Program-made: the position numbers and the translations under genes
Shown here: positions 1 to 63,217 of the stretch, piece by piece
How the letters are laid out: each line of letters starts with the position of its first letter
Numbering within the stretch: the first letter of the stretch is position 1
Notes under the pieces: model-generated
What the model was told of the DNA's origin: nothing
Databases searched by the model: none
The model's input: the letters and a program-made list of their open reading frames with translations, nothing else
Assembly (NCBI GenBank): GCA_964508895.1
Contig: CAZDWF010000003.1
Location: forward strand, 1 to 63,217
Direction: 5' to 3'
Length of the DNA: 63,217 nucleotides
From: an uncultured Bacteroidales bacterium
GTDB lineage: Bacteria; Bacteroidota; Bacteroidia; Bacteroidales; B18-G4

Positions 1-101
1 GATTAAGATAGAAAGATCAAAATATTTCTTGGATTTTACCACAGTTCAATGTTAAGCTTCTTAAACAAAATATTACTGAGATACATTCCTTTTACGCAAA
101 T

Positions 102-395
102 ATGGATACCAGCACCTGCACTATCCCTTTTAGAATAGAAGAGCAATATCTAAATAATAAAGAAGGCATAGTTATCTATCCAAATCCAGCTTTTAATTAT
201 ATACATTTAAAAAACACTGAAGAAAGAAATATATATAGAATTTTCAATATTACAGGGCAGGAAGTCACTACAGGAAGGATAGGTTCAAACTCCTCCATAT
301 ACATTCAGAATCTTGAATGTGGTCTTTACATATTACAAATTAAAAGCAATAATTTGCTAGAGCATATTAAGTTTATTAAGCAGGATGGTAATTGA
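102..395 (+). CDS. Stand-alone T9SS type A C-terminal sorting domain ORF (possible remnant of a larger secreted protein)
   Basis: 97-aa ORF with typical Por/T9SS CTD pattern (IVIYPNPAFNYIHL ... GLYILQIKSNN). No signal peptide. Stops in all three frames within 1-101, so no upstream cargo domain. Confidence 0.4.
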   Translation: MDTSTCTIPFRIEEQYLNNKEGIVIYPNPAFNYIHLKNTEERNIYRIFNITGQEVTTGRIGSNSSIYIQNLECGLYILQIKSNNLLEHIKFIKQDGN

Positions 396-653
396 GTTCA
401 GACAAAGGAATATTGAAAGGGGTGTGGGTTGCAGCCTTCTGCAAAATATAAGATAAAGTCGTAGAAATATTTTGCTTTACTTGAGTGTAATCTGCATAAT
501 CTGGGAGAGCTCTTCAAATTTTATGCAAACAACTTGTGAATTTACATCCATTGCTATCGCCCTTGTGTTCTTCCATAAGCTGATAATTTTGAAATAAAGT
601 TTAGAAAAGAGGGGAACTTTTTACTGGTTTTGGTATTAAGTAGTAGAAAAGAT

Positions 654-681
654 GCAGGTCGCAAGGGGCAAGTCGCAAGGG
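654..681. repeat. Heptanucleotide tandem array, 4 units (GCAGGTC GCAAGGG GCAAGTC GCAAGGG)
   Basis: Read directly; strict 7-nt register; intergenic. Confidence 0.8.
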
Positions 682-818
682 AAGAAATCTGATATTTCGC
701 AGCTGAAACTCAGTGTCTATGTGGTTTTCTTAAGACTAAGCATAAAGTTGCACAAAGAATATTACAAAGGAACACCTGTAAAATAATAATATTAGTATAA
801 AAGTTTGCTCAGCGTGTT

Positions 819-860
819 CTTGCGACTTACTCCTTGCGTCTTGCGACTTGTGACTTGAAC
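819..860. repeat. Heptanucleotide tandem array, 6 units (CTTGCGA CTTACTC CTTGCGT CTTGCGA CTTGTGA CTTGAAC), inverted relative to 654-681
   Basis: Read directly; it is the reverse-complement flavour of the GCAAGTC family and ends 14 nt before the ATG at 875. Confidence 0.8.
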
Positions 861-874
861 CTAATAAAACATCA

Positions 875-1594
875 ATGAACCCCAAACAACTCATAAAAGA
901 CTATTTCACATTCTCCCGCCGGGAATTAAATGGCATAATCATCTTGCTTTCCATCCTCACTACCCTCATTATCTTCAACCGCATGATGCCACTAATTGCA
1001 AGCACAAATGACCCATCCATAGAATTTCATAATGAGATCCAGGTCTTCCTGCAAGAGCAGAAAAAGATCAAAGATTCCATTGCCTATGCTGACAGTTTGC
1101 GTAAAGCTAAATACTCTCAGAAATATAAATATTACAATGTCGCAAAGTCGAAAAGTCTCAATGAAACTATTAAAGGCAATAAACCAACATTATCTTCCGT
1201 AGCTTCAACGAAGGAGGTAGAACTCAACTCCGCGGACACTGCTTCCCTTATTTCCATTCATGGCATTGGCCCTGTCTTTGCCTCACGCATCCTCAAATAC
1301 CGAAAACTCCTTGGAGGATATTACAAAAAAGAACAACTTCTGGAAGTATATGGAATCGACAGTTTAGTATATATAAACATTGAGAAACAAATCACGCTTG
1401 ATACAAGCTTGATCAAAAAGATCAAAGTCAACACTGCGGAATTCAAGGAACTGCTAAAACATCCATATCTCAAATATGAAGATGTAAAAGCAATATTCAA
1501 ATTAAAAAAAGGAAAGAAGAAGATCTCACAGGAAAAACTAGATAAAGTTCAACTTACTAATGAAATGATACTGAAATATTTGGTTTTCGAATAA
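875..1594 (+). CDS. ComEA-like helix-hairpin-helix DNA-binding membrane protein
   Basis: N-terminal TM segment followed by two HhH modules (LISIHGIGPVFASRILKYR; VNTAEFKELLKHPYL). Confidence 0.65.
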   Translation: MNPKQLIKDYFTFSRRELNGIIILLSILTTLIIFNRMMPLIASTNDPSIEFHNEIQVFLQEQKKIKDSIAYADSLRKAKYSQKYKYYNVAKSKSLNETIKGNKPTLSSVASTKEVELNSADTASLISIHGIGPVFASRILKYRKLLGGYYKKEQLLEVYGIDSLVYINIEKQITLDTSLIKKIKVNTAEFKELLKHPYLKYEDVKAIFKLKKGKKKISQEKLDKVQLTNEMILKYLVFE

Positions 1595-1673
1595 AGTATC
1601 TGATAGATTTGTATTGATAAAATGTCCACGAATTCTACAAATTATCAAGATGATGACTCCTAGCTTGATTCTC

Positions 1674-1764
1674 TGGCATCCGGCATCCATCATCTGGCAT
1701 CCGGCATCTGGCATCCGGCATCTGGCATCCGGCATCTGGCATCCGATATCTTGTATCCTGCATC
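1674..1764. repeat. Heptanucleotide tandem array, 13 units, consensus YGGCATC (T/C alternation gives a 14-nt super-period)
   Basis: Read directly: TGGCATC CGGCATC CATCATC TGGCATC CGGCATC ... CGATATC TTGTATC CTGCATC. Intergenic, 80 nt after the ComEA-like stop. Confidence 0.9.
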
Positions 1765-1884
1765 TCAATTCATCCCATCCATAAATCCAGTATAAATTTT
1801 ATCATTATTTGATCGTATCTTTTATACACCTTTTCGCTTCTTTCCTGCAGAACTTAATCAAATATTAATGTAAGCAATAATGCC

Positions 1885-3921
1885 ATGAATATCAGATTTA
1901 TTGCTACAGCAGCTTTACTAACACTTATAAAATGCACCCTTGCCCAACAAAAACCTCCAGTAATAGAGGATGATTACGCCAATACCCAGGCAGGAATTCC
2001 TATTGCAGTGAATGTTCTGGAAAATGATTATGGAATGCATGGTCATAAGATAAAGATCTATCATGCCATTAACGGACAGGTTACACATAATGATAGCACT
2101 ATCTTCTATAACCCACCTATATCATTTTCAGGAGAAAAAATGATCAAATATATACTCATAGATGAAACTAATGGTTTATTTTCTGAACCAGGACAACTGT
2201 GGGTTAATGTCAGCAATCAAAATTCTCAATATATCAATGCCAATAATATAGATGCAAGAATAAACTCCAGTGGAGTTCATTTTTACATTCCTGATGGATC
2301 AGGGAACTCTCACTTTTATGTTCCCAAAAATACTATAAAGTCAACCTTTTTATCTTTAAGTTTATGGATTGGGGGTCTGGATTCTAATAATATTTTACAT
2401 TTTGCTGGTGATAAATACCAGAATTATGGCATGGATTTCTTTCCAGGACCAATCTCAGATATCTACGACTCTTCATACCAGAAGAAATGGAATAAAGTAT
2501 GGAAAATGAGTACATCAGACATAGAGTACCATAAAAACAATTGGTGGAAAGATGATTATACACCTACAACTACTATTGCGACATGGCCAACTCATAGTGA
2601 TTTGCACAAAAGATCCATAGATTTAATTGCACCCTTTGAAGATGTTAACTCCAATGGAATCTACGATCCAATGGAAGGGGATTATCCTGTTATAAAAGGT
2701 GATCAGGCCATTTTCTTTATTTTAAATGATGATAAGCAGAGTCATACTGGTTCCTATGGGAATAAACTTGGAGTTGAAGTGCATGGAATAGCTTATGCGT
2801 ATGATTGTCCTTGTGACTCATCATTACAAAACACTATTTTTTTTCATTATATAATTATAAATAAATCTAATATAACCTATGATAATACTTTTATCGGGTT
2901 TTTTGCAGATATGAATATTGGTTTCTTTATGGACGACTATATGCAAACCGATGTAAAAAGAAACAGTTTAATAGGGTATAATGGCAATAATATTGATGGA
3001 ATGGGTTATATAGGAAATGAATATTTAGAGCATCCACCGGCACAATCACTTACAATTTTAAAAGGGCCATTAAATGAAGCAGATGGTATTGATAACCCAG
3101 GATCAGACATTCTGGGGAATCCATTATGTGATCATAGTTATAACGGACAATATTTTGGTGATGGTATTATTGACAATGAATGCATGGGTATTTCATATTC
3201 ATCCATCTATACAACCATATCAGGCCCAATGTCTGATCCATATACAGCCTGGGATTATTATAGAAATATGCAGGGTAAGTGGAAAGATCATTCTGTTTTT
3301 CAATATGGTGGTGATGGCTACAACCTTTCTTCTAATGTTGGACCTGATTGCAGATATCTATATCCTGGAGCCAGTGACTCAGTAAATTATGGTACAAATG
3401 GACAATCACCTATTGGTGGTTATAACACGAATGGCTTTTTCTGGACTGAAGCCAGTGAAGATAATTACCCGGGTGATCGCAGAGGATCTGTTTCAATGGG
3501 ACCAATAAACTTTAAACCTGGAGATATTAAGGAAATTGATCTTGCACTGGTTTTTGGAATTGACTATCAGAGGACAGGAAATCTGGCAGCTCTTGATATC
3601 CTGGACGATAGAATTGATAAAATTATAGAAAATTTCCAAAAGGATTCCATATCCTGTGAACCGATATCTTTTAACAATGAAGTTAAAACTAAAAAAAACA
3701 ATATTAAAATCTGGTCAACTGAAAACACAGTCCATATTACAAATCCGGAAAATGCTAAAGGCAAGATTCGTATTTACAACCTTTATGGACAAAAAATACT
3801 GGAAACTAGACTTAATGGTAATATTAATCAGGTAATCAGTTTTGATAAGCCCACTGGACATTATATAGTAAAGATTACTGGAGAGGAGTTTGTGGTGAGT
3901 ACAATAGTTCGTAGTTCGTAG
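1885..3921 (+). CDS. Secreted T9SS cargo protein of unknown function
   Basis: Signal peptide; N-terminal cadherin/VCBS-like motif (PPVIEDDYANTQAGIPIAVNVLENDY); C-terminal T9SS type A sorting domain (IRIYNLYGQKILE ... GHYIVKITGEEF). Confidence 0.7.
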   Translation: MNIRFIATAALLTLIKCTLAQQKPPVIEDDYANTQAGIPIAVNVLENDYGMHGHKIKIYHAINGQVTHNDSTIFYNPPISFSGEKMIKYILIDETNGLFSEPGQLWVNVSNQNSQYINANNIDARINSSGVHFYIPDGSGNSHFYVPKNTIKSTFLSLSLWIGGLDSNNILHFAGDKYQNYGMDFFPGPISDIYDSSYQKKWNKVWKMSTSDIEYHKNNWWKDDYTPTTTIATWPTHSDLHKRSIDLIAPFEDVNSNGIYDPMEGDYPVIKGDQAIFFILNDDKQSHTGSYGNKLGVEVHGIAYAYDCPCDSSLQNTIFFHYIIINKSNITYDNTFIGFFADMNIGFFMDDYMQTDVKRNSLIGYNGNNIDGMGYIGNEYLEHPPAQSLTILKGPLNEADGIDNPGSDILGNPLCDHSYNGQYFGDGIIDNECMGISYSSIYTTISGPMSDPYTAWDYYRNMQGKWKDHSVFQYGGDGYNLSSNVGPDCRYLYPGASDSVNYGTNGQSPIGGYNTNGFFWTEASEDNYPGDRRGSVSMGPINFKPGDIKEIDLALVFGIDYQRTGNLAALDILDDRIDKIIENFQKDSISCEPISFNNEVKTKKNNIKIWSTENTVHITNPENAKGKIRIYNLYGQKILETRLNGNINQVISFDKPTGHYIVKITGEEFVVSTIVRSS

Positions 3922-4001
3922 TTGGTAGTTAGTAGTTAGTAGTTAGTAGTTGGTAGTTAGTAGTTAGTAGTTAGTAGTTAGTAGTTGGTAGTTTGTAGAT
4001 A
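3904..4001. repeat. Heptanucleotide tandem array, 14 units, consensus GTAGTTR
   Basis: Read directly. The array starts inside the last codons of the 1885-3921 CDS and contains its TAG stop (3919-3921). Confidence 0.9.
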
Positions 4002-4043
4002 CTGGTTTATAGTAATGTTTTAATACACATTCCTAACTCTGAA

Positions 4044-4739
4044 TCACCTCATCACCTCATCATTTCTATTCCAATACGCATCTTCATCATCTATATCACC
4101 CTCACCAGCCTCTTCTTCCAGCTCCCATGAGTATTTCTTCCTCTGTGGCCCTGTATTCCTGAAATAAAAAGCCATTGAAACTCCTGCGACCATACCCAGC
4201 AAATGTGATTCCCATGAAATATTTTTTTCAGGATAAAAATCCGGAACTATTCCCCAGATAATACCACCATATAAAAAAGTGACCAACAATGTGATAGCTA
4301 ATAACTGTGGGTTTTTCCTCAGGATGCCACTTACAAATAAAAATGCAGCAAGTCCGTAGATCAAACCACTGGCTCCAATATGATATGATTCACGTCCTGC
4401 TATCCATACCCATATTGTGGAAAAAAGGTAGATCAAAAAAAAGATTTTAAAGGCTATTTTTCGATAGAAATAAAATAAAGTTGTCATCAAAACAAGTATA
4501 GGTGCAGAATTGGCATAAAGATGTTCAAAATCACCATGGATCAAAGGAGAAAATATAATTCCAGGTAATCCATATAAGGCTCTTGGGTATACACCAAGAA
4601 ATGCAAAAGACTCCCCTGTTCCCAACTCAGCAAACTTCACCAACCAGAGGATCAACACAAAGATCAAAGGAAATATTAAGCTTTGCAGTAAAAGTTTTTT
4701 ATCAGTAGCCAATTTATTCATGAAGCTTTCGTTTATCAA
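4044..4739 (-). CDS. Rhomboid family intramembrane serine protease
   Basis: Polytopic membrane protein with catalytic Ser motif GASGLIYGL and downstream His motif SHLLGMVAG; acidic C-terminal tail. Confidence 0.8.
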   Translation of the reverse strand: MINESFMNKLATDKKLLLQSLIFPLIFVLILWLVKFAELGTGESFAFLGVYPRALYGLPGIIFSPLIHGDFEHLYANSAPILVLMTTLFYFYRKIAFKIFFLIYLFSTIWVWIAGRESYHIGASGLIYGLAAFLFVSGILRKNPQLLAITLLVTFLYGGIIWGIVPDFYPEKNISWESHLLGMVAGVSMAFYFRNTGPQRKKYSWELEEEAGEGDIDDEDAYWNRNDEVMR

Positions 4740-4903
4740 TTATTGTTCCAGGGCTAATATACTGACAAAAAAGCAACTTCTTCGTAATGCGTGACACATA
4801 ACGCTTAACAGGGAAGAAAACTAATCGCCATTAATTAATATTTATCTCAGTTTTGGCAAGCAAATTATTTTTATCTTGTTAAAGTCTCAAAATTTGGTGC
4901 ATT

Positions 4904-7276
4904 ATGATTATAAGACGATCATGGATCTTAATATTTATTCTCATGTTTACATTATTTACCCGGGCAGATAATGAATCTGAAATGGTGAAATACTCTATTA
5001 ACGGGCATATTACTGATAGTAAAAATGGTGAAGACCTAATTGGCGCAACTGTTTATGTTAAGGAACTTGGCACCGGGGCTGTTACAAATGCTTATGGTTT
5101 TTATGCCATGAACCTTGCTCCCGGAACCTATAACCTTGTATTCTCTTATATAGGTTATACTTCGCAGGAAAAGACCGTTGATCTTAAAAAAGATGTTACA
5201 CTAAATATTGAACTTGATCCCGGACAGCAAATGCTCAATGAAGTTCAGGTTGTGGCAGAACGCAAAGGCGAGATGATCAAAAAACCAGAAATGAGTGTAG
5301 TCAAACTGGAAGCAAAAACAATTAAAAAGATCCCTTCCTTTTTTGGTGAGGTTGATGTTATCAAAGCACTTCAGTTGCTCCCGGGAGTTCAGTTTACTTC
5401 TGAAGGCAGTATTGGTTTCAGTGTGAGAGGTGGCAGCCCTGACCAGAACCTGATCTTACTTGATGAAGCAACAGTATACAATGCCGGACATCTTCTGGGA
5501 TTCTTTTCCGTTTTCAATAACGATGCTATCAAAGACGTTCAACTATACAAAGGGGATATTCCTGCAAGATATGGCGGAAGATTATCATCTGTGCTGGATG
5601 TTAGAATGAAAGACGGTAATGTTAAAAAACTTTCAGTAACAGGTGGTATAGGACTTATCGCCAGCAGGCTTACTATTGAAAGTCCAATAATTAAAGATAA
5701 AACATCATTTATTCTTTCAGGAAGAAGAACGTATTTCGATCTGTTCTTACCCATTTTCGGAAAGGATCAGATTAAAGATAATAAGCTCTACTTCTATGAT
5801 TTTAATGGAAAAATAAATCATAAAATAGATGAGAACAATCGCATTTACCTTTCAGGATATCTGGGAAGAGATGTATTTAAAAATCAGTTTGCTCAGATGA
5901 AGTTTGGTAACCAGACAGCAAGCCTGAGATGGAATCACCTGTTCTCAAAAAGAGTATTTAGTAATTTCACTCTTATCTATAGCAAATACTTATATTCACT
6001 GGGTACTTCAAAAGATGATGAGGAAACCTCCTTTACATGGAATTCTGACCTGAGGGATATTGGGTTCCGATCTGACCTAACCTCTTATATTGATACAAAA
6101 AATACTATACGTTTCGGATTTCATACTACCTACCACATGTTTGAACCAGGTATTGCCGAGGGTGGAGAGAACTCACTATTCAATGAATACAAACTACCCG
6201 AACAGCATGCTTTGGAATCTTCTGTTTATCTGAGCAATGAGCAAAAGTTAGGATCAAGGTTCATTCTAAAATACGGATTACGTTATACTTTGTTTAATAA
6301 TATAGGACCAACTGAAGTATATTATTTTGATAATGACTATAATTTCAGCCATACTGTAGATTATGATAAAAGAGAGGTTTATAACACTTATCATGGGCTG
6401 GAACCACGACTTGGATTTAACTACATCCTGAATAACATTTCTTCAATTAAAGCAAGCTATTCTAAAACAAATCAGTTCATTCAACTGGCTCAGAATTCAG
6501 CGGCAGGAACTCCTCTTGATGTTTGGTTTCCTGCAAGTCCTAATGTAAAACCACAGGTATGTAATCAGTTTGCATTAGGGTATTTTAGAAATTTCCTGGG
6601 GAACGGACTGGAAACATCTCTGGAAGTATATTATAAAAAAATGCAAAACACTATTGATTTTAAGGATCATGCAGAACTTTTGCTCAACAAAGAAATTGAA
6701 GGAGAACTGAGATTTGGAAAATCATGGTCTTATGGTGCCGAATTAATGCTGAGGCTTGTCGATATGCCATTATGGAAAGGAATGATCAGCGGGTGGGTGA
6801 GTTATACTTACTCCAGAACATGGAGAGAAATCGAAGATATCAATAATGGCAATAAGTATCCTGCACCCTTTGATAAACCGCATGATGTATCTGTTGTTCT
6901 GAATTATGATATTACAAAAAGACTTACTGTTTCAGCAAACTGGATATATCTTACAGGAAGGCCTGTTACAGTTCCCACAGGAAGGGCTTATATAGAAGGG
7001 AATGTACTGCCTATATATTCCGACAGAAACGATTTCCGGTACAAGGATTACCACAGAATGGATCTCTCCGTAACCTGGAGAAGTAAAGATAAAGGACAAG
7101 GATTCAAATACGACTGGAACCTTTCCATATATAATGTTTACAACAGACATAATACATGGTCGCTGAATTTTCAGCAGGATACAGAAGGTAACAATCCTGA
7201 TGCATACAAAACAAAAGTTACCAATGTTTACCTGGTAGGTATTGTGCCATCCATAACTTTCAACTTTAAGTTTTAG
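4904..7276 (+). CDS. TonB-dependent receptor with N-terminal CarboxypepD_reg-like domain
   Basis: Signal peptide; CarboxypepD_reg-like segment (ITDSKNGEDLIGATVYV ... GYTSQEKTV); plug region; long barrel ending in an aromatic residue (FNFKF). Confidence 0.85.
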   Translation: MIIRRSWILIFILMFTLFTRADNESEMVKYSINGHITDSKNGEDLIGATVYVKELGTGAVTNAYGFYAMNLAPGTYNLVFSYIGYTSQEKTVDLKKDVTLNIELDPGQQMLNEVQVVAERKGEMIKKPEMSVVKLEAKTIKKIPSFFGEVDVIKALQLLPGVQFTSEGSIGFSVRGGSPDQNLILLDEATVYNAGHLLGFFSVFNNDAIKDVQLYKGDIPARYGGRLSSVLDVRMKDGNVKKLSVTGGIGLIASRLTIESPIIKDKTSFILSGRRTYFDLFLPIFGKDQIKDNKLYFYDFNGKINHKIDENNRIYLSGYLGRDVFKNQFAQMKFGNQTASLRWNHLFSKRVFSNFTLIYSKYLYSLGTSKDDEETSFTWNSDLRDIGFRSDLTSYIDTKNTIRFGFHTTYHMFEPGIAEGGENSLFNEYKLPEQHALESSVYLSNEQKLGSRFILKYGLRYTLFNNIGPTEVYYFDNDYNFSHTVDYDKREVYNTYHGLEPRLGFNYILNNISSIKASYSKTNQFIQLAQNSAAGTPLDVWFPASPNVKPQVCNQFALGYFRNFLGNGLETSLEVYYKKMQNTIDFKDHAELLLNKEIEGELRFGKSWSYGAELMLRLVDMPLWKGMISGWVSYTYSRTWREIEDINNGNKYPAPFDKPHDVSVVLNYDITKRLTVSANWIYLTGRPVTVPTGRAYIEGNVLPIYSDRNDFRYKDYHRMDLSVTWRSKDKGQGFKYDWNLSIYNVYNRHNTWSLNFQQDTEGNNPDAYKTKVTNVYLVGIVPSITFNFKF

Positions 7277-7287
7277 GAGGAAAGAAA

Positions 7288-8178
7288 ATGAAAAAGACAA
7301 ATATATATTATCTTATAGCAATTATCCTCGGAGGACTCATTTTTCAATCCTGCGAAGAAGATATAGAAATTGTTCTGAACACTGAAGATCAAAGAAGATT
7401 GGTTCTTTATGGTTATCTGACAACGGATACAATGAAACATGAGCTGAATCTTACATACACAGCAGATTATTTCTTCAATCAACCTCCAGAAGCTGTTAAT
7501 AACTCTATAATAAAAATTATTGAATATAAGGATGCAGGATTACAAAACCCAACAGGAAGAGTGATAGAATATGAGGAAGCACCTGAAAAAGACGGGACAT
7601 ATATCACCAAAAATATCACATATTCTATTGAGGCGAAATACTATAAGCTTATAGCTGAAGTGACAGCCCCCGACATTCAAGGCACATATGAAGCAGTCTC
7701 TTATTGTCCGCCAATTAATCGTTCTGATGATTTTTATATTGAACTTGAATATCATGATGAATGGGGAAAAGATGGATATTTTGAAGTTAAGTGTTGGTAT
7801 CAGGATTTACCGACACAAGATTGGTATTTATTTAACATTTATAAAAATGGTGTATTAATAACAGATACATTGGATTCAAAACAAGTATCAGATGATTCTT
7901 TTTATAATGGCAGCAATACAAATGGAGCCGGTGTAGGCTTTCTTGATCAATCCAAAAAAAGTGAACAGCTACATCCCGGAGACACAATTCTTTTCCAGGC
8001 AGGAAGTGTTACCGAAGAATACGCAATGTTCATCTGGGAAGCACAGGAAGAGATATTTTTTGGCTCTCCACTTTTTGACGGACCACCTGCAAATATATCA
8101 AGTAATATCAGCAATGGAGCTTTTGGTTTCTTTACATCCTTCTCTACAGCCTACGCAAAAACTATCTATATACCATAA
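7288..8178 (+). CDS. DUF4249-like lipoprotein partner of the TonB-dependent receptor
   Basis: Lipoprotein signal (LIFQSC). Starts 12 nt after the receptor stop. Size and position match DUF4249 partners; family call is from memory only. Confidence 0.5.
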   Translation: MKKTNIYYLIAIILGGLIFQSCEEDIEIVLNTEDQRRLVLYGYLTTDTMKHELNLTYTADYFFNQPPEAVNNSIIKIIEYKDAGLQNPTGRVIEYEEAPEKDGTYITKNITYSIEAKYYKLIAEVTAPDIQGTYEAVSYCPPINRSDDFYIELEYHDEWGKDGYFEVKCWYQDLPTQDWYLFNIYKNGVLITDTLDSKQVSDDSFYNGSNTNGAGVGFLDQSKKSEQLHPGDTILFQAGSVTEEYAMFIWEAQEEIFFGSPLFDGPPANISSNISNGAFGFFTSFSTAYAKTIYIP

Positions 8179-8276
8179 CTTGACATGATATAAAATATTT
8201 TGTATATTGGCATAACAAATCTAAGGGCCCATCGTTCTTTAAAATATGGGAATTAAAAACAAATTCAACCAATCTT

Positions 8277-8465
8277 ATGTTAGAATACACTAAGACAATT
8301 CTCCGCAAGGTGAGTTTCGACAGGTATTTGTTCTCAAAGGAACTCAGGAAGTCATTCAAATGGCTCAAAAAAGAAGAAGTCCTCACATTATATGCCTGGT
8401 GCATGTTGACTTTTGGGGATATATACGGAGACCTTATTAAAGACACATTTAAAGCATTTATGTAA
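8277..8465 (+). CDS. Small hypothetical protein (62 aa)
   Basis: ORF followed within 10 nt by an intrinsic terminator; no family recognised with certainty. Confidence 0.4.
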   Translation: MLEYTKTILRKVSFDRYLFSKELRKSFKWLKKEEVLTLYAWCMLTFGDIYGDLIKDTFKAFM

Positions 8466-8473
8466 AACCATAC

Positions 8474-8500
8474 ACCGCTCGAAAGGGTGGTGTTTTTTTT
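8474..8500 (+). terminator. Rho-independent terminator
   Basis: 7-bp stem (ACCGCTC / GGGTGGT, two G-U pairs) with a GAAA loop, followed by an 8-T run. Confidence 0.6.
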
Positions 8501-8705
8501 ATTCCAATGGAATAAAAAAAATTGCAGAATCCAAAGTGCAGAAGAGCAAACTAATAAGTATTTTAGATTGTAAAAGAGAAAGAATGACAGAATTTAGCAG
8601 TAATCGCAAAAAAGCACAAAAAATTTCTATTCACTGTTCACTGTTCACAATAATAAATTATTAGCAAAAATTATTTAGATTTGAGGATTGTTCTACCAAG
8701 TTTTC

Positions 8706-8713
8706 TAAATTTG
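8706..8713 (+). promoter_or_regulatory. Bacteroidota -7 promoter box TAAATTTG upstream of purB
   Basis: Matches TAnnTTTG. A TTTG at 8680-8683 lies 22 nt upstream as a possible -33 element. Located 55 nt before the purB ATG. Confidence 0.4.
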
Positions 8714-8767
8714 GCATATGATTGCATTTAATGAATTTTCTGCATAGCAGATTAACAAGAAAGAATT

Positions 8768-10117
8768 ATGGAACTAACAACAGTAAGTGCCGTTTCCCCA
8801 GTTGATGGCAGGTACCACAAACAAACCGAAACCCTCTCCTATTATTTTTCAGAAGCAGCTTTTATCAATTACAGGGTTTTTGTGGAAATAGAATATTTTA
8901 TCGCTCTTTGTGAATTACCACTTCCTGAATTGAAGGATTTTGACTTATTCAGGATAGATGAATTAAGAGCTATAAGCAGGAATTTTACATTTAAAGATGC
9001 TACAGAAGTTAAGGAGATTGAGAAGATTACCAATCACGATGTAAAAGCTGTTGAATATTATCTGAAAAAGAAATTTGATAAACTGGGATTAAAAGATTAC
9101 AAGGAATTTATTCATTTCGGATTAACTTCCCAGGATGTTACAAATACAGCAATCCCATATTCTATGAAGTTATGTTTTAATGATGTGCTTCTGCCTATGT
9201 TCAAAGAACTTCTTAAAAAGATCACACAAAAATCCAAAGACTGGAAAAATATCCCTATGCTTGCCCGTACCCACGGACAACCAGCATCTCCTACCATACT
9301 TGGCAAAGAAGTTTTTGTATTTGCTGAAAGGTTCAAAAACCAGCTTGGAATGCTTCAAACATTACCATTCTCAGCCAAATTCGGTGGCGCTACAGGAAAT
9401 TTTAACGCCCATCATGTTGCCTATCCTTCAATCGACTGGCTTGAATTTTCAAATAACTTCATAAATGACCTTGGATTGAAAAGGTCAGCAACTACAACAC
9501 AAATTGAACACTATGATAGTCTTTCTGCTATTTTCGATAACCTTAAAAGAATAAATACTATTCTGATTGATTTTACCAGGGACCTCTGGACATATATCTC
9601 TATGGATTACTTCAAACAGGCAATAAAAGAAGGTGAGGTGGGATCATCCACTATGCCTCATAAAGTAAATCCAATAGATTTTGAAAATGCTGAAGGAAAC
9701 CTGGGTATAGCCAATGCTTTATATGATTATCTATCAGCCAAACTTCCTGTATCACGTTTACAAAGAGACCTCACAGATTCCACTGTTATCAGGAATATTG
9801 GAGTACCTATTGCTCATACACTTATTGCAATAAAATCAATTGTAAAAGGACTTAATAAATTGGTACTTAACGAGGAGAAGATCGATGAAGACCTGGAAAA
9901 AAACTGGGCTGTTGTTGCTGAAGCTATTCAAACAATATTAAGACGGGAAAAATTTCCAAACCCTTATGAGCAACTTAAGGAATTTACACGCGTGAATAAA
10001 GTAATCGATAAAATAAGCATCCATGCTTTTATTGATAAACTCAAAGTTTCTAAAGAGCTTAAAGAAGAACTTAAAAAGATTACTCCTCAAAATTATACAG
10101 GAATAAAACTTATTTAA
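8768..10117 (+). CDS. purB: Adenylosuccinate lyase
   Basis: N-terminal SPVDGRY motif and fumarate-lyase signature SSTMPHKVNP; 449 aa. Confidence 0.9.
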   Translation: MELTTVSAVSPVDGRYHKQTETLSYYFSEAAFINYRVFVEIEYFIALCELPLPELKDFDLFRIDELRAISRNFTFKDATEVKEIEKITNHDVKAVEYYLKKKFDKLGLKDYKEFIHFGLTSQDVTNTAIPYSMKLCFNDVLLPMFKELLKKITQKSKDWKNIPMLARTHGQPASPTILGKEVFVFAERFKNQLGMLQTLPFSAKFGGATGNFNAHHVAYPSIDWLEFSNNFINDLGLKRSATTTQIEHYDSLSAIFDNLKRINTILIDFTRDLWTYISMDYFKQAIKEGEVGSSTMPHKVNPIDFENAEGNLGIANALYDYLSAKLPVSRLQRDLTDSTVIRNIGVPIAHTLIAIKSIVKGLNKLVLNEEKIDEDLEKNWAVVAEAIQTILRREKFPNPYEQLKEFTRVNKVIDKISIHAFIDKLKVSKELKEELKKITPQNYTGIKLI

Positions 10118-10121
10118 TAAA

Positions 10122-11942
10122 ATGAAGAGTTACCTCAGGATTTTGTCATATATAAAACCTTATTGGTTTTATGCAGTGTTGAACCTCTTTTTCAACCTCT
10201 GTGTAATCCTTTTCTCATTATTTACATTTGCCTTGCTGGCTCCATTCTTAAGCCTACTATTTGGCAAAACACAGCTGGTAACTGAAACACCAGAATTTGG
10301 TTTTAGTTCTGATGCCTTGATTGAATCCCTTAATTATTATCTCAGTAAAATAATTATTGAGCAAGGACAAATGGAAGCCTTGTTGGCTATTTGTTTGATT
10401 CTGCTTGCTTCTTTTTTCCTTAGGAACCTGGCAAGATTCCTGGCCATGTTCTATCTGGCTAATGTTCGTATTGGTGCAGTTAAGGATATGAGGAATGAGA
10501 TCTACAAGAAACTGCTGATTCTTCCACTTTCCTTTTTCTCCTCAAGGAAAAAGGGTGATATAATAGCTCGTATTACCAATGATGTGCAGGAAGTTGAATA
10601 TTCCATAATGAATTATATGGAGATGATCATCAGGGATCCCATCACTATTGTGATCTATTTTATCTTCCTGTTAAGTATCAGTCCAACACTTACTCTTTTT
10701 GTAATCATTGTTTTACCAGTGATAGGATATTTAATCGGTACTATTGGTAAAACTTTAAGAAAAAAATCGAAAATTGGACAGGCAAAGTATGCCGGGATGT
10801 TATCCACTATAGAGGAATCTATTTCAGGATTAAGGATTATAAAAGCATTTAATGCCATAAACTTCCTGGATAACAGGTTTAAAGATCAGAATGAATCCTA
10901 TGCAGGAGTTTCAAAGGGAATATACAGGAGAAGAGACCTCTCATCACCATTAAGTGAATTTCTATCATCACTGGGTATTATAGCAGTTCTATGGTTCGGA
11001 GGCCGTCTTGTACTTGGTGAAGGCTCTACTGTTACTGCGGAAATATTCATTCTTTATATCCTGATTTTTTCACAGATCATCCCTCCTGCTAAAACATTTG
11101 CTACAGGGTATTACAGTATTCAAAAAGGTATTGCTGCTGCAGACAGGGTATTTGAAATACTCAATGCAGAGGAGGTAATTATAGAGAAAAAGAATGCCAT
11201 TCCTTTAAAGGAATTCAATGAATCTGTTGAATATAAAAATGTAAACTTCAAATACGAGAATGAACCGGTGCTTAAAGATATTATATTGAAAATTAATAAG
11301 GGAAAGATAATTGCACTGGTCGGGCCATCAGGAGGTGGCAAGTCAACTATGGTTGATCTTTTACCCCGATTTTACGATGTAGTTAAGGGTGAGATACTTA
11401 TTGATGGAAATAATCTGAAAGACTATAAGATCAATGATATCAGAGCTCTGATGGGAATGGTTACACAAGAAAGCATTTTATTCAATGATACTATTTTCAA
11501 CAATATAGCTTTTGGAAAAGATGATGCAAAGGAAGAAGATGTTATAGAAGCTGCTAAGATTGCCAATGCACACGACTTTATCATGCAAACGGCTGAAGGA
11601 TATCAGACAAATATTGGAGATAGAGGCACTAAACTCTCAGGGGGACAAAAACAAAGGTTGTCCATTGCCAGGGCTGTTCTTAGAAATCCTCCGATATTGA
11701 TTCTGGATGAAGCCACCTCTGCTTTGGATACTGAATCAGAAAGACTTGTACAGGACGCACTGGCTAAAGTAATGAGTCACAGAACATCCATAGTAATTGC
11801 ACACAGGCTTTCAACGATTAAATTTGCTGATGAAATAATCGTAATACAAAAAGGTGAAATTGTGGAAAGAGGCAATCATGAAGAACTCATTAAGAAAAAT
11901 GGTATTTACAGAAAATTACATGACCTGCAAACCTTTGCTTAA
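10122..11942 (+). CDS. ABC exporter, fused permease/ATPase (MsbA-like)
   Basis: Six-TM exporter domain plus Walker A GPSGGGKST, signature LSGGQKQR and Walker B ILILDEATSALD. Confidence 0.85.
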   Translation: MKSYLRILSYIKPYWFYAVLNLFFNLCVILFSLFTFALLAPFLSLLFGKTQLVTETPEFGFSSDALIESLNYYLSKIIIEQGQMEALLAICLILLASFFLRNLARFLAMFYLANVRIGAVKDMRNEIYKKLLILPLSFFSSRKKGDIIARITNDVQEVEYSIMNYMEMIIRDPITIVIYFIFLLSISPTLTLFVIIVLPVIGYLIGTIGKTLRKKSKIGQAKYAGMLSTIEESISGLRIIKAFNAINFLDNRFKDQNESYAGVSKGIYRRRDLSSPLSEFLSSLGIIAVLWFGGRLVLGEGSTVTAEIFILYILIFSQIIPPAKTFATGYYSIQKGIAAADRVFEILNAEEVIIEKKNAIPLKEFNESVEYKNVNFKYENEPVLKDIILKINKGKIIALVGPSGGGKSTMVDLLPRFYDVVKGEILIDGNNLKDYKINDIRALMGMVTQESILFNDTIFNNIAFGKDDAKEEDVIEAAKIANAHDFIMQTAEGYQTNIGDRGTKLSGGQKQRLSIARAVLRNPPILILDEATSALDTESERLVQDALAKVMSHRTSIVIAHRLSTIKFADEIIVIQKGEIVERGNHEELIKKNGIYRKLHDLQTFA

Positions 11943-11977
11943 TATCCATTTTCCTGCTTCATTATTGATTAAATTCA

Positions 11978-11985
11978 TATTTTTG
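11978..11985 (+). promoter_or_regulatory. Bacteroidota -7 promoter box TATTTTTG
   Basis: Matches TAnnTTTG, 15 nt before the ATG at 12000 (short leader). Confidence 0.35.
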
Positions 11986-11999
11986 CAAAAAATTAATTT

Positions 12000-12473
12000 A
12001 TGGACCTGACTAAGATACTTGCCATTTCGGGGAAACCAGGATTGTTTAAGATGTTATCACAAACAAAATCCGGTGCAATTGTTGAATCACTAATTGATGG
12101 AAAAAGATTTCCTGTTTTTGCCCATGAAAGGATCAGTTCTCTGGAAGAGATCAGCATTTTTACTGAAACAGATGATGTTCCTTTAAAAGATGTTTTAAAA
12201 AATATTTATGAAAATACTGAAGGAAAAGCCACTCAGGATTTCAAAGGAAACGCTGATGAAATAGCTGCGTATTTTGAAGAGATTCTACCTGATTACGATA
12301 AAGACAGGGTGTATAAATCTGACATGAAGAAAGTAATATCATGGTATAACATGCTGCTGGAAAAGGAATTACTTGACTTTACTGAAGAGGAAGAAGAATC
12401 TAAAGAGGATGAAAAAGCAGAAGATACTGCTGAGGATAAAAAAGAGAATACTGAAGAAGAAAAAACTGAATAA
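12000..12473 (+). CDS. DUF5606 domain protein with acidic C-terminal tail
   Basis: N-terminus ILAISGKPGLFKMLSQTKSGAIVESLIDGKRFPV matches my recollection of DUF5606; E/K-rich tail. Confidence 0.6.
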   Translation: MDLTKILAISGKPGLFKMLSQTKSGAIVESLIDGKRFPVFAHERISSLEEISIFTETDDVPLKDVLKNIYENTEGKATQDFKGNADEIAAYFEEILPDYDKDRVYKSDMKKVISWYNMLLEKELLDFTEEEEESKEDEKAEDTAEDKKENTEEEKTE

Positions 12474-12480
12474 TTTTATG

Positions 12481-12504
12481 GTCCCGATTACGGGACTTTT
12501 TTTT
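12481..12504 (+). terminator. Rho-independent terminator
   Basis: GTCCCG-ATTA-CGGGAC hairpin followed by 8 T. Confidence 0.75.
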
Positions 12505-12515
12505 AACAAACTTAC

Positions 12516-13283
12516 ATGAAAATAATCCAGGATTTCACAGTAAAGAATATAGAGTGGCTCAATGAAGAGAACTACATTATTGAGTTTCAGTCCGACAAAG
12601 AAATCCCGGAACTGAAACCTGGAAATTTTGCAGAAGTCGAGATCAGCAATAGCAAAGATGTTTTCCTTCGCAGGCCCTTTTCAATTTTTGATTTTAATAA
12701 ATATGAAAAAAGCATCACCTTTTTTATTAAAGTAATAGGTAAAGGAACCAAGGCTTTGGGACTGATGAATAAGGGAGAAAGAACAAGCATCATTTACCCG
12801 CTTGGAAACTCATTTGGTTTAGTTAACGAAGGACAAGTACTTTTAGTGGGTGGTGGTTCTGGTGTTGCTCCATTTTTATCTCTTGGAAGAGAATTAAAAG
12901 ATAAGGGAGCTAAAGTAGTATATCTGATTGGTGGTAAAAGTGAAAAAGACATATTATTTTATGACATTTTGAGCCAGTTTGGAGAAGTACTGGTTACTAC
13001 AGAAGATGGTACTATGGGTATAAAAGGCATGGTAACAGATCATCCTGTATTAAAAGAAGATATTGCAGAATTTAAGAAAATCTATACTTGTGGTCCTGAC
13101 CCAATGATGAAAGCAATTTCTGCTTTAGCCATGAAAAAAAACATAGAATGTGAAGCAAGCCTGGAAAACATGATGGCTTGTGGTATTGGTGCTTGCCTGT
13201 GTTGTGTAACAGAAACGCATGAAGGCAATAAGTGTGTTTGTACAGAAGGACCTGTTTTTAACGTAAAAGATCTGGCATGGTAA
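12516..13283 (+). CDS. pyrK: Dihydroorotate dehydrogenase (class 1B) electron-transfer subunit
   Basis: Ferredoxin-reductase-like fold with C-terminal 2Fe-2S cysteine cluster (CGIGACLCC ... C); 7-nt overlap with pyrD. Confidence 0.85.
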
Positions 13284-14191
13284 ACCTTAAAGTAAAAATC
13301 AAAGAACTGGAATTTAAAAATCCGGTTACCACCGCTTCCGGAACTTTTGGTTACGGAGAAGAGTTCACTGATTTTATCGACTTAAATGAAATAGGTGGAA
13401 TATTCGTAAAAGGATTAACACTTCATAATCGGGAAGGAAATGCATATCCCAGGATGGCAGAAACTGCATCAGGAATGCTTAATTCAGTAGGACTTCAAAA
13501 CAAAGGAATAGATGATTTTATTAACAATATCTTTCCCAGGATTAAAGATATTGACACACAAATAATTGCAAATGTAAATGGGAGTACAATAGAAGATTAT
13601 ATTGCTGTAAGCGAAAAGCTTAATGAGTTGGAGGGGATGGATGCTATTGAATTAAACATATCCTGCCCAAATGTTAAAGAAGGTGGTATGGCTTTTGGTA
13701 TCAATCCAAAAACTGCACGAGAGGCAACTGCAGAAGTTAGAAAGGTATATAAGAAAACTCTCATTGTAAAACTATCACCAAATGTAACAGATATTGCCAT
13801 GATGGCAAAAATTGTAGAAGATGAAGGTGCAGATGCTGTATCCCTTGTAAATACATTCCTTGGTATGGCAATAGATGCAAACACAAGAAAACCAATTCTT
13901 TCTACAATAACAGGAGGCTTATCTGGTCCTTGTATAAAACCCCTTGCATTAAGAATGGTATGGCAGGTCTATAATGCTGTAAACATTCCCGTGATAGGAT
14001 TGGGAGGTATTATGAATGCAACTGATGCATTGGAATTTATACTTGCAGGATCTTCAGCAATTCAAATAGGTACAGCCAATTTTATTGACCCAAAGGTCTC
14101 AATAAAAGTTCTTAAAGGAATAAAAGATTATTGTAAGCAGAATAATATCAGTGATATCAACGACCTGGTCGGTGCAATGATTGTAAGTTAG
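13277..14191 (+). CDS. pyrD: Dihydroorotate dehydrogenase (class 1B) catalytic subunit
   Basis: Motifs [17 protein letters not shown] and TGGLSGP. Confidence 0.9.
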
Positions 14192-14201
14192 CTTTTAGCT
14201 C

Positions 14202-14552
14202 TTAGAAGTCTTTTATCAATCCTGAAACTTCGTGCGCAATGGTCTGATTATATTCAAAAGCCAGGTCCTGGTAGTTGATAAGGTCAATAATAGTACCTAT
14301 GAGGCAGAGTCCGCCAGTAAAAAGATAAAGAATACCCATACCGATCTGTCCAACCATAAATCTCTGAACTCCAGCAACCACAACAAAACCAAGTAAGGTT
14401 GTAAGAAGAATTATCTGAGGATCCCTCCTTCTAACCCGATAGATATTTGCAAAGTTTTGTAGTTTGTCATCAGAGAGATCTTTTGTAAGGCTCTGTACAA
14501 GTGCAAGTTCACGTCCTTGCAATTCAGGTAAAAATTGAAAGATATTTGCCAT
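14202..14552 (-). CDS. TM2 domain-containing membrane protein
   Basis: Two-TM core GVQRFMVGQIGMGILYLFTGGLCLIG, typical of TM2 domains. Confidence 0.65.
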   Translation of the reverse strand: MANIFQFLPELQGRELALVQSLTKDLSDDKLQNFANIYRVRRRDPQIILLTTLLGFVVVAGVQRFMVGQIGMGILYLFTGGLCLIGTIIDLINYQDLAFEYNQTIAHEVSGLIKDF

Positions 14553-14553
14553 T

Positions 14554-14871
14554 TTATTTGGGATTTAATATATATTTTGTTTTAAAATATTTTACAAATA
14601 TGCTTACGGATCTTAGTATGAGCATAAACACTGCAAACATGCCCAATGGATGTGCATTGAATGAATTCACCACATCTCCCCTGAACAAATATGATATGGA
14701 GTGGCCCAGACCACAACCCGGACAAAAACCTAATCCCAGTGCATTGAATGGACATAAAGAACCATGATCACAGGAAGGTTCCATAAAGGCGAGCAATACA
14801 AGGGCTGTAATCCAGATTATAGCTTCCAGGTTAAATCGAGAAAACCGAATTAGTTTTTTAATAGTTATCAT
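14554..14871 (-). CDS. DUF2752 domain-containing protein
   Basis: Cysteine motif CPFNALGLGFCPGCGLGH; 1-nt gap to the TM2 gene. Confidence 0.65.
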   Translation of the reverse strand: MITIKKLIRFSRFNLEAIIWITALVLLAFMEPSCDHGSLCPFNALGLGFCPGCGLGHSISYLFRGDVVNSFNAHPLGMFAVFMLILRSVSIFVKYFKTKYILNPK

Positions 14872-14992
14872 ATAGAGTTAATGCTCTATTACAAATATAA
14901 GGATAATGAGTTGAGAATTCAAGAAAGTATTGAGAATATGAACTTGTACATTTCTATAATACTGTCCCATCTGAGAATTCTTAAAGAAAGCA

Positions 14993-16864
14993 TCACTTAA
15001 ACTTTACAATAACCTCTTTTAACTTCATCCGCATGCTATCGATGTAATCGTGCCAATAACTCTCAGTCACTTTGTAATTAGTGAAATATGGAGAAAGAAC
15101 ACAAGCTCTCATCACTCTTAATTCATGTACTTTATCCCATTCCTCTTTGGGTATTCCTAATCGCCTGGCAATATCAACAGGTGCATCTTTATAATCTTCA
15201 TAAGAGAACTCAGTATGTGATGTAATAAAATCATTTTTAAACACCGGGCCTGCAACGTAAGAACTCAGATTATAAATTTCAAGGTTGATCTGGTTCATTT
15301 TAGCCAGATCGGTATTTCCTTCAATATTAAAAGCAAAATCGACCATATTAAAATCAGGTTGAACAAGAGCCTCTAATTTAACACCCACACCATCAATATT
15401 AAATGATCTAACTGTTTGTATTTTATTATATAATCTCTTTGCACCTTCAATGCTTGCACCTATAAGTTTTCCATATCCGGTAATATTAAGAGGCAATATT
15501 CTGTGCGCTGCCCATACACTTGCTGCTGTAGCTCCTGCCTTAGAGCCTTCCATAATATAACTTCCGAGCAGGGAAGGTACATCTGTGCCTTTTTCAAAAA
15601 CATAAGCTGCAAAGAATGAAATTGCATCAAGCATGCGTTTGTCGCTGATAACAATACCTCCAGCTGAATAAGGAACATATCCCATCTTATGTGGATCGAT
15701 GGTTATTGAGTTAGTCTGTGACATTGCTTTAAATGCATTGTAGACATCTATTTTTGGCCACTCAATATCATCCTGTTTAATGATCCCATCTTCATGTAGT
15801 CTATCCTTTAATTCATCATAAGGTATAAACTCGCTATCTTCATCCAGGAAAATAGAGCGGGCATATCCACCATAAGCGGCATCTGCATGTACATAAAATG
15901 AAACACCTTCTTTTTCAAACTCTTCTCTTAATGCAATTATTTTATCCATGTGATCAATGGCACCCTCTTCAGTACTGCCCATAACACCCACAATACCCAT
16001 AATCGGAATTTTCTTTTCAGCAAGTTCGGTAATTGTTTTACGAAGGACATCAATATCCATTCTGTAATTGTCATCTACCTGAATTGATATTATATTGTTC
16101 AAGCCAATTCCCATAATATCAACACCTTTCACCCATGAGTAATGCTTTGTTTGTGGTACAATCCATTTACCCAATTGATTTTCTATTACTCCTGTTCCCC
16201 TAACTGAATTATCACGGATCTCATCCCAAACATCTTTTACTTTAGCAGCCAGATCAAGGATGTCAGGTACAGACATATTAGCAAGCTGCCATTCACTCAT
16301 GCCTTTGACGAGTTCAGGTTTTACTTTTTTAACAGCAAATGGTATAGACTTTATATTGCGAGCATACCATAAAGCTTCAATATTTGCTATACTACCATCT
16401 GTACAAATATGGCCCCAGGCCTTATTAAGATCATAACCCATCAGTTTTGCAAAATCCATACCCACTTCAAGCTCCAATGGAGAAGTTGCAGTGGATGCTT
16501 CATAAGCAACATTATTTGGATTATATAACATTGCTGCAACATATGCCATTACTGATGGCATTAAAATATCCGCATTCATATGCCCAAGGTAGCGGGGAGA
16601 ATGCCAGGGCATTGATGTTAATTTCAATTTCGAACATAATTTCTGAAGCACTTCAACAGTTTTTTGTTCTGTTTCTCTAAAATCTTTTTGATTCTGGTTG
16701 TCCATGGTTATGATAGGATCATCTTCAGGATGAAAATCTTTTCTCCAGAACAAATGCTCATTAATAAGCTCAGTAATTGTTTCTTTCAAAAATCTTCCGT
16801 TTTCTGATTTCGGGCCTAAAAACAATGCATCGATATTAATTTCTTTATTTGTATTATCTTTCAT
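14993..16864 (-). CDS. Long-form group II PLP-dependent decarboxylase, tyrosine decarboxylase (TDC) family
   Basis: 623 aa. Extended similarity, from memory, to Enterococcus/Lactobacillus TDC (LFLGPKSENG, MPWHSPRYLGHMN, VPQTKHYSW, GSTEEGAID, HADAAYGGY). PLP-lysine motif DPHKMGY is present. Confidence 0.8.
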   Translation of the reverse strand: MKDNTNKEINIDALFLGPKSENGRFLKETITELINEHLFWRKDFHPEDDPIITMDNQNQKDFRETEQKTVEVLQKLCSKLKLTSMPWHSPRYLGHMNADILMPSVMAYVAAMLYNPNNVAYEASTATSPLELEVGMDFAKLMGYDLNKAWGHICTDGSIANIEALWYARNIKSIPFAVKKVKPELVKGMSEWQLANMSVPDILDLAAKVKDVWDEIRDNSVRGTGVIENQLGKWIVPQTKHYSWVKGVDIMGIGLNNIISIQVDDNYRMDIDVLRKTITELAEKKIPIMGIVGVMGSTEEGAIDHMDKIIALREEFEKEGVSFYVHADAAYGGYARSIFLDEDSEFIPYDELKDRLHEDGIIKQDDIEWPKIDVYNAFKAMSQTNSITIDPHKMGYVPYSAGGIVISDKRMLDAISFFAAYVFEKGTDVPSLLGSYIMEGSKAGATAASVWAAHRILPLNITGYGKLIGASIEGAKRLYNKIQTVRSFNIDGVGVKLEALVQPDFNMVDFAFNIEGNTDLAKMNQINLEIYNLSSYVAGPVFKNDFITSHTEFSYEDYKDAPVDIARRLGIPKEEWDKVHELRVMRACVLSPYFTNYKVTESYWHDYIDSMRMKLKEVIVKFK

Positions 16865-16929
16865 ATCTATATTATTATTTTTGAATTATTATATATGTCC
16901 TTTTTGCACTAAGTATTATTAAAAAGCTA

Positions 16930-18345
16930 TTAATCCTCAATATCTGCATCTTCAGCTTTCCATGAGGGTTTTCTCATGGAATAAATGATAATTGGAATGA
17001 TCAAGAAGATCAGCAATCCTCCTAATTGGAATATCACATAAAAAGTTGGACTACCAATACTTAAACTTTCAGGAGGTATCACGCTAACTATTATAGTAAA
17101 TACCATACCAATTAATCCTAAGCCAGCAACTAACCATATACCCAGTTTTCCACCAGGGATAGTATATGCTCTTTTCACATCAGGATATTTATACCGAAGT
17201 TTGATGCCAGAAGCATACATTAATATATACATAATGGCATATAGTATCGTTGTTAGGATGAGGACCATAAAGAAACCTGCATTAACTGAAGGAACAACAA
17301 CATAAAGGAGAGCTACAAGAGTAATAACTGTAGCCTGAACTAATAAGAACCTTACAGGAACTTCTTCCTTATTGGTTTTATGCCACCATTTTGGCATATA
17401 ACCATTTTTAGCAACCTGTAACATGGCTTTCGAAGGACCAAGCACCCACGTACTCAATTGTCCAAAAGCACCAATTCCTATCATTAAAGCCATTACCGGT
17501 TTTAACCATGCAAAACCTTCAGCTTCGAGAATCTTTGTAAAAGCCTGCATGATACCTGAAGCCAGGTTAATATCATTACGTGGTTCGGAAATTTCTATGG
17601 CAAAGGCACCAAATACATTCAAAGAAATCAACAAAATAGCTGCAATTAACATGGCCAGGGGGTAATTTCTTCTCACATTACTAACCTGATTGGCATGCAC
17701 GGATGAAACTTCAACACCTGCATATACAAAGATGAATCCGGCAAAGAGTGAAAGGTTGCCCATGCTGGTAAAATCAGGAATTGCTCTTTCCCATGAGAAT
17801 GGAGGAAGCTGTATAGGGTTACTCCCCATATAGTAAGCAATACCGAAAATCAAAATAAGAGCAAACGGGATCAACACACCAACAACAAATCCTACGGAAC
17901 TAATTATAGCTCCTGATCGGAGACCTTTGAAGTTAAGCAGTGTGACAATCCAATAGAGCACTATTATCACTGCAGCGATATAATAGTTATTGCTTGCCAA
18001 AGCAGGATCAAAAATATAGGCTATCATTGCTGCAATAAAAGAACCTATCATAACCATTCCGAAAAACATTTGTACCCAAAGCATCCAGGCACCAATAAAA
18101 GCTAATCGGTCACCAAATGCCAGTTTTATCCATTGATAAACACCACCGGCTTTTGGCCATCCGGTTGCCAGTTCAGCTGATAATAATGCAGTCGGTATCA
18201 GGAAGACGACAGCTGCAAGAACCATGAAAAAAACTTGTTGCCAACCTGTTTCGGCAAGTAAAGGAAGATTTCTGATACTCATAATGAATGCCAGGGTGAT
18301 CATTATGAGTTTGAAAAGATTAAGTGTAGTTTCTTTTTTACTCAT
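16930..18345 (-). CDS. APC-superfamily amino acid:amine antiporter (GadC/TyrP-like)
   Basis: About 12 TM helices. N-terminal region resembles glutamate:GABA / tyrosine:tyramine antiporters. Lies 65 nt upstream of the decarboxylase on the same strand. Confidence 0.7.
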   Translation of the reverse strand: MSKKETTLNLFKLIMITLAFIMSIRNLPLLAETGWQQVFFMVLAAVVFLIPTALLSAELATGWPKAGGVYQWIKLAFGDRLAFIGAWMLWVQMFFGMVMIGSFIAAMIAYIFDPALASNNYYIAAVIIVLYWIVTLLNFKGLRSGAIISSVGFVVGVLIPFALILIFGIAYYMGSNPIQLPPFSWERAIPDFTSMGNLSLFAGFIFVYAGVEVSSVHANQVSNVRRNYPLAMLIAAILLISLNVFGAFAIEISEPRNDINLASGIMQAFTKILEAEGFAWLKPVMALMIGIGAFGQLSTWVLGPSKAMLQVAKNGYMPKWWHKTNKEEVPVRFLLVQATVITLVALLYVVVPSVNAGFFMVLILTTILYAIMYILMYASGIKLRYKYPDVKRAYTIPGGKLGIWLVAGLGLIGMVFTIIVSVIPPESLSIGSPTFYVIFQLGGLLIFLIIPIIIYSMRKPSWKAEDADIED

Positions 18346-18441
18346 GTTATATGTTTATTGATGATGATTATTCTGATTAATTAGTAATAAAATATCAATT
18401 ATCATTTCTTTAGCTATATTAATACAAAATTTGTTCACTTC

Positions 18442-19458
18442 CTAAATAACTATAACTTCTCTCTCCAATAATACCCCAAACATATCTTTCACATTTTCAA
18501 TTATTATCTCGGAGAATTCCAGGATCTCTAAGCCATTAGCATTGCCATAATTTACAATTACCAATGCCTGATCTTTATGAATCCCCACATCACCAAGCCT
18601 GTATCCTTTTAAACCACACTGATTGATCAGCCACCCTGCAGCTAGTTTTATATTTCCATCTTCCTGTTGATAGCCAATAATGTCAGGATAATCAGTCTTA
18701 AGTGATTCAAATTTCACTAAACCGACAACAGGATTTTTAAAGAAACTACCCGCATTTTTTATTTCTTCGGGATCAGGAAGTTTACGCGAACGTATGGACC
18801 TTACTGCTTCAGAAATATCTTTTATAGTCAGGTCACTTATGTTCTTCCCTGATAGCTCTTTCTGCAGAGCTTCATAGGTGAGATTGATTATTGGGAATTT
18901 ATCCAGCATAAAATACACATCGGTAATAAGGCATTTGCCTTTTAATTCATTTTTGAATATGCTGTCTCTGTATCCAAAAAAACAATCAGGTTTTGATATG
19001 CTTATTCTTTCTCCTGTTTCAAGTTTAATACAATCAAGTTTAATAAAGCTTTCTTCCATCTCGGTGCCATAAGCACCAATATTTTGAATCGGGCTTGCTC
19101 CTACTTTTCCAGGGATCATACTAAGATTTTCAAGTCCTCCATAATTATTATCCAAACAATAATTTATTAAGTTATCCCAATCCTCCCCCGCAGCAACTCT
19201 GAGTATAACATCATTCTCATTTTCCTGATAAACATCAATCCCTCTGGTGTTTATCTTTACCACCATTCCATCATAATCACCTAAAAATAAAAGATTTGAA
19301 CCACCACCCAGTATTAACTTTTTCGAATTCTTAAATCCTGGAAAAGAAAAAAACTGATCATAATCCTCATTATTTTCAATTTCCACCATGTATCTTGCAA
19401 TAACATCAACACCAAATGTGTTATATTCTTTTAAAGAAATATTTTCCTGAATAATCAT
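18442..19458 (-). CDS. murB: UDP-N-acetylenolpyruvoylglucosamine reductase
   Basis: FAD-binding domain (LILGGGSNLLF) and C-terminal MurB segment (AAGWLINQCGLKG). Confidence 0.85.
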   Translation of the reverse strand: MIIQENISLKEYNTFGVDVIARYMVEIENNEDYDQFFSFPGFKNSKKLILGGGSNLLFLGDYDGMVVKINTRGIDVYQENENDVILRVAAGEDWDNLINYCLDNNYGGLENLSMIPGKVGASPIQNIGAYGTEMEESFIKLDCIKLETGERISISKPDCFFGYRDSIFKNELKGKCLITDVYFMLDKFPIINLTYEALQKELSGKNISDLTIKDISEAVRSIRSRKLPDPEEIKNAGSFFKNPVVGLVKFESLKTDYPDIIGYQQEDGNIKLAAGWLINQCGLKGYRLGDVGIHKDQALVIVNYGNANGLEILEFSEIIIENVKDMFGVLLEREVIVI

Positions 19459-19567
19459 AGCTATAGAATTATATCAAAGATATTTTATTTATTTAGGATT
19501 AAAAAGGAATCTTTAAAGCAGAAGTATTATTTTAGCCTGAATAATTTATTAAGCAAAGATAGAAGTA

Positions 19568-20683
19568 TTGAAAAGAATTGTACTTTCTGTAACTAATGAT
19601 CTTACCACAGACCAAAGACTACACAGAGTTTGCACTACTTTAAACTCACTAGGATTTGATGTATTGCTTATTGGCAGAAAGAAAAGAGACAGCTTACCCC
19701 TGGATGATCGAACATACAGGATGAAGCGAATGAGGCTTTTGTTTGAAAAAGGCCCATTTTTCTATGCAGAATATATCTTAAGATTATTTTTTCTTTTATT
19801 AATAACAAAGACAGACCTTTTAGTATCAAACGACCTCGATACTCTGCTGTCGAATTTCCTGTTATCAAGGATTAAAAGGAAAGTCCTTTTTTACGACACT
19901 CATGAATACTACACCGAAACACCTGAATTGGTTAACAGAAGAAGAGTTAAAAAAATATGGGAAAGTATTGAGAGGAATATATTTCCTAAACTAAAACATG
20001 TTTACACGGTAAATGACTCTATTGCTGGTCTTTATCGAAAAAAATACGGTGTAGAAATAGAGGTTATCCGCAACTTTCCATTAAAAAAGAATTATGAGAT
20101 CAATAAAACAAGGAAAGAGCTCCGACTACCTGAAAACAAAAAGATAATATTACTACAGGGTGCAGGAATCAATATTCAAAGAGGAGCTGAAGAAATGGTA
20201 GAAGCAATGCAATATATTGATAATGCTGTTTTTGTGATCCTGGGAGGTGGTGATGTACTGGGAATGTTAAAAATAAAGGTAAACCAGCTTCAGCTTCAGG
20301 AAAAAGTGATGTTCATTCCAAAGCAGCCATTAGACAAAGTTTTTCAGTACACAGTTCATGCTGACCTGGGAATTACCCTTGATAAAGACACTAACCTAAA
20401 CTACAGATTCAGTCTTCCAAATAAGATCTTCGATTATATTCAGGCCAGGGTTCCTGTTTTGGCATCTCCACTGATTGAGATCCGGAAAGTAATTGAAAAA
20501 TATGATATTGGAACTATGATTGATGATCATAAACCTGAACATATTGCAAAAAAGGTATCTGATATATTTGATGATGCTAAAACACTGAGTGTTTGGAAAG
20601 AAAACCTTACATTTGCGTCCGAAGAACTATGCTGGGAGAAAGAAGAACAAAAATTAATCAAAATCTATAAGCCATTTGCCTGA
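19568..20683 (+). CDS. Glycosyltransferase (GT-B fold, family 1/4-like)
   Basis: C-terminal sugar-nucleotide binding region (FSLPNKIFDYIQARVPVLAS); TTG start. Confidence 0.6.
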   Translation: MKRIVLSVTNDLTTDQRLHRVCTTLNSLGFDVLLIGRKKRDSLPLDDRTYRMKRMRLLFEKGPFFYAEYILRLFFLLLITKTDLLVSNDLDTLLSNFLLSRIKRKVLFYDTHEYYTETPELVNRRRVKKIWESIERNIFPKLKHVYTVNDSIAGLYRKKYGVEIEVIRNFPLKKNYEINKTRKELRLPENKKIILLQGAGINIQRGAEEMVEAMQYIDNAVFVILGGGDVLGMLKIKVNQLQLQEKVMFIPKQPLDKVFQYTVHADLGITLDKDTNLNYRFSLPNKIFDYIQARVPVLASPLIEIRKVIEKYDIGTMIDDHKPEHIAKKVSDIFDDAKTLSVWKENLTFASEELCWEKEEQKLIKIYKPFA

Positions 20684-21803
20684 TCGACATCTGCATATCA
20701 TTTCCTTTGATGTCCCCTACCCACCAAATTATGGCGGAGTAATCGATGTTTACTATAAACTCAAAGCACTTCATGAGAAAGGGATTAAAATACACTTACA
20801 TTGTATTGAATATCCTGGAAGGGATAGATCCAGCGAATTAAATAAATTCTGTGAAGAGGTTAAATATTATCCCAGGAGAATGGGAATAAAATCAGCTCTA
20901 AGTGTTAAACCTTATATCGTTTCCAGCCGACGGTCGGAGAAGATGATCAGGAACTTACTAAATGATGATTTTCCTATTCTTTTTGAAGGATTGCACTCAT
21001 GTTTTTACATAAATGATCACAGGATCAGAAGTAGAAAAAAAATATACAGAGAAAGTAATATTGAACATAAATACTATTTCAATCTCTTTAAAGCTGATAA
21101 AAAGTTTAAGAACAAGCTGTATTTTCTTTTTGCAAGTTTCAAATTAAGACTTTATCAAAAAGTTTTAAAGTATGCTGATCTAATGCTTGTTGTATCTCAA
21201 AAAGACACCATTTATCTTAAGCGGCAATTTAGGAACAATAAGGTTTTTTATCTTCCAAGTTTTCACCTTAACAATAAGGTAACTGCTATTACAGGAAAAG
21301 GTGATTATGTTCTGTATCATGGGAATATTGAGGTTCCTGAAAATACAAGAGCGGCAGAATATCTTATCAATGAGGTTTTTTCAGGAATGGATTCAAAACT
21401 TATTATTGCAGGAATGAATCCGCCTAAGGAGATAATAAAGTTGTGTAAGAAGCATGAAAATATCGAGGTCATCTCCAATCCGGATGATGAAAAAATGTTT
21501 GAATTGATTAAGAATGCCCATATAAACATTCTTGTTACATTCCAGGCTACAGGATTAAAACTTAAACTCCTGAACACTTTATATAATGGCCGTTTCTGTC
21601 TTGTAAATGATAAAATGCTGAACGGCACCCGATTAGATGACTTATGTGTTATCGGGAATAATCCAGCTGAATTAAAACAAAAAATAAAAGAATTATTTAA
21701 GGAAGAATTTGATAAGGAAGAGATCAAGATAAGAGAAGAAACATTAAAGAAACTTTATTCCAACGAGACGAATGCATCTCAATTAATAGACCTGATCTAC
21801 TAA
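20676..21803 (+). CDS. Glycosyltransferase (GT-B fold, family 1/4-like)
   Basis: N-terminal HIISFDVPYPPNYGG motif; TTG start overlapping the upstream stop by 8 nt. Confidence 0.55.
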   Translation: MPDRHLHIISFDVPYPPNYGGVIDVYYKLKALHEKGIKIHLHCIEYPGRDRSSELNKFCEEVKYYPRRMGIKSALSVKPYIVSSRRSEKMIRNLLNDDFPILFEGLHSCFYINDHRIRSRKKIYRESNIEHKYYFNLFKADKKFKNKLYFLFASFKLRLYQKVLKYADLMLVVSQKDTIYLKRQFRNNKVFYLPSFHLNNKVTAITGKGDYVLYHGNIEVPENTRAAEYLINEVFSGMDSKLIIAGMNPPKEIIKLCKKHENIEVISNPDDEKMFELIKNAHINILVTFQATGLKLKLLNTLYNGRFCLVNDKMLNGTRLDDLCVIGNNPAELKQKIKELFKEEFDKEEIKIREETLKKLYSNETNASQLIDLIY

Positions 21804-22487
21804 TTCAATCAGATTTCCATTCTCACATTTTAAAGTCCGAGCTTTAAAGTCCTGGAACAGCGAATAATCGTGTGTAGCCATAACAACTGCTCTGCCTGAT
21901 GATCTGATCTCAAACAGAAGGTTCATAATTCCAACAGATGTTTCAGGATCGAGATTACCGGTTGGCTCATCAGCCAGGATAATATCAGGATCATTTATCA
22001 ATGCCCGGCCAATAGCAATCCTTTGCTGTTCACCCTGAGAAAGTTGGTGAGGCATCTTATGATCTTTTGTGTCAAGCCCTACTCTTTTTAAAACACCCTG
22101 CAATCTTTCATTCATAATCACTTTGTCTTTCCATCCTGTAGCTTTCATAATAAACAGCAGGTTATCCCTGACACTTCTATCTGTGAGCAATTGAAAATCC
22201 TGAAATACTATTCCCAATTTTCTTCTTAGCATAGGAATCTCCTTATCTTTTATCTTCTTCAGGTCATATCCTGCAACAATTGCTGAACCTGCTGTCACCG
22301 GCAACTCAGCATAAATAGTTTTTAGTAAGCTACTTTTACCTGTACCTGTACGACCAATAATATAAACGAAATCGTCTTTAGAAATCTCAAATGAAGCATT
22401 GTTTAAAACCAGGTTACTCTTTTGAAAAACAGGGACATTTTTAAACTCTATAATAGTGTCGAGCGACATAAGATCACAATTATTCAT
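21783..22487 (-). CDS. ftsE: Cell-division ABC ATPase FtsE-like
   Basis: Walker A GRTGTGKSS, signature LSQGEQQR, Walker B IILADEPTGNLD. The 3' end overlaps the convergent glycosyltransferase gene by 21 nt. Confidence 0.65.
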   Translation of the reverse strand: MNNCDLMSLDTIIEFKNVPVFQKSNLVLNNASFEISKDDFVYIIGRTGTGKSSLLKTIYAELPVTAGSAIVAGYDLKKIKDKEIPMLRRKLGIVFQDFQLLTDRSVRDNLLFIMKATGWKDKVIMNERLQGVLKRVGLDTKDHKMPHQLSQGEQQRIAIGRALINDPDIILADEPTGNLDPETSVGIMNLLFEIRSSGRAVVMATHDYSLFQDFKARTLKCENGNLIELVDQVY

Positions 22488-22543
22488 TAATATTATAACA
22501 AATATAAAGAGTATTCTTTAGAATGGGAATAGAATTGGGAAAT

Positions 22544-22578
22544 AAGTCGCAAGGGGCAAGGAGCAAAATGCAAGAGAT
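22544..22578. repeat. Heptanucleotide tandem array, 5 units (AAGTCGC AAGGGGC AAGGAGC AAAATGC AAGAGAT)
   Basis: Read directly; lies between the ftsE start and the rnfA stop. Confidence 0.7.
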
Positions 22579-22670
22579 ACAGGGTGGAAATTTAATATCT
22601 GAAATCAGTTCGATCTCGTTAAAAACGAGACGAAAACCGACAAACGACAGTCGTCCAATTCTATTAAATA

Positions 22671-23243
22671 TTATACCAAGCCAGTGAAACCCATAAAAGC
22701 TAATGCTAAAATTCCCGCAGCGACAAGAGCGATTGGAACTCCTCTCATGCCTTTTGGAACCTCCATAAGATCGAGATGTTCTCGCAATCCAGCGAAGAGA
22801 ATCATTGCCAGCCCGAATCCAATTGCATTGGCAATAGCAAATACAACACCTTCCAGAAGATTATATTCTTTCCCAATGGCAAGAAGGGCAACACCCATAA
22901 CAGCACAGTTGGTTGTGATCAATGGAAGAAATATTCCAAGTGCCTGGTAAAGCGGAGGGCTGATCTTTTTAAGGATGATTTCCACCATTTGTACCAGGGA
23001 TGCAATCACCAGAATAAAACTGATGGTTTGCAGGAATGTAATGTTCAAGGGTGCAAGAACATAATTATAAATCAACCAGGTAACGATAGTAGCTATTGTC
23101 ATTACAAACAATACAGCTCCACTCATACCCATTGCGGTATCTACCTTGTTTGAGACTCCAAGGAAAGGACATATTCCAAGAAATTGTGCAAGAACAATGT
23201 TGGAAACGAATATGGCCGATATGATAATTAAGAAATATTCCAT
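22671..23243 (-). CDS. rnfA: Rnf electron-transport complex subunit A
   Basis: 190-aa six-TM protein with N-terminal [17 protein letters not shown] motif. Confidence 0.9.
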
Positions 23244-23254
23244 GAGCTATATCT

Positions 23255-23839
23255 TTATGCTGTTTTTTTAATTCTGTTGAAAAATGCGATCAGGTAACCA
23301 AGAACGATGAAAGCACCTGGTTGCAGGATGAAGAGTAATATGGTATCACCTTCAACAAAGCTATATCCGAATATAGATCCATTACCCAGCATTTCTCTGA
23401 TTGCACCAAGCAATGTTAAAGCGAAAGTAAAGCCAAATCCCATTCCTAAACCATCAACCAATGATGAAGTAAAGTTTTGTTTTGAAGCAAATCCTTCTGC
23501 TCTACCAAGTACGAGGCAGTTCACAACAATCAAAGGGATAAAAATTCCGAGTGCTTTGAATAATGAAGGAGCATATGCCTGCATAAGCAACTCAACGATG
23601 GTTACAAAAGAAGCAATAATCACAATGAATGATGGGATCCTGACTTTATCAGGAATATAGTTTTTAACCATTGAAACAACTATATTTGAGCATATCAGCA
23701 CAAATGTTGTAGCTATACCCATTCCAAAGCCATTAAATGCCGATGAAGTCACTGCTAATGTAGGACAAAGCCCTAGCAGCAGAGTGAATACCGGGTTTTC
23801 CTTTATAAAACCCTTTGTAAAGTTTTGCCACTGATTCAT
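23255..23839 (-). CDS. rnfE: Rnf electron-transport complex subunit E
   Basis: NPVFTLLLGLCPTLAVTSSA motif. Confidence 0.9.
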   Translation of the reverse strand: MNQWQNFTKGFIKENPVFTLLLGLCPTLAVTSSAFNGFGMGIATTFVLICSNIVVSMVKNYIPDKVRIPSFIVIIASFVTIVELLMQAYAPSLFKALGIFIPLIVVNCLVLGRAEGFASKQNFTSSLVDGLGMGFGFTFALTLLGAIREMLGNGSIFGYSFVEGDTILLFILQPGAFIVLGYLIAFFNRIKKTA

Positions 23840-24414
23840 TTCTGATCCTCCATATATTTTTCGTAAGTGGAATATGCCAGGCGAACAGCATCACAAAAAG
23901 CTCTTGAGCTTATGGTTGCTGCTGTAATTGCATCAACATCTCCCCCATCCTTTTTAACTTTAAGAATAAATATTTTGGGATTCGTATTCATGAACTGATC
24001 CCTGAAGGAAGGCAATTCAATCTTTGTTCCCAGTCCGGGTGTCTCCTTTTGCTGGATTACCTGAGTATTGTTAATATTTCCATCAGGACCAATTCCGACC
24101 ATTATTTTTATTATTGTTGGATCGTAACCATTTTTTGTATAGGATAATATTGCAGTTCCTATAATTTCACCATCTTTGATACCCTGGTTAAATACAAGAG
24201 AATCAAATTCACCTTCCGGTTTTACCTTGAATATTTTTAATTCATCAAAAGCTGGTATCACTTCTTTGATAGCCGCTTCCCTTGCCAATTTCTCAGCCAG
24301 TGCAATAGGTTCCTTAGTTAAATTGTAAATCCCCCCTAATGCAAATGCAGCCACAAGGGTTACAATGAATAAGGTCAACACCATGTTTCTAAATGAAGAT
24401 TCAACTTTTGCCAT
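23836..24414 (-). CDS. rnfG: Rnf electron-transport complex subunit G
   Basis: N-terminal TM helix, FMN-binding domain, flavinylation-site-like AITAATISS. Confidence 0.85.
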   Translation of the reverse strand: MAKVESSFRNMVLTLFIVTLVAAFALGGIYNLTKEPIALAEKLAREAAIKEVIPAFDELKIFKVKPEGEFDSLVFNQGIKDGEIIGTAILSYTKNGYDPTIIKIMVGIGPDGNINNTQVIQQKETPGLGTKIELPSFRDQFMNTNPKIFILKVKKDGGDVDAITAATISSRAFCDAVRLAYSTYEKYMEDQK

Positions 24415-24443
24415 ATCTTTTAGCCTGTTTTATTGTTGAATAA

Positions 24444-25454
24444 TTAAGCTGTTGCTACTTCTTCCCCAAATCGCTTTGGTTTAATATATCTGTTAATAAG
24501 AGGTGTAAAAGCATTCATAATTAATATTGCAAATGCTACTCCTTCAGGATATCCTCCCCAGACTCTGATCAATACTGTTAAAACACCACTACCAATACCG
24601 AAGATCAACATTCCTTTATATGTTACAGGAGAAGTAACCATATCTGTTGCCATAAAGAACGCACCCAGCATCAAACCACCTGTTAATAGGTGAAACCAGG
24701 GAGTTGCATATATCATTGGGTCGATTAGGTATAGAATTCCTGTAAAAATAAATACTGTAAACAAGTATGAAAATGGAATATGCCAGCTAATGATCTTCCT
24801 GAACATCATATAGAGTCCACCGATAATCAAAGCAACAGCCGATATCTCACCTGCACATCCAGCCATATTACCAACAAATTCATTCATATATGTTGGGATC
24901 TCAGGCATCAACTCAGGAATTGTCTTGCCCATTTTTAGTCCTTCCTTCAGAAAACCCAAAGGGGTTGGGCCAGTAAGAGCATCTGTAACTGCTTCTGCGC
25001 CAAAAAGTGGTTTTGGTATTGGCCATACTGATCCAGCCATCTTTGCAGGAAAGGATATTAAAAGGAAGATCCTTCCAACGAGTGCTGGATTGAATGGATT
25101 TTTACCCAGTCCGCCAAACGACATTTTAGCAATTGCTACAGTTACAAAAGCACCGATGATCAGCATCCACAATGGATAATTTGCCGGCACATTAAAGGCA
25201 AGCAATATACCAGCCACCAAGGCTGAACCATCATTTATGGTATTCGGTCCTTTAATAAGGAATTTCTGGATTACCCATTCAAAAAAGAGACATGATACAG
25301 ATGAAACCAGCAATACCCATAAGGCATCCAATCCGAAGAAATAAATGGATACCAGTATTGCAGGGATCATTGCGATCACAACGCCATACATGATCTTTTT
25401 TACTGAATCGTCTCCATGTATGTGAGGAGAACCCGATACTGTTAACATATTCAT
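24444..25454 (-). CDS. rnfD: Rnf electron-transport complex subunit D
   Basis: SGSPHIH N-terminal motif; polytopic NqrB/RnfD-type protein. Confidence 0.9.
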   Translation of the reverse strand: MNMLTVSGSPHIHGDDSVKKIMYGVVIAMIPAILVSIYFFGLDALWVLLVSSVSCLFFEWVIQKFLIKGPNTINDGSALVAGILLAFNVPANYPLWMLIIGAFVTVAIAKMSFGGLGKNPFNPALVGRIFLLISFPAKMAGSVWPIPKPLFGAEAVTDALTGPTPLGFLKEGLKMGKTIPELMPEIPTYMNEFVGNMAGCAGEISAVALIIGGLYMMFRKIISWHIPFSYLFTVFIFTGILYLIDPMIYATPWFHLLTGGLMLGAFFMATDMVTSPVTYKGMLIFGIGSGVLTVLIRVWGGYPEGVAFAILIMNAFTPLINRYIKPKRFGEEVATA

Positions 25455-25457
25455 ATC

Positions 25458-26798
25458 TTAATTTTTTCCTCTGTTTCTAATAATTTGACCAACTTTACTT
25501 TTGCCCAACCTGATATAGTCAAGTAATGGTCTTCCTGAAGGACAAGTATAATGGCATGAACCGCATTCTATACAATCCATGATCTTTTCTTTTTCTGCAT
25601 CTTCCCACATCTCCTGCTTGGCATATTGCGCCAGGAGAATTGGTTCAAGTCCCATAGGACAAACAGTTACGCATCTTCCACATCTTATACAAGACTGAAC
25701 ATCAGTTCTTGCAGATTCATTCTTACGCATGATAAGAATACCAGATGTACCTTTTACAACAGGAGTTTCAAGAGATAAAAGTGCCTTACCCATCATAGGT
25801 CCGCCGCTGATGATCTTTCCGGTATCCACTGGAAGTCCACCTGCCTTTTCAATTAGCTGATTGACCGGAGTTCCTAACCGAACCAGGAAGTTAGATGGAT
25901 TTTTAACTGATTTTCCTGTAACAGTAACTATTCTTTCCAGAAGAGGTTTATTTTTTTGAACTGCTTCGTAAACAGCAAATGCAGTACCTACATTATTTAC
26001 AACCGCACCTACCTCGATAGGAAGTTTTCCTGAAGGAACTTCACGCTTGATAACCGCATTAATCAACTGCTTCTCACCCCCCTGCGGGTATTTTACTTTT
26101 AAAGGAGTTATTTCAATACCCTCATAACTGGCAGCTATTTCTTTCAAATGCTTAATGGCATCTGGCTTATTGTTTTCAATACCAATAAAAGCTTTACGAA
26201 CACCAAGTCCCATCATTAAGATCTTCGTTCCAATGATGATCTCTTCACCTTTGCTCATCATAAGCTGATGGTCAGAGGTAAGGTAAGGCTCACATTCAAC
26301 ACCATTGATAAGAAGCACTTCAGCTTTTTTCCCTTTAGGAACCATGAGTTTAACATGTGATGGGAAAGTTGCTCCACCGAGTCCGACTATACCCATCTCC
26401 TTGATTTTTTCAATGATCTCTTTCTGAGTAAGATTAATCTCTTTCCTGATCTCATCTGACCTGATAATATCAGACTCCCATTCATCTCCCTCAACATTCA
26501 CAATCATACACGGGCGTTTATATCCTGAAGTATCCATGATGTTATCAAATTTCAGAACCTTTCCTGAAACTGATGAATGAATATTAGAGGAAATAAAAGC
26601 TTCTCCTTTAGCTATCATCTGACCAACTTTTAAAGTATCACCCTTAGCCACTAATGGATTAGCAGGTGCACCCAGGTTTTGATTCAATGGGATGACAGCT
26701 TGTTCAGGTAATTCCATGACTTCAATAGCTCTACCAGCAGATATCTTATTTTCTGCCGGGTGAACTCCTCCTAACTTAAAAGTCTTTAAAACACTCAT
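25458..26798 (-). CDS. rnfC: Rnf electron-transport complex subunit C
   Basis: Two 4Fe-4S motifs (CIRCGRCVTVCP, CIECGSCHYTCP) and an NADH/FMN-binding-like core (GLGGATFP). Confidence 0.9.
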   Translation of the reverse strand: MSVLKTFKLGGVHPAENKISAGRAIEVMELPEQAVIPLNQNLGAPANPLVAKGDTLKVGQMIAKGEAFISSNIHSSVSGKVLKFDNIMDTSGYKRPCMIVNVEGDEWESDIIRSDEIRKEINLTQKEIIEKIKEMGIVGLGGATFPSHVKLMVPKGKKAEVLLINGVECEPYLTSDHQLMMSKGEEIIIGTKILMMGLGVRKAFIGIENNKPDAIKHLKEIAASYEGIEITPLKVKYPQGGEKQLINAVIKREVPSGKLPIEVGAVVNNVGTAFAVYEAVQKNKPLLERIVTVTGKSVKNPSNFLVRLGTPVNQLIEKAGGLPVDTGKIISGGPMMGKALLSLETPVVKGTSGILIMRKNESARTDVQSCIRCGRCVTVCPMGLEPILLAQYAKQEMWEDAEKEKIMDCIECGSCHYTCPSGRPLLDYIRLGKSKVGQIIRNRGKN

Positions 26799-26833
26799 CC
26801 TGTATATATTGGATTAATATATTACTTAATTTA

Positions 26834-27742
26834 TTATGCTTGTTGAGCTTCGTTACCACCATCTTTTTCAACCTTTTCAACTTCTTTTTTTTCTTCCGGA
26901 GCTGGTTTTGGTTTTCGCGGGGGGAAGTTTAATTCGTGAATTGCAGCTGTTGGACAAACCTCCACACATTTCCTGCAAAGCTTGCATTTCTCAGCATCTA
27001 TATATGCAAGATTATTTTCTATAGTGATGGCATCAAATTTACATACCTTAAAACATTTACCACAGCCGATACAAGCAACGGCACAATTCTTTTTTGCAGG
27101 GCCACCTTTTTCAGTATTTACACAACTTACAAATATTCTGCGTTCTTTCTTTCCTACCGGACGAAGTTCTATAATATCTCTTGGACAAGCTTTAACACAA
27201 GCACCGCAGGCAACACATTTTTCATTAACAACTGGCAAGCCAGTCTCTTCGGACATCTCGATTGCATCAAACTGACAAGCAGCAACACAGTCGCCTAATC
27301 CGAGACAGCCATTCGGGCAACCACTTTCTCCACTAGAAAGGCTATGAGCAAAAGCACATGTTGCCGGTCCATCATATTTAATCTTTGCAGGTGCATTTAC
27401 TCTTGATCCACTACAACGAATTACAGCGATTAATGGATCGCTTTCTTCAACAGCAAGCCCAACAACATCTGCAACCAGTTTCATTACATCAGCTCCGCCT
27501 ACAGGACAGTTGAGCCCTTCAATACTTCCGCTGGCTGAAGATTTCACAATTGCTTCTGCAAAGTTTCTACATCCCGGATAACCACAACCACCACAGTTTG
27601 CAGCAGGCAATTCCTCTTCAACCTCATCTATCTTCGGGTCTTCAATAACCTTGAATTTTTGCGCAACACCAAAAAGCACCACGGCAGCAACAATTCCTAT
27701 GGCACTTAATGAGATAACTGAGAAAATCAATACTTCATTCAC
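26834..27742 (-). CDS. rnfB: Rnf electron-transport complex subunit B
   Basis: N-terminal TM helix, CGGCGYPGC motif and multiple ferredoxin-type Cys clusters. Confidence 0.9.
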
Positions 27743-27860
27743 GATTTATCCTTTTTAAGGTTTATATAAGGAAACATCATTGTTTTCCGCTTAACAAGTG
27801 GCAAAATTAAAATAATTTGCTTCTAAATTATATAGCTGACAATAATTTAGAAAGTTTTTA

Positions 27861-27937
27861 TTTAGCGTTTTGCTTTTAGCCTTTAGCTTTTTGTCTGAGA
27901 ACACCTAGTCACCAGTACCCAGTACCTAGAACCTATT
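27861..27937. repeat. Composite heptanucleotide array, 11 units: TTTAGCY-type x5, one transition unit, ACCYAGT-type x5, all in one register
   Basis: Read directly. The last units contain the stop codon (27933-27935) of the 805-aa minus-strand gene. Confidence 0.8.
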
Positions 27938-30350
27938 TTATGATTACCGGTAAGGTTTTCACAAACTCTTCATTCTGAACTCGCAGGTAGTATGTTCCTT
28001 TATTCAGCAAATGCAGATCGAATGATTTTATAAATCCTTCAGTAATACCTTCAATTGTTTGGGAGAAAAGCAAGCGTCCGCCTATGCTAAGCACAGATAT
28101 TTCTGTTGCAGATTTAATCTCTTCATTTATTTCCAGATAAAAAACACCATTGTTTGGATTTGGATATACAGAAACATCAAATTTCGCATCTGATCTCTCA
28201 TCAATCCCAAAGCATGGATCAAAAGTTAGCATCATTGAACTTGATGCTGTATCTTCACAATGAAGACTAATTGCTTTTATAAAAAGTTCCACTGATCCCA
28301 CAGCAGTATCAGAAATTCCCGGAGTATAAACAGGATTAACAGATGATGCATCATCAAAAGTACCATCACCAGCAGTAATCCACTTTATTTTAGTATAATT
28401 ATCTGCCCATCCATGTAATTGGAGAGAATTATAATTACAGATCATAGTGTCATTACCGGCATGGACAACAGGTAGGGAATCAATAAATACAATTAGTGAA
28501 TCGCTGGCAATCTGTCCTTGAAGATAACCTTTTATAGTGCAATAAAGCTTTACAGATCCATTAATAACATCCTGAGGACCTCTTAAATAAGCAATATTTA
28601 AACTGCGGGGATTTTGAATTATACCATCACCTGATGTAGTCCACATAGCATCTTTATAAAACTCTGCATAAGGATCTCTATAAAATACAACTTCATTGCA
28701 AATAGTATCATTGGGGCCAATATTCAGGATTGGATCCGGTATTGGTCCAAAATCAAAAGAGAAAACCCTTGTTCTCCAACCACCTATTGAATACTCATTG
28801 GTATGCCAGAACGTTTTGTCATCAGATGGATCAACTGACAAGCAGGAATAATCACCCCAGCGGTGGTAGCTTCCTTGCGAACCTATTCCTGTTATTACTT
28901 CAATTTCATTATAATTCATTTCACCCAATGGAGCATCTTCTGACCGTCCTACATATCTGATAGAAGGATTGATAGTATCTGAAGAGATTGTAAATCCAAT
29001 TGCAATAGTTCCTTCTCCATTCATTGCGATACTTCCCATCCAGCGACTGTTATCATCAGGTGAATAAGTCCCTTGCTGGTATATACTCCAGCCATTACCA
29101 TCGAAATGATCCCTGAGTTCATACCAGCGGATCCCTGCCTTACCAAAGCCATCGGCATTTACAGTATGATTAACAACCATGGTGGAATAAGTATTCCAAT
29201 TCCTGTATTGCAAGCGAAACATGAGCCTGTCATTCAAGGCTTCAAGCATTGTACTGGTGTTTGGCTGCGGGATACATTGCCAACGCGGTGCATCACAAAG
29301 CTTGGCTTTAAAAGGAGCTGTTTCCAGGATAGCGACCTCAGCAAATGTCGAGTTATTTGGATAATCCCAGTCAGAAACAAATTCCCATATTTGAAGTTGA
29401 TCTGTTGAAAATCCCCATTCATCATCTTTGAAAAATGCAAAATAATTTGGAGTACCATCAGGAGGAGGCGGTCCGTCGAAATCAGAAGGCAGACAGTTCC
29501 AGACAACAGATCCTTCCGGCATATCAAAAAGTATCATCCTGGCATTTGGATCTCCAACTAACATTTTATCTCTTTCAAAAGAAGATATGGCAGCACGGTT
29601 ATAATCCTGGCTGAATATATTAAAACTGGCATAATAACCATCAGACCAGATACCCATTTTAGGATAATCATTAAATCCGGGAAACTGAAATGCATATTGA
29701 TAATATGCACCCAGGGGGTCACCTGTTTCAGAAACGGCAATCAATTGCCAGTAAGTTCCATTGGAAGTATTGATGGCAAACTGGCTGGCCATCCATCTGT
29801 CAGCTTCTTCATCATATAAAACTATTGGGTCACCATCATTGGTACCTGTCCAGGGACCGATAAAGCCATACCACAGAGTACTATTATCAACAGGACCGTA
29901 TAATTTATTGCCATCTTTATCCCAAATTGCAAAAGCCAGGTTGATCATCTGAAAATAATGATCAGGGCCAACATCTCCATCCGTATCAGGAGGATACACA
30001 CCACTAACATTACCTACACCATCGAAGTTCAACAATGGGCCACGATGAGATCTTTCACCATCATAATCCTGAAGAACAGGATCAACACCAATAGGTTGAG
30101 CATTTTCCACACTGCCATCACCTATAAAAGTATTGACTTCATTCCTGATTATTCCATCTTTCCAGCTTCTGTCTCTTTCACCGGGAAGTATAACCTTCAT
30201 ATCGCGAAGAGGAATTGTTTTACGAAAGTGTTTTGCTTTTTCTATCCTGGAAGGCTTATAAATTTCTTTCTGAGAAATTGATGGTAAGGCAAATAACAAA
30301 GTGCATGCAATCACCATTATGGAACGCAATAAGTTCATTTTAAGCTTCAT
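27933..30350 (-). CDS. Secreted T9SS cargo protein, paralog A (unknown conserved N-terminal domain)
   Basis: Signal peptide; about 500-aa conserved domain (GVYPPDTDGDVGPDHYFQMINLA ... SETGDPLG); three GPNDT/AGNDT ... W.T.GDG.F repeat modules; T9SS type A CTD (VSVYPNPNNGVFYLE). Confidence 0.75.
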   Translation of the reverse strand: MKLKMNLLRSIMVIACTLLFALPSISQKEIYKPSRIEKAKHFRKTIPLRDMKVILPGERDRSWKDGIIRNEVNTFIGDGSVENAQPIGVDPVLQDYDGERSHRGPLLNFDGVGNVSGVYPPDTDGDVGPDHYFQMINLAFAIWDKDGNKLYGPVDNSTLWYGFIGPWTGTNDGDPIVLYDEEADRWMASQFAINTSNGTYWQLIAVSETGDPLGAYYQYAFQFPGFNDYPKMGIWSDGYYASFNIFSQDYNRAAISSFERDKMLVGDPNARMILFDMPEGSVVWNCLPSDFDGPPPPDGTPNYFAFFKDDEWGFSTDQLQIWEFVSDWDYPNNSTFAEVAILETAPFKAKLCDAPRWQCIPQPNTSTMLEALNDRLMFRLQYRNWNTYSTMVVNHTVNADGFGKAGIRWYELRDHFDGNGWSIYQQGTYSPDDNSRWMGSIAMNGEGTIAIGFTISSDTINPSIRYVGRSEDAPLGEMNYNEIEVITGIGSQGSYHRWGDYSCLSVDPSDDKTFWHTNEYSIGGWRTRVFSFDFGPIPDPILNIGPNDTICNEVVFYRDPYAEFYKDAMWTTSGDGIIQNPRSLNIAYLRGPQDVINGSVKLYCTIKGYLQGQIASDSLIVFIDSLPVVHAGNDTMICNYNSLQLHGWADNYTKIKWITAGDGTFDDASSVNPVYTPGISDTAVGSVELFIKAISLHCEDTASSSMMLTFDPCFGIDERSDAKFDVSVYPNPNNGVFYLEINEEIKSATEISVLSIGGRLLFSQTIEGITEGFIKSFDLHLLNKGTYYLRVQNEEFVKTLPVIIK

Positions 30351-30495
30351 TTAGTTAGTTAAATATTATCGTGCTATTAAAGGGCTGGTAAAGATACAAA
30401 TAATTACCAGACAGCAGAATAAAAAGCTCTGACTGGCTTTATGTAACGTATAGGATTGATCACGTATTAAAATTGACTTTAAAAGAATAATTACA

Positions 30496-30503
30496 TAATT
30501 TTG
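30496..30503 (+). promoter_or_regulatory. Bacteroidota -7 promoter box TAATTTTG
   Basis: Matches TAnnTTTG, 30 nt before the ATG at 30533. Confidence 0.4.
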
Positions 30504-30532
30504 TATTTACAGATAGCTTTAAAATTCATAAG

Positions 30533-31438
30533 ATGAGATATTTTTTACTTTCTCTGATTACAGGATATCTTACACTTGGTTTCATTAATGTTTCAGCACA
30601 AGATACAATCATATTAGAAGCTTCGAAAGATGCTTTGATCAGATATTATGATTTATCAGGTGACACTAACAATTATGGTGATTATGAATATTTAAATATG
30701 CATGCCTGGACAAATAGCGGGAAATATATCGTACATCGCAGCCTGATTGATTTTGATCTTTCTGAAATAACTTGCGATTCTATTAATTCAGCAACATTAT
30801 TGTTATTCAGTGATACTTTATCGCAGCAGTATCCAGAAGGACATATATATTTATATTACTGGCCTGATAATGCTTGTATTATTCAGAGAATTATTGAACC
30901 CTGGGAAGAGTTTGAAGTTAACTGGATTAATCGTGCCGATGTAACATTTCAGAATGAAATATATGTTGGTCCCAGTTCCAAGAGTTTTCAAAACTATATG
31001 ATAAATGTTACTGATCTTGTTCAGGATATGATAAATGAACCTGATAAAAGTCATGGCTTTTCCATAAGATTAAGAGTTGAAAGCTATTATTCCAGGATGG
31101 TATTTGCTTCTTCAGATAATGCGTCAGAAGAATTCCATCCAAAATTAAAAATTGAGTGTCTGACAACGAAAATCAATGAACTTGCGGTTGATTCCAAATT
31201 TCATATATATCCAAACCCTGCATCAGATATTTGTACTATTACTCTCAATAAGGAAGAAACTGACATACCATATTTTATAAGAATATCTAATAGTGCAGGT
31301 CAAATAATCAGACGATTTGATAATGTAGTAAGCAATAAATTAAAATTGAATATAAGCGATTTAGATAAAGGCATATACACTATTTCAGCTTATCAGAACA
31401 ATGCTATATGTGGTACAGCATCTTTGGTGGTTCAATAA
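30533..31438 (+). CDS. DNRLRE-like domain secreted protein with T9SS type A CTD
   Basis: N-terminal module (EASKDALIRYYD ... NYGDYEYLNMHAWT ... HRSLIDFDLS ... ATLLLF) shared with the ORFs at 48727 and 50588; CTD HIYPNPASDICTI. Confidence 0.6.
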   Translation: MRYFLLSLITGYLTLGFINVSAQDTIILEASKDALIRYYDLSGDTNNYGDYEYLNMHAWTNSGKYIVHRSLIDFDLSEITCDSINSATLLLFSDTLSQQYPEGHIYLYYWPDNACIIQRIIEPWEEFEVNWINRADVTFQNEIYVGPSSKSFQNYMINVTDLVQDMINEPDKSHGFSIRLRVESYYSRMVFASSDNASEEFHPKLKIECLTTKINELAVDSKFHIYPNPASDICTITLNKEETDIPYFIRISNSAGQIIRRFDNVVSNKLKLNISDLDKGIYTISAYQNNAICGTASLVVQ

Positions 31439-31486
31439 AAAAATCGGACATTAACCTCGTTACACCTTCCGCGTCACGATTTAAAA

Positions 31487-33844
31487 CTAATAAGTAACAA
31501 ACTTCACTGTTTCGCTACCTCTTCCATTCTCCACAGTTACAAAATAAACACCTTTTGGATAATTACTCATGTTTATGGTATTGGTATAACTACCATTGAT
31601 CTTTCCTAATCTGAAAGTGAAAACATTTTGTCCTTCCACGCTAAAGATCTTCATTGTGACATCACTTTCATAATCTGATGAAACTGAAATATTAAACAAA
31701 CCATTATTCGGATTTGGAATTACTTTCAGGCCAATCTTTTCTGCATTTGCTTCATTAACTCCTGTACATTCATCAACAGTAACAAAGATATCATCAGTAT
31801 CGGGATCATCTGCACATTCAAGGCTTTTTGCAGTTAGTGATAAAACTACATTTCCTGCAGAAATATCCCCAGGGCCTGCTGTATAAATTGCGTTCAGAAG
31901 AATATCATCATCAAATGTTCCATCTCCGTTCGTAGTCCATAGTAAGGAATCGTAATTACTTGCTGTTGCACCTGCCAGCAATAATGTTTCGCCAATACAA
32001 TATAAAGTATCATTTCCTGCAAAAGCTTCTGGCAAAAGATCGATATAAACGATCAGGCTATCTGATGCCACAAAATTTGGTTCATATCCCTGAGCAGTTA
32101 GCTTCAGCTGAACCTCTCCATTTATAATATCATCATTTCCCCTTAAATAAAAAGTATTAACAGATGAAGCATTCTGAAAAATACCATCACCGGTAGTTGT
32201 CCATAGTACCGAAGACTGGCTTGTAACAACAGCATTTGTATTATAAAGTTCTTCTTCACAAACTGTATCATTGGGTCCAACATCTACAGTAGGTGGCATC
32301 AATGGTGACAGGTCGAAAGAAGAAATACGCGTTCCCCACCCTGATGCTTTCCTGTATTCCTGTGTAAACCAGAAAGTTGAATCGTCGACAGGATCTACTG
32401 ACATGCAGGCATAATCTCCCCAGCGGCTAATTCCCGACTGAGAACTAAGCCCACTAACCAATTCAATCTCGGCAAAAGTCATTTGTCCTAAGGGATCACC
32501 TGCTCTTCTAGCGGTATATCTGATTGAAGGATAAACAGAAGAACTTGACACGGAATATCCAATAGCAATATCTCCATTGCCATTCATAGCAGCGCTACCC
32601 ATCCATCGGTTCTCCCCATCAGGAGAATATGTACTCTGCTGGTAAATTGACCAGTCTGAAGCAGTCTTTCTCATCTCATACCATCTAACTCCTGCCTTGC
32701 TACTATGATTCACAGTATGGTTGGTAACAAGAGTTTCGTAAGATCCGAAGTTTCTGTATTGTAATCTGTTCATCAGAAAAAATGCCAGGTCATCAAGTTT
32801 TGTGCTGGTTCCTGGCTGTGAGATTCCATTCAAACTTGAGTTATATGATGTTGGAGATAAAGTGTTCTTCAAAGTAAAAGTTGAATTACTAGTATTATTC
32901 CAATCTACATCAAACTCATAGATCTCCAGGTTATGATTCCCACTAGTAAGAAGATGAGCATAATAACAAGGTGCCCCGGTTGGCGGAGGAGTACCATCAA
33001 AATCTGAGGGAAGCATACCAAATGTACCTGCAGGTCTATCGAAATAAACCATATTGGCGTTTGGGTCACCTACAAGCATCTTATCTCTTTCCAGGGCAGC
33101 AACACCAACCCTTGTGTAAGATCCAAACATATTAAAGGAAAAATAATATCCATCAGGCCAGATTGCCATTTTGGGGTAATCGTTAAAAGCAAAAAACTGA
33201 AATGCATATCTGTAATAAGAACCCAGAGGGTCACCTGTTTCAGAAACTGCAATCAGCTCCCAATATGTACCATTACTTGTATTTATTGCAAACTGTGTTG
33301 CAACCCAACGATCAGCAAGCTCATCATACATGACAATTGGATCGCCATCGTTAGTACCTGTCCACGGTCCAATAAATCCCTGCCAGAGAGTACTGTTATC
33401 CACAGGTCCATATAATTTATTTCCATTTTTATCCCAGATGGCATAAGCAAGGTTGATCATTTGAAAATAATGATCAGGGCCAACATCTCCGTCAGTATCA
33501 GGAGGGTATACTCCACTTACATTACCAACACCATCGAAGTTAAGCAATGGTCCGGTAACTCCTCTTGAAGAGCGATTTGTTTGAATGGCACCATCAGGAG
33601 CGTTATTTGGATTATTCCGAACTGATTCATGCATCTTTTCTTCAAAAAGTGATTCATTAGGTATTATATTGTCTTTCCAGCTTCTGTCTCTTTCTCCTGG
33701 CATGATAATAGGCATATCACGTAAAGGAGGAGTTTTGTCAAAGTAAACAGCTTTCTGAACATAAGTGGGGCCATCAGGATTATCCTGAGAAAAAACCACA
33801 ACAGCAATAAAGAAAGCCAGTAGTAATAAGGTTGTTTGTTTCAT
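31487..33844 (-). CDS. Secreted T9SS cargo protein, paralog B (unknown conserved N-terminal domain)
   Basis: Same architecture as 27933-30350, with long identical peptide runs (GPLLNFDGVGNVSGVYPPDTDGDVGPDHYFQMINLA; GPWTGTNDGDPIV); T9SS type A CTD. Confidence 0.75.
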   Translation of the reverse strand: MKQTTLLLLAFFIAVVVFSQDNPDGPTYVQKAVYFDKTPPLRDMPIIMPGERDRSWKDNIIPNESLFEEKMHESVRNNPNNAPDGAIQTNRSSRGVTGPLLNFDGVGNVSGVYPPDTDGDVGPDHYFQMINLAYAIWDKNGNKLYGPVDNSTLWQGFIGPWTGTNDGDPIVMYDELADRWVATQFAINTSNGTYWELIAVSETGDPLGSYYRYAFQFFAFNDYPKMAIWPDGYYFSFNMFGSYTRVGVAALERDKMLVGDPNANMVYFDRPAGTFGMLPSDFDGTPPPTGAPCYYAHLLTSGNHNLEIYEFDVDWNNTSNSTFTLKNTLSPTSYNSSLNGISQPGTSTKLDDLAFFLMNRLQYRNFGSYETLVTNHTVNHSSKAGVRWYEMRKTASDWSIYQQSTYSPDGENRWMGSAAMNGNGDIAIGYSVSSSSVYPSIRYTARRAGDPLGQMTFAEIELVSGLSSQSGISRWGDYACMSVDPVDDSTFWFTQEYRKASGWGTRISSFDLSPLMPPTVDVGPNDTVCEEELYNTNAVVTSQSSVLWTTTGDGIFQNASSVNTFYLRGNDDIINGEVQLKLTAQGYEPNFVASDSLIVYIDLLPEAFAGNDTLYCIGETLLLAGATASNYDSLLWTTNGDGTFDDDILLNAIYTAGPGDISAGNVVLSLTAKSLECADDPDTDDIFVTVDECTGVNEANAEKIGLKVIPNPNNGLFNISVSSDYESDVTMKIFSVEGQNVFTFRLGKINGSYTNTINMSNYPKGVYFVTVENGRGSETVKFVTY

Positions 33845-33929
33845 AGTTGAAATAATATTATTTTAATAATCAACAATAAATTGAATGAAAAGTTTAATAA
33901 ATAAGGTGTAATATTTTCTTTTGGCAGGC

Positions 33930-34349
33930 TTAATAAACTTTGAAAATATAAGTTTTGCTAAGTTTATTTTTGAGCAAATATAGAATAAAATAATAAGGTA
34001 TTAAAGTAAGTAGTGAAACTATTCCAGCAACTGCTTCATCTTTTGTCAATTCTAAAAGAATTATTAAAGTTGCAAGCAATATTATGAAAGGAAGAAAATA
34101 AGCATAAAGTACAGCTTTGTTTCCTAATGATTTCTCCATATAAACATTTACCTGATCACCTACTTTATATTCTTTATCAGATTTTTTTCTAACATTTATG
34201 GTCTTTTCCTTCATATCTGCAATATTGCACATTGATTTGGCATGGCATGAAGCACAAGCTGATTGTGCCAGTATCATTACTTTGAGTTTATCCTGCTCTA
34301 TTTCCATTATTATTCCAGGATGAGATACAATAGCTTTTTCTTTAGTCAT
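33930..34349 (-). CDS. RseC/MucC family (SoxR-reducing system) protein
   Basis: CASCHAKSMC cysteine motif followed by two TM helices; 139 aa. Confidence 0.7.
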   Translation of the reverse strand: MTKEKAIVSHPGIIMEIEQDKLKVMILAQSACASCHAKSMCNIADMKEKTINVRKKSDKEYKVGDQVNVYMEKSLGNKAVLYAYFLPFIILLATLIILLELTKDEAVAGIVSLLTLIPYYFILYLLKNKLSKTYIFKVY

Positions 34350-34352
34350 GCA

Positions 34353-35063
34353 TTAAGGTATTGAAACTGAAACAGGTAATACTTTACCATTAAAAAATCT
34401 GTTTCCTGTTTGGGCAAAATTACAGATAAATTCAGACATTTCCTCTGCAGTTAAAGGTGGTTTATAATTTGGAAAGGCCTTACGAAGCATTTCTGTATCC
34501 GCTGCACCCAGAGCCAGACAATTGATACTGATGTCTGATTCTTTAAGTTCTTCAGCAAGAGCTTCGGTTAGAATTGCGAGTGCTCCTTTACTTGCGCTGT
34601 ATATTGATAATCCAGGGAACTTCATACTTCCCTGATATCCACCCATACTGCCGATATTAACTATATGTGCCTTTTTGGAAAAATACGGAAACAGGGATTT
34701 GATAAGTTCAAACGGGGCTTTTAGATTCACGTTAAAGGTTTTATCAAAATCGCTGCTACTTATTTCGAAGAAAGGTTTGTTTATAAGAATCCCTGCGTTG
34801 TTAACTAAAATATTCACCTTGCTGATGAATTTTAATATTTCAGGAATTAATTCATCTTCAATCTCTCCGGATGTAATATCGTATTTTATGGCTTGAACTT
34901 TTGTATGCTCATTAATATTCTTACACACTCCCTGTAATGTATGTAAATCCTTAATATTCCTGGAGATCACAATGATTTCATTATTATCATCTCGCGCAAA
35001 CTGTTTCACCAATTCAAACCCAATTCCCCTGCTGGCTCCGGTAATAACGATATTCATATCCAC
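34353..35063 (-). CDS. Short-chain dehydrogenase/reductase (SDR)
   Basis: Cofactor motif TGASRGIG, NNAG, catalytic YSASK. Confidence 0.8.
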   Translation of the reverse strand: MDMNIVITGASRGIGFELVKQFARDDNNEIIVISRNIKDLHTLQGVCKNINEHTKVQAIKYDITSGEIEDELIPEILKFISKVNILVNNAGILINKPFFEISSSDFDKTFNVNLKAPFELIKSLFPYFSKKAHIVNIGSMGGYQGSMKFPGLSIYSASKGALAILTEALAEELKESDISINCLALGAADTEMLRKAFPNYKPPLTAEEMSEFICNFAQTGNRFFNGKVLPVSVSIP

Positions 35064-35100
35064 TAGTTTTATTAAGAATAAAGATAGCTCTTTTTTTTCA

Positions 35101-35108
35101 TATCTTTG
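35101..35108 (+). promoter_or_regulatory. Bacteroidota -7 promoter box TATCTTTG
   Basis: Matches TAnnTTTG, 25 nt before the ATG at 35133. Confidence 0.4.
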
Positions 35109-35132
35109 CTTAAATAGTTAACATCTGCTATT

Positions 35133-35522
35133 ATGAAACAAACAACACTCATAATCAGTTTCATTCTCTTCACTACCATAAACTTAATGGCTCAGGAAGA
35201 TGTCAAGAAAGACATATTTGATGCACTTAACCAGGAAGACATTGAAAAGCTACACCAGAACTTCTATACTACAATAGATCTATCCATTCCAGGATATGAG
35301 AACTCTGCCAGCAAAAATCATGCGAAGCAGATCCTGAAGGAGTTTGTAGGCAAACACCCTTTGAAAACCTATAAACAAAATCATTACGGTACTTCCAAGG
35401 ACGGATCTGTTTACATTATCGGTACATTAAAGGCTGGAAGCAAGACATACAGAACATATTTTTTAATCAAGAAATTTGATGAGAAATTTTATATTGTGCA
35501 ATTGCAATTTGAAGAGCAATAA
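35133..35522 (+). CDS. DUF4783 domain-containing secreted protein
   Basis: Signal peptide. Pattern and position directly upstream of nadC match my recollection of DUF4783. Confidence 0.55.
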   Translation: MKQTTLIISFILFTTINLMAQEDVKKDIFDALNQEDIEKLHQNFYTTIDLSIPGYENSASKNHAKQILKEFVGKHPLKTYKQNHYGTSKDGSVYIIGTLKAGSKTYRTYFLIKKFDEKFYIVQLQFEEQ

Positions 35523-35594
35523 AATTCAGAAGTTTCTGTGATGCGTTTCGCCTCACCATAAATCACCATTAATCACTACAAATAACTTTTTACT

Positions 35595-36434
35595 ATGACA
35601 ACTGAAGAAATCATTGCCGAAGCACTAAGAGAAGACCTTGGTGATGGTGATCACACTTCTATGAGCACTATCCCTGGAACAGCTATTGGTAAAGCTCAGC
35701 TTTTGATAAAAGAAGAAGGAATCCTGGCAGGTGTTAAGCTTGCTCGTATGGTATTCGAAAAAGTAGATAAAGAAATACATTTTAATGAATTTATTCATGA
35801 TGGAGAAACTGTAGAACCTGGCAATGTAGCCTTTATTGTTGAAGGAAAGATTATTTCCCTATTATCCTCCGAAAGGCTTGCACTTAATTTCATGCAAAGA
35901 ATGAGTGGCATTGCATCATATACTCATAAACTTGTTGACTTGATTAAAGATACTAATGCTAAGATACTGGACACCAGGAAAACTACTCCTTTATTAAGAT
36001 ATCTGGAAAAAGAAGCCGTAAAAATTGGTGGAGGCTATAACCACAGAATGGGATTATATGATATGATAATGATAAAAGATAATCATGTTGATTTTGCAGG
36101 AGGAATAAGAGATGCTATTGCAGCAACGCAGGAATATCTAGAAAAAAAAGATAAAAAACTGAAGATAGAAATTGAGGTTAGAAATATTAATGAAATTGAT
36201 GCAGTATTAGAAACAGGTGGTGTCGACCGTATAATGTTCGATAACTTCACGCCCGACATGACAAGAATTGCTGTCAGAATGATAGATGGCAAATATGAAA
36301 CAGAATCATCAGGAGGGATAACTGAAGAAAACATTAGAGCATTTGCAGAGGCAGGAGTTGATTTTATCTCTGTAGGTGCATTAACACATCAGATCAAAAG
36401 TCTTGACATGAGCCTAAAAGCCCTCGGTGAATGA
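35595..36434 (+). CDS. nadC: Nicotinate-nucleotide pyrophosphorylase (carboxylating)
   Basis: QPRTase motifs LDTRKTTP, GGGYNHR, IMIKDNH. Confidence 0.9.
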   Translation: MTTEEIIAEALREDLGDGDHTSMSTIPGTAIGKAQLLIKEEGILAGVKLARMVFEKVDKEIHFNEFIHDGETVEPGNVAFIVEGKIISLLSSERLALNFMQRMSGIASYTHKLVDLIKDTNAKILDTRKTTPLLRYLEKEAVKIGGGYNHRMGLYDMIMIKDNHVDFAGGIRDAIAATQEYLEKKDKKLKIEIEVRNINEIDAVLETGGVDRIMFDNFTPDMTRIAVRMIDGKYETESSGGITEENIRAFAEAGVDFISVGALTHQIKSLDMSLKALGE

Positions 36435-37375
36435 TTGCAAAAAAATCTAAATACAAGGGTTTGATGAAGATCAGGTTGGTAAGGAAGATGAAGGTGGTCG
36501 GTGAGAGATTAGCCCGGAAAATAATTCTGCCTGGCTTCGATGGAATACCACTTTACGATGTAATCTTATTCTTTTTCAAAGGAATTAGAAAAAGTTCCCT
36601 GATCTCAAGGGCCAATAGCCTTTCTTTTACGTTTATGCTTGCAATATTCCCTGCTATCATTTTCTTTTTCACATTAATCCCATATATCCCTGTTGATAAT
36701 CTTCAGGAAACAATACTTCAAAGTCTTTCGAATATAATGCCTGAAAATGCATTTAAAACTGTTGAAAGTACAATCCGTGATCTTATAAGTCTGCACCGTG
36801 GGGGATTATTATCACTGGGATTTTTAATGGCAATATACTTCTCTTCCAACGGAGTGATGGGTATAATGAAAGCCTTCAACCGAACGTCTCATACCATAGA
36901 AACAAGGTCTACACTAATGCTCATTGTAATATCAATTGTTCTGGTAGCCATTATTGTAAGCATTTTGATCATTGCAACTTCATTATTAATTTTTGCTTCA
37001 TACCTTATTAAGCAATATGCCAGTGAAGGCTTAAGTGATGATGGTATTACGCCTATATTAATAATTATTGGAAAATGGGTGTTTACATATTTGTTGATCT
37101 TTATCGTTATATCATTCATCTATTATCTTGCTCCAGCAGGAAAGAGACATTTCAAATTTATTTCTGCCGGATCAACTCTGGCAACTATACTATCACTTCT
37201 TTTTATGATGGGCTTTAATTATTACATCGATAATTTCGCACAATACAATAAATTATATGGATCACTTGGAACACTAATAATACTCATGATCTGGATCAAC
37301 CTCAATGCAATAGCACTATTGATAGGGTTTGAGTTGAATGCCAGCATATTGGATGCAAAGAGGAAAGGCGCATAA
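36431..37375 (+). CDS. YihY/BrkB family membrane protein
   Basis: Polytopic protein with LSFTFMLAIFPAIIFFFTLIPYIP and C-terminal LIGFELNA motifs; 4-nt overlap with nadC. Confidence 0.75.
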   Translation: MIAKKSKYKGLMKIRLVRKMKVVGERLARKIILPGFDGIPLYDVILFFFKGIRKSSLISRANSLSFTFMLAIFPAIIFFFTLIPYIPVDNLQETILQSLSNIMPENAFKTVESTIRDLISLHRGGLLSLGFLMAIYFSSNGVMGIMKAFNRTSHTIETRSTLMLIVISIVLVAIIVSILIIATSLLIFASYLIKQYASEGLSDDGITPILIIIGKWVFTYLLIFIVISFIYYLAPAGKRHFKFISAGSTLATILSLLFMMGFNYYIDNFAQYNKLYGSLGTLIILMIWINLNAIALLIGFELNASILDAKRKGA

Positions 37376-37451
37376 AGATAATGGCATTGATATAAATATT
37401 AGCATCTGAGATTTCTTTTTAACTTTGTATTTAAATAATCGCATAGCATAA

Positions 37452-38333
37452 ATGAAAACCATTTTCCCGAATCTTAATCCTGAAACAATAAAATGGTTTC
37501 TTGAATTCGGTATCCCCAGAAAAAAAATAACTGCACTACAACTCAGAGCAAGTGGATTTAATGAACTTCCTTCTCCTGTATTTTTTCTTTCAACAGGAAG
37601 ATGTGGAACAAAATGGTTTTCAGAACTATTAAAAAAAGGTGATAAGATAAAGGTTTTACATAATCCATATCCCAATCTATTTATTCAGGGAAAAAGAGTT
37701 TATGAAGAATATTGCAGGGATAATGAGAATAGCAGATCTGACTTGATCAAAGAGATATATTTTGCAGGAAGAGAAGAATACCTCAGGTATGCTTATAAAA
37801 CAGAAAAGAGGTTAATTGAAACCAATAATGGTATCACCTTCTTTGCTCCTATACTTGCTGAGTTATTCCCTACTGCATTATTCGTTCATTTATACCGACA
37901 TCCTGGAGAATTTATCAGATCAGGAATCAGAAGAGATTATTTCACTGACAGTGTTGAAGATATCAGGAGAATTTCCCCCCCGGAGGGCTCTCCGGAATAT
38001 AGCAAATGGAAATCATCAGACCAGATTGAAAAAACTTCCTGGTTATGGAATGAAACTAACAGATTTATAGAAAGCTTTAAAGCAAATCATGGACAGCACA
38101 GAACATTTGATTTAAACTTCAATGAATTAAAAGAAGAGAGCGTTCATCAGTTGATCGATTTTCTTGGAATTTCAGGAATTTGTGAACGCAAAGTAAGTAA
38201 CATGCTGTCGAAGAAAATTAATGTTCAGAAATCAGGTAGTTTTAACAAATATGAAAGCTGGAAAGATAAGGATAAAGAGAAGGTAAGGAGAATTTGCGGG
38301 GAATTGGCTGAGAGGTATGGGTATGAGTTGTAA
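37452..38333 (+). CDS. Sulfotransferase family protein
   Basis: PAPS 5'-phosphosulfate-binding loop-like TGRCGTKWF and 3'-phosphate-binding-like LYRHPGEFIRSGIRR. Confidence 0.55.
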   Translation: MKTIFPNLNPETIKWFLEFGIPRKKITALQLRASGFNELPSPVFFLSTGRCGTKWFSELLKKGDKIKVLHNPYPNLFIQGKRVYEEYCRDNENSRSDLIKEIYFAGREEYLRYAYKTEKRLIETNNGITFFAPILAELFPTALFVHLYRHPGEFIRSGIRRDYFTDSVEDIRRISPPEGSPEYSKWKSSDQIEKTSWLWNETNRFIESFKANHGQHRTFDLNFNELKEESVHQLIDFLGISGICERKVSNMLSKKINVQKSGSFNKYESWKDKDKEKVRRICGELAERYGYEL

Positions 38334-38382
38334 TATGTGCACAATTATTAATAAGCAATACCAGGAATAAATTTGTATAATA

Positions 38383-39576
38383 GTGAATCAGAAATTGAGT
38401 GTTACAGAATATCAGAATATATTTCATAAACTCGGAAACTGGATAAAACAAAATGATTATAAGAGTTTTGATGTTTGCGATATAAGCTCCACAAAACTTT
38501 ATTTAACATTAATTGATATTCATAAAAGAAATAAATATGGTAAGTATTTATACTTCCCTTTTGAACAGATAAATAAAAAAGCCCCCTCAACTCTGCGCAA
38601 AATTGCGAACTCAAAAAAGAAGGAATATGCACAAGCATATGCAGTGATATCAAGAGCTTATTCTAATGCATACAAAAAGAATAAAGATAAAGGCTATTTA
38701 GATAATGCAACCCAAGCTATTGAAAAACTATTACCATTAAGGTCTGAAGGATTTGAAAATTATTGCTGGGGACAACCATATGATTGGTATTCAAGAAAGC
38801 TCATACCTTTTAATACTCCACGCGCAACAGTTACATCCCAGGTTGGTTCTGCCCTCCTTGATATATATGAGATCAATAATGATGAAAGATTGCTCAATAT
38901 TGCTAATAGCACGGGGAATTTCTTTATCGAAGACATGGAGATATACAAAGATACTGATGGACATATTTGTTTTCCGTATACTGCAATTGACAATTATAAA
39001 ATCCATAATGCAAGTATGCTTGCTGCAGCATTTTTATACAGGCTTTCCATTTTGACTTCAAATAAAAATTTCCTGGATTATTCCATAAATGCATCTGAAT
39101 TTACCATAAAACATCAAAGGGAAGATGGAGCCTGGCACTATATGGCTCCTCCACACAAAACATTAGGAAAAATAGATAATTATCATACAGGATTTGTTCT
39201 TGAAGCTTTTCTTGATATTAAGAAAGCAGATCCAGACAATTTTCCCTACGATGAAGAGCTGAAAAAAGGCATGAACTTCTATTTACAAAACTTCTTTATT
39301 GATGAGACAATACCCAAAATGACTCCAAAGAAAACCTATCCTCTAGATATACAAAGCTGTGCTCAAAGTATTATCACTCTCGAAGAAGCAAAAATTGTTA
39401 TGGATCTAAATACTAATATTCCAAAAAAGACAACACAATGGACTATTGAGAATTTCTGGGATGATAATAATGATTACTTTTATTATAGGAAATATAAGAG
39501 TGGAAAAATAGATGAAAGTGCTTACATAAGATGGTCTGAATCATGGATGTTAAGAGCATTATCTTACATGATCTAA
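38383..39576 (+). CDS. Hypothetical protein, possibly alpha/alpha-barrel enzyme of glycan metabolism
   Basis: CWGQPYDWYSR ... TSQVGSALLDIYE ... EDGAWHY ... YHTGFVLEAF pattern recalls alpha/alpha toroid proteins found in polysaccharide loci. No confident family call. Confidence 0.3.
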   Translation: MNQKLSVTEYQNIFHKLGNWIKQNDYKSFDVCDISSTKLYLTLIDIHKRNKYGKYLYFPFEQINKKAPSTLRKIANSKKKEYAQAYAVISRAYSNAYKKNKDKGYLDNATQAIEKLLPLRSEGFENYCWGQPYDWYSRKLIPFNTPRATVTSQVGSALLDIYEINNDERLLNIANSTGNFFIEDMEIYKDTDGHICFPYTAIDNYKIHNASMLAAAFLYRLSILTSNKNFLDYSINASEFTIKHQREDGAWHYMAPPHKTLGKIDNYHTGFVLEAFLDIKKADPDNFPYDEELKKGMNFYLQNFFIDETIPKMTPKKTYPLDIQSCAQSIITLEEAKIVMDLNTNIPKKTTQWTIENFWDDNNDYFYYRKYKSGKIDESAYIRWSESWMLRALSYMI

Positions 39577-39583
39577 TCAAATA

Positions 39584-40432
39584 ATGAAAAGAATAATATT
39601 ATCGGTAAATAGCATATATAATAGAATGAGAATTACTAAAAAAGTAAATTCTCTTAAAATCATTGAGTCGTACGTTGATGATGATAAAGCCTTTATTAAA
39701 CTTGATAACGGTCTGCTATTCTATGGTTTAAAAAGTCGGAAAAAAGAGTTCAAATACTATAAACACCTAATCTCAAAAGAAATAAAAAGAATTCTTCCAT
39801 TTGATTGTTACAACCTGGCACTAAATATCATTATTCGATATTATGAAGGCGGCTTGAAATTTGGTGGTCCTGCCAAAGAATTATATTACAAAGTCAAAGA
39901 AGGAGATACTGTTGCTGAAATGGGTGCTTACCTTGGGCATTACACAATGTATCTTGCCTTGAAAGCTGGCAAATCAGGGAAAGTAATTGCCATTGAACCT
40001 ATGCCGGATAACCTGGAATTCCTTAAAAACAATATAAAGCAAAACTCCTTTGAAAATGTCACCATTATACCAAAAGGAGTATGGGATAAAACAGATGAAC
40101 TTGAAATCTTCCAGGAGAAAGACGATCATCAGTCTGCCAGTCTCGTAATAAAAAACGATAACAAGAACAAGATCAAAATCCCTGTTGATTCACTGGATAA
40201 TATTCTCACTCCGTTGGTTGATGACAAAATCGATTTTATGATAATTCAATTAAATGGTGTTGAACTAAAGGCTTTGCAGGGATTAGAAAAGTATAAACCT
40301 AAAAATATTGCAATAGCTGCAAGATATGACAATATTCAAAAGGAGATTGTAAAGCTATTGGATCAAAGAGGTTATAGAACAATTGTAGAATCCGGGAAGT
40401 ATATCTTTGCAGAATTAATAGAAGATGAATAA
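39584..40432 (+). CDS. FkbM family methyltransferase
   Basis: SAM-binding region VAEMGAYLGHYTMYLA ... VIAIEPMPDNLEFLKNNI. Confidence 0.6.
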   Translation: MKRIILSVNSIYNRMRITKKVNSLKIIESYVDDDKAFIKLDNGLLFYGLKSRKKEFKYYKHLISKEIKRILPFDCYNLALNIIIRYYEGGLKFGGPAKELYYKVKEGDTVAEMGAYLGHYTMYLALKAGKSGKVIAIEPMPDNLEFLKNNIKQNSFENVTIIPKGVWDKTDELEIFQEKDDHQSASLVIKNDNKNKIKIPVDSLDNILTPLVDDKIDFMIIQLNGVELKALQGLEKYKPKNIAIAARYDNIQKEIVKLLDQRGYRTIVESGKYIFAELIEDE

Positions 40433-41150
40433 TAAATTGATCAAAATATCTGTGATTGGCAATTCTGTTGCTATCAGGGTGAGGCCTCCGCAAAAACATC
40501 CCGATAACCGGAATTATACTCAATTATTAGAGGAGATTCTTAATAAGGATTTTTCAAAGCAATTAATATTGATAAATAGTATTGCTAATGGTGGTGATAC
40601 AGTTAATGATATGCTATCGAGTCTTGATCATTATGTAAGAAGCTTTCCTGATATATATATCCTCAACATTGGGGTTGTAGATGCTTCTACCAGGGAAATA
40701 CCAAAATGGTTCTTTAATATAATAAACAACAAGAAAGAAGGCTATTGCAGGAACTTCCTCAAACTTCTCTACAATGGGTTTATTAAAAAACACAGAAGAA
40801 AGCTTGTTTTATTATGTGGTAAAAAAACATGGATAAGTAAATTAAGATTTCGAAAAGCTTATACTACATTGGTATCTAATCTTATTAAAGAAACTAATGC
40901 ACGCGTTATTACCTTATCAATCAATAGAGGAAACGCCAGAATTGAGGAAGAAGTTCCTGGTTCTAATAAGAATTACAAACTATATTCCGAGATTATTAAA
41001 GAAGTATCAGAGGAGTTTGGTGCAATCTATATTTTATTAGATGACATAGAAAGTGATGCTCATTACCCTGATGGAGTTCATTTTTCAAAAGAAGGCCATA
41101 AAATTGTGGCTGATAAATTAGCAAGAGTTATTAAACCATTGCTCAAATAA
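40425..41150 (+). CDS. SGNH/GDSL-like hydrolase or acyl-esterase
   Basis: Block I ISVIGNSVA, block III NGGDT, block V DGVHFSKEGH; 8-nt overlap with the upstream gene. Confidence 0.55.
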   Translation: MNNKLIKISVIGNSVAIRVRPPQKHPDNRNYTQLLEEILNKDFSKQLILINSIANGGDTVNDMLSSLDHYVRSFPDIYILNIGVVDASTREIPKWFFNIINNKKEGYCRNFLKLLYNGFIKKHRRKLVLLCGKKTWISKLRFRKAYTTLVSNLIKETNARVITLSINRGNARIEEEVPGSNKNYKLYSEIIKEVSEEFGAIYILLDDIESDAHYPDGVHFSKEGHKIVADKLARVIKPLLK

Positions 41151-41166
41151 TTAAACCATCTCTTTA

Positions 41167-42549
41167 ATGGAAGGTGTACTTAATAAAAATAAAATCAATT
41201 ATATTTTATATCACTTATCATTAATAGTTGATTTAGAGCATCTTAAAAAATATAAGATGCTAAATTTTGTTAATGGAAGTACTTCCAAACAGGCCTCTGA
41301 TCCAGGTATTTATTTTAAGCTCTCAGATAGCAATCTCGATTCAAGTAAAATAAAATCTATAGATGACATTCCCGTGTTATTTCCTTTATCTGACATAAAA
41401 GATGTGTATTATTTTGATAATGGCAATTTATATTTCAGAGATGACCTGTTAAAATCTGCATTTTACTTTTTATCAGGATTTCAGGAATATAATTCAGTGG
41501 AAAAGGATGAGCTGGGAAGGTTTCCATATATGACTTCCATTCAGAACAAACTAAATATAACTCATATTCCTGTTGTAAACTATTACTTCGATTGGATAAA
41601 GAAAGGTATAGAAGAATTTTGCTCAATCCATGAAATTAAGCTTAAACCAAAAACAAGGCTTGAACCTTTCACATTCTTTCTAACACATGATATTGACAGG
41701 ATAAAATTCTATTCATTTAACAATTTGTTGCAAAGGTTAAAAGACATTCTTGGATTAACCCAAAACAGGCAAAGCACAAAAAAATCAATAAAACAGTTTT
41801 TCAGTATATTATTTCATCTGTTAAGGATATGCAACAAGCAGGATCCATGGTGGAATTTTAATTATTTATTGAAACTTGAAGAAAAATATAATGTTAAGTC
41901 AACATTTTTTTTCCTGCATAAAGATATGAAGCACAAAGATTCTTATTATTCTTTTAATGATCATAAAATTAGAACCCTAATACATGAATTATTAACTAAA
42001 AAATTCGATGTAGGAATTCATGGAACTATAAGGTCTGCATCAGATTTGGATAATATGATATGGCAGAAAGATGAAATGGAGAAAATAATTACAGACAAGG
42101 TTTACGGTATAAGGCAACATAATCTTGTTTATATGAATCCGGAAACATCATTTATTCAACAAGATGCTGGGTTTAAGTATGATAGCAGTCTTGGCTTTGC
42201 AGAACATGAAGGATTCAGAAATTCATACTGTATGCCTTTTAAATTATATAATTTTCAGGAAGATAAGGCGTTTGATTGCTGGGAAATTCCTCTAAACGTA
42301 ATGGATGTAACATTATTTCACTACAGGAAACTTGATTTAACAAAAGCAAAAAATAATATTCTGGGGCTTATTTCCGAAATTATGAAGTTCAATGGAATTT
42401 TCACTCTTCTGTGGCATAATAATCACTTTAATGAAGATTTAATTCCAGGCATTACAGACTTTTATGAGACACTCATTAATGATATAATGAATATGGGTCC
42501 TGTTTCATCAACAGGGAAAGAAATTATTTCAAAAATTAATAACTCTTAA
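41167..42549 (+). CDS. Polysaccharide deacetylase-like protein with N-terminal extra domain
   Basis: FFLTHDIDR, GIHGT and GIRQH ... YDSSLGF motifs resemble divergent NodB/CE4-like deacetylases. Confidence 0.45.
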   Translation: MEGVLNKNKINYILYHLSLIVDLEHLKKYKMLNFVNGSTSKQASDPGIYFKLSDSNLDSSKIKSIDDIPVLFPLSDIKDVYYFDNGNLYFRDDLLKSAFYFLSGFQEYNSVEKDELGRFPYMTSIQNKLNITHIPVVNYYFDWIKKGIEEFCSIHEIKLKPKTRLEPFTFFLTHDIDRIKFYSFNNLLQRLKDILGLTQNRQSTKKSIKQFFSILFHLLRICNKQDPWWNFNYLLKLEEKYNVKSTFFFLHKDMKHKDSYYSFNDHKIRTLIHELLTKKFDVGIHGTIRSASDLDNMIWQKDEMEKIITDKVYGIRQHNLVYMNPETSFIQQDAGFKYDSSLGFAEHEGFRNSYCMPFKLYNFQEDKAFDCWEIPLNVMDVTLFHYRKLDLTKAKNNILGLISEIMKFNGIFTLLWHNNHFNEDLIPGITDFYETLINDIMNMGPVSSTGKEIISKINNS

Positions 42550-42562
42550 ATTTAGCTTTAGC

Positions 42563-44074
42563 TTGCTGGATAAGTTAAGACATACAATAAGGCAAACAGC
42601 CATTTATGGAATAGGTAAATTGGGCACCAAACTTATTGGGCTAATATTATTACCTCTTTACACAGATTATTTAACAACATCCCAATATGGTATCCTGTCA
42701 TTGCTGGAAGTAACATCTCAGATTATGATCGGAATACTTGGATTCCGGCTTTCCAATGCTATGATGAGATGGATGGCTGGAGAAAAAGATCCTGAAAAGA
42801 AAAAGACTATTGTATTTACAACCTATCTCTCAACTATTGCTATAGTTCTAATTTCCTGGACATTATTAATCCCGTTTACTGATCAGTTTTCATTATGGTA
42901 TTTTGAATCAAATGAGTTTTCAACCTATTTTCTGATCCTATTCTTGTCAGTTGGTTTTGAGATCCTGAACCATATTACTTTTGACCTTATCAGGATGGCC
43001 GAAAAGGCTGTATTCTTTATTATTATCGTATCTGTAAAGCTTGCTGCAATACTTGGACTTAATATTTACTTTATTATTGCTTTAGAACTTGGTGTTAAGG
43101 GAATTATCCTTAGTATGTTAATAGGAAATCTACTAATGCTGGTGATTTCCATACCATTTATTCTTAAAAGAATTAACCTTCATTATGACAGGATAATATT
43201 CGGTCAGATGTTCCGTTTTGGATTTCCAATAATATTTTCAGGACTATCGGTAATGATATTATCTTTTGCAGACCGATTCATCCTGAAACAATTAAAAGAT
43301 CTTTCAGAAGTGGGGATATATACTACAGGATATAAAATTGCTGGCGTAATTAATGTATTATTATTGCAATCCTTTCAAACTGGCTTTCTCCCTATTGCTT
43401 ATAAAATGTTTGACAGGAAAGATGCGAGCCGTTTCTTTGCAAAAGTGCTCACCTACCTCACCTATGTGTTAATGATTGCAGTATTGGTATTATCATTATT
43501 TTCAAAGGAATTTATAATGCTCTTTATTTCAAATAAAAGCTATTGGAGTGCCTATACTATAGTTCCACTAATAAGCCTGACTTTTCTGATTAAAGGATGG
43601 CAATATGTTTTTGTTCTGGGTTTACACTATTCAAAGAACACTAAGTATATTGCCTACATTGTTTTATTGGCTGTTGGAGTAAATATTGGATTGAACTATT
43701 TATTGATACCTTACTGGGGAATTTATGGTGCAGCTGTAACTTCAATATTCTCAACATTGATAAATGTAATACTGATCTATCGCTACTCTCAAAAATTCTA
43801 TGCAATAAAATATGAATTTTCAAAGCTCATAAAGATTGTAATTATGGGTTTGGCAATCCTGGCTGTATATTATTTTATTAATGACTTAAATATTTACATT
43901 CGCATTCCTGTTAAAGTTATTCTGATAATCTCTTTCCCAATCGGTTTATATTTTATGAATTTCTACGATAAAATTGAAATTGAACGATTCAAGGATTTCC
44001 GGGATACCTGGAGACATCCTGGAAAATGGAAAGAGAATGTTAGCAGACTTAGAAAGTCTAAACTTTCTGATTAG
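42563..44074 (+). CDS. Oligosaccharide flippase (Wzx / MOP superfamily)
   Basis: 503 aa, about 12-14 TM helices, typical polysaccharide biosynthesis protein N-terminus (GKLGTKLIGLILLPLYT); TTG start. Confidence 0.7.
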   Translation: MLDKLRHTIRQTAIYGIGKLGTKLIGLILLPLYTDYLTTSQYGILSLLEVTSQIMIGILGFRLSNAMMRWMAGEKDPEKKKTIVFTTYLSTIAIVLISWTLLIPFTDQFSLWYFESNEFSTYFLILFLSVGFEILNHITFDLIRMAEKAVFFIIIVSVKLAAILGLNIYFIIALELGVKGIILSMLIGNLLMLVISIPFILKRINLHYDRIIFGQMFRFGFPIIFSGLSVMILSFADRFILKQLKDLSEVGIYTTGYKIAGVINVLLLQSFQTGFLPIAYKMFDRKDASRFFAKVLTYLTYVLMIAVLVLSLFSKEFIMLFISNKSYWSAYTIVPLISLTFLIKGWQYVFVLGLHYSKNTKYIAYIVLLAVGVNIGLNYLLIPYWGIYGAAVTSIFSTLINVILIYRYSQKFYAIKYEFSKLIKIVIMGLAILAVYYFINDLNIYIRIPVKVILIISFPIGLYFMNFYDKIEIERFKDFRDTWRHPGKWKENVSRLRKSKLSD

Positions 44075-44131
44075 TACTACATATAAACAAAGTTGAAAAT
44101 GCATTCACTTTGAGGTTATTGTGAAAAGTTA

Positions 44132-44139
44132 TACATTTG
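44132..44139 (+). promoter_or_regulatory. Bacteroidota -7 promoter box TACATTTG
   Basis: Matches TAnnTTTG, 76 nt before the ATG at 44215. Confidence 0.3.
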
Positions 44140-44214
44140 GGGTTGCTTTAAAAGGTCATAGCTTGCGTTAGAAAGATGATGCTATGATTTACACTTAAAT
44201 GCTAAGAATACTCA

Positions 44215-45216
44215 ATGACAGATAAACTAAAAAATATATGTTTTATAGGAGCAGGGAATATTGGCACTTCCCTGGGTAACAGACTTGCATTCAGGAAGAA
44301 CCTGAATATTCAACTTCTCACAATAGAGAAAGATGTTGTTAAGCCTATTAACAAATACCACATAAATCAGAAGTATTTTCCAAAACTTAAGCTTAATAAA
44401 AACTTAAAAGCCACATTAGACCCTCAGGTTCTTACACAAGCACAGGTTATTTTTATAGCTATACCTTCAGGAATAACTGTTAATTATCTTAAAGAGAATT
44501 ATAATTTTATAGAGCAGGATGCTATCCTTGTTAATCTAGCAAAAGGCTTCGCTCCTGATGGAAGAACCATCAATGAATGTCTTATCGACACCTTTCCAAA
44601 TCCTGTATGTTCTTTAAAAGGGCCAACATTCGCAAGAGATATAGTAAACTCCGCTCCCACTGCATTTACTTTCGCTGCAAAAGACAAATCATTATTTCCT
44701 GTATTCAGGTCACTTTTTGACAAAACAGAAATATACCTTGATTTTACTACGGATGTAATTGGAATAGAAATACTAAGTATCCTGAAAAATATTTATGCCA
44801 TAGTAATTGGAATTGTTGATGCTCACTTTAATTCTCCAAACCTGAGGTTTTTAATATTAACCAAGGCATTTAATGAGATGCACAGTATTTTATTATTATT
44901 GAAAGGTGAGAGTGAAACTCTGTTCCACTATTGTGGTTTCGGGGATTTTAGTCTTACAGCATTGAATGATTTAAGCAGAAACAGAACCTTAGGTTTATTG
45001 ATTGGAAAAGGTTTCTTTATTGATGACATTTCAGATAAAGTGGTACTGGAAGGAAAAAATGCTGTAAATGTTATTGTTGACAAGCTTCATAAATTAAATA
45101 AAGACGAATCAGACTTCCCTATTTTATGCGAATTATTTAAAGTATTTAATAATAATTACAACGTATCAAATTTTGTCAATCGTCTTCTTAAGAGAATAGA
45201 TTCCAGGATAGATTAA
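44215..45216 (+). CDS. GpsA-like NAD(P)H-dependent glycerol-3-phosphate dehydrogenase family protein
   Basis: Rossmann motif FIGAGNIGTSLG, LAKGF and KGPTFARDI segments parallel GpsA motifs. Confidence 0.6.
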   Translation: MTDKLKNICFIGAGNIGTSLGNRLAFRKNLNIQLLTIEKDVVKPINKYHINQKYFPKLKLNKNLKATLDPQVLTQAQVIFIAIPSGITVNYLKENYNFIEQDAILVNLAKGFAPDGRTINECLIDTFPNPVCSLKGPTFARDIVNSAPTAFTFAAKDKSLFPVFRSLFDKTEIYLDFTTDVIGIEILSILKNIYAIVIGIVDAHFNSPNLRFLILTKAFNEMHSILLLLKGESETLFHYCGFGDFSLTALNDLSRNRTLGLLIGKGFFIDDISDKVVLEGKNAVNVIVDKLHKLNKDESDFPILCELFKVFNNNYNVSNFVNRLLKRIDSRID

Positions 45217-45223
45217 TCAATTA

Positions 45224-45880
45224 TTGAAAAAACATTTATTGAATATGCAATTTGATAGCAATAATATACTTGTTCTGGCACCTCATACAGATGATGGTGA
45301 ATTAGGCTGCGGCGGCAGTATAGCAAAATATCTTGAAGAAGGTAAAAATGTATATTACGCTGCATTTTCAACAGCTAAAGAATCATTACCAGAAGAATTA
45401 CCCGATAACACTCTGGAAAAGGAAGTTAAGGAAGCAACTAAAAGGTTGGGCATTCCTGAAGAAAACCTTATCATCTTTGGTTTCCAGGTAAGAAAGCTCA
45501 ATTATGAACGTCAGAATGTTTTAGAAGAACTCGTTAAACTAAAGAAAGATATCTTACCAGGAATGGTATTCATGCCATCCCCTAATGATCTGCATCAGGA
45601 TCATTTTACTATTGCCACTGAATGCATGAGGGCATTTAAGGAAACAAGTATACTTGCCTATGAATTACCATGGAATAATATAACTTTTAACACTCAGGCT
45701 TTTGTTACACTGGAAGAAAGACATGTAGAGAAAAAGGTTTATGCTCTTGATGCATATAATTCACAAAAGAAAAGATCTTATCTAAACAAAGAATTCATTT
45801 ACAGCTGGGCAAGAACAAGAGGTGTACAAATCAAAACTAATTTTGCTGAAACATTTGAAGTTATTAGATGGATTATCTAA
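45224..45880 (+). CDS. PIG-L/LmbE family de-N-acetylase
   Basis: APHTDDGELGCGG and HQDH zinc-site motifs; TTG start. Confidence 0.75.
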   Translation: MKKHLLNMQFDSNNILVLAPHTDDGELGCGGSIAKYLEEGKNVYYAAFSTAKESLPEELPDNTLEKEVKEATKRLGIPEENLIIFGFQVRKLNYERQNVLEELVKLKKDILPGMVFMPSPNDLHQDHFTIATECMRAFKETSILAYELPWNNITFNTQAFVTLEERHVEKKVYALDAYNSQKKRSYLNKEFIYSWARTRGVQIKTNFAETFEVIRWII

Positions 45881-45887
45881 TGTAGCT

Positions 45888-46886
45888 ATGTCAAATAAAA
45901 GCTTACAGGATTTTAACAGATTACGCAAAAAGGAGCATTATAAAGATGAATCCCAGGAAAACTACCTTCTTGATCTCAATAAAGTTTTACAGGAGAAAGA
46001 AATTGAAAAGTATTTAGACCTGGAAGAAGAGTATCCAAGTATTTTTGTATTTGGACTGCCAAGATCAGGTACCACATTTATGACTCAGCTCATTGCGCAT
46101 TCTTTTAATATAGGATACATTAATAATTTCATGGCCCGTTTCTGGCTGGCCCCTGTCACAGGAATAAAACTTTCCAATATTATTTACGGGCAAGAAAGCA
46201 ATGCATATTTCGATTCTGATTATGCATCCACGAAAAGCATGACGGATATCCATGAATTTGGTTATTTCTGGAGAAACTGGCTAAAGAAAGACAGCATTCC
46301 GGAAATTATACGGTCAAAAGAGAATGAAGAAATAATTGACTGGGCAGGATTAAAAAAATGCATTCTAAATATCCATAATGCATTTGGAAAAGCCTGGATA
46401 TGCAAGAATATTTTTGGGGCTTATCACATTGAAAAGCTTTCTCAATTATTAAAGAAGTCATTGTTTGTATATATTGAAAGGGATCCTTTGGATAACGCTA
46501 TTTCAATATTGGATGCACGCAAAAAATTCTATTCGGATATAAATTTATGGTGGAGCACAGTCCCTTATGAGTATGAAGACCTTAAAGATCTTCCAGTTAT
46601 GGAACAGATCACCGGCCAGGTACATTATTTAAGAGAGTTCTATGCAAATGAACTTTCAAAACTACCTGATAACCGTTATATGATCATTGATTACAAAGAT
46701 GTAACTACTTCTCCTTACAATACCGTTGAAAAAATCAAAGATAAACTGGATCAGCTAACATCTTATGATAATGAACTCCTTGGCAATGCAAGAATGATTT
46801 CCAGTGAAAATGTTATTTTCAGAACCTACAAAAACAGAGATTCAGAGAAACATATATTTAATATCTTATTAAACAGGTTTAGGTAG
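45888..46886 (+). CDS. Sulfotransferase family protein
   Basis: PAPS-binding loop GLPRSGTTF and YIERDPLDNAIS. I prefer the in-frame ATG at 45888 (8 nt after the PIG-L stop) over the ORF-track start at 45822, which overlaps the PIG-L gene by 59 nt. Confidence 0.65.
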   Translation: MSNKSLQDFNRLRKKEHYKDESQENYLLDLNKVLQEKEIEKYLDLEEEYPSIFVFGLPRSGTTFMTQLIAHSFNIGYINNFMARFWLAPVTGIKLSNIIYGQESNAYFDSDYASTKSMTDIHEFGYFWRNWLKKDSIPEIIRSKENEEIIDWAGLKKCILNIHNAFGKAWICKNIFGAYHIEKLSQLLKKSLFVYIERDPLDNAISILDARKKFYSDINLWWSTVPYEYEDLKDLPVMEQITGQVHYLREFYANELSKLPDNRYMIIDYKDVTTSPYNTVEKIKDKLDQLTSYDNELLGNARMISSENVIFRTYKNRDSEKHIFNILLNRFR

Positions 46887-46899
46887 TATAACCAGTAAG

Positions 46900-47892
46900 T
46901 TAATGCTTCAGAATTTTTTGTTTCCCGATTAAAGTTCCTGATTGATTATAAAGAAGTATAAAATATATTCCAGCTTTGAAGTTTGAAATATTAATTCTGG
47001 AAATATTTGTATAAGTGGCAAGCCTGTTTCCTGAAATAGTATAAAATTCAACCTCCTTAGCATCAGCATTATTAATGTATATTATATCTCTTGCAGGATT
47101 GGGATAAACTGAGATTTGGTTCTCTTTCTCCTTTTCCAGGATTGAAGTAAGCTGCATATTGTATAATTGCCAAACTTCTATTGAATCAAGAGCTCCGGCA
47201 AAAACAATCAGCTCATCAATATCTCCGTTAAATGCACCTTGAACCTGTGAGAAGAAATGATGTGCGCCTATACTAACCCAATCAATGTTTGTATGAAAAT
47301 TGCCAACCTGAATGAATGGTTCAATAATAACCATCTCTGTATCCAGGAACATTCTCATCATATCATCAGTAGTATCACAGGTTATAACATAATGATGCCA
47401 TTCACCATAATCAAAAGATGGATATCTGATTTGAATTGGATAAGGGCTGGGAGGATAATAACCTCTTAAAGAAAACTCAATGAACCCTGTTTGGTCTTCA
47501 GCAGTTAATGCTATTGTTGATCCTGCAGATTGTGAAGCATCATTACATCTTTGTTCAAAGACCATATTATTGCCATTTCCTCCACCCGGACCATCCATTT
47601 TGGCCCATACGGATAAAGTAAATTCCATTACAGTAATAATAGCTGAATCATTATTAAGCTGTATCCTGCTTGAAATACCATCAAAATTATAAGCATTATT
47701 TGGATATCCCAACATGTCGTTCGTTAATGTTGCACCCTCGGATATACCATGATACTCATTTCCGCTAATATCATTCGCATTATTATGAAATGGATAGTAT
47801 GCTATTATACTATCAAATTGAAACTGAGCAATACTAAAGCTATTAAAGAGGATCAACAATAAGCTCAATAAGAGTAAGTTCTTGATTTTCAT
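46900..47892 (-). CDS. LamG/concanavalin-like domain secreted protein with T9SS type A CTD
   Basis: NAYNFDG ... FTLSVWAKMDG LamG-type pattern; CTD ISVYPNPARDIIYI ... GIYFILLYN. Confidence 0.65.
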   Translation of the reverse strand: MKIKNLLLLSLLLILFNSFSIAQFQFDSIIAYYPFHNNANDISGNEYHGISEGATLTNDMLGYPNNAYNFDGISSRIQLNNDSAIITVMEFTLSVWAKMDGPGGGNGNNMVFEQRCNDASQSAGSTIALTAEDQTGFIEFSLRGYYPPSPYPIQIRYPSFDYGEWHHYVITCDTTDDMMRMFLDTEMVIIEPFIQVGNFHTNIDWVSIGAHHFFSQVQGAFNGDIDELIVFAGALDSIEVWQLYNMQLTSILEKEKENQISVYPNPARDIIYINNADAKEVEFYTISGNRLATYTNISRINISNFKAGIYFILLYNQSGTLIGKQKILKH

Positions 47893-48019
47893 AATTATTT
47901 AAATTAAAAATGGTTTATTAACTTTAAAGTTACAAATTATTTAAATGATATTAAATATTAATTAAAATCCTTCAGGGACTAAAAAAATTCTCAACGAATA
48001 TTCGTATTTTTGATACTCA

Positions 48020-48715
48020 ATGAAAGAAAGCAAAATAGTTGCCATACATCAACCCAATTTTTTGCCTTGGCTTGGGTATTTTCATAAGATTATGGAAAGT
48101 GATGTTTTTGTCTTACTTGATGACGTTGAATATACTAAGAATGGTTTCATTAACAGAAATAAGATTAAAACTCCACAGGGGGAACAATGGATCACTGTTC
48201 CTGTAAATTATTCAGGGAAGTCAAAACAAAAAATAAATGAAGTAGATATTTTTAATCCTGAAAAATTTAAAAAGAAGATTCTGGCTACAATTGAAATGAA
48301 TTATAAGAAAGCTGATTATTTTAATAATTATTTTGAAGAACTTGCTGAAGTCTTTTATAATAGCAATCAAAAACTTTCAAAACTAAATATTCTATTAATT
48401 AAATGGATTTGTGAAAAACTTGACATAGAATCACTAATCTATACCTCATCTGAGTTAGATATTATAGAGGATGACCCATCAGCAAAATTAATAGCTATTT
48501 GTAAAGAGTTTAATGGAAACCAGTATCTCTCTGGTTTTGGTGGGGATAATTATCAGGAGCACCAAAAATTCGAAGAAGCAGGAATTGAATTAATCCAATC
48601 AAAATTTAAACAAACTGAATACTCTCAAAAATGGGGAGAGTTTATTCCTTATTTGTCAGTGATTGACGGACTACTGAATTTAGGGGATAAGCTAAAAGAG
48701 GTAATCTCCAAATAG
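48020..48715 (+). CDS. WbqC family protein
   Basis: N-terminal AIHQPNFLPWLGYFHKI motif. Confidence 0.65.
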   Translation: MKESKIVAIHQPNFLPWLGYFHKIMESDVFVLLDDVEYTKNGFINRNKIKTPQGEQWITVPVNYSGKSKQKINEVDIFNPEKFKKKILATIEMNYKKADYFNNYFEELAEVFYNSNQKLSKLNILLIKWICEKLDIESLIYTSSELDIIEDDPSAKLIAICKEFNGNQYLSGFGGDNYQEHQKFEEAGIELIQSKFKQTEYSQKWGEFIPYLSVIDGLLNLGDKLKEVISK

Positions 48716-48726
48716 AAATAGTTCAT

Positions 48727-50475
48727 TTATCTTACAAGAATCAAAGTTCCTGATTTTCTGAAATCTGCACTTATTCCTAATTCATCCTTTGCTTTAAAGT
48801 CGATAATATATACGTATGAACCTGTAGGACATTGCTTTCCATTCATTTCACCATCCCATAAATCAGAAATACTGAAAGACTCGAAAACTTTTGTACCTCT
48901 TTTATTATATATCAGAATATGAAATGAGGAAATACTATTTCCCTTTGGCTCGAACTCATCATTAAGTCCATCTCCATTTGGTGAAAATGCATTAGGTATA
49001 TACAAGCTTGATTTGTATTCACTAATATATACTGTATCAGACAGTGCTACACCAATTTTTTCAACATCAACCCAATATTTACCTCCCTTTGTTACCACAA
49101 AAGTTTGATTATGAGATCCATCTTGCCAAGTATATGTATCAAATCCTGACCCTGCATCAAGAACAATCTTATCTCCAAGAATAAGATTAGTATCAGGACC
49201 AAGAATACTCTCAGGTGGAAACATAATACCTACAAATATGCTATCATATCCATAACCACATTCATTTTCAACCCTAACATGATATATCCCGGTGGTGCTT
49301 ACTGAATAAAATTGGCCAAAACTATGATCCTGCCACAAATAACTTAAATATCCTGAACCAGCATCTAAAATCAATGTATCGTTGTACCAAATTGTAGTGT
49401 CATTTCCCAGAAATACCTGTGGTAAATAATCAAATGATACATAAATAGAATCACTTGAAAAACACATTCCATCTGTAATTATAACCCAATATAATCCAGG
49501 ACTAGTAACTATATAGAATGAGTTGGTTGTACTATCTTGCCATATATATGACACATTAGGCAGTCCAGGATTAAGTATCAAGCTGGCATTCTCACAAATT
49601 GTAGTATCCTTACCAAGATTTACCTGAGGAATATTATTAATTTGAACATAAACTGAATCCATGCAATATTCATTTCCTAATGTAACTTCAACCCAATATA
49701 TTCCTTGGTGGGTTACTATCAAACTATCATTTGTGCTTCCATCCTGCCATAAATAAGTATCATAATTATTCCCCGGACTTAAAACAACAGATGAACCACT
49801 ACATATTGTTGTATCATTTCCCAAAGAGCAGTTCAGTGAACCACCTTGACTGTCGTAGACAATAGTAAGTTTTGGATGGAGATCAGGAATAATATAATCA
49901 CTGGAAGCAAAATCTAAAGCCCTATATTTTTCTTCTGTATTTAGTTTAAGCATGAATCCAAAACTAGAATCAGGATTCAGTATCATATCCTGTACTAATT
50001 CCGTAACATCAATATTTGGATATGACTGATCTATGCTATCGCTTATAGGAAGTATCCCGGGATTATCGGTTGAATAAGGTGGTTGATTATTCCAGGTAAG
50101 AACATGTTCATCCCAATCCTCAAGGATCCTATACAATGAAGATTCATTATCACCATATTGACCTGGAGGATTATTCATCAAATCATCAGCAAAATATAAA
50201 CTTAATGTGGCTTGAAGAATTATATCATCGATTGAAAACATTGAAAGATCAAATTGGATAAAGGACCTGGAAAAGTTCGGATTACCATTCATTGTCCAAG
50301 CATGGGCTGTCAAATCCTCATAATCACCAAGATTGTTATTTGGATTCATAAATTGAATCTTGGAATCTTTGCCAATCTCCGAACCTGGTTGTAATATTAA
50401 AGTATCTTGCGAATGAGAATAACTAATAAAAAATATTAGGATAATAGCAATGGAAAAATTCTTCATATTGACCAT
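48727..50475 (-). CDS. DNRLRE-like domain secreted protein with four about 66-aa repeat modules and T9SS type B (gliding-associated) C-terminal domain
   Basis: N-terminal module shared with the ORFs at 30533 and 50588. Four LG.DTT.C ... Y.WQDGS ... G.YWV modules. C-terminus YIPNAFSPNGDGLNDEF ... WDG. Confidence 0.65.
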   Translation of the reverse strand: MVNMKNFSIAIILIFFISYSHSQDTLILQPGSEIGKDSKIQFMNPNNNLGDYEDLTAHAWTMNGNPNFSRSFIQFDLSMFSIDDIILQATLSLYFADDLMNNPPGQYGDNESSLYRILEDWDEHVLTWNNQPPYSTDNPGILPISDSIDQSYPNIDVTELVQDMILNPDSSFGFMLKLNTEEKYRALDFASSDYIIPDLHPKLTIVYDSQGGSLNCSLGNDTTICSGSSVVLSPGNNYDTYLWQDGSTNDSLIVTHQGIYWVEVTLGNEYCMDSVYVQINNIPQVNLGKDTTICENASLILNPGLPNVSYIWQDSTTNSFYIVTSPGLYWVIITDGMCFSSDSIYVSFDYLPQVFLGNDTTIWYNDTLILDAGSGYLSYLWQDHSFGQFYSVSTTGIYHVRVENECGYGYDSIFVGIMFPPESILGPDTNLILGDKIVLDAGSGFDTYTWQDGSHNQTFVVTKGGKYWVDVEKIGVALSDTVYISEYKSSLYIPNAFSPNGDGLNDEFEPKGNSISSFHILIYNKRGTKVFESFSISDLWDGEMNGKQCPTGSYVYIIDFKAKDELGISADFRKSGTLILVR

Positions 50476-50587
50476 TTTTATTAGTAAGCACTATAAAATT
50501 ATATAATACTGTTTCCAATAGCAAGATTTATAAATGAAATTTAGCTATTCTTACTTGTAAAAGTTCTTTCTAAACCTGATAACTAGA

Positions 50588-51934
50588 TTACTTAATGATT
50601 TGAATTTTTCTACTTTTTGATTTAATTCCATCTGATAAATTTAGCAGATATATTCCTGGTTTAAAACCTGATAAATCAATTTCTTGCAATACATCAATCC
50701 CGAAGTAAATATCCCTATCCAATAAATTTTTCCCCATCATGTCGTGTAATCCAATTCTCAACTTCATACTTATATTACTTCTATTTTTAATGTATATAAT
50801 AATTGATGCAGGATTTGGATAAACTAAAATGTTATCCAGGCTTATCTTTTCTTCCTTTATACTGGTAAGTTCAATCGATTCACATAAAGTATCAACGGAA
50901 CACTCATTATTAACGGTGAGGCAGACATCATATGTCCCATGTGAACCATAATAGTGAAATGGATTTTCCAATATAGTTCCATATCCATCTCCAAAATCCC
51001 AGTAATATGTTAATGCATTGCTGGAAAGGTTTATAAATATTACTGTATCACCTTGTATTAGGTATTGAAATTTTGCTTTTACAAGTGGGCAAACATTTAT
51101 TGAATCACAATATGTGGACTCACCATTTACATTGAACCCTGTTAAACAAACATTATATTTATCATATGAAGTATAATGGTGTATAGGATTTTCTAATGTT
51201 GATGAAAATCCATCTCCGAAATCCCAGTAATAAGTATCAGCATCCACAGATTCATTAGTAAATATTATTGAGTCCCCAAGTCTGTAAAAAGAATACAAAG
51301 GAGATGGTAGTATAGGTGGGAAATAAACAATTTCAAGTTTTGGCCTTAAATCAGAATTTGAATAATCACTGGAAGCAAAACAAATTGTTTTATGAGCAAT
51401 TTCTTCATATAATTTGAACATAATACCAAAATTACTATCTGGATTATGCACTAAGAATTCAATAATATCAGTTACATCTATATCAGGATAATTTTGAAGG
51501 TTATTGGTGCTTTTTGGCAAATTAACCTCATCTAAAGTAGTCGAAGAGGGTTGATTATTCCAGGTTACCTGATCTTCACCCCATGTTTCGGTTACTCGCC
51601 TGATACACCACTCATTCTCACCACTTTGTCCTGGTGGATAATTTGGCAAATCTGATGCAATAAATAATGAAAGTTTTGCTTCAAAAATAATGCTACTAGG
51701 AGGAAGTGCTGATAAATCAAACTCTATAAAGGACCTTGTATAATTAGTATCCGATCCAAGATCAAAAGCATGTGCTGTTATATCAGTACTATATCCCAAA
51801 TTCTGATCAGGACTCATACTTTTCACCTTAGCATCTTTTCCATCAGCAGTACCAGGTTGAATCACAATAGTATCCTGTGAAAAAGCTGAGAGCATAAATA
51901 AAATAAAAAAGGAAACAATAGGTAATCTTTTCAT
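50588..51934 (-). CDS. DNRLRE-like domain secreted protein with two PKD-like domains and T9SS type A CTD
   Basis: N-terminal module RSFIEFDLS ... AKLSLF; two YYWDFGDG PKD motifs; CTD ILVYPNPASIIIYI. Confidence 0.65.
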   Translation of the reverse strand: MKRLPIVSFFILFMLSAFSQDTIVIQPGTADGKDAKVKSMSPDQNLGYSTDITAHAFDLGSDTNYTRSFIEFDLSALPPSSIIFEAKLSLFIASDLPNYPPGQSGENEWCIRRVTETWGEDQVTWNNQPSSTTLDEVNLPKSTNNLQNYPDIDVTDIIEFLVHNPDSNFGIMFKLYEEIAHKTICFASSDYSNSDLRPKLEIVYFPPILPSPLYSFYRLGDSIIFTNESVDADTYYWDFGDGFSSTLENPIHHYTSYDKYNVCLTGFNVNGESTYCDSINVCPLVKAKFQYLIQGDTVIFINLSSNALTYYWDFGDGYGTILENPFHYYGSHGTYDVCLTVNNECSVDTLCESIELTSIKEEKISLDNILVYPNPASIIIYIKNRSNISMKLRIGLHDMMGKNLLDRDIYFGIDVLQEIDLSGFKPGIYLLNLSDGIKSKSRKIQIIK

Positions 51935-51977
51935 ACTTATAAACTTTAAATTTGGAGTTTATAAATATATTAAAAAA

Positions 51978-53279
51978 TCAAATATCATTAATGATACCGG
52001 AGATTTTATTCGCTAAAGCATTTCTTGAATATTTCAAATATACAGGATTTCTGGAATCAAGATTCTTATTCCCTTTCCAATGATTAAATAGTTCAGTCAA
52101 ATATTCTTTGAAAGCACTTTTATTCTCATAATCAATTACTCTGCCAGCCTTGCATTCTTTAATGACATCATTCACATTCCCATCTTCCGGTCCAATGCAG
52201 ATAATTGGTTTTCTGGAGCCTATATAATCAAATATTTTCCCTGATACAATTCCTTTGTTTTTCGGATTCCGTCTTATTGTGGAAAAACAAGCAGTGCTTT
52301 CCATTAAATATTTCACAGACTCTTCATGAGGAACGTATGGAATAAACTCAAGAATGTGGTCAATTTCAAATTTCGCAAACACCTCCCTTACACTATCATC
52401 AATGTTTCCTACAAACCTGAATAATACCGGAACGTCAGGATTATCAGCCATAACTTCATAAAGAGCTTCCACAAAAACATCCATCTTATTGGCATCATTG
52501 GCAAGAGAACCTGTAAAAGTGATCAGGAATTTATCCCTGGGAGGGCTGGAAGGTATATTGAAATCTTCTTCATCAAAACCATTGGGTATTATCTGTATCT
52601 TATCCTGGCTGATCTTCTTACTTTTTTTCTGTAACAATTGTTTTAAAGCATCACTTACAATCGTAATCCTGTCAGCTCTTTCTATTACTTTTCTTTCCAG
52701 GGATGCATCATATTTTTTTGCCAGGGCAGTATGATAAAATGCATCGTAATAAAAAATATCTGTCCAGGGATCGCGAAAATCAGCAATCCAATTAACAGCT
52801 GTTCTTTTTTTCAACTCAAGTCCTGAAAGGTGCACTGATTGAGGCGGACCTGTAGTTATAACCGTATCAATATTATGTTCTGCAATAATTTCCAGGGCTT
52901 TTTTCACTACATAGGGCTTCCACCCTACCCTTGCATCAGGAATGAATAAGTTTCCTCTGATAAAGCGGCTGAATTTCTGTGCAAGTGAAGGATTTGTTTC
53001 ATTATCGAAACTACTATGAGGATATTTCCCTTTACCTATCAACTTTCTGTATATATCGAATATCTCAAAAGTTTTGGTTTTATATACAATTAAATCTTGA
53101 GGTATTTCCTTTTCAAGGGATTTATCTATTACAGGATAGTTTGCTTTCTCAGGATCGACAGTCAGAACAAAGGGCTTTACTCCAAATTCAGGCAGGTATT
53201 TTACAAACTTAAGCCATCGCTGAACACCGGAGCCTCCACTGGGTGGCCAGTAATATGTTATGACCAGTACCCGCTTCAT
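51978..53279 (-). CDS. Glycosyltransferase family 4-like
   Basis: N-terminus VLVITYYWPPSGGSGVQRW; GT-B architecture; its start overlaps the upstream YfhO gene's stop by 4 nt. Confidence 0.65.
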   Translation of the reverse strand: MKRVLVITYYWPPSGGSGVQRWLKFVKYLPEFGVKPFVLTVDPEKANYPVIDKSLEKEIPQDLIVYKTKTFEIFDIYRKLIGKGKYPHSSFDNETNPSLAQKFSRFIRGNLFIPDARVGWKPYVVKKALEIIAEHNIDTVITTGPPQSVHLSGLELKKRTAVNWIADFRDPWTDIFYYDAFYHTALAKKYDASLERKVIERADRITIVSDALKQLLQKKSKKISQDKIQIIPNGFDEEDFNIPSSPPRDKFLITFTGSLANDANKMDVFVEALYEVMADNPDVPVLFRFVGNIDDSVREVFAKFEIDHILEFIPYVPHEESVKYLMESTACFSTIRRNPKNKGIVSGKIFDYIGSRKPIICIGPEDGNVNDVIKECKAGRVIDYENKSAFKEYLTELFNHWKGNKNLDSRNPVYLKYSRNALANKISGIINDI

Positions 53280-55756
53280 TTTTTAGCTTTTAATGCTTTT
53301 AATATCTCATACCCACCAACTCCAACAACAAGTAATATTAATAGCAATGAACTTGCCAGTGAAACAGCTTCTCCCTTTTTATAAATCTCCGGTTCAAATT
53401 TGAATTCTATGGTATGGCTCCCTTCAGGTACCACCATTGCCCTTAGCACATAGTTAACCCTGAAATGAGGATAAAGTTCTCCATCAATATAAGCATTCCA
53501 GCCATCTTTATAATAGATCTCTGAGAAGACAGCAAGCTGATCAGATTTTGTATTTGAAGTATATTTTAGATAGTTAGGCTTATATTCCAGGAAGGAAATG
53601 GCTGCAAGACTGTCATTTGCAATTTTTAATCCGTTTAGCTCATCTTCAAATCTTTTATCAATTATTGCTGTTGTTGCAGGATCAAATCCTGTTAAAGCCA
53701 TGATCTCTTCATCAGCATTATTAACGATCTGGTAATCATCCACTAACCAAACATTTCCTAATGCATTCCTGTTTATTATTGGCTGTGATTGAGGATTTAC
53801 AATAATGTATCTGGTATTCAACATATTCAACACTGGAAGTCCGGCCAATATATTTTCAGCATCCTGCATGGTCTTTGCATTTTGTAAAGCTCGTGAGAAC
53901 TTCTCAATTTCAGGAGATATCTGGTATTCAATTAATTCCTGGTACCTTCCCAGTTTAGCTCCATGGTATCCGCCTATTGATTTATGGAAATAGGGTGTGT
54001 TTCCATCATTAAAAGGACTGACTGACAGATTAAGAACCTTAAAGTTGGGATCTTTATCGTTAAGAATAAAATTATCTGCCACAGTAGGTTGATAAGGTTT
54101 CTCAAGTTTTGATTTCCGGACAAAGTTATCCTGATCAAGATATCTTCTATTCACAGACCACATGTCAGCGAGTATTAATACTCCGAGTATAAGTAAGACA
54201 TAAGTGTAGTTGATCTTCTTAGAGACCCATAACCATATCAAGCCAAATGAAAGACCGATAAAGATCAGTGAACGTAATGAATCCATTCTCAGTATGTATT
54301 TACGATCAACAATCAAAGCATCTATCAGAGGCTTTTGCAGTTGTCCGTCCTGAATTCCATTAAAGTTAAAAAACATGCCAGGCACTAAAATAAACAGCAG
54401 TAAAACAGCTCCAAGAATATAGGCTGCATATTTCATATACTTAAGCAGATCTTTTTTCTCAATATCACCCTTTAATATTTTTGATATTCCAATTATTGCA
54501 AGCAATGGAATGGCAAGTTCGGCCATAACCAGAATAATCGTAACTGCTCTGAATTTGCTGTATCCCGGAACATAGTCCAGGAAGAAATCCGTAAAGACCA
54601 TAAAGTTTTTACCCCAGGATAAAAAGATTGATAAAATAGCGACTGATAATAACCACCATTTATACTTTCCTTTCACAATAAACAATGCCAGCACAAAAAA
54701 GAAGAATACTATAGCGCCAACATATACAGGTCCTGAAGTAAAAGGTTGTGTTCCCCAGTAAACAGGAAGCTGTTTAATATAATTATTCGCCTGTGCAATC
54801 GGAACATTATTATCTCTTAATACCTTATAGAATTCAGAATTCTTTGACAATTCACTGGTTGTGCTACCTCCCATAAAGTCTGGGATAAACAAAGTGAAAG
54901 TCTCTGCAACACCATAACTCCAGGCTGTAACATAATCCCTGCCCAGTCCTGAAGTTTGGTTTGTTTCGTTCATAGTAAGCTCAGATTTTCCACGGGTTGT
55001 ATATTGAGAATGATCAGAAGCTATCCAAAGATTTGTTGCATGAGTTAACACAGCTATAAAGGCTGCTATTAACAGAATACCAAAAGCCTTAAAAAATCTT
55101 GCATAGGTCTTATGTCTGATCGTTTCAACAAGCTCATATATTCCGTAGATAACTACAATTAATAAGAGATAGTAAGTTATCTGAAGGTGATTTGCTTTAA
55201 GTTCAAGGGCAAGGAACAGGGCTGTAAGTATGGCACCTATTATATATTTACCTCTGAATGCCAGTATAATTCCTGCTAAGACCGGGGCCATATAAGCAAT
55301 AGCTACTGCTTTTGTATTATGACCGGCCTCAATTATTACAAAAAAATACGATGAAAAGGCAAAAGCAAACGATCCTATTAAACTTAGCCATGGATTTACC
55401 CTCAGCACTAATAGCAGAATAAAAAAACCAATGAAATAAAGGAAAACATAATCTGCCGGATGAGGTAAACCAAGTCTTATAATTCTATCAACATGAGTTA
55501 TCAGGTTTCCCGGATATTTCACAGAGGTCATATATGCCGGCATCCCTGAGAACATATTGTTAGCCCACAGGGCTTCTTCACCAGTTTCGGTCCTGTAATC
55601 AACAAGTTCTTTCGACATGCCTTTGAAACGTGTGATATCTCCCTGTTGTAATCTTTTCCCCTGAATTACAGGATAGAAAAATGCCAGGCTGAGGATAATA
55701 AATAAAAGAATTGCGACTAAATACGGGGCTAGGTCTTTAAATGAAGGAAATTTCAT
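53276..55756 (-). CDS. YfhO family membrane protein (putative lipid-linked glycosyltransferase)
   Basis: 826 aa. N-terminal multi-TM region with FFYPVIQGKRLQQGDI start typical of YfhO; large C-terminal extracytoplasmic part plus a terminal TM helix. Confidence 0.65.
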   Translation of the reverse strand: MKFPSFKDLAPYLVAILLFIILSLAFFYPVIQGKRLQQGDITRFKGMSKELVDYRTETGEEALWANNMFSGMPAYMTSVKYPGNLITHVDRIIRLGLPHPADYVFLYFIGFFILLLVLRVNPWLSLIGSFAFAFSSYFFVIIEAGHNTKAVAIAYMAPVLAGIILAFRGKYIIGAILTALFLALELKANHLQITYYLLLIVVIYGIYELVETIRHKTYARFFKAFGILLIAAFIAVLTHATNLWIASDHSQYTTRGKSELTMNETNQTSGLGRDYVTAWSYGVAETFTLFIPDFMGGSTTSELSKNSEFYKVLRDNNVPIAQANNYIKQLPVYWGTQPFTSGPVYVGAIVFFFFVLALFIVKGKYKWWLLSVAILSIFLSWGKNFMVFTDFFLDYVPGYSKFRAVTIILVMAELAIPLLAIIGISKILKGDIEKKDLLKYMKYAAYILGAVLLLFILVPGMFFNFNGIQDGQLQKPLIDALIVDRKYILRMDSLRSLIFIGLSFGLIWLWVSKKINYTYVLLILGVLILADMWSVNRRYLDQDNFVRKSKLEKPYQPTVADNFILNDKDPNFKVLNLSVSPFNDGNTPYFHKSIGGYHGAKLGRYQELIEYQISPEIEKFSRALQNAKTMQDAENILAGLPVLNMLNTRYIIVNPQSQPIINRNALGNVWLVDDYQIVNNADEEIMALTGFDPATTAIIDKRFEDELNGLKIANDSLAAISFLEYKPNYLKYTSNTKSDQLAVFSEIYYKDGWNAYIDGELYPHFRVNYVLRAMVVPEGSHTIEFKFEPEIYKKGEAVSLASSLLLILLVVGVGGYEILKALKAKK

Positions 55757-55782
55757 ATCGATAGTTTTGGTATTTTACATCG

Positions 55783-56031
55783 TTATTTATCATCATCCAT
55801 ATCCTCAAAATCAACATATTCACCAACATCAGGATCAAGATGACCCTTATTGTCACCATCTTTCTTTATCCTTATCTCACCTTCTCTTTGATTGCTATTA
55901 TAAAATTGCTCTTGTTGTTTCTGTTTTTTCTTCACGTACCTGTAGAGGATAAATGGCAATATATATCTGAAAAACAACTGAAACAGAAGTCCTAATAAAA
56001 ATAATGCCAGAAGAAAGTACAGAAAACCCAT
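55783..56031 (-). CDS. DUF4834 family small membrane protein
   Basis: N-terminal TM helix, K/Q-rich linker, acidic C-terminus GEYVDFEDMDDDK. Confidence 0.55.
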   Translation of the reverse strand: MGFLYFLLALFLLGLLFQLFFRYILPFILYRYVKKKQKQQEQFYNSNQREGEIRIKKDGDNKGHLDPDVGEYVDFEDMDDDK

Positions 56032-56183
56032 TTTAACAAATTTTCTTTGTGGTTCTTTGTGATCCCGATAACTATCGGGATTGTGTGACTTTGTGGTTTA
56101 TTTATTTAAATACGAAGATAAAAAAAAGAAGATAATGAAATCATTATCTTCTTCTTAAATATTGTTAATCCTATGATAAGGAA

Positions 56184-56333
56184 TTATCTCATTTCATCAG
56201 AAACGCTAAGCCTTTTCCTTCCTTTTGCTCTTCTGGATCTAATAATTTTCATTCCATTAACACTCGACATTCTTTTCCTGAATCCGTGTTTGTTCTTTCT
56301 CTTTCTGTTTGATGGCTGAAATGTACGTTTCAT
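56184..56333 (-). CDS. rpmH: 50S ribosomal protein L34
   Basis: My own translation of the minus strand gives [49 protein letters not shown] (49 aa), the canonical L34 sequence. It falls below the ORF-track length cutoff. Confidence 0.92.
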
Positions 56334-56360
56334 AACTCTGTTATCTTAATTTTGGGTGTG

Positions 56361-56391
56361 CAAAAGTAAAGAAAATTTTTTTCTAAACAAA
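56361..56391 (-). promoter_or_regulatory. Bacteroidota promoter of rpmH (-33 TTTG, -7 TACTTTTG)
   Basis: On the minus strand, TACTTTTG (plus coordinates 56361-56368) matches TAnnTTTG. A TTTG at 56388-56391 lies 19 nt upstream. The box ends 27 nt before the rpmH ATG. Confidence 0.5.
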
Positions 56392-56416
56392 TTATTTTTG
56401 TAAATATTTTAGGATT

Positions 56417-56479
56417 CAAGGAGCAAGGAGCAAGTCGCAAGGAGCAAGTCGCAAGTCGCAAGGGACAAGGAGCAAGGAG
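56417..56479. repeat. Heptanucleotide tandem array, 9 units (CAAGGAG / CAAGTCG / CAAGGGA)
   Basis: Read directly. 56431-56455 is the exact reverse complement of 57043-57067. Confidence 0.9.
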
Positions 56480-56516
56480 AGCCTAGTGTGTAGAAAGTTA
56501 GAGCATTGCATATTTT

Positions 56517-56879
56517 TCAACTTCTATTTTCAAGATAACCTAAAAAGCCATACAGCACCTTACCTAATTCAAGTAGTTGATCATGAAGATCTTTATATAG
56601 TTGTAAATCAAGCAATGATTTTGTTTCGTATAAAGTTTCAAGATGATCGATAGTTTCATCTTTACTGGCAATCGCATATATAATAAACCTTATATAATCC
56701 TTTGTATATTTTTTCCTTCCATATCCTTCGACAATATTTGATCTAATTGATTTTGATGATCTTCTTATTTGACTTCCTGTTTCATATAATTCTATACTGG
56801 GCAAATGAAGAGACATATTATGTATTTCAATACTGACTTCCTTTGCTTTTTTCCAAACTTGCAAATCTTTGTAACTCAT
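56517..56879 (-). CDS. Four-helix-bundle protein (23S rRNA intervening-sequence protein / Avd family)
   Basis: 120 aa with [17 protein letters not shown] ... [21 protein letters not shown] ... [16 protein letters not shown] pattern typical of this family. Confidence 0.8.
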
Positions 56880-56913
56880 GATTTCATCTATTTGATACTT
56901 AATACCAAATCAT

Positions 56914-56947
56914 AAAAAAAGTCCCGCTAAAAACGGGACATTTTATT
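56914..56947 (-). terminator. Rho-independent terminator downstream of pepD (potentially bidirectional)
   Basis: GTCCCG-CTAAAAA-CGGGAC hairpin flanked by a 7-A run on the plus strand, which gives a T run after the stem on the minus strand. Confidence 0.6.
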
Positions 56948-57042
56948 AATCAACTTCTCAATGCATTGATAACGAGCCGATTAGTGATCTTTTCGGGATT
57001 TTAAAAGTGTCAATAAACACCACATCCCAGCCCAAAGCACCC

Positions 57043-57070
57043 CTTGCGACTTGCTCCTTGCGACTTGCAT
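57043..57070. repeat. Heptanucleotide tandem array, 4 units (CTTGCGA CTTGCTC CTTGCGA CTTGCAT), inverted partner of 56417-56479
   Basis: Read directly; abuts the pepD stop codon (57071-57073). Confidence 0.85.
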
Positions 57071-58531
57071 CTATTTCACAGGAATATTCTTAAGCGTCTC
57101 AATCAGAAACTCCCAGAATAATTCAACTGTCCTGATATTAACCATTTCATCAGGTGAGTGTGGGTTCCTGATTGTTGGCCCGAATGAGATCATATCCCAG
57201 TGTGGATATTTTGATCCAAGTATACCGCATTCCAATCCTGCATGTATAACTTTCACTTCAGGAACTTTACCATATTTATTATTATAGATCTCTTTCATCT
57301 CATGTAATACAGAAGATTCAATATTTGGCTTCCATCCTGGGTAATCACCTGATACTTCAACTTCAGCACCGGCATCTGCAAAAGCTTTCACAGTATCTTT
57401 TGAGAGATTATCCTTTTCATCATCTACCTGGCTTCTCTGTAATGTAGCTAATTCAAAGTATCCATCTTCAGATTTCACAATTGCAAGGTTAGTTGAGGTT
57501 TGAACAACTCCAGGCATATCGGGTTCCATGCTGATAACACCATTCGGACAATCTTCAACTGCTTTAAAAAGATTTGCCTGTGCTTCAGTATTAACTACAT
57601 GCAAAGGCATCTTTGTCCTGTCTATCTTTATTATTAATCCAGGATCAGCATCTTTATAAATTTCTTTTTGTTCTTCTTCAAATTTCGCATGCAGGTCTTT
57701 AAATGCATCCTTTTTATTATCAGGAACAACAACTACAGCAAATGATTCTCTTGGAATTGCATTACGAAGGCTACCCCCATCAATTTCAGAAAGCCTTAAT
57801 CCATAATTCTCGGCTCCTTCCATTAAAAGTGCATTCATTATCTTATTTGCATTTCCTCTGCCAAGATGAATATCAAGACCTGAGTGCCCTCCTTTAAGTC
57901 CCATCACAGATATTTTATAAGGAGTAACATTTGCAGGAACCTCCATATTCTCAAAAGGAAGTTTGGCATTTGTATTAACACCACCGGCACAGCCAATATA
58001 AAGTTCACCTTCATCTTCTGAGTCAAGGTTTATCAATATGTCTCCATCCAGTTCACCTGCCTGCAATCCGTTAGCGCCAGTCATTCCGGTTTCCTCATCA
58101 GCAGTTAAAAGTGCTTCTATAGGGCCATGGACAATATCATCAGACATAAAAACGGCCATGGCTGCAGCAGCTCCTATTCCATTATCTGCTCCCAGGGTAG
58201 TATCTTTTGCTTTCACCCATTCTCCATCAATCCATGCATCAATAGGGTCGGTTTCGAAAATATGTTGTTTGCTTGAATTCTTCTGTGGAACCATATCAAG
58301 GTGGGCTTGCAGTATAACACCTTTCCTGTTTTCCATACCAGGAGTAGCAGCTTTTTTCATAATAATATTTCCAACTGCATCCTCTTTGGTTTCAATACCA
58401 TGCTTTTTACCAAATTCATTCATAAATGCACGGATCTTTTCCTCATGTTTTGAGGGTCTTGGAATCTGTGTCAGCTCATAAAAATTCTCCCAAAGAAGTT
58501 TGGGTTCAATATCCATTATTTCTTTTCCCAT
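57071..58531 (-). CDS. pepD: Xaa-His dipeptidase (aminoacyl-histidine dipeptidase, M20C)
   Basis: LWENFYELTQIPRPSKHE N-terminus; metal-site motifs QAHLDMV and GADNGIG; 486 aa. Confidence 0.85.
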   Translation of the reverse strand: MGKEIMDIEPKLLWENFYELTQIPRPSKHEEKIRAFMNEFGKKHGIETKEDAVGNIIMKKAATPGMENRKGVILQAHLDMVPQKNSSKQHIFETDPIDAWIDGEWVKAKDTTLGADNGIGAAAAMAVFMSDDIVHGPIEALLTADEETGMTGANGLQAGELDGDILINLDSEDEGELYIGCAGGVNTNAKLPFENMEVPANVTPYKISVMGLKGGHSGLDIHLGRGNANKIMNALLMEGAENYGLRLSEIDGGSLRNAIPRESFAVVVVPDNKKDAFKDLHAKFEEEQKEIYKDADPGLIIKIDRTKMPLHVVNTEAQANLFKAVEDCPNGVISMEPDMPGVVQTSTNLAIVKSEDGYFELATLQRSQVDDEKDNLSKDTVKAFADAGAEVEVSGDYPGWKPNIESSVLHEMKEIYNNKYGKVPEVKVIHAGLECGILGSKYPHWDMISFGPTIRNPHSPDEMVNIRTVELFWEFLIETLKNIPVK

Positions 58532-58573
58532 GATTGTATTTGTTTATAGTGATTGTAATTCTATTAAGGAATA

Positions 58574-58581
58574 CAAAAGTA
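58574..58581 (-). promoter_or_regulatory. Bacteroidota -7 promoter box (TACTTTTG on minus strand) upstream of pepD
   Basis: Matches TAnnTTTG, 42 nt upstream of the pepD ATG. It lies between pepD and the 58619-58723 array. Confidence 0.4.
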
Positions 58582-58618
58582 AATAAAGTTGCTGATTGAG
58601 CAAGGGGAAGATGATAAA

Positions 58619-58723
58619 AGTCGCCAGTCGCCAGTCGCCAGTCGCCAGTTTCCAGTCGCAAGTTTCCAGTCGCAAGTCGCAAGTCGCCAGATGCCAGATG
58701 CCAGATACCGGATGCAAGATACA
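58619..58723. repeat. Composite heptanucleotide array, 15 units: AGTCGCC x4, AGTTTCC, AGTCGCA, AGTTTCC, AGTCGCA x2, AGTCGCC, AGATGCC x2, AGATACC, GGATGCA, AGATACA
   Basis: Read directly; single 7-nt register throughout. Lies between the MFS terminator and the pepD promoter. Confidence 0.9.
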
Positions 58724-58743
58724 TTTACTTGTCGTTAGATAAT

Positions 58744-58769
58744 AAAAAAGCCCCACGTTAATGTGAGGC
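58744..58769 (-). terminator. Rho-independent terminator after the MFS transporter gene
   Basis: Stem GCCCCAC / GTGAGGC (one mismatch) with a 6-nt loop; a 6-A run on the plus strand gives a T run after the stem on the minus strand. Confidence 0.5.
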
Positions 58770-58775
58770 TTTGTG

Positions 58776-58810
58776 TCTATAATCTATAATCTATAATCTA
58801 GAATCTATTC
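58776..58810. repeat. Heptanucleotide tandem array, 5 units (TCTATAA x3, TCTAGAA, TCTATTC)
   Basis: Read directly; contains the stop codon of the MFS gene (58805-58807). Confidence 0.8.
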
Positions 58811-60478
58811 AAGATTAGCTTTTTCTATAGCTTCTCTGTCTTTTTGTGATTCCGCTCCTGAAGGAAGTTCCAGTCCGTATCCTTGTTTCTTATCTGCTCT
58901 TCTAAGCATAAATGCCAGGAATAAAGCAACCACACCCAAGCCTACAAGCATTAAAATAGGATTTGTATAATCAAATGCCGGAATTTCATGTGTTAGCTGT
59001 TGCATTTCCTGCAGTTTGGCACTTATTTCAACTCTTGACAATCCTTGCGCTTCAAGTGAAGCTCTTGTTGTTTCAAGCTTATCAACTACAATTGGGTTAG
59101 ACTTATCAAGTACCCAACCAATTCCTTTAAAGAAAATGTTCAATCCCCAGTTCTGGATCGTAAACATGGCAGCATACGCTGTTCCCAGTCTGTTTTCTGC
59201 AACAATCTTAGCAACTGATGGCCACATAGCTGCAGGAACAAGTGAAAACGCAATTCCAAGTGCCAGGAGCCCAAAATATCCAAGGACTACATTATCTAAT
59301 AATGATAAGGTTAAGTGAGCAAATATCAGAAGCAATGCCCCCAGTATCATCAAAGAAGCTGCTTTACCTTTTGTATCAACAAGTTTCCCGAATATTGGGG
59401 TGAAAAGGATGGAACCCAGAGGTATTAAACTTGCTGTTTTAGGACCGTTTTGCAACCATAATTCCAGTGTATCAGATAATGAATAAATAAACAGTACAAA
59501 GAGCAATAGGATAATAACTAATGATATCCTCTTTCCTGATTTATTTTTTATAAAAGTGGGGACCAAAGTAACAGCTAATGCAAAGATGAATAATCCAATG
59601 AATATCGAAGCATTTCCCAAAGTAGTACTTCCAAATAATACTACATCTGCACTTGCTGGCAGTTCATAAGTGAATCCAAATTTATTGATCAATAAATCAG
59701 GAGCATATTGCATAAATGGGAAAACTGCAGAGTAAAATGTAACACAGAGTAATGCAATAAGAATAAATGAACGATTTGTAACAAGCTTAATAAGATCTGA
59801 GAATCTAAAGGGTTCCTCATCTTCATCTCCTGCTTGTCCTTTCATCTGCCTGTCAAGCTTAATATCAAACATAATATATATAAGGAACATGATAAGACCA
59901 ATTCCAATTAGTGTAGCTGCAAAGTTCACAGCCGGAGAAACGATACCACCACCAATATCAATTGATAAAGCTTGTCCTAAGGTAGATCCAAGTCTTCCAA
60001 ATCCCATATTGATTGCCATAGCCAATGCCAGTTCATAACCTTTAAACCACTTCACAATGGTTCTCATAGCAATAACACAAACTATCTCTAATCCTGATCC
60101 GAACAATAAACGGCCAATCATCATTACCCACATTTGTGAATTGACATCATCAGAAAATATTCCTGCCGCACCCATTGCAGTTAATGATGCTCCAATTACC
60201 GCAAGCAAACCAAACACAATACCAGTTCTTCGTATGCCCCATTTATCGAGGATAATACCACCAATAATTATCATTCCAAATACGTTGGCCCATGTAGTCC
60301 ACTGGATCAATGTACCAAACTGACTGGATGTAATACCCATTTCAGTAATCATCAATGGCTTGATTCCTGAAAAGAAATCCTGGAACCAATAGGTGCCAAA
60401 AGTAAGTCCACTGATAAGAATCAACACAAGCCATCTTGCTGCTGCCGAGTCTTTTAAAGTTCTTTTAATTGTTTCCAT
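58805..60478 (-). CDS. MFS transporter
   Basis: 557 aa, about 12 TM helices with a central charged loop; adjacent to pepD, so a peptide substrate is possible but unproven. Confidence 0.7.
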   Translation of the reverse strand: METIKRTLKDSAAARWLVLILISGLTFGTYWFQDFFSGIKPLMITEMGITSSQFGTLIQWTTWANVFGMIIIGGIILDKWGIRRTGIVFGLLAVIGASLTAMGAAGIFSDDVNSQMWVMMIGRLLFGSGLEIVCVIAMRTIVKWFKGYELALAMAINMGFGRLGSTLGQALSIDIGGGIVSPAVNFAATLIGIGLIMFLIYIMFDIKLDRQMKGQAGDEDEEPFRFSDLIKLVTNRSFILIALLCVTFYSAVFPFMQYAPDLLINKFGFTYELPASADVVLFGSTTLGNASIFIGLFIFALAVTLVPTFIKNKSGKRISLVIILLLFVLFIYSLSDTLELWLQNGPKTASLIPLGSILFTPIFGKLVDTKGKAASLMILGALLLIFAHLTLSLLDNVVLGYFGLLALGIAFSLVPAAMWPSVAKIVAENRLGTAYAAMFTIQNWGLNIFFKGIGWVLDKSNPIVVDKLETTRASLEAQGLSRVEISAKLQEMQQLTHEIPAFDYTNPILMLVGLGVVALFLAFMLRRADKKQGYGLELPSGAESQKDREAIEKANLE

Positions 60479-60533
60479 ATTATTTTTGCTTATTTGTATT
60501 TTGGGATAAGCTGGCTAAAATAGGAAAAATATT

Positions 60534-60645
60534 CAAGATACAAGTAACAAGATTCAAGATACTGGATACCGGATGCCGGATGCCGGATACCTGATGCCGG
60601 ATGATTCTATGAACTAATCCAGAATCTATGATCTATGATCTATAT
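60534..60645. repeat. Composite heptanucleotide array, 16 units: CAAGATA-type x4, CYGGATR-type x6, three degenerate units, TCTATGA-type x3
   Basis: Read directly; one register throughout. The last units contain the rsmG stop codon (60640-60642). Confidence 0.85.
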
Positions 60646-61260
60646 ACTAATATGTACGATTTTCTTCGTTTCAAAAAAGTCTTCTTCAAAATGATCTGAG
60701 ATATTAAAAACTTCAGATCGGTATTTAATGCTTTTAAGTTCATCCTGAAAATCTCCTCCTTTTAAATAAAGAATGCCATTGGAGAGTTCATTTTTTGAAC
60801 GGGGATAGATCTTGTTTTTTATCCAGGATGTAAATACCGGTAAATTTGTTACTGCCCTGCTGACTATAAAATCAAATTTTTGATCCAGGTTTTCAGCTCG
60901 CAAATTTAATGCTCTCACATTTATTAATCCTAACTCTTCTACAAGCTCTTCGACCACATTGATCTTTTTTCCAATTGAATCGATCAGGAGAAATTCAACC
61001 TTCGGGAATAAAATTGCAAGTGGGATTCCGGGAAAGCCTCCTCCTGTTCCTACATCACATATGCTGCTGTTGCTATGAAAGTTGATACTCTTAGCAATAC
61101 TTAAGGAATGTAATACATGGTTCACCTCAAGATTATCTATATCTTTCCTGGAAATCACATTTATCCTGGAATTCCAGTATTCGTATAATTCAGGAAGCAT
61201 ATCAAATTTTTCATACTGCTCATCCTGCAAATCCTCAAAATATTTTCTAACTAACTCCAT
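60640..61260 (-). CDS. rsmG: 16S rRNA (guanine527-N7)-methyltransferase
   Basis: SAM motif DVGTGGGFPGIPLAI; 206 aa. Confidence 0.85.
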   Translation of the reverse strand: MELVRKYFEDLQDEQYEKFDMLPELYEYWNSRINVISRKDIDNLEVNHVLHSLSIAKSINFHSNSSICDVGTGGGFPGIPLAILFPKVEFLLIDSIGKKINVVEELVEELGLINVRALNLRAENLDQKFDFIVSRAVTNLPVFTSWIKNKIYPRSKNELSNGILYLKGGDFQDELKSIKYRSEVFNISDHFEEDFFETKKIVHISI

Positions 61261-61374
61261 AAATTTTCACTTTTGCCTTTTGCTTGCTTTCTTCTGTTAC
61301 GCGTTACGTTTTTTAATAACATTTCTTTGTGAAAAAAAAACCTGCACACAATAAAAACCCAATAAAAGCTATTC

Positions 61375-61382
61375 TATTTTTG
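61375..61382 (+). promoter_or_regulatory. Bacteroidota -7 promoter box TATTTTTG
   Basis: Matches TAnnTTTG, 26 nt before the ATG at 61408. Confidence 0.4.
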
Positions 61383-61407
61383 TAATATCAAAGATATCCA
61401 AAAACTT

Positions 61408-62373
61408 ATGATTAGTCGTCTGATACCAATATTTATAAGCATATTTCTAATTATGTCCTCAATAAGCCTGGTGGCGCAGAAGAAGATAACTTATAAAGAA
61501 TATGTGGAAACCTACAAGGATATCGCTATCAGAAAAATGCATGAATATAAGATCCCGGCCAGCATAACTCTTGCCCAAGGCATTCTGGAGTCTGGTAGTG
61601 GCAACAGTGAACTGGCCAAAAGAGCTAATAATCATTTTGGGATAAAATGCCATAAAGGCTGGACAGGCAAGACTTTCATAATGGATGATGATGAGAAAAA
61701 TGAATGTTTCAGGAAGTATAAATCCGCTGAAGATTCTTACCGGGATCATTCCTTGTTCCTGACTGAACGCCAGCGCTATTCTGATCTTTTCAACCTAAAG
61801 GTTACAGATTATAAAGGCTGGGCATATGGATTAAAAAAGGCAGGTTATGCTACCAATCCAAAATACCCACAGTTACTTATCAAGATCATTGAAGAGAACA
61901 GATTGTATTCATATGATTCAAAAAAGCCAGGAAAAGAAAGCAAACACATAGATAAGATCCCACAGGAATTAATTGATAACTCCAGAGTATTGCTGAAACC
62001 TCTGAAAATAAACGGTACTTTTTATAAAACAGGTCCTGATGAAAGAAAAATTTATAAGAATAACGGTGTGAAATACATACTGGCAAGAGATGGTGATAAC
62101 TTCGAATCTATTGCAGATGTATTTAACATTTATACATTCCAGGTTTATAAGAATAATGATCTTGAAAAAAATGATAAATTGAGTGAAGGACAAGTTATTT
62201 ATCTTGAAAAGAAGAAAAATAAGCATAAAAAGAAATATCATCTTGTTCAGAAAAACGAGACCATGTACTATATTTCACAGCTATATGGTGTTAAGCTGAA
62301 AAAACTATATAAACGCAATGGCATACAGGAGGGCATGGAACCGATAGTTGGGAAGAAAGTTAAGTTACGATAG
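61408..62373 (+). CDS. Glucosaminidase (GH73-like) domain protein with C-terminal LysM domains
   Basis: LAQGILESGSGNSELAKRANNHFGIK muramidase/glucosaminidase motif; LysM-like YILARDGDNFESIADVF and HLVQKNETMYYISQLYGV. Confidence 0.75.
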   Translation: MISRLIPIFISIFLIMSSISLVAQKKITYKEYVETYKDIAIRKMHEYKIPASITLAQGILESGSGNSELAKRANNHFGIKCHKGWTGKTFIMDDDEKNECFRKYKSAEDSYRDHSLFLTERQRYSDLFNLKVTDYKGWAYGLKKAGYATNPKYPQLLIKIIEENRLYSYDSKKPGKESKHIDKIPQELIDNSRVLLKPLKINGTFYKTGPDERKIYKNNGVKYILARDGDNFESIADVFNIYTFQVYKNNDLEKNDKLSEGQVIYLEKKKNKHKKKYHLVQKNETMYYISQLYGVKLKKLYKRNGIQEGMEPIVGKKVKLR

Positions 62374-62452
62374 TTCGTGGTATAATTTCCGATTCCATAC
62401 TCCATATTTAGGTGCGCATCGGTTGTCTTTTTGTTACAAATCGTAAATAGGA

Positions 62453-62487
62453 AATCATCCGGCATCAGGCATCCGATATCCGGCATC
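62453..62487. repeat. Heptanucleotide tandem array, 5 units (AATCATC CGGCATC AGGCATC CGATATC CGGCATC)
   Basis: Read directly. Same flavour and orientation as 1674-1764, inverted relative to 60562-60603. Overlaps the stop codon at 62486-62488. Confidence 0.8.
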
Positions 62488-63217
62488 ATATCTCTTCCAT
62501 CAACTCCTCAAACAACACTATCATATCCTTCTCTGCTATTGCAGCCCGCATTATTATATCTTTAATATCAAAAGGCTCAAGATTATCCGGATCACACTCA
62601 TCAGTGATCACCGAGATCGCAGCACAGGGCAATCCCATATGATTGGCAACAATAACTTCAGGAATGGTTGACATACCGATCACATCTGCTCCAATCTTTC
62701 TCATATATCTGTATTCAGCTCTTGTTTCAAGACTCGGTCCGGGAACAGCCAGGTAAACTCCCTCATTCAGGTGTATATTTTTCCTTTTAGCAATTTCTCT
62801 GATTTTATTATTTAAGTCCTTGGAATAGGGTTGCGACATATCAGGAAATCGAGAGCCTAACTCATCGTAATTTTCACCAATCAATGGATTGTCAGGCAAA
62901 AGATTAATATGATCAGTGATCAGCATAATACTACCTTTTTTGAAATCAAGGTTTACTGCACCGCAGGCATTAGAGATCAATAAATATTTTATTCCCAGAA
63001 GTTTCATTATTCTTACAGGATATGTAACCTCCTTTAATGTATATCCTTCATAATAATGAAATCTGCCTTTCATTGCTAACACTTTCTTACCATTATAACT
63101 ACCGTAAAGTAATCTGCCATGATGAGACTCTACAGTTGAAATAGGAAAATGAAGGATTTCCTCGTAATCAATCTCAAGCTCAACATCAATATCATTAGCC
63201 ATATTCCCTAATCCTGT
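62486..63217 (-). CDS. Purine nucleoside phosphorylase (trimeric PNP family), N-terminus beyond the window
   Basis: GRFHYYEGY and MSTIPEV motifs. The reading frame continues upstream of the listed Met (TGLGN encoded at 63203-63217), so the gene is truncated by the window edge. Confidence 0.85.
   Translation of the reverse strand, partial: TGLGNMANDIDVELEIDYEEILHFPISTVESHHGRLLYGSYNGKKVLAMKGRFHYYEGYTLKEVTYPVRIMKLLGIKYLLISNACGAVNLDFKKGSIMLITDHINLLPDNPLIGENYDELGSRFPDMSQPYSKDLNNKIREIAKRKNIHLNEGVYLAVPGPSLETRAEYRYMRKIGADVIGMSTIPEVIVANHMGLPCAAISVITDECDPDNLEPFDIKDIIMRAAIAEKDMIVLFEELMEEI

Follow-up and report, generated by a model that had tools for sequence, protein, structure and literature searches.

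The unit at about positions 56394 to 57070 of the window (the whole 63,217-nucleotide stretch of DNA analysed here) is probably an insertion, in the form of a free-standing cassette of the intervening sequence (IVS) type whose arms are heptamer arrays. When this locus is placed into the context of its gene family, the gene is almost always found between inverted heptamer arrays of fixed polarity, coming and going as an insertion. We propose that the unit is one copy of a widely distributed class of small cassettes inserted into chromosomes, a possible counterpart of the ORF-bearing 23S rRNA IVSs, in which a PF05635/TIGR02436 gene would be combined with a degenerate upstream array, G/purine-rich on the coding strand, and an inverted, complementary downstream array. 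Two puzzles that are more than 30 years old, the function of the IVS ORF and the abundance of tandem heptamers in some lineages, are put here into one frame.

The unit between pepD and rpmH

The window has a G+C content of 35% and carries Bacteroidota-type genes. From pepD to rpmH, the following features are distinguished (window positions):

58531 to 57071, minus strand: pepD (Peptidase_M20), with the stop codon TAG at 57073-57071
57042 to 57070, minus strand: upstream arm, coding strand GCAAGTC GCAAGGA GCAAGTC GCAAGGGG
56940 to 57041, minus strand: 5' spacer of the insert, 102 nt, unique
56921 to 56939, no strand: GC-rich hairpin with T-runs on both strands, resembling a bidirectional intrinsic terminator
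56880 to 56920, minus strand: leader, 41 nt, possibly the gene's own promoter, judging from the layout
56517 to 56879, minus strand: gene for the four-helix-bundle protein, 120 aa (PF05635/TIGR02436)
56480 to 56516, minus strand: 3' spacer, 37 nt, from the stop codon to the downstream arm
56417 to 56479, minus strand: downstream arm, nine heptamers, coding strand CTCCTTG/CGACTTG, the complement of the upstream units
56334 to 56416, minus strand: ancestral rpmH promoter/leader, host DNA outside the insert, which aligns with the pepD-rpmH spacer of relatives
56333 to 56184, minus strand: rpmH (Ribosomal_L34), about 80 nt beyond the downstream arm

The upstream arm begins 1 nt past the pepD stop codon (57071-57073). 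Period-7 arrays are detected by TRF at 56417-56479 (9 copies) and 57042-57068 (3.9 copies) and, as in the heptamer SSR/STRR class, consist of tandem 7-nt units in intergenic DNA. Their units, GCAAGTC/GCAAGGA, form a perfect inverted repeat in which 56430-56455 is the reverse complement of 57043-57068; the first-pass annotation of this DNA had recognised this repeat around the gene and gave its length as 25 nt, which is corrected here to 26 nt. At 90% identity, the repeat reaches 30 nt (56413-56442 and 57042-57071). Folding of the unit, a check already envisaged at that stage, predicts that the arms pair with each other (z -6.4), and with the 26-nt repeat this provides complementary termini of the IVS type. 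An assembly artefact can be excluded, as several independent sequencing runs yielded contigs with this locus.

The 120-aa bundle protein is encoded by the sole ORF of the unit, and no transposase or integrase is found at the locus. The neighbours are pepD, rpmH, YfhO, MFS, rsmG, and glycosyltransferases, with no reverse transcriptase (RT) near the locus, and no rRNA, tRNA, or other known RNA family (Rfam) is detected within the window, in agreement with the earlier description of a gene outside rRNA with no RT nearby. Libraries of defence-system and phage proteins gave no match, and the spacers of the insert show no similarity to the other sequences compared.

The gene belongs to the PF05635/TIGR02436 family of 23S rRNA IVS proteins. 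Its product matches the PF05635 profile with 91.3 bits (E 5e-26; cut-off 33.8) and the TIGR02436 profile with 96.3 bits (cut-off 24), and a Foldseek search with the AlphaFold2 monomer model of the 120-aa protein (pLDDT 97) returns the stand-alone family members 2GSC (Xcc0516; TM 0.90) and 2RLD (BT_0352; TM 0.81). Sequence and HMM searches likewise group the window protein with these stand-alone/IVS proteins, and it carries the conserved motif GxxRxxxSxxxNxxE; across 28 sequences from several phyla, 31 residues are invariant. An IVS-family four-helix-bundle gene had been proposed at first pass, and this is borne out, although the joint label "IVS/Avd" given to it needs to be narrowed, as the Avd protein of diversity-generating retroelements (DGRs; PDB 4DWL, 8UB7) is just a remote structural relative (TM 0.76, 10% identity). 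Avd, a pentameric nucleic-acid- and RT-binding ring, shares the four-helix-bundle fold, whereas the window locus has neither an RT nor template or variable repeats.

Other assignments were considered and rejected. A DGR component is not indicated, as there is no adjacent RT and no template/variable repeat pair; the protein folds as a four-helix bundle instead of an HUH tyrosine transposase; and membership of the HEPN group was dismissed because the motif Rx4-6H is absent from the protein and the survey PMC3710099 makes no mention of the family.

Aligned with syntenic loci, which were reached through pepD homologs, the unit of gene and arrays is shown, at the level of sequence comparison, to be an insertion between pepD and rpmH. 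In three relatives (L087, L088, and L090; pepD identity 71-74%), a spacer of 54-60 nt contains the rpmH promoter, without arrays and without the gene. In a closer relative (L086; 92%), the spacer of 235 nt also lacks the gene and is almost entirely one composite heptamer array, with GCAAGGA-type, ACTGGTC/ACTGGCG, and CTTGAAT-type units from left to right, and both array edges are common to the window and L086. In the window, the pepD stop and the rpmH start lie 737 nt apart, with arrays and gene between them. A further locus (L102; 87%) shares with the window the left arm after the pepD stop and has a complementary array upstream of pepD. The early suggestion of a small insertion cassette, for which empty pepD-rpmH sites in relatives had been named as the check, is confirmed by these three empty sites and the array-only site. 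In another locus (L101), pepD is truncated and the region rearranged, and it is uninformative.

The terminator hairpin is missing from the three empty sites and from the array-only site, and it therefore came as part of the insert instead of being an ancestral terminator of pepD. The original placement of the gene between a terminator of pepD and the promoter of rpmH is consequently inaccurate. No target-site duplication is recognisable at the junctions in comparison with the empty sites, whose pepD is 26-29% diverged.

Array-only versions occur both at the pepD-rpmH site and elsewhere in the same genomes. Recent transposition was considered and rejected, as an identical protein (P0066) is present in 24 contigs but in one context and with invariant arrays. 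No copies were found in the phage or viral contig collections searched, and the window protein has no plasmid match, the family consensus alone finding plasmids of cyanobacteria and Riemerella. From the single context and the absence from phages and viral contigs, mobility may be slow or dependent on host recombination.

Heptamer arrays in the window and across the gene family

About a dozen further intergenic heptamer arrays are present in the 63-kb window. Arrays of the GCAAGTC family lie at 654, 819, 56417, 57042, and 58660, and pepD is itself bracketed by two of them (57043-57068 and 58658-58683; 81%, opposite polarity), while another array pair brackets rsmG and the glucosaminidase gene (60572-62487). 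Two of the additional features require separate description:

58615 to 58720, plus strand: composite array upstream of pepD, with CCAGTCG, CAAGTCG, CCAGATG, and CCGGATG units, partly complementary to 57043-57068
654 to 857, plus strand: gene-less inverted pair of the GCAAGTC family, 654-681 forward and 819-857 reverse, with 137 nt of non-coding DNA between

The gene-less pair (645-865) folds as a stem (z -3.6), and its 137-nt insert (682-818) has no match among the other sequences compared. That solo arrays are foldback pairs in general was considered and rejected, as this is clear only for 645-865; no clear fold is obtained for 58610-58815 (z +0.5), 60530-60650 (z -1.7), or the L086 array (z -1.9). 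A tblastn search with 120 homologs finds just one four-helix-bundle gene in the window. With so many other arrays present, the bracket around this gene, judged from the window alone, would not be clearly above chance, and the evidence for its specificity comes from other genomes.

Two sets of loci were compared. For the genome set, one genome per GTDB species was scanned and at least 600 stretches matched; 594 of the 600 examined were confirmed as relatives, and the best 80 loci were analysed. These are 55-68% identical and belong to Bacteroidota, Ignavibacteriota, Balneolota, Verrucomicrobiota, Acidobacteriota, Fibrobacterota, and Desulfobacterota. The second set comprises 80 independent JGI metagenome loci. 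A flank was counted as array-positive if its sensitive score was above the 95th percentile of control blocks. In the genome set, period-7 windows cluster close to the ORF, up to about 200 nt away on either side, with almost none farther out. Array-positive flanks are found upstream in 70/80 loci, downstream in 62/74, and on both sides in 58/74 (78%), compared with 23/93 (25%) of the other intergenic segments of the same loci; the Fisher p values of 1e-17 and 1e-14 for this comparison are optimistic, since the loci are phylogenetically non-independent. In the metagenome set, 61/78 and 58/80 flanks are array-positive and 13 of 486 control blocks are. When the 160 loci are combined, about 75-88% of flanks carry period-7 arrays.

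The arrangement of these arrays is as regular as their presence. An alignment score of at least 30 between the two arms is reached in inverted orientation in 39/71 and 47/76 loci, and in direct orientation in 5/71 and 9/76. On the coding strand, G exceeds C in upstream arrays (111 cases versus 15), and C exceeds G in downstream arrays (98 versus 15). Although the heptamer varies by locus (CTGGATG/CTGGATA being the commonest unit), a locus's own partner arm ranks in the top 5% in 79 of 144 loci. The upstream array ends a median of 50 nt before the ATG and often starts directly after the stop codon of the neighbouring gene. In 105/131 loci, this neighbour is co-oriented with the family gene. Downstream, the median distance from the stop codon to the array is 11 nt. 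As such, the association of gene and inverted arrays, the polarity, and the locus-specific matching of the arms are shown by these sequence comparisons to hold generally across at least nine bacterial phyla.

Several Ignavibacteria, Cyclobacteriaceae, and Verrucomicrobia have the same insertion context in common, and such sharing across species indicates that cassettes are retained over long times. Balneolales loci have a conserved promoter-like motif in the spacer from array to ATG. In one locus (L186), the family gene lies within a cas operon and is accompanied by AAAAGCT arrays; the insertion of family members within cas operons was reported by Zhang & Ye (PMC3936711). Among arrays distal to the gene, 9 of 33 share heptamers with the arms of their own locus, compared with 1.4% for random loci, and the heptamers of the other 24 are unlike the arms.

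More distant members show the same layout. A tblastn search with the family consensus finds 45 plasmid records, mostly cyanobacterial, and at almost all of the 14 plasmid loci inspected (from Nostoc, Calothrix, Stanieria, Leptolyngbya, Geminocystis, Pseudanabaena, Oscillatoria, Aulosira, and Riemerella), G-rich heptamer-like arrays abut the ATG and complementary C-rich arrays abut the stop. In Xanthomonas campestris, array #15 (GGGAATC x4) follows bccP at a distance of 6 nt and overlaps with the start codon of XCC0516 (Rehm 2015, PMC4692102). XCC0516 is the crystallised family member, and its link to array #15 is drawn here and not by Rehm et al. In the 23S rRNA IVS of Coxiella, three to four GACAGAT repeats, purine-rich and variable in copy number between strains, directly precede the ORF (Warrier et al. 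2016, PMC4990558). Both the Coxiella and the Xanthomonas data fit the cassette design, a fit that their authors did not remark upon. The tie between heptamer arrays and this protein family, which the first-pass annotation had drawn from a single locus, is thereby extended to 160 loci, 14 plasmid loci, XCC0516, and the Coxiella IVS.

The protein family, the rRNA IVSs, and the heptamer SSRs are already known separately. A full-text literature search, with most subscription journals outside its coverage, found no paper linking the PF05635 family to heptamer arrays, and the class-wide association of gene and arrays appears to be unreported.

Proposed mechanism and competing explanations

The ORF-containing 23S rRNA IVSs of Leptospira, Coxiella burnetii, Brucella, and Xanthomonas (Ralph & McClelland 1993; PMC4990558) encode the same protein family, PF05635 "S23p". 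The likeness extends to the heptamers upstream of the ORF in Coxiella, to the sense orientation of the ORF with respect to the host transcript, and to the complementary termini, the 26-nt repeat seen here being matched in Coxiella by a terminal stem of 28 bp that is cut by RNase III at the first repeat (PMC4990558). Excision by RNase III has been shown experimentally for rRNA IVSs with the same ORF and heptamers (PMC4990558). The window unit differs in lying outside rRNA, that is, between pepD and rpmH and not in helix 25 or 45 of 23S; in its arms, which are long degenerate heptamer arrays of up to 9 units here and >20 elsewhere; and in the terminator between upstream arm and ORF.

It can be hypothesized that the arms act in cis as the unit's ends and that, when the host reads through from the upstream gene, they would pair into a long duplex. 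By analogy with rRNA IVSs, RNase III could cut this duplex, and cutting would separate the cassette RNA from the messages of the host, so that the insertion becomes tolerable; if the analogy holds, the cassette would most likely be tolerated by way of such an RNase III stem. As DNA, the arms are repeated and tolerate shifts in register, and slippage and recombination between them may bring about gain, loss, and homogenisation. The protein, as its homology with Avd and with the pentameric Xcc0516 suggests, is a nucleic-acid-binding ring, which would probably act on the arrays or on array transcripts.

An IVS-like mechanism at the RNA level is favoured by the rRNA IVS precedent, the co-oriented upstream gene, the arrays that in many lineages abut the ORF, and the predicted pairing of the arms. 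Counting against an RNA stem in the window is the strong terminator between upstream arm and ORF. In addition, mismatches between arms on the sense strand comprise 238 G·U and 250 A·C (p 0.62), and as G·U is not favoured over A·C, there is no signature of selection for RNA pairing. An RNA-level stem-loop unit of about 650 nt, one of the forms first suggested for this locus, is therefore not upheld here. The promoter-like motif 3' of the array in Balneolales likewise implies that in some lineages the upstream arm is probably not part of the gene's own mRNA. A DNA-level or protein-binding role is favoured by the array-only site of L086, the gene-less pair at 654-857, the heptamers shared with distal arrays, and the analogy with REPIN-RAYT systems.

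REP/REPIN sequences and RAYT genes were reportedly described by Nunvar in 2010 and by Bertels and Rainey in 2011. RAYTs belong to the HUH transposases (IS200/IS605-like) and have a known catalytic motif, and REPs are unique palindromes. Like a RAYT gene, the window gene is flanked by inverted copies of a dispersed repeat, here of the GCAAGTC family, and the resemblance concerns a single-copy, vertically persistent gene between inverted copies of its genome's dispersed intergenic repeats, with repeat sequence and gene co-varying between lineages; unlike the RAYTs, the window protein has no known catalytic fold, and the repeats are tandem heptamers and not unique palindromes.

A partnership of the REPIN-RAYT type is the main rival to the reading as an IVS-type cassette, and we regard it as possible, albeit rather unlikely. 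The protein would then be a single-copy, vertically kept trans-acting factor that creates, maintains, or disperses arrays genome-wide, with its own gene placed between arrays on which it acts and solo arrays as its non-autonomous products, and the arrays would act as DNA and not as an RNA stem. This would accommodate the many solo arrays in the 63 kb, including the gene-less inverted pair of the same family, the excess of arm heptamers among distal arrays (9/33 against 1.4%), the arrays borne by 7-25% of other intergenic segments in carrier genomes, arms that show no bias towards G·U, and the retention of one site by the gene across species. The PF05635 family is, moreover, present in the lineages with an excess of heptamers (Xanthomonas, Nostoc, Bacteroidota, and Beggiatoaceae), and for the TAACTGA arrays of Beggiatoaceae, cyanobacteria, and Bacteroidota, just such a repeat-binding protein, its identity unknown, was postulated as mobile agent (MacGregor 2015, PMC4679880). 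What weighs on the other side is that neither a fold nor a motif of a nuclease or recombinase can be recognised in the 120-aa helical bundle and that a single genome contains widely differing heptamers alongside a near-invariant protein, which makes sequence-specific recognition unlikely.

That the unit is instead a host regulatory module, neither selfish nor mobile, seems to us distinctly improbable. The arrays would in that case be elements of transcription or translation control, the downstream C-rich tracts resembling Rho-utilisation sites and the upstream tracts operators or UP elements, and the protein an ordinary autoregulated host regulator. A polarity fixed relative to the coding strand, the C-rich array abutting the stop at a median of 11 nt, the persistence of the gene at the same site across species, and strong purifying selection on the protein would all be explained, but presence and absence at pepD-rpmH vary among close relatives, and copies within cas operons, beside IS elements, and in 23S rRNA fit an inserting element better than a regulon. 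Protein identities of 55-68% across unrelated phyla, which suggest horizontal spread, are equally at odds with a host module. Least probable by far is a chance juxtaposition, in which the gene lies by accident between two arrays of one family in array-littered intergenic DNA. The dozen or so arrays of the window and the bracketing of pepD and of rsmG with the glucosaminidase gene could be taken this way, were the association not replicated in two 80-locus sets and 14 plasmid loci, with consistent inverted orientation and fixed polarity, and were both flanks not occupied in 78% of loci, where about 6% would be expected from the 25% intergenic background.

The IVS-type cassette, our preferred reading, also bears on heptamer repeats at large. 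Cyanobacterial STRR heptamer repeats were reportedly described by Mazel in 1990. Such heptamer SSRs (STRR; TAACTGA; GGGAATC/GGGGA(C/T)T of Xanthomonas and Nostoc) are likewise intergenic tandem heptamers with a C-N-R-G-like core, often in convergent pairs and highly variable between close relatives. In X. campestris, 70 of 186 heptamer arrays form convergent pairs (PMC4692102). The papers on them interpret the arrays as stand-alone SSRs, as sequences forming G-quadruplexes, or as sites for regulators, and draw no link to PF05635. It could be speculated that PF05635 proteins and heptamer arrays form one bacteria-wide system, with the protein behind the excess of tandem heptamers (STRR, GGGAATC, TAACTGA), although we hold this to be doubtful. 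Were it so, the ORF-bearing 23S rRNA IVSs would have arisen from insertion of the element into rRNA, the system would be a REPIN-RAYT analogue built on a non-enzymatic nucleic-acid-binding ring, and strand polarity and 7-nt period would reflect the way in which the ring engages DNA or RNA.

For annotation, the layout gives a practical rule for a very common "hypothetical" gene, and it explains assembly breaks beside PF05635-family genes. Cultivable carriers exist in Xanthomonas campestris (XCC0516), Nostoc PCC 7120, and Riemerella.

Arrays with and without the four-helix-bundle gene

A heptamer array is found in the MFS-pepD spacer of the window and of all relatives compared, and its unit differs at each locus.

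Arrays in the MFS-pepD spacer, with their units
L086, 5867-5947: CTTGTAT
L087, 1-39: CTGTAAC
L088, 5871-5899: GAGTCCA
L090, 5913-5998: AATACTA
Window, 58615-58720: CCAGTCG

The spacer arrays turn over much faster than the genes that flank them. Arrays within the window also occur without a four-helix-bundle gene, or around ordinary host genes.

Further arrays in the window
654-857: gene-less inverted pair of the GCAAGTC/GCAAGGG family, the same as in the arms of the four-helix-bundle gene, enclosing 137 nt of unique non-coding DNA
3905-3998: TAGTTAG array of 13 copies, overlapping the 3' end of a 678-aa ORF (1885-3921)
57043-57068 versus 58658-58697: inverted heptamer arrays bracketing pepD, 81% complementarity
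60572-60606 versus 62453-62487: inverted heptamer arrays with 35-nt arms bracketing rsmG and a glucosaminidase gene, 91%

The gene-less pair lies in a divergent promoter region and has a predicted fold with a z of -3.6; it may be the remnant of a cassette that has decayed, or else a non-autonomous derivative. The complement of the TAGTTAG unit, CTAACTA, is close to the published TAACTGA unit. The polarity of the pepD bracket is the opposite of that seen around the four-helix-bundle gene; in the related locus L102, the entire pepD contig has heptamer arrays of inverted type at both its start and its end.

The ends of short-read contigs very often fall inside heptamer arrays beside four-helix-bundle genes (L001-L005, L095, L099, L100, L102, and many of L006-L085). 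Such arrays thus systematically cause assemblies to break.

A conserved motif upstream of the gene in Balneolales-type loci

In the Balneolales-type loci L013, L018, L023, L039, L043, L048, L063, L085, and L091, the stretch that separates the upstream array from the ATG contains a conserved motif, TTTGTAAGG...(about 20 nt)...GGTTCATAcaAtT. The motif, some 40-80 nt ahead of the start codon, is probably the four-helix-bundle gene's own promoter in that lineage.

Plasmid-borne loci and exceptions to the class pattern

An identical four-helix-bundle protein, WP_010994075, is encoded on two plasmids of Nostoc PCC 7120, gamma (L184, 1501-1851) and alpha (L185, 1501-1851). On gamma, its gene follows closely behind a transposase gene annotated as ISL3-family; on alpha, no transposase gene is annotated there, and the upstream sequence resembles the ISL3 3' end of L184. 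The downstream CTTCTGC/CCTCTGC array is retained in both copies. This arrangement suggests hitch-hiking of the gene on an IS. On a Pseudanabaena galeata plasmid (L186, 1253-1960), cas6 and cas4 are separated by an inserted four-helix-bundle gene, which has long AAAAGCT/AAAAGCC arrays on both sides in direct, not inverted, orientation; additional AGCTTTT arrays lie further upstream.

Some comparison loci are exceptions to the class pattern of inverted heptamer arrays: L016 and L031 carry long direct repeats in their place, and the inverted repeat of L012 (about 2828-3000 and the downstream flank) is strong, scoring 111, and lacks any obvious heptamer structure.
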